6,440 bases of DNA from Candidatus Wukongarchaeum yapensis (GTDB lineage Archaea; Asgardarchaeota; Wukongarchaeia; Wukongarchaeales; Wukongarchaeaceae), in the NCBI GenBank assembly GCA_016840425.1, contig JAEOSI010000133.1, positions 1 to 6,440 of the forward strand. The letters are read 5' to 3'. A model generated the notes under the pieces. The model worked only from the letters and a program-made list of their open reading frames with translations. It was not told where the DNA came from and did no database searches. Shown piece after piece: positions 1 through 6,440 of the stretch; position 1 is the stretch's first letter; each line of letters opens with the position of its first letter. A program made the position numbers and the translations under genes.

Positions 1-1191
1 AACACTCACCATGAGGGTTACTGGGGAAAATATGATTTCTAAAGCGTCTTTTACAGGTCTTTTAACCCTATAAAACACGTTGAGGCCTATTCTTGCTCCC
101 ACTAAAACCCCTTTTGAGCTCATGTCTTGGAAATGATAGCTTAAAGTTGAGGGGGCTACTTCTAGCTTTTGCAAGAGTTCTTGGCCTGTAACTCCTTTCT
201 GGATTGTAGCGAAACTTCCCCGGATGACTACGCTTTCTAAGATCTCTCTTTTTGTTTTACTAAAATTTAGTTTGCCTTCCACTATTTGTCGTGCTACGTC
301 GAAACCTAAAGCTCGGGCGGAAAAATCTACAATATCTTTATCTATCATGTCTTTTCCAAAATCGTGGGCTTGTCGCATACATTCACGGGCAATATAAAGG
401 GCTAATCCTGGTAATCCGAAGGAATGCTCGGCGATAAGGTTTAATGATTCTTCGGTGAAAGGCGTGATTTCAGCATCTTTTAACTCCTTGGTAAAGTTTT
501 CCATTCTTACAGAGTCCATTCGAGCCTTTAAGAGGCAGATGATCTCCTCCTTTTTCATCGGCCTGATCCATAAAACGTCTGCAAAAAATTCGTCCTTGAT
601 TTCTGGCATGTCTTGTAACATTAAAGCGTAGACAAGGGGAGAGAGAACACAAACAATGCAGAACGGTTTTTCTCCCACTTCTGCACGAATTTCTCTACAA
701 TATACGTCTAAACGTTCTAAAACCGCATCAGCATGATCGATTATTAAAATAGAAGTTTTAGAAAAGTCTGTGTCTACAAGCCATTGGTCGAATCCGTTCT
801 TAAAATCAGTTTTTTCGCCTTTATCAGGTTTCCCATTGTTATGGTTCAAAATCCAGGATTTAGCATCAATATAATCAGCCATATAGCCTGATTTTTCCAT
901 CTCTTCATTAAATAGACGAGCAGCATGTTTTAGGGCGATTGTTTTTCCCACATCTCCTGGACCTACTACTAAAAAGCCTGTGTTTGACTTAATACATCGG
1001 GCCATTTTTTCAACCACCGATATCAAGGGATCCTTTCTTTCGTAAAAGGAGTATTCATTTTTATCGGGCAAATTATCGCTGAAGGGATCTTCTGAAAACC
1101 CAAAGGCTGCGAAGGGCATTGTGGGAACTATTCCCTCTTCAAGCCCCCGTCTAATGGCTTCTTTTACAGCACGTTTAATATCTTGGGACAA
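1..1191 (-). CDS. AAA+ ATPase (ExeA/AAA_22-like) with C-terminal ArsR-type winged HTH; 3'-partial, at least 397 aa
   Basis: Hand translation of the minus strand gives an uninterrupted frame from TTG at 1191 to the window edge: MSQDIKRAVKEAIRRGLEEGIVPTMPFAAFGFSEDPFS...FLVVGPGDVGKT (Walker A, nt 940-963)...SILIIDHAD (Walker B region, nt 727-753)...IRPMKKEEIICLLKARM...FTEESLNLIAEHSFGLP (lid)...ELLQKLEVAPSTLSYHFQDMSSKGVLVGARIGLNVFYRV (wHTH, nt 64-180). The SD-like GGTGAGGT lies 7 nt upstream. It is absent from the ORF track, probably because there is no stop codon inside the window. Confidence 0.88.
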   Translation of the reverse strand, partial: MSQDIKRAVKEAIRRGLEEGIVPTMPFAAFGFSEDPFSDNLPDKNEYSFYERKDPLISVVEKMARCIKSNTGFLVVGPGDVGKTIALKHAARLFNEEMEKSGYMADYIDAKSWILNHNNGKPDKGEKTDFKNGFDQWLVDTDFSKTSILIIDHADAVLERLDVYCREIRAEVGEKPFCIVCVLSPLVYALMLQDMPEIKDEFFADVLWIRPMKKEEIICLLKARMDSVRMENFTKELKDAEITPFTEESLNLIAEHSFGLPGLALYIARECMRQAHDFGKDMIDKDIVDFSARALGFDVARQIVEGKLNFSKTKREILESVVIRGSFATIQKGVTGQELLQKLEVAPSTLSYHFQDMSSKGVLVGARIGLNVFYRVKRPVKDALEIIFSPVTLMVSV

Positions 1192-1198
1192 GGGAGAG

Positions 1199-1206
1199 AC
1201 CTCACC
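1199..1206 (-). promoter_or_regulatory. Ribosome-binding site of the AAA+-wHTH gene
   Basis: Minus strand reads GGTGAGGT, then 7 nt, then TTG at 1191. Confidence 0.8.
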
Positions 1207-1248
1207 GAAAGTAAAACTACTTCTTAGAATAAGTTGGAAAAGTTAAAC

Positions 1249-1263
1249 TATTTAAAAATTTCG
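1249..1263 (-). promoter_or_regulatory. Archaeal BRE-TATA promoter of the AAA+-wHTH gene
   Basis: Minus strand reads CGAAA-TT-TTTAAATA. The TATA box matches the TTTAWATA consensus and lies 58 nt upstream of the start codon. Confidence 0.65.
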
Positions 1264-1276
1264 AATTATTCGAAAT
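1258..1276. repeat. Perfect inverted repeat ATTTCGAA-N3-TTCGAAAT (candidate operator)
   Basis: Read directly from the sequence: 8-bp arms with a 3-bp spacer, containing two TTCGAA hexamers 9 bp apart. It overlaps the predicted BRE. The repeat is certain, but the operator role is inferred. Confidence 0.6.
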
Positions 1277-1389
1277 AATAAAAATATTGAAAAAACTCGA
1301 AAAACTTAACAAACAAAGATTAAACAAGAATAAAAAACAAAAAGGCGTTAAAACCAGAAAAAATGAAAAATAAACTCTTAAAGAATTTT

Positions 1390-1476
1390 AAAAAACAAAA
1401 AACACCCAAAAAACAAAAAATGTCTGGCCTAAATCCCTCTCAAAAATTTTTACAAACAAAAAAGAAATTAAAAAGG
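1390..1476 (-). terminator. Oligo-T terminator region downstream of the Clp1-family gene
   Basis: Multiple T5-T6 runs on the minus strand start just after the stop at 1477, including three TTTTTTG copies at 1396-1420. This is typical of archaeal intrinsic termination. Confidence 0.5.
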
Positions 1477-2796
1477 TCAAAATACGGTGGAAACTTTTCC
1501 AATTTCTTCTCCATTCTCAAGCAGTTGAACAGTTCCAAGCTGTATCAGGCTAACCTCTTTTGGATCTTCACGAGTGTAAAGTGTTAAGTTTCTTTTCTCA
1601 TAATCTATAGACTTTAAAATGCCAATACCTTTATACTCAAAATCCACACCAAAAAGTCCCACAAGTAAATTTTCTAAATCCTTTTCAGACGAAACAATTA
1701 CCTCCCTTCCCTCCGACACCTCATTAGCATGAAAAACTATTTCTGAAACATCGCCCATACGAACCTTATCCCTAACAACAATTAGTAAAACCTCTTCTGT
1801 CAACGCGGTATGCAAAATTTTTACGCTTAGCTTTTCTTCTAAAAAGCTAATGACCTCTCTGGATAAAGGCGCCCCAACACCCACATTAAATTGCGTTATA
1901 AGTGGGCATTTGTCCAATGAAAGCTTTACAATTTTACCGCCTAAAAGATGTTTTGCAAAAGACATCTTTCGAAGCTCTTTTCGCTCTTCCATCGATCTTG
2001 ATCTTACATTTTCTGAGGCAGGAACTCTTTCTATTTTTAAACCAAGAAGTTCCAAGGGTTCAAGAAGTGATTCCAACGCTTCACCCTTTGGTAAAGCAAC
2101 TATTAAATCAGGGGTGATAAGGGAGGCTTTTTGAAATTTAAGCTCTCTTGCGTGCATTCCCCTCACAAAACCTGTTGTATCTATTATTATCGCGTCACAG
2201 TTTTGGGAAATAACTGTATCGACCATCTTTTTTACGCCTACCATCACCCTGTGAAAAACCCGGTTAGGCGAGGTATGACCGATAAAGTAACCGTCTTTTA
2301 ACTTGATTTGTGAGAGGAACTTTGCAAAATTTCCTTTTTCAACCACTCCAAGAGCTATTACAGTTGGAGGTCCTATGTTGCTTTGCCCGATGTCGGCGTC
2401 AATAATTCCCACCCTAAAGTTTTGTTTAAGAAGAAGGTTTGTTTGATATATTACAAAAGTACTTTTACCCGAGTCTACGTCGCCAATGACCATCATCGTT
2501 GCAGGTTTCTTGTTCTTAAAAGATTTTACTTTGAGGGAAAACTCCTCTCCTACCTTTTTCCAGAGGGGAGAAATTGTAGATTTTTCAATAATGTTGATTT
2601 TTCCCCCAGTTCCCAGAACGATTTCCAGTTTAATTGGGGTTAAAGCTTCAATTGGCAGACTTTTAAATCTTTGCACAACAATTTGTTCGTTTAGGGAGAA
2701 AGGTGCACCAAATATCTCTGCGGTACCCTCAACTATTTGAGCCCTTGCAGCACCTTCAAGTACTAAGGTATGACCCTCAGTTACCTCTTGAAACAA
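1477..2796 (-). CDS. clp1: Clp1/Grc3/Nol9-family polynucleotide 5'-hydroxyl kinase
   Basis: 439 aa. It has the P-loop MVIGDVDSGKST, the family motif IIDADIGQSNIGPP, IIIDTTGFVRG and the lid RSRSMEERKELR. About 100 aa of N-terminal domain (VLEGAARAQIVEGTAEIFGA) precede the P-loop, and a beta-rich C-terminal domain follows (LLVGL...GIGILKSIDY). TTG start with GGTGA 6 nt upstream. Confidence 0.9.
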   Translation of the reverse strand: MFQEVTEGHTLVLEGAARAQIVEGTAEIFGAPFSLNEQIVVQRFKSLPIEALTPIKLEIVLGTGGKINIIEKSTISPLWKKVGEEFSLKVKSFKNKKPATMMVIGDVDSGKSTFVIYQTNLLLKQNFRVGIIDADIGQSNIGPPTVIALGVVEKGNFAKFLSQIKLKDGYFIGHTSPNRVFHRVMVGVKKMVDTVISQNCDAIIIDTTGFVRGMHARELKFQKASLITPDLIVALPKGEALESLLEPLELLGLKIERVPASENVRSRSMEERKELRKMSFAKHLLGGKIVKLSLDKCPLITQFNVGVGAPLSREVISFLEEKLSVKILHTALTEEVLLIVVRDKVRMGDVSEIVFHANEVSEGREVIVSSEKDLENLLVGLFGVDFEYKGIGILKSIDYEKRNLTLYTREDPKEVSLIQLGTVQLLENGEEIGKVSTVF

Positions 2797-2802
2797 ATAA
2801 AA

Positions 2803-2807
2803 TCACC
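2803..2807 (-). promoter_or_regulatory. Ribosome-binding site of the Clp1-family gene
   Basis: Minus strand reads GGTGA-TTTTAT-TTG(2796). Confidence 0.7.
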
Positions 2808-2987
2808 GACTTTATCTAAAAAATTACCATCATTTCTGTTTTTCCTTTTGCTAGCTTTTATTTTTTATTAAGCGAGAATTGCTTCCAATCGAATAACCCA
2901 AGCTTTATCTTTCAGAACTTTAATGGGGGAATAAAGAAATAACAATGCGTAAACTTGGGGAATAGAAAAGAGATAGAGGATAAAAAT

Positions 2988-3506
2988 TCAAGGGTTATAC
3001 TTCATTAGCGTGGAGGATTTCTCCTTTTTGATCTTCTCTAAAGCCTCTTTCAAAGCTTTACGAACATCTTCGTCTTTATCCTTTAGAGCTTTTATAAGGG
3101 GTTCTACCGTCCTTTTATCCCCTATCTCTCCAAGAGTCCTTACTACTCCCCAGCGAACACCGTTATTTCCATCCTTTAAAGCTTCTATTAGGGCTTCTAC
3201 AGCCCTAGAATCCTCTATCCGTCCAAGGGCTCCTGCTGCTGCCCATCGAACACGCCAATCTTCATCTTTTAAAGCATGAATGAGAGGGGCAACAGCCCTA
3301 GAATCCCAAAGCCATCCAAGAGCCTTTGCAACCTTACCTCGAATATCCCTATCTTCATCCTTTAAAGCTTCTATAAGGAGTTCTACTGCCCAAGAATCAT
3401 CTATCTCAGCAAGAGCCTCTACTGCCTTCTTTCGGATATTCTTATTTTTATTCTTCAAATCCTTTATCAAGCTTTCAACATCTTTTTCAGCTTTCATTTT
3501 CTCCAC
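2988..3506 (-). CDS. HEAT-repeat (PBS lyase HEAT-like) protein
   Basis: Five 31-aa repeats with consensus V-x-x-LI-x-ALKD-x-D-x-x-VR-x-x-A-x-x-ALG-x-I-x-D-x-R-A. The start is either GTG at 3506 or ATG at 3497. An in-frame TAG at 3525-3527 limits upstream extension. Confidence 0.9.
   Translation of the reverse strand: MEKMKAEKDVESLIKDLKNKNKNIRKKAVEALAEIDDSWAVELLIEALKDEDRDIRGKVAKALGWLWDSRAVAPLIHALKDEDWRVRWAAAGALGRIEDSRAVEALIEALKDGNNGVRWGVVRTLGEIGDKRTVEPLIKALKDKDEDVRKALKEALEKIKKEKSSTLMKYNP
3020..3480 (-). repeat. 93-bp-period degenerate tandem repeat encoding the HEAT units
   Basis: TTTA(A/G)AGC recurs at 3082, 3175, 3268 and 3361, exactly 93 nt apart. The flanks are also similar (for example, TACAGCCCTAGAATC, AACAGCCCTAGAATC and TACTGCCCAAGAATC). 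The boundaries are approximate. Confidence 0.8.
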
Positions 3507-3559
3507 ATCAAGCTTGAATAAATCCTATATGGACTTCTCCCTGTAGAAGGTATAAATAC

Positions 3560-3580
3560 AAAAGGGTTAAAAGGTAAAAA
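3560..3580 (-). terminator. Possible oligo-T terminator after the dehydrogenase
   Basis: Minus strand reads TTTTTACCTTTTAACCCTTTT, about 40-60 nt after the stop at 3619. Confidence 0.4.
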
Positions 3581-3618
3581 TTAGATGAGCGAGGATTTAT
3601 TCTTTGATTTCATATAAA

Positions 3619-4650
3619 TTATCTGAAAGGTTCGATTATTACTTTGAGGGAGTCTTCGGCTTTTGCAACGAGTTTGAAGCCTAGACCTGCTTCTGCTAAA
3701 CTTAATCTGTGTGTGATCATGTCATTAACTTTCACTCTGCCAGCTCTGATTAGTTCTATTGAGGTTGTGATGTCAACGGGGCTGGCGCCGTATGAGGTTG
3801 TTAACGTAATTTCTTTTCTCCACATATCGTTAAGGGGTACTGGAACTTTAACACCGGGTTCAGGTACGGCAAAAAACAGGATTGTGCCTCCTCTATCTAT
3901 TGATTGTAATGCGGTAGTTGTAGCTGGAAGGGCTGCCGTGCACACTAATACTTTATCGGCAAGCCTGTTATCGTTTACTTCTCGGATGCGTTCAGGCACA
4001 TTTAATTCCTGTTTTGCGTCGATGATCTCGTTTGCTCCAAAATTTTTAGCTGCTTTTAGACGATATTCGTTAACGTCAGATGCTATAATTTTTGTTGCAC
4101 CGAGTGTGTGGGCTAGTTGTATGTGTAGGATGCCGGAGATGCCGCTTCCTATGACGAAAACGGTGTCGCCTGGTTTTATCTGTGCTGCTCTTTGTCCACG
4201 CACACAACAAGCTAATGGTTCGATGAAAGTTCCATCCTCATAAGACATATCATTCGGTAGGAGATACACGCCTCGGTCTACGTTTATTCGGGGCACCCTG
4301 ATGTACTCAGCGAAACCGCCAGGGTCAAAGTTAGTTGTGTGTAAAGTCTCACACGCGGTGTGATGACCGCTTAGACAATAGCGGCAAGTATTGCACGGCA
4401 CGTGATGGGATACGAAGACCCTGTCACCAACTTTGTAATGCTTAACACCTTCTCCGACTTCAACAATCTCCCCCGTCATTTCATGACCAAGCACTCTGGG
4501 TGCCGTTTTTACCCGGTACCATTCCATGACATCGCTGCCGCAAATACCGCAAGCCATCGCTTTTACCAGTAGTTCTCCCAGGCCGGTTTTTGGTTTCGGC
4601 ATCTCCTCTAGTCTTACATCGTTATTATTGTAGTACATTGCTACGCGCAC
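3619..4650 (-). CDS. Zn-dependent medium-chain dehydrogenase (sorbitol/threonine dehydrogenase-like MDR), probably NAD-dependent
   Basis: Catalytic Zn motifs GICGSD and GHE, structural Zn motif CNTCRYCLSGHHTAC, EPLAC, and a Rossmann GSGISG followed by ASD (the Asp suggests NAD over NADP). The likely start is GTG at 4650 (MRVAMYYNNNDVRLEEM, 343 aa), 8 nt after the SD AGAGGAG at 4659-4665. The listed start at 4722 adds AT-rich intergenic sequence. Confidence 0.9.
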   Translation of the reverse strand: MRVAMYYNNNDVRLEEMPKPKTGLGELLVKAMACGICGSDVMEWYRVKTAPRVLGHEMTGEIVEVGEGVKHYKVGDRVFVSHHVPCNTCRYCLSGHHTACETLHTTNFDPGGFAEYIRVPRINVDRGVYLLPNDMSYEDGTFIEPLACCVRGQRAAQIKPGDTVFVIGSGISGILHIQLAHTLGATKIIASDVNEYRLKAAKNFGANEIIDAKQELNVPERIREVNDNRLADKVLVCTAALPATTTALQSIDRGGTILFFAVPEPGVKVPVPLNDMWRKEITLTTSYGASPVDITTSIELIRAGRVKVNDMITHRLSLAEAGLGFKLVAKAEDSLKVIIEPFR

Positions 4651-4727
4651 AATGAACTCTCCTCTAGCATGTTTAAAAAAAGAGATTTTATTGTGGTTTA
4701 AAAGTTTAAAAGATTTATACAAGTTAC

Positions 4728-5519
4728 CTATTTTTCTTGGCTTTTTAGGCTTTTTAACAGTTCAAGGGCTTCGTCTGGTGTGTAGTTCTCTTGGACTATG
4801 GAGCGGACAGCTTGAATCATTGCTGCGGGTGTTTCGGATTGAAAGATGTTTCTTCCCATGTCTACGCCCATTGCACCTGCTTGAACAGCGTTATAGGCGA
4901 GTTTTAATGCATCAGGCTCTGGTATTTTTTTGCCACCCGCAATAACTATGGGAACAGGGCACCCTTCCACCACTTTTTCAAAGTCTTCGCAGTAATAGGT
5001 TTTCACCATGTGTGCTCCAAGTTCTGCGGCGATACGAGTGGCCAAACCAAGATAACGGGTGTCACGCACCATCTCCCTACCCACAGCTGTGACCGCTAAA
5101 ACAGGAATACCATACTCTTCGCCCTGATTAACCAGTTCTGATAGACTTAATAATGTTTGTCTCTCGTTGGGAGCACCTACAAATATTGAAAGAGCTACCG
5201 CAGAAGCGTTTAGACGGATAGCTTCTTTCATCGAAGTAGTGATTCCCTCATTGGACAAATCCTCTTTAAGTACACTAGTTCCGCCAGATACTCTGAGCAC
5301 GATTGGCTTTGAGATGCCCGTATCTACCGAGGTGCGTAAAACGCCTCGGGTGATCATCACAGCATCAGCATATGAAACCAGTGGCGCAATCGTTTCTCCA
5401 GGTTTTCGCAATCCGGTTGTAGGTCCTTGAAAATACCCATGATCCACAGCAAGCATTACAGTATGGCCTGTTTTTGGATTAATTATTCTTGACATACGAT
5501 TCTTCATTCCCCAATCCAT
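4728..5519 (-). CDS. lsrF: LsrF-like 3-hydroxy-5-phosphonooxypentane-2,4-dione thiolase (DhnA-type class I aldolase fold)
   Basis: It closely matches E. coli LsrF as I recall it: DWGMKNRMSRIINPKTGHTVMLAVDHGYFQGPTTGL, ATRIAAELGAHMVKTYY (catalytic Lys), GCPVPIVIAGGKK and GVDMGRNIFQS. It lacks the roughly 30-aa N-terminal extension of the enterobacterial protein. The SD AGGTGGT is at 5528-5534. Confidence 0.88.
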   Translation of the reverse strand: MDWGMKNRMSRIINPKTGHTVMLAVDHGYFQGPTTGLRKPGETIAPLVSYADAVMITRGVLRTSVDTGISKPIVLRVSGGTSVLKEDLSNEGITTSMKEAIRLNASAVALSIFVGAPNERQTLLSLSELVNQGEEYGIPVLAVTAVGREMVRDTRYLGLATRIAAELGAHMVKTYYCEDFEKVVEGCPVPIVIAGGKKIPEPDALKLAYNAVQAGAMGVDMGRNIFQSETPAAMIQAVRSIVQENYTPDEALELLKSLKSQEK

Positions 5520-5548
5520 TTTAGAATACCACCTTTTTGTTTAATATC

Positions 5549-5761
5549 TTATTTTTCAGGTCTAACTATCAAATATCCTTTATCGATAAGCCAGTGATGA
5601 AATTGATAAGTCGTATATTTACACGCGGTTTTACAAATATTTCTGATTCTTTCGTACTCTTCAGAACCTTCTTCCTGGGCGTCCAAATCTAACTGAACCG
5701 GACATTTTACATCTTTACAAAACTCTCTTCTTTGATAATCCACGTAACCCGGAATTGACAT
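5549..5761 (-). CDS. Small hypothetical Cys/His protein (70 aa), putative metal-binding
   Basis: MSIPGYVDYQRREFCKDVKCP...ICKTACKYTTYQFHHWLIDKGYLIVRPEK, with C15-x4-C20, C43-x3-C47 and H55/H56. It is co-oriented with lsrF and ends 29 nt before it. It follows a BRE-TATA element. ATG at 5761 is preferred over GTG at 5773. Confidence 0.75.
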   Translation of the reverse strand: MSIPGYVDYQRREFCKDVKCPVQLDLDAQEEGSEEYERIRNICKTACKYTTYQFHHWLIDKGYLIVRPEK

Positions 5762-5814
5762 AGTACATCCCACATCTAAACTGGCTTTTTATCGTTTTTT
5801 CTAAGGTAATTTTA

Positions 5815-5829
5815 TTATAAAACTTTCCG
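5815..5829 (-). promoter_or_regulatory. Archaeal BRE-TATA promoter for the Cys protein-lsrF(-MDR) unit
   Basis: Minus strand reads CGGAAAG-TTTTATAA, 54 nt upstream of ATG 5761. Confidence 0.65.
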
Positions 5830-5986
5830 TGAAGTTTTTAAAAATATTAAATAGGCGTTTATCTTTTGATAGACTTTTTATTTTGATTCGTGGATTGCTC
5901 TACCTGAAAATTAGGTAAAGCTTCAATTTTGGGTTCATTTAAAAACAAGGAAATACTTCAAAAAGGGCTAATTTTGGTCTACTTTC

Positions 5987-6003
5987 AAAAAAAGAGGGAA
6001 AAA
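5987..6003 (-). terminator. Oligo-T terminator after the membrane protein gene
   Basis: Minus strand reads TTTTTCCCTCTTTTTTT, starting 8 nt after the stop at 6011. Confidence 0.55.
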
Positions 6004-6010
6004 GGGTTTT

Positions 6011-6421
6011 TTAGTCTGAGAAGGCTAATTTGACATCTTTGTCGAAAAGTAAATATCCTAGTATTATGAGTCCTATAACTACTCCTGCGACAGATCCGTA
6101 TGTTTCGGATTCCAAGCCTATAAGATATAGTTGGTAAGCACTAAAAACAATAACTGCAAGAGTTATTAATATTCCTAATGCCCTAGCCCACGATAGGGTA
6201 AGCCAGAAACCTATAGCCATAAGGAGGGCGAAAATACCTATAGCGATAGTTACATAACCTGCGTTCTTTATATCAGATTCGGTTACGTCTTCTATTTCTT
6301 CGGCGATTCCTGAAGGATCATCAATCATCATGGCTCCTACAGCTAAAAGAAATAGTGCGACTAGGAATCCTAATATGGATATTATGGTTATTCCTGCTGG
6401 CCTTGCATATTTAACTCCCAT
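6011..6421 (-). CDS. Hypothetical four-helix membrane protein
   Basis: 136 aa with four hydrophobic segments, an N-terminal RPAGITIISIL motif and an acidic loop (DDPSGIAEEIEDVTESD) between TM1 and TM2. A strong SD, AAGGAGGT, is at 6429-6436. Confidence 0.85.
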   Translation of the reverse strand: MGVKYARPAGITIISILGFLVALFLLAVGAMMIDDPSGIAEEIEDVTESDIKNAGYVTIAIGIFALLMAIGFWLTLSWARALGILITLAVIVFSAYQLYLIGLESETYGSVAGVVIGLIILGYLLFDKDVKLAFSD

Positions 6422-6440
6422 TTTTAAAACCTCCTTACCA

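Follow-up and report, generated by a model that had tools for sequence, protein, structure and literature searches.

A remote Orc1/Cdc6 homologue of Asgard archaea, a candidate autoregulated switch of a NurA-HerA operon

The window (here the whole 6,440-nucleotide stretch analysed, G000:C132:1-6440) begins at base 1 of its contig, and a minus-strand gene lies across that edge. Its frame is open from a TTG at 1191 to position 1 (397 codons) and was absent from the list of open reading frames because it runs off the contig. As orthologues (95% identity) have 399 amino acids, only two codons and the stop are missing, past the contig end. The gene and its promoter comprise the following features:

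1..1191, minus strand: coding sequence of the AAA+-lid-winged-helix protein, residues 1-397 of 399, with a TTG start at 1191-1189
31..258, minus strand: C-terminal ArsR-like winged helix-turn-helix (HTH), about residues 312-387, with recognition helix 347-359 (PSTLSYHFQDMSS) and wing hairpin 363-376
280..552, minus strand: helical lid, about residues 214-304, with conserved PF at 244-245 and G259-L-P-G262
562..1059, minus strand: AAA+ alpha/beta core, about residues 45-210, with strands 72-76, 104-109, 146-152, 178-183 and 203-208
727..750, minus strand: Walker B ILIIDHAD, residues 148-155, whose D152 is kept in 39/40 members
940..963, minus strand: Walker A GPGDVGKT, residues 77-84, intact in this protein
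1078..1113, minus strand: family motif at the N terminus, F27..F-G-F-x2-D-P-F37 (residues 27-38), with a conserved helix (3-19) ahead of it
1199..1206, minus strand: Shine-Dalgarno-like GGTGAGGT, 7 nt upstream of the TTG, its GAGGT kept in the sister species
1249..1258, minus strand: TATA box TTTTTAAATA, with TTTAAA core at 1256-1251 and TTTAAATA at 1256-1249
1260..1274, no strand assigned: candidate operator of two perfect TTCGAA hexamers, at 1260-1265 and at 1269-1274, spaced by 9 bp and overlapping the BRE position
1296..1301, minus strand: distal hexamer, TTCGAG, in phase with the pair at a distance of 27 bp (3 x 9) upstream and kept in the sister species

The stretch from 1 to 1191 is a real protein-coding gene. 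Compared with the orthologue of the sister species, 63 codons carry synonymous changes only and 18 carry non-synonymous ones, and 64 of the 88 differences fall at third codon positions; this excess indicates purifying selection on the minus-strand frame. The first 25 residues can be aligned with those of distant relatives, G16 being invariant (family alignment A2), which supports the TTG start. The original prediction of an unlisted minus-strand frame of at least 397 codons, preceded by a Shine-Dalgarno sequence and a promoter, was therefore correct. A run search found near-identical DNA in metagenomes of marine sediment, mangrove and marsh, from 12 studies in all, and a small share of it in one metatranscriptome.

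The AlphaFold (AF2) model of the protein (pLDDT 88.5, pTM 0.85) contains the AAA+ core, helical lid and ArsR-like winged HTH that had been proposed from the letters alone. Helix 336-342, helix 347-359 and hairpin 363-376 make up a winged HTH, as expected of the C-terminal region. The protein is a remote Orc1/Cdc6 homologue, co-linear with it over AAA+ core, lid and winged helix. Alignment by hhalign with the genome's own Orc1/Cdc6, encoded at three loci, covered all three domains (98.2% probability, E 4e-14, 306 columns, residues 46-377). The top structural matches were archaeal Orc1/Cdc6 proteins, again over all three domains (VIA-align Z 18.5, 16.2 and 16.2), led by S. solfataricus Orc1-1 (2qby_A; 300 residues, within 29-377). 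Foldseek matched the same group at E 1e-11 to 2e-12, and sequence identity to it is 12-16%. This co-linearity contradicts the earlier idea of an ExeA-like ATPase core joined to a separate DNA-binding domain, ExeA-type clusters being far weaker structural look-alikes (TM 0.56/0.43). Structure and profile comparisons thus upheld the AAA+/winged HTH plan and not an ExeA-type core.

No curated family covers the protein. Pfam gave no match to the protein at E ≤ 0.1, and NCBIfam gave ArsR matches only, all below threshold (NF041413, 28 bits against a cut-off of 155; NF033788, 23.4 against 55); at domain level, the ArsR-type similarity of the winged HTH reached E 2e-6 and 4e-5, respectively. A PDB sequence search with the protein alone returned nothing below E 0.045 and PADLOC returned no match. 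Prediction of a two-copy complex scored 0.00, which has no bearing on self-association either way.

A phylum-wide genome search found strong full-length matches in seven sampled GTDB families; in two of these, 22/22 and 29/31 of the genomes sampled encode a member of the protein family. All named members are from Asgard archaea, and in public records they are called 'hypothetical', 'HTH domain-containing' or 'ArsR family', one relative being annotated as an 'ArsR/SmtB family transcription factor'. The 25 Pfam families listed for 40 members include neither Cdc6_C (PF09079, WHD_Cdc6) nor Cdc6_lid (PF22703). HTH_5/HTH_20 matched 7-8 of the 40. AAA_22 (PF13401) matched 15/40 relatives at E ≤ 1e-3 (best 1e-6) and not the window protein itself; nSTAND/AAA_16 matches to the core of relatives were weak only. 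The best explanation is that the family descended from, or is sister to, Orc1/Cdc6 and kept its three-domain plan. The protein had been described as a nucleotide-regulated DNA-binding protein of unclear family, not a canonical Orc1/Cdc6; the lack of Cdc6_C and Cdc6_lid matches and of any curated family bears out the unclear family and the non-canonical status, but the degeneration of the hydrolysis motifs throughout the family makes the term 'nucleotide-regulated' uncertain. A literature search retrieved no paper on this protein family and none on a TTCGAA operator in archaea.

The N-terminal, Walker A and ArsR-like motifs quoted in the original prediction are all present and conserved across the family. 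In the motif F30-G31-F32-x2-D35-P36-F37, G31 is kept in 34/40 members, P36 in 38/40 and F37 in 37/40; the ArsR-like helix S348-T-L-S-Y-H353 and its wing are conserved as well. The catalytic positions have degenerated family-wide. Walker A position 83 is K in 26 members, R in seven and another residue in seven, and this loss of the lysine in about a third of members means that a nucleotide switch cannot be general. The position of the Walker B catalytic glutamate (153) is H in the window protein and N (17), D (13), H (5) or E (2) among the 40 members. Position 262, aligned to the sensor-2 arginine in 'GDAR' of Orc1/Cdc6, is G in 26, R in five and K in three. By hhalign, D152-H153 and G259-L-P-G262 correspond to LDEAD and GDAR of the genome's own Orc1/Cdc6, so the protein has neither the catalytic Walker B Asp-Glu pair nor the sensor-2 arginine. 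Neither an arginine finger nor a sensor-2 arginine is conserved in the family. Judged by these alignments, the residues for fast ATP hydrolysis have been lost.

The promoter carries a phased array, in which the TTTAAA core lies exactly 9 bp past the proximal TTCGAA repeat. Members from different GTDB families that share only 25-30% identity have 2-4 TTCGAA-like hexamers upstream at exact 9-bp spacing. A TTCGAA pair at 9 bp with no more than one mismatch was present in 10/16 lineages, a figure that overstates independence because the lineages are related, against 15/9663 control windows (0.16%). Spacings of 6-7 and 10-13 bp were essentially absent, and in at least eight lineages the TATA box lies 9-10 bp past the last repeat. 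Between the repeats and the start codon, the sister species shows two differences in about 95 nt, compared with 16% at third codon positions. This promoter has the sole exact pair at 9 bp in the 2.16-Mb genome. The repeat-repeat-TATA triple occurs here and at one coding-region site (C195:1968, radical-SAM); that triple and a TTCGAA pair with 8-bp spacing at C199:8396 are consistent with chance, about one pair being expected genome-wide. In a subclade whose recognition helix starts with R-S-T instead of P-S-T, the hexamer is shifted to (A/G)TCGAG and the 9-bp spacing is kept, the pattern to be expected if protein and site co-evolve.

A pair of genes for a divergent NurA nuclease and a HerA ATPase accompanies the gene in its own genome, in the sister species, in a genome of the same order and on a metagenome contig. 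In the sister species (G001) the gene is followed 39 nt downstream by nurA, which overlaps herA. In the window's own genome, contig C176 opens within NurA, at residue 27, with HerA after it, so that the two contig ends should adjoin, across a gap of roughly 126 nt. The same-order genome (G002) has the AAA+-winged HTH, NurA and HerA genes with one extra gene between, and on metagenome contig L016 NurA-HerA-Cas4-Dna2-like genes diverge from the intergenic region of the AAA+-winged HTH gene. Two further NurA-HerA pairs are encoded in the window's own genome. A PDB sequence search with the linked NurA found nothing; according to a 2026 review, Asgard NurA proteins are entirely uncharacterised, with several copies in some lineages (PMC13748450). 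Elsewhere in the family the neighbours are ABC/FtsX transporter genes, NYN or Mrr nucleases, or operons of PD-(D/E)XK nuclease, SF1 helicase and Cas4, and so the regulated cargo is not constant. The distant member P0013 adjoins an IS21-type pair, probably by coincidence.

The findings to this point establish a real gene, its fold and remote homology to Orc1/Cdc6, the degeneration of its motifs, its linkage to the operon and a repeat array that is both conserved and rare. On the analogy of Sulfolobales Orc1-2, the gene probably encodes an autoregulated DNA-binding switch of the NurA-HerA operon. The ArsR-like winged helix would read TTCGAA hexamers repeated every 9 bp up to its own BRE/TATA, and several protomers may load side by side on the repeats. 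The AAA+/lid module would then be not a motor but a switch for assembly or nucleotide binding, and occupancy beside TBP/TFB would govern how the operon is transcribed, with repression the most likely outcome. From the composition of this operon (the AAA+-winged HTH gene, then the divergent NurA, then HerA), the protein is proposed as a switch dedicated to an accessory module for DNA-end processing. Several observations weigh against this reading. Some members (g3, g5) lack the array or have a different one, that of g36 is about 190 nt upstream, linkage to NurA-HerA is limited to the nearest subclade, and the Walker A lysine is lost in a third of members. The repeats might also be bound by another factor.

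The protein could instead be a loader or adaptor that binds DNA and recruits or licenses HerA-NurA (or Dna2-like/Cas4), much as Orc1/Cdc6 acts with MCM or TnsC/MuB with transposase, leaving the promoter repeats a side function. Such a role is compatible with autoregulation, and we regard it as rather unlikely. Its structural neighbours are DNA-bound recruiters, including TnsC (Z 15.4) and MuB and DnaA (both Z 13.6) as well as Orc1/Cdc6, and nuclease/helicase genes recur beside family members in three arrangements. In several relatives the gene for an uncharacterised protein of about 290 amino acids overlaps the 3' end of the gene, as might that of a partner subunit; this protein had no Pfam or PADLOC match and fell only into unnamed clusters of the Atlas. 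However, the set of partners is variable and many members have no nearby nuclease or helicase gene, and the arginine finger and sensor-2 arginine used by canonical AAA+ assemblies are not conserved. Furthermore, where Orc1 has its DNA-contacting initiator-specific motif (ISM), the model shows an acidic, variable loop (118-130) of low confidence (pLDDT < 50), with a four-residue helix (112-115) before it; this region is gap-rich and acidic across the family.

A role as sensor or regulator of an anti-virus or restriction-like module, detecting foreign DNA or damage and releasing nuclease-helicase effectors, is improbable. It draws on the subclade of P0007, P0008 and P0012, where the gene heads an operon for a 327-aa protein, PD-(D/E)XK, SF1 helicase and Cas4, divergent from an Eco57I-type methyltransferase gene and near type I restriction-modification genes and an integrase. 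HerA paralogues are known as defence ATPases, and the linked HerA matches the PADLOC HerA models. PADLOC matched neither the protein nor the linked NurA, however, and in the window's own genome and the sister species the flanking genes are housekeeping ones (Clp1, pyruvate kinase, CobS), with no methyltransferase in the window or the sister locus. Presence in 22/22 and 29/31 genomes of two GTDB families is also more like that of a core gene than that of a sporadic defence gene.

The array might be bound by some other factor, or be a special arrangement of the BRE, with the protein a DNA-binding regulator whose targets lie elsewhere. CGAAA in the proximal repeat matches the usual archaeal BRE, a likeness that also counts against autoregulation. 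This explanation is decidedly improbable, since the array accompanies the gene in lineages with otherwise different neighbours, is unique in the genome and shifts with the recognition helix in the R-S-T subclade. Least probable is a replication initiator of a secondary origin or integrated element, with the 9-bp repeats as iterons or ORB-like boxes: the Orc1/Cdc6-like fold, the iteron-like direct repeats beside the gene in a very AT-rich 285-bp spacer (29% GC) and the fact that archaeal origins usually adjoin orc1/cdc6 genes speak for it, but there are only 2-4 repeats, phase-locked to the gene's own TATA, the T-runs of the spacer fit termination of upstream clp1, cumulative GC skew does not turn at the spacer, the ATPase motifs have degenerated, MCM, primase and integrase genes are missing from the window and the sister locus, and three canonical Orc1/Cdc6 genes matching PF09079 lie elsewhere in the genome.

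Autoregulation of the NurA-HerA operon thus stays the preferred reading, and it can be extended tentatively to the family. On this extension, possible but doubtful, a widespread Asgard family derived from Orc1/Cdc6 would no longer be an ATPase motor or initiator and would have become a promoter-resident switch, its protomers aligned on 9-bp TTCGAA iterons that stop exactly one unit before the TATA box. By taking over BRE/TATA or handing it to TFB/TBP, it might gate NurA-HerA or Dna2-like/Cas4 modules for end processing or defence. A previously unnamed family has in any case been named as a group and delimited, with strong full-length matches in seven sampled GTDB families and near-universal presence in the sampled genomes of two. 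It offers a candidate protein-site pair (TTCGAA at a 9-bp phase, abutting TATA) in organisms with almost no known transcription-factor sites. Were one of the genome's three NurA-HerA pairs to have a regulator of its own, this would suggest that the copies have separate, conditionally expressed roles.

Among known systems, the ExeA/GspA (AAA_22) and TnsC/TniB/MuB proteins have a P-loop core of the same AAA+ group, and the N-terminal G-F-x3-P-F motif presumably resembles the start of ExeA. These match the ATPase core alone, whereas Orc1/Cdc6 matches all three domains. The peptidoglycan-binding region and secretion context of ExeA/GspA are absent here, where the C terminus is a winged HTH and the neighbours are Clp1 and NurA-HerA; no transposase, as partner to TnsC/TniB/MuB proteins, was found in the window or in 14 kb of the sister genome. 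Nor is there the long sensor or repeat region of STAND NTPases, the protein having 399 amino acids and ending in a winged HTH. ArsR/SmtB proteins have a like recognition helix and wing, and the candidate operator overlaps the promoter as do those of many ArsR repressors. They are, however, stand-alone dimers of roughly 100 amino acids, and the ArsR-like part here takes up the last fifth of an AAA+ protein of 399 amino acids.

Archaeal Orc1/Cdc6 proteins (2qby_A; A. pernix ORC1/ORC2, 2v1u and 1w5s) have the same order of AAA+, lid and winged helix, and repeated DNA boxes adjoin their genes too. By sequence the protein falls outside this group, with no Cdc6_C/Cdc6_lid match. Its Walker B reads D-H, D-N or D-D instead of DE, GLPG takes the place of sensor-2 GDAR, an acidic loop apparently that of the ISM helix, its winged helix is ArsR-like (S-T-x-S-Y-H-L) and its repeats are phased to a promoter and are not origin boxes. 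The best functional analogy is Sulfolobales Orc1-2, an Orc1/Cdc6 without initiator function and the global regulator of the DNA-damage response, which recognises a hexanucleotide in promoters and controls DNA-damage genes (PMC6061795; PMC9738581), acting on its own gene too (PMC6061795). Both combine Orc1/Cdc6 architecture with the role, putative here, of a promoter-binding regulator, and in both the hexanucleotide, a candidate site here, is close to BRE/TATA. Orc1-2 has an ISM. It differs in being a bona fide Orc1/Cdc6 with an ANTTTC site and a large regulon, and it is an active ATPase for which ATP hydrolysis is essential (PMC9738581), whereas the window protein has degenerate hydrolysis motifs and a candidate TTCGAA site at a single promoter of the genome. 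It would be a second example, beside Orc1-2, of an initiator architecture reused for regulation.

The AAA+-wHTH gene is a minus-strand frame (window 1-1191) with 397 open codons from a TTG at 1191. It was absent from the ORF list solely because it leaves the sequence: the window (G000:C132:1-6440) starts where its contig does, at base 1, and the frame runs past that edge. A public protein with 95% identity (399 aa) stops two residues beyond the window's last codon; therefore the gene is essentially complete. Against the orthologue in the sister species (G001), 64 of 88 nucleotide differences fall at third codon positions, and 63 codons differ synonymously and 18 non-synonymously; by this comparison, purifying selection acts on the frame. 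Support for the TTG start comes from residues 1-25, which align with relatives of just 27-29% identity (G16 is invariant). Two signals read from the sequence precede it:

7 nt upstream of the TTG (1191), minus strand: Shine-Dalgarno-like GGTGAGGT
1256-1249, minus strand: TTTAAATA box (TATA)

The proposal of an unlisted frame with Shine-Dalgarno sequence and promoter was thus confirmed.

An AlphaFold model built from a 40-sequence alignment was confident (pLDDT 88.5, pTM 0.85) and comprises, in order, a helix at the N-terminus, a P-loop core of five strands, a helical lid, a helix-turn-helix and a beta-hairpin wing, as expected from the proposed AAA+ core, lid and C-terminal wHTH. The top Foldseek matches were archaeal Orc1/Cdc6 structures (1w5t, 2qby, 2v1u; E 2e-12 to 2e-11), followed by RuvB, eukaryotic ORC1/Cdc6, SSO1545 and TnsC. 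In an independent all-against-representatives structure alignment, S. solfataricus Orc1-1 ranked first (Z 18.5, 300 residues, model 29-377), then Drosophila Orc1 (Z 16.9), A. pernix ORC2 and P. aerophilum Cdc6 (Z 16.2) and, further down, TnsC (Z 15.4) and DnaA, MuB and PAB2304 (Z 13.6). The family profile matched RuvB (1e-13), Orc1-1 (1e-12) and TnsC (1e-11) among PDB sequences, and hhalign aligned the family to the three canonical Orc1/Cdc6 proteins of the window's genome (G000) with 98.2% probability (E 4e-14); the 306 columns start ahead of Walker A and extend to the wing. Therefore the protein is a co-linear remote homologue of Orc1/Cdc6, and the ExeA core with an added DNA-binding domain, as originally put forward, was rejected. 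None of the 40 members searched matched Cdc6_lid or Cdc6_C, and their weak Pfam matches were to generic AAA_16/AAA_22 and HTH_5/HTH_20, which by sequence places the protein outside the curated Orc1/Cdc6 family and agrees with its having been called not a canonical Cdc6.

Motifs were counted in 40 members, with the numbering of the window protein. Walker A (G77-PGDVG-K83-T84) is intact in the window protein, position 83 being Lys in 26/40, Arg in 7/40 and non-basic in 7/40. Walker B D152 is kept in 39/40, and the next residue, the catalytic Glu position of AAA+ proteins, is His in the window protein and N, D or H in 35/40. The lid motif G259-L-P-G262 aligns to GDAR of Orc1/Cdc6, with Gly at the sensor-2 Arg position in 26/40, and the 40-member alignment held no conserved Arg-finger candidate between strands 4 and 5. 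Sensor 1 is kept (S184; S/T in 28/40), and an acidic, variable loop (residues 118-130, pLDDT below 50) occupies the position of the initiator-specific motif. The AAA+ module of the window protein probably still binds nucleotide and is unlikely to act as a fast ATPase.

A Pfam search with the protein gave zero matches, and the ArsR-type NCBIfam matches at residues 329-390 were all below threshold. The family is small: when 1.8 billion cluster representatives were scanned exhaustively with HMMER, 86 matched at E ≤ 1e-3, 30 of them at E ≤ 1e-10; almost all have 370-450 aa and match end to end. Its four publicly named members (from Promethearchaeota, Heimdallarchaeota and Hodarchaeota) are labelled 'hypothetical', 'helix-turn-helix domain-containing' or 'ArsR/SmtB family', and a literature search found no paper on the family or its TTCGAA promoter site. 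A 40-member profile searched against 400 genomes of the phylum found strong matches over the full length (E < 1e-50) in seven GTDB families; at E ≤ 1e-8 the family was found in 29/31 genomes of one GTDB family and 22/22 of another. G000 holds one copy. Tandem paralogue pairs were frequent among these matches, for example:

L017:9222-11708 (G040): tandem AAA+-wHTH paralogue pair
L079:7956-10447 (G094): tandem AAA+-wHTH paralogue pair, then a 140-aa Mrr_cat nuclease
L080:7130-9585 (G100): tandem AAA+-wHTH paralogue pair

In two GTDB families the diverged paralogues of a tandem pair lie under a single promoter that carries the repeats, suggesting that they form heteromeric pairs.

The gene's upstream neighbour is a Clp1-type kinase gene (1477-2796, minus strand), set off by a 285-bp spacer of 29% GC (1192-1476) with strong AT skew and long T-runs on the gene strand, which are probably archaeal terminators for clp1 preceding the AAA+-wHTH promoter. 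The clp1 product, a putative polynucleotide kinase of 439 aa with a Clp1-type P-loop domain (CLP1_P, E 7e-38), is kept as neighbour in G001. Also on the minus strand of the window are genes for a 172-aa protein consisting almost wholly of HEAT/PBS-lyase repeats (2988-3506; HEAT_2, E 1e-38) and, at the right edge, a DUF7144-like membrane protein (6011-6421), and a 74-aa Cys-rich ORF without family (5549-5773) ahead of a DeoC/LsrF-type aldolase gene.

G001 indicates what lies past the contig end: after Clp1 and AAA+-wHTH comes, 39 nt on, a gene for a 415-aa NurA-domain protein; that of a 580-aa HerA/DUF87 ATPase overlaps it, and an Lrp/AsnC regulator is next. In G000, contig C176 opens at NurA residue 27 (93% identical), then HerA; therefore the ends of the window's contig and C176 abut, with a gap of ~126 nt. 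Of the three NurA-HerA pairs in G000, this one is the most divergent, and the NurA domains score 64.8, 36.3 and 24.0 bits; the pairs lie separately on C191, C101 and C176 (L026-L029, L075-L077), with decreasing similarity to the Pfam models. G000 has further DUF87 ATPases, and a search of it for a Rad50 zinc-hook gave no clear match. A genome of the same order carries AAA+-wHTH, a 300-aa protein of no known family, NurA and HerA. A metagenome member with 31% identity has NurA, HerA, Cas4 and a Dna2-like nuclease-helicase on its contig, oriented divergently to its AAA+-wHTH gene; a homologue of the 300-aa protein lies after the AAA+-wHTH gene. A link to a paralogous DNA-end-processing operon is plausible; according to a 2026 review (PMC13748450), the NurA proteins of Asgard archaea are uncharacterised, and in some lineages they are present more than once. 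Such neighbours would also suit a loader or adaptor of a nuclease-helicase machine, a role compatible with autoregulation that we consider rather unlikely. What is linked to the gene is not constant but is often a set of DNA nucleases or helicases: more distant members without NurA-HerA or the helicase set adjoin FtsX/ABC transporter genes and a convergent NYN nuclease, and in others a small nuclease of Mrr type comes after a tandem AAA+-wHTH pair. In several relatives a ~290-aa protein overlaps the 3' end of the gene (L016:7185-8045, L020:7247-8149, L015:2759-3451); it had no Pfam, PADLOC or named Atlas match, is absent from the window's genus and may be a partner subunit.

In one subclade (members P0007, P0008 and P0012), NurA-HerA is replaced in a cassette ordered as a divergent Eco57I-type methyltransferase, AAA+-wHTH, a ~327-aa protein, PD-(D/E)XK (~435 aa), SF1 helicase (~410 aa) and Cas4, with R-M genes (type I or others) and an integrase alongside:

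L062:4961-11537: Eco57I-methyltransferase/AAA+-wHTH cassette
L063:5184-12395: Eco57I-methyltransferase/AAA+-wHTH cassette
L068:651-4347: Eco57I-methyltransferase/AAA+-wHTH cassette

From its gene content this looks like an undescribed restriction-like defence module. That the AAA+-wHTH protein is the sensor of a defence module, as this subclade might be read, is improbable.

Upstream of the gene, on its own (minus) strand, is a repeat array:

1301-1296: TTCGAG hexamer, 27 bp before the TTCGAA at 1274-1269
1274-1269: TTCGAA hexamer, 9 bp before the next TTCGAA
1265-1260: TTCGAA hexamer, 9 bp before TTTAAA of the TATA box
1256-1251: TTTAAA of the TATA box

Relatives of only 25-30% identity, from other GTDB families and metagenome contigs, have two to four TTCGAA-like hexamers upstream at 9-bp spacing, with a TATA box 9-10 bp after the array. 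Two hexamers 9 bp apart (≤ 1 mismatch in total, within 220 nt upstream) were found in 10/16 lineages, which share ancestry and are not independent trials, compared with 15/9663 control windows of G000 (3/1686 among those rich in AT). In the range 6 to 13 bp, other spacings were nearly absent. From repeats to start codon, 2 of ~95 nt differ between the two species of the genus, compared with 16% at third codon positions. Shared ancestry notwithstanding, a neutral spacer would not survive the protein divergence seen among array-bearing relatives. TTCGAA occurs 647 times in the 2.16-Mb G000 and the exact pair at 9 bp solely at this promoter; the repeat-repeat-TATA triple occurs here and at one site within a coding region. 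The only other close pair in the genome (G000:C199:8396-8409, 8-bp spacing) directly precedes a TTAAAT box; the divergent spacer that holds both is upstream of a gene for 142 aa. This pair fits a chance occurrence and could be a second site. In four further lineages TTCGAA is replaced by (A/G)TCGAG-type hexamers, at 9 bp or a multiple in three and 19 bp apart in one, and their recognition helices start R-S-T, not P-S-T. Set beside this pairing of hexamer and helix, binding of the repeats by a different factor seems very unlikely.

We favour, with somewhat better than even confidence, a winged helix that reads the phased TTCGAA array and sets transcription from the protein's own promoter. Several protomers would occupy the hexamers beside and over the BRE position, array occupancy would set expression and, in G000, the promoter would also drive NurA and HerA; the role of the AAA+/lid part would be in assembly or in sensing nucleotide. 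The array overlaps the BRE and abuts the TATA box, and lies downstream of it in one subclade, which suggests repression; activation through TBP/TFB recruitment is possible. DNA binding, direction of regulation and signal are predicted properties, and array and protein together make a concrete, testable protein-site prediction.

Orc1/Cdc6 initiators are the closest relatives by fold and remote homology, and an origin initiator with the repeats as iterons is highly improbable for a protein whose repeats are phased with the TATA box of its own gene. We infer an initiator-fold AAA+-wHTH protein employed as a regulator, a variant of the Orc1/Cdc6-type plan. By analogy, its closest functional precedent is Sulfolobales Orc1-2, a non-initiator Orc1/Cdc6 that recognises the hexanucleotide ANTTTC in promoters of the DNA-damage response and also targets its own gene (PMC6061795), turned on when it binds ATP and off by hydrolysis (PMC6061795, PMC9738581). 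In contrast to Orc1-2, the AAA+-wHTH family lies outside the curated Orc1/Cdc6 family, is without the hydrolysis residues, has an ArsR-like recognition helix and uses a putative phased repeat array, with what appears to be a single predicted target promoter in the genome.

Follow-up and report, generated by a model that had tools for sequence, protein, structure and literature searches.

In the autoinducer-2 (AI-2) pathway, LsrK and LsrG make the substrate of LsrF, which cleaves 3-hydroxy-2,4-pentanedione 5-phosphate with CoA to yield acetyl-CoA and dihydroxyacetone phosphate (DHAP). A second described system, the DHAP shunt for 5-deoxyribose disposal, employs three activities: MtnP, or MtnN together with MtnK/DrdK; MtnA/DrdI; and the class II aldolase Ald2/DrdA. 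5'-Deoxyadenosine is a by-product of radical-SAM enzymes, and all organisms that contain these enzymes must dispose of it. Most anaerobes that have MtnA and lack both the aldolase and O2-dependent methionine salvage have no known route for the sugar.

The window (the whole stretch of DNA analysed, 6,440 nucleotides) comes from Candidatus Wukongarchaeum yapensis, an uncultured Asgard-type archaeon whose genome assembly is 2.16 Mb and 92% complete. Literature searches found no paper on the gene cassette or on the route proposed below, nor on LsrF with 5-deoxyribulose, nor on a DHAP shunt with a thiolase; for LsrF with methylthioadenosine, nothing relevant stood among the matches listed. The only papers found that join 5-deoxyribulose, a dehydrogenase, and acetyl-CoA concern the canonical E. 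coli DHAP shunt.

The cassette and its products

Two intact open reading frames form the core of the locus, both on the minus strand: an lsrF-like gene (5519..4728, 263 residues), and a gene for a Zn-dependent MDR dehydrogenase that ends at 3619. The longest MDR frame opens with a TTG at 4722; the likely start is either the GTG at 4650, which has a GGAG 7 nt upstream (343 residues), or the ATG at 4638 (339 residues). Gene callers on near-identical contigs also give 343 or 339 residues. Depending on this start, the lsrF-like gene lies 77–89 nt 5' of the MDR gene, separated by an A+T-rich spacer (4651..4727, minus strand) with a TATAAAT-like box, an oligo-T run, and the GGAG that precedes the GTG.

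The remaining genes of the window encode a HEAT-repeat protein, a Clp1-type P-loop kinase, an ATPase/wHTH protein, and a small membrane protein. The wider flanks, read from near-identical contigs that extend to 45 kb, carry genes for MscS channels, NurA/HerA-like proteins, and an AsnC regulator. Genes of the lsr and mtn types and sugar genes are absent from these flanks, and no genes for LsrK, LsrG, LsrR, or LsrACDB are in the window. The preliminary description, which placed lsrF beside a Zn/NAD dehydrogenase amid unrelated genes and apart from AI-2 genes, thus agrees with the gene content. It had also named a full lsrK/lsrG set elsewhere in the genome as grounds for abandoning its proposal. 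No such set was found: the 92%-complete genome yielded no FGGY kinase, and hence no LsrK, and E. coli LsrG used as a query had no match.

The lsrF-like product scores 414.7 bits against the NCBIfam LsrF equivalog NF006081 (cut-off 297; 417.7 bits in the genome search), shares 56% identity with E. coli LsrF over 259 columns, and matches the LsrF structures 3gkf/4p2v in the PDB with E=3e-94. It falls below the cut-offs for two related families: AroA' ADH synthase (TIGR01949; 190 versus 299 bits), and archaeal class IA FBP aldolase (135 versus 430 bits). Nine active-site or phosphate-site markers are all kept, and are invariant in 70 of 70 homologues: D26, H27, K173, Y175, G195, G196, D220, G222, and R223, corresponding to E. 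coli D57, H58, K203, Y205, G226, G227, D251, G253, and R254. A report on LsrF (PMC2728841) describes Lys203, Asp57, and the LsrF-specific Asp251 as catalytic, and places His58, Gly226/227, Gly253, and Arg254 in the phosphate site; in FBP aldolase and ADH synthase, according to the same report, Asp251 is replaced by Ala. Alignment puts Ala at this position also in the genome's own AroA' paralogue, so the Asp kept in the window protein upholds the earlier assignment to LsrF rather than to an aldolase. The window protein lacks the N-terminal segment of ~31 residues that is domain-swapped in the E. coli LsrF decamer: the NF006081 match begins at profile position 32, and only 7 in-frame codons are open upstream of the start. 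Homologues likewise are 257–290 residues long. By family and residues, the protein is a 'short' LsrF-type enzyme of the class-I-aldolase fold, and a putative CoA-dependent thiolase.

The MDR protein (3619..4650, minus strand) contains ADH_N and ADH_zinc_N domains. Its best curated matches, Tdh and IolM at 180–182 bits, lie far under the equivalog cut-offs of 380, 458, and 450 bits for TIGR00692, NF003808 (L-threonine 3-dehydrogenase), and NF041097 (scyllo-inosose 3-dehydrogenase IolM), respectively, and no curated NCBIfam family claims it. The nearest solved structures are ketose reductase and the sorbitol, threonine, butanediol, and galactitol-1-P dehydrogenases. With residues counted from the ATG, four elements are kept in 47–48 of 48 orthologues: the catalytic zinc ligands C33, H52, E53, and E140; the structural zinc lobe C82/C85/C88/C96; the Rossmann motif G164xG166xxG169; and D188. 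Because D188 stands at the end of β2, NAD preference is indicated. Judged by these residues, the enzyme is probably NAD-specific and of the secondary-alcohol/polyol (polyol/threonine-dehydrogenase) type. Its conserved basic residues are R42, R114, R147, H78, H79, H310, and K332.

A third frame on the same strand (5549..5761) stops 29 nt before the lsrF-like start. It encodes a 70-residue protein with no match in Pfam or NCBIfam, whose relatives form 719 clusters from archaea and bacteria, all 'hypothetical'; identity to the window copy is 78–91% among the best 120 of these clusters, and the corresponding ESM Atlas cluster has 1908 members. Six residues are invariant in the family: C15, C20, C43, C47, H55, and W57. 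The gene lies directly upstream of lsrF-like in seven sampled loci (L004, L070, L100, L124, L127, L131, and L138), and for four further family members, chosen by the length of their contigs, it does so in 5/5 places, with an MDR gene next. It was found in only 3/51 pair-holding genomes, and an AlphaFold2 model (mean pLDDT 52.7) is too low in confidence for a fold search. The gene is an accessory third member that the cassette has in some lineages only, and its family, hitherto unstudied, has here a precise genomic address.

Pairing, neighbours, and phyletic profiles

Conservation of the pair was gauged with the best 80 LsrF-like loci from GTDB species genomes, a cross-phylum sample. Of the 80, 70 have a co-oriented MDR gene no more than 3.4 kb away, and in 60 of those the two lie within 400 nt; the order is LsrF then MDR in 46 loci, and MDR then LsrF in 24. 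Six or seven of the genomes with the ten unpaired loci encode the MDR elsewhere. In a separate sample, from Omnitrophota, 40/40 genomes have the MDR gene within 3 kb, again co-oriented and in both orders. The pair spans Asgard, Thermoplasmata, DPANN, Nitrososphaeria, Desulfobacterota/Myxococcota, Omnitrophota, Planctomycetota, Acidobacteriota, and other phyla, and across loci only the lsrF-like and MDR genes are conserved. Pairwise identities of the two proteins show a modest mirror-tree correlation (r=0.43), which none of 500 permutations reached. The pairing, whose conservation the preliminary description had set as a test, is far beyond chance.

In a tree, canonical LsrF branches from within the MDR-paired radiation, with weak support (86/70). 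Apparent fusions of LsrF to MDR, to radical-SAM, or to CoA-transferase domains are singletons in which the LsrF part ends near residue 200 and lacks Asp220 and Arg223; they were taken as deletions, or as assembly or gene-calling artefacts. One full-length LsrF-SDR fusion (P0140) was seen, on a single long-read contig.

The neighbourhoods also hold salvage genes. An mtnA gene (TIGR00512, over cut-off) lies upstream of the pair, in several cases directly, in eight DPANN-type loci and one Thermoplasmata locus. Six of those DPANN loci have, in addition, mtnP (TIGR01694, over cut-off) and apt genes flanking the cassette. The Omnitrophota genome G232 has a tight co-directional string of genes (B12-radical-SAM, mtnA-like, class II aldolase, ALDH, lsrF-like, MDR, and RlmN), the ends of which are the two radical-SAM genes. 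In a second Omnitrophota genome (G222), an mtnA-like gene is 1 kb from lsrF-like. Against a salvage reading, mtnA adjacency is limited to about four independent lineages among ~120 loci. Neighbours in the Deltaproteobacteria-type, Thermoplasmata, and Nitrososphaeria loci and in most of those from Omnitrophota are housekeeping or unrelated genes, and give no functional lead.

Profiles across 51 pair-holding genomes point in the same direction as the mtn-flanked loci. MtnA is present in 48/51, whereas the methionine-salvage dioxygenase ARD is present in 1/51 and a class II aldolase (MtnB/Ald2/DrdA family) in 10/51; the other 41 holders have no such aldolase anywhere. About 80% of holders therefore encode nothing known to consume what MtnA produces. 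Within the Omnitrophota, MtnA occurs in 44/44 LsrF-positive and 79/107 LsrF-negative genomes (Fisher p=4e-5, uncorrected for kinship or completeness). The predicted link to mtnA and mtnP is thus visible in both neighbourhoods and profiles, although MtnA is frequent without LsrF too (it occurs in 74% of the Omnitrophota and 73% of the Asgard genomes that are LsrF-negative).

A related suggestion, that the pair stands in for the class II aldolase, holds in part. Across phyla the scarcity of the aldolase agrees with it; however, among 41 Asgard genomes the aldolase occurs in 7/11 LsrF-positive and 22/30 LsrF-negative genomes, which is not a complementary distribution, and the window's own genome encodes a class II aldolase elsewhere, on contig C202. 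Moreover, the cassette is not a simple aldolase substitute, because the G232 operon has aldolase and ALDH genes beside it. Simple displacement was rejected on these grounds.

The window's own genome contains part of a salvage pathway. A gene for an MTAP/MTIP-like phosphorylase (below cut-off) adjoins one for an MTA/5'-dAdo-type deaminase. No mtnA was found in the 92%-complete assembly, and the sole IF-2B-family gene, which resembles that for ribose-1,5-bisphosphate isomerase, adjoins RuBisCO III. In a same-genus MAG, however, mtnA lies beside apt, exactly at the position where the genome's own contig C120 ends; this synteny puts the missing mtnA in a putative assembly gap. Against the link, that mtnA-bearing MAG (87% complete) does not contain the cassette.

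A proposed route and its alternatives

We judge it somewhat probable that the pair is a self-contained catabolic cassette, in which C4 oxidation by the MDR precedes LsrF-type thiolysis of SAM-derived deoxypentulose phosphates. An MtnP-type phosphorylase and MtnA, here probably acting after deamination, would convert 5'-deoxyadenosine or MTA to 5-deoxy- or methylthio-ribulose 1-phosphate. With NAD+ as acceptor, the MDR would then oxidise 5-deoxy-D-ribulose 1-phosphate at its C4 secondary alcohol; 5-methylthioribulose 1-phosphate may be oxidised likewise. The product of the former would be the β-diketone phosphate 3-hydroxy-2,4-pentanedione 5-phosphate, a known LsrF substrate, which the LsrF-type enzyme would cleave with CoA by way of a Lys173 Schiff base to form DHAP and acetyl-CoA (or methylthioacetyl-CoA). 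The net reaction would be 5-deoxyribulose 1-phosphate + NAD+ + CoA → DHAP + acetyl-CoA + NADH, with no free aldehyde. We infer what the MDR oxidises and at which carbon, that enzymes of this clade depend on CoA, which way the flux runs, and what the 70-residue protein does.

This sequence of oxidation and thiolysis had been put forward in the preliminary description. It gains from the pairing, the LsrF-type residues, the mtn link, and the missing lsrK and lsrG; all of the refuting conditions it had named that computation can address came out in its favour. Two parts fared less well: 1-deoxyxylulose 5-phosphate (DXP) as an alternative substrate is disfavoured, and replacement of the aldolase by the pair does not hold everywhere. 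Only 25/51 pair-holding genomes have a Dxs over cut-off, and none was found in the window's genome. Half of the holders lack it, and DXP therefore is not a general substrate.

Could the same genes encode a non-oxidative, class I version of the DHAP shunt? The LsrF-type enzyme would then act as an aldolase on 5-deoxy- or methylthio-ribulose-1-P, releasing DHAP and (methylthio)acetaldehyde, and the MDR would reduce or oxidise the aldehyde, like the alcohol dehydrogenase of the known shunt. The fold, the Schiff-base lysine, and the general-base Asp are those of a class I aldolase; many MDRs are aldehyde reductases; and the association with mtnA and mtnP fits equally well. Nevertheless, we consider this unlikely. 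The protein is 56% identical to an annotated CoA-dependent thiolase, an activity credited to Marques et al. 2014 as cited in PMC11442133, and it keeps the LsrF-specific Asp251. According to Diaz 2009 (PMC2728841), the catalytic Tyr of FBPA and ADH synthase is missing from LsrF, a statement made of LsrF and not of the window protein. In addition, the MDR is nearest to polyol, threonine, and butanediol dehydrogenases rather than to primary-alcohol ADHs, and in G232 both of the roles in question are already filled by the class II aldolase and the ALDH beside the cassette.

A different objection accepts the chemistry and questions the substrate, which might be a phosphosugar that has nothing to do with SAM by-products. 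Some other pentulose phosphate, deoxy at C1 or C5, is one candidate; ribulose-1-P, which would give glycolyl-CoA, is a second; and diketone phosphates that form spontaneously are a third. Co-occurrence with MtnA then would be incidental, as might be expected where MtnA is common in these phyla regardless and most loci have no mtn genes nearby. Different suppliers do adjoin some LsrF homologues: an FGGY kinase and a GlpD-like dehydrogenase in Sagittula; DhaK/DhaL in Parabacteroides; and an FGGY kinase, MDR, and SDR in one Asgard genome. The ribose-1,5-bisphosphate isomerase and RuBisCO III of the window's genome also suit this explanation. Its chance of being right nonetheless appears small, since mtnA or mtnA-like genes recur beside the cassette (in the DPANN clade with mtnP and apt, in the Thermoplasmata MAG, and in two Omnitrophota), MtnA accompanies the pair in 48/51 and 44/44 genomes, and DXP is excluded as a general substrate by the holders without Dxs.

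Biosynthetic flux is improbable. The LsrF reaction is formally reversible, so acetyl-CoA and DHAP might yield the diketone phosphate and then a deoxypentulose phosphate, or supply 6-deoxy-5-ketofructose-1-P (DKFP) to AroA'/AroB'. The window's genome uses these last enzymes: its true AroA' paralogue (40% identity to the LsrF-type protein) lies in an Asd, AroA', AroB' cluster on contig C54, and most organisms have no clear source of DKFP. However, DKFP is not a β-dicarbonyl, and AroB' is present in only 9/51 holders, on which ground DKFP supply was rejected. Archaea that hold the pair are not known to need DXP-type compounds, bacteria with Dxs already make DXP, and the NAD-type Asp188 of the MDR is typical of catabolic oxidation.

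Genuine processing of AI-2 (phospho-DPD), or quenching of the quorum signal, is suggested by the database name of the LsrF family and by a paper on ammonia-oxidising archaea (PMC11442133) that lists archaeal lsrF as an AI-2 gene, but it is exceedingly improbable and was set aside: neither an FGGY kinase such as LsrK nor a match to E. coli LsrG was found in the 92%-complete genome, no lsr transporter or regulator is in the window or the near-identical strain's 45-kb contig, the partner gene encodes a dehydrogenase instead, and 50 other holders have no LsrK orthologue (41 without a match to the query, and nine with generic FGGY kinases at ≤33% identity).

If oxidation and thiolysis of SAM-derived sugars is correct, a gap would be filled for much of the uncultured archaea and bacteria, through a compact conversion of deoxypentose phosphate into two central metabolites. 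Thousands of genes annotated "autoinducer-2 aldolase/thiolase", which at least one paper (PMC11442133) has taken as a sign of quorum sensing in ammonia-oxidising archaea, would gain a testable function, and an origin for the AI-2 enzyme LsrF would be suggested. A broader possibility, which we hold tentatively, is that MtnP, MtnA, the Zn dehydrogenase, and the LsrF-type thiolase constitute a widespread SAM by-product branch in many anaerobic archaea (Asgard, DPANN, Thermoplasmata, and ammonia oxidisers) and bacteria; enterobacterial LsrF would then be a late offshoot, and the 70-residue protein would be functionally required in a subset.

Comparison with known systems

Among known systems, the window enzyme is nearest to LsrF of the E. 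coli/Salmonella lsr operon (PDB 3GKF, 3GLC, 4P2V). Sequence identity, the equivalog score, and the nine markers including Asp251 suggest that the chemistry probably is the same: a Schiff-base-assisted retro-Claisen cleavage with CoA to DHAP and acetyl-CoA. The differences concern the N-terminal swapped segment, which the window enzyme lacks, and the company that it keeps. In place of the LsrK, LsrG, LsrR, and LsrACDB of the E. coli lsr operon, the cassette has a Zn dehydrogenase and, here, the 70-residue, four-cysteine protein, and its holders are chiefly anaerobic archaea and members of uncultured bacterial phyla.

With the DHAP shunt, the cassette shares its proposed MtnA-derived input and its DHAP output; in some lineages, mtnA, mtnP, and apt also cluster with it. 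The shunt performs an aldol cleavage to a free aldehyde by means of a class II aldolase, whereas the cassette would couple oxidation to CoA thiolysis, giving an acyl-CoA and NADH. Its enzymes are an MDR and a protein of the class-I-aldolase fold, with no class II aldolase inside.

The logic of the proposed route resembles that of L-threonine 3-dehydrogenase and 2-amino-3-ketobutyrate CoA ligase, in which an MDR makes a β-dicarbonyl and a second enzyme splits it with CoA, releasing acetyl-CoA. Tdh is also the best-scoring curated family for the window's MDR, yet at 182 bits against cut-offs of 380 and 458. The second enzyme here is a lysine Schiff-base TIM barrel rather than a PLP enzyme, and the substrate would be a phosphosugar.

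Finally, AroA' (MJ0400) and archaeal class IA FBP aldolase belong with the window protein to the DhnA/DeoC-type TIM-barrel family, and have in common with it the Schiff-base lysine and the phosphate site. Asp in place of Ala at the LsrF-specific position distinguishes the window protein from both, as do its scores below both cut-offs.

A two-gene cassette on an Asgard contig

Every gene in the window, itself the complete 6.44-kb contig C132 of a 2.16-Mb MAG (277 contigs; 92% complete), lies on the minus strand, and the nearest named relatives of the encoded proteins are from Asgard archaea (Jordarchaeia/Freyarchaeota and Promethearchaeota). In order, the genes encode a small membrane protein (6421..6011); a 70-aa four-cysteine protein (5761..5549); the LsrF-type enzyme (5519..4728); the MDR dehydrogenase (4650 or 4638..3619); a HEAT-repeat protein; a Clp1/Grc3-type polynucleotide-kinase-like P-loop protein (1477-2796); and an ATPase with a C-terminal ArsR-like wHTH (1-1191). 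The adjoining lsrF and MDR genes of the preliminary description are thereby confirmed, lsrF-like first. Contigs of up to 45 kb from other samples, nearly identical to this one, share the gene order and add nothing at their outer flanks except MscS channels, NurA/HerA-like genes, and an AsnC regulator, so that the cassette is isolated in the source organism. The NurA-like and HerA-like (DUF87) genes of these contigs come after the Clp1-type and ATPase-wHTH genes.

The LsrF-type protein, 56% identical to Escherichia coli LsrF, scores 414.7 bits against a curated LsrF equivalog cut-off of 297. Diaz et al. (2009, PMC2728841) identified Asp57 as the general base; Lys203 as the Schiff base residue; His58, Gly226, Gly227, Gly253, and Arg254 as the phosphate site; and Asp251 as LsrF-specific, its counterpart in both FBP aldolase and ADH synthase being Ala. 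The window protein keeps equivalents of all eight residues, as do all 70 homologues compared. The source genome's true ADH synthase paralogue (AroA', on contig C54 beside asd and aroB') carries Ala in place of Asp251, so the window protein is of the LsrF type rather than the ADH-synthase type. It differs from E. coli LsrF in lacking the N-terminal swapped segment (about 31 residues), one of the features that define that enzyme.

The MDR dehydrogenase carries both zinc sites, the GxGxxG Rossmann motif, and an NAD-type Asp at the end of β-2. Its nearest characterized relatives are polyol, threonine, butanediol, and galactitol-1-phosphate dehydrogenases; it reaches none of the curated family cut-offs.

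The 70-aa gene stops 29 nt ahead of the lsrF-like gene. Its product, which contains an FHHW motif, belongs to a family of 719 archaeal and bacterial clusters without a known family name; the best 120 of the 719 are 78-91% identical to the window's protein, and its ESM Atlas cluster has 1908 members. Residues C15, C20, C43, C47, H55, and W57 are invariant; the predicted fold is an unreliable model. The gene lies directly upstream of the LsrF-type gene in seven loci compared. For four family members picked only by the size of their host contig, the LsrF-type gene is likewise directly downstream in 5/5 places, and an MDR gene then follows in each. Thus, the 70-aa gene adjoins the LsrF-type gene in every place checked. 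The protein occurs in only three of 51 holder genomes, all Asgard, and so is an accessory part of the cassette.

Distribution of the pair

Among the 80 best LsrF-like loci in GTDB data (one genome per species), an MDR gene lies on the same strand no more than 3.4 kb away in 70, and no more than 400 nt away in 60 of these. The two genes occur in either order, and no further gene is common across lineages at the loci compared. For six or seven of the ten loci without an adjoining MDR gene, one is encoded elsewhere in the genome. An independent Omnitrophota sample contains LsrF-type genes in 44 of 151 genomes, with an MDR gene within 3 kb at all 40 loci examined. The pairing is real and old, and recurs in other genomes as the preliminary description required. 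Pairwise identity among the archaeal and bacterial LsrF-type proteins runs from 57 to 97% (median 67%), and the two groups are intermingled in the tree; the cassette is therefore transferred horizontally as a unit.

Several loci show variations. In Omnitrophota locus L119, MDR and lsrF-like are separated by a gene for a GTP-type PEP carboxykinase (8806-10584), and an ORF of the same size occupies that position in another, L121 (6240-8015). Loci L113 and L114 have inserted LemA and M48 peptidase genes, immediately preceded by rubrerythrin and a radical-SAM/SPASM gene. At the loci compared, the usual partner of the Nitrososphaeria lsrF-like gene is a divergent MDR, with 31-41% identity to that of the window, rather than lsr genes.

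Other LsrF homologues occupy different settings. Lacticaseibacillus plasmids encode a true lsr operon. Catabolic-looking settings without the full lsr system include a Sagittula plasmid (L092: ABC importer, SorC-type regulator, GlpD-like FAD dehydrogenase, FGGY kinase, lsrF, class II aldolase), Parabacteroides (L093: DhaK/DhaL, then lsrF), and the Asgard genome G089 (L098, G089:C36: FGGY kinase, class II aldolase, MDR, SDR, lsrF). Thus, a recurring LsrF partner is a dehydrogenase or kinase that could make the diketone phosphate. The canonical LsrF clade (support 100/99) falls inside the MDR-paired radiation, beside the window's clade; this placement has weak support (86/70) and a very long outgroup branch, and gives only a hint that canonical LsrF is nested among MDR-paired enzymes.

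Association with genes for SAM by-product salvage

In eight loci of one DPANN clade, the pair is preceded by mtnA, in several of them immediately; six of the eight share the order apt (reverse), mtnA, lsrF-like, MDR, mtnP (reverse). The mtnA, mtnP, and apt products of the locus scored, L015, all exceed equivalog cut-offs. Independently of this clade, mtnA is near the pair in Thermoplasmata locus L035. The Omnitrophota genome G232 contains a tight co-directional string of ten genes: SDR, B12-radical-SAM, a 296-aa unknown, a methyltransferase-like gene, mtnA-like, class II aldolase, aldehyde dehydrogenase (ALDH), lsrF-like, MDR, and RlmN. In genome G222, lsrF-like and an mtnA-like gene share a strand and are 1 kb apart. 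In G232 and G222 alike, the copy that shares an operon with the cassette encodes a shorter paralogue of MtnA (about 310-330 aa; 195-240 bits, under the MtnA cut-off). About 20 further Omnitrophota genomes, along with G232 (C1:475624-476517), carry this second paralogue in addition to canonical MtnA.

MtnA is above cut-off in 48 of 51 holders, whereas the acireductone dioxygenase of canonical methionine salvage is present in one, and any class II aldolase-family protein in ten (versus 11 of 14 control genomes). About four-fifths of holders therefore make 5-deoxy- or methylthio-ribulose-1-phosphate without a known consuming enzyme. Among Omnitrophota, all 44 LsrF-positive genomes have MtnA, as do 79 of the 107 that are LsrF-negative (Fisher p = 4e-5, without correction for kinship or completeness). 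The neighborhoods bear out the predicted association with mtnA and mtnP, and these counts that with mtnA.

In the source genome, an MTAP/MTIP-like phosphorylase gene adjoins one for an MTA/5'-deoxyadenosine-type deaminase, a pair that resembles the Methanocaldococcus route. The sole IF-2B-family gene is ribose-1,5-bisphosphate-isomerase-like and convergent with type III RuBisCO (L083, G000:C192:2308-6132), an arrangement that constitutes the archaeal AMP/nucleoside pentose-bisphosphate module. No true mtnA turned up in the 92% complete assembly. The same-genus MAG G051 (87% complete), from which the cassette is missing, has mtnA adjoining apt (L097, G051:C55:1-7000). The end of source contig C120 matches this region at 89% identity and stops about 250 bp before apt; therefore, mtnA most likely was lost in an assembly gap. 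A class II aldolase also is encoded (C202).

Proposed mechanism and alternatives

The MDR enzyme would oxidize C4 of 5-deoxyribulose-1-phosphate to 3-hydroxy-2,4-pentanedione-5-phosphate, the LsrF substrate, which the LsrF-type enzyme would cleave with CoA to DHAP and acetyl-CoA. This chemistry, from the preliminary description, is sound. The main rival is aldol cleavage by the LsrF-type enzyme, after which the MDR enzyme reduces the aldehyde. An NAD-type, secondary-alcohol-type MDR and a strict LsrF-type active site, as read from sequence, fit oxidation followed by thiolysis.

DXP, the alternative substrate suggested earlier, is rejected as the general substrate: Dxs is above cut-off in just 25 of 51 holders and was not found in the source genome. 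Full-length bacterial-type Dxs (about 840 bits) is present in five archaeal-labelled, DPANN-type MAGs of 1.0-1.5 Mb (G007, G011, G013, G017, and G034; loci L009, L013, L015, L019, and L036, respectively). Several are labelled Methanosarcinales yet have the gene order of Woesearchaeota loci, which suggests mislabelling.

AI-2 processing also is rejected. As the lack of lsrK and lsrG in the window had indicated, the source genome contains no FGGY kinase, and E. coli LsrG matches nothing in it; LsrK has no match in 41 of 50 other holders, and in the remaining nine the only hits are generic FGGY kinases (at most 33% identity). A published survey counted lsrF of ammonia-oxidizing archaea as an AI-2 quorum-sensing gene (PMC11442133).

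DKFP supply is dismissed, since AroB' occurs in only 9 of 51 holders. The source archaeon, with its cluster of asd, aroA' (ADH synthase), and aroB' (dehydroquinate synthase II) (L002, G000:C54:17263-21036), is predicted to make aromatic amino acids by the DKFP route.

Full-text searches found no literature that connects LsrF with 5-deoxyribulose, nor any that connects a thiolase with the DHAP shunt. Nothing relevant to LsrF and methylthioadenosine was among the matches listed, and 5-deoxyribulose with dehydrogenase and acetyl-CoA retrieved only the canonical E. coli DHAP shunt.

The cassette and class II aldolases occur together in Asgard genomes, and in G232 the cassette accompanies both aldolase and ALDH. 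The cassette therefore may be a parallel branch, perhaps dividing the two substrates, not a replacement of the aldolase. The original interpretation is partly supported, with strong backing from comparative genomics. The cassette would be a new form of SAM by-product salvage using LsrF chemistry, and dehydrogenase-plus-thiolase salvage is slightly favored as the mechanism. Its logic would be analogous to that of threonine dehydrogenase followed by KBL: oxidation by the MDR enzyme, then LsrF-type thiolysis.
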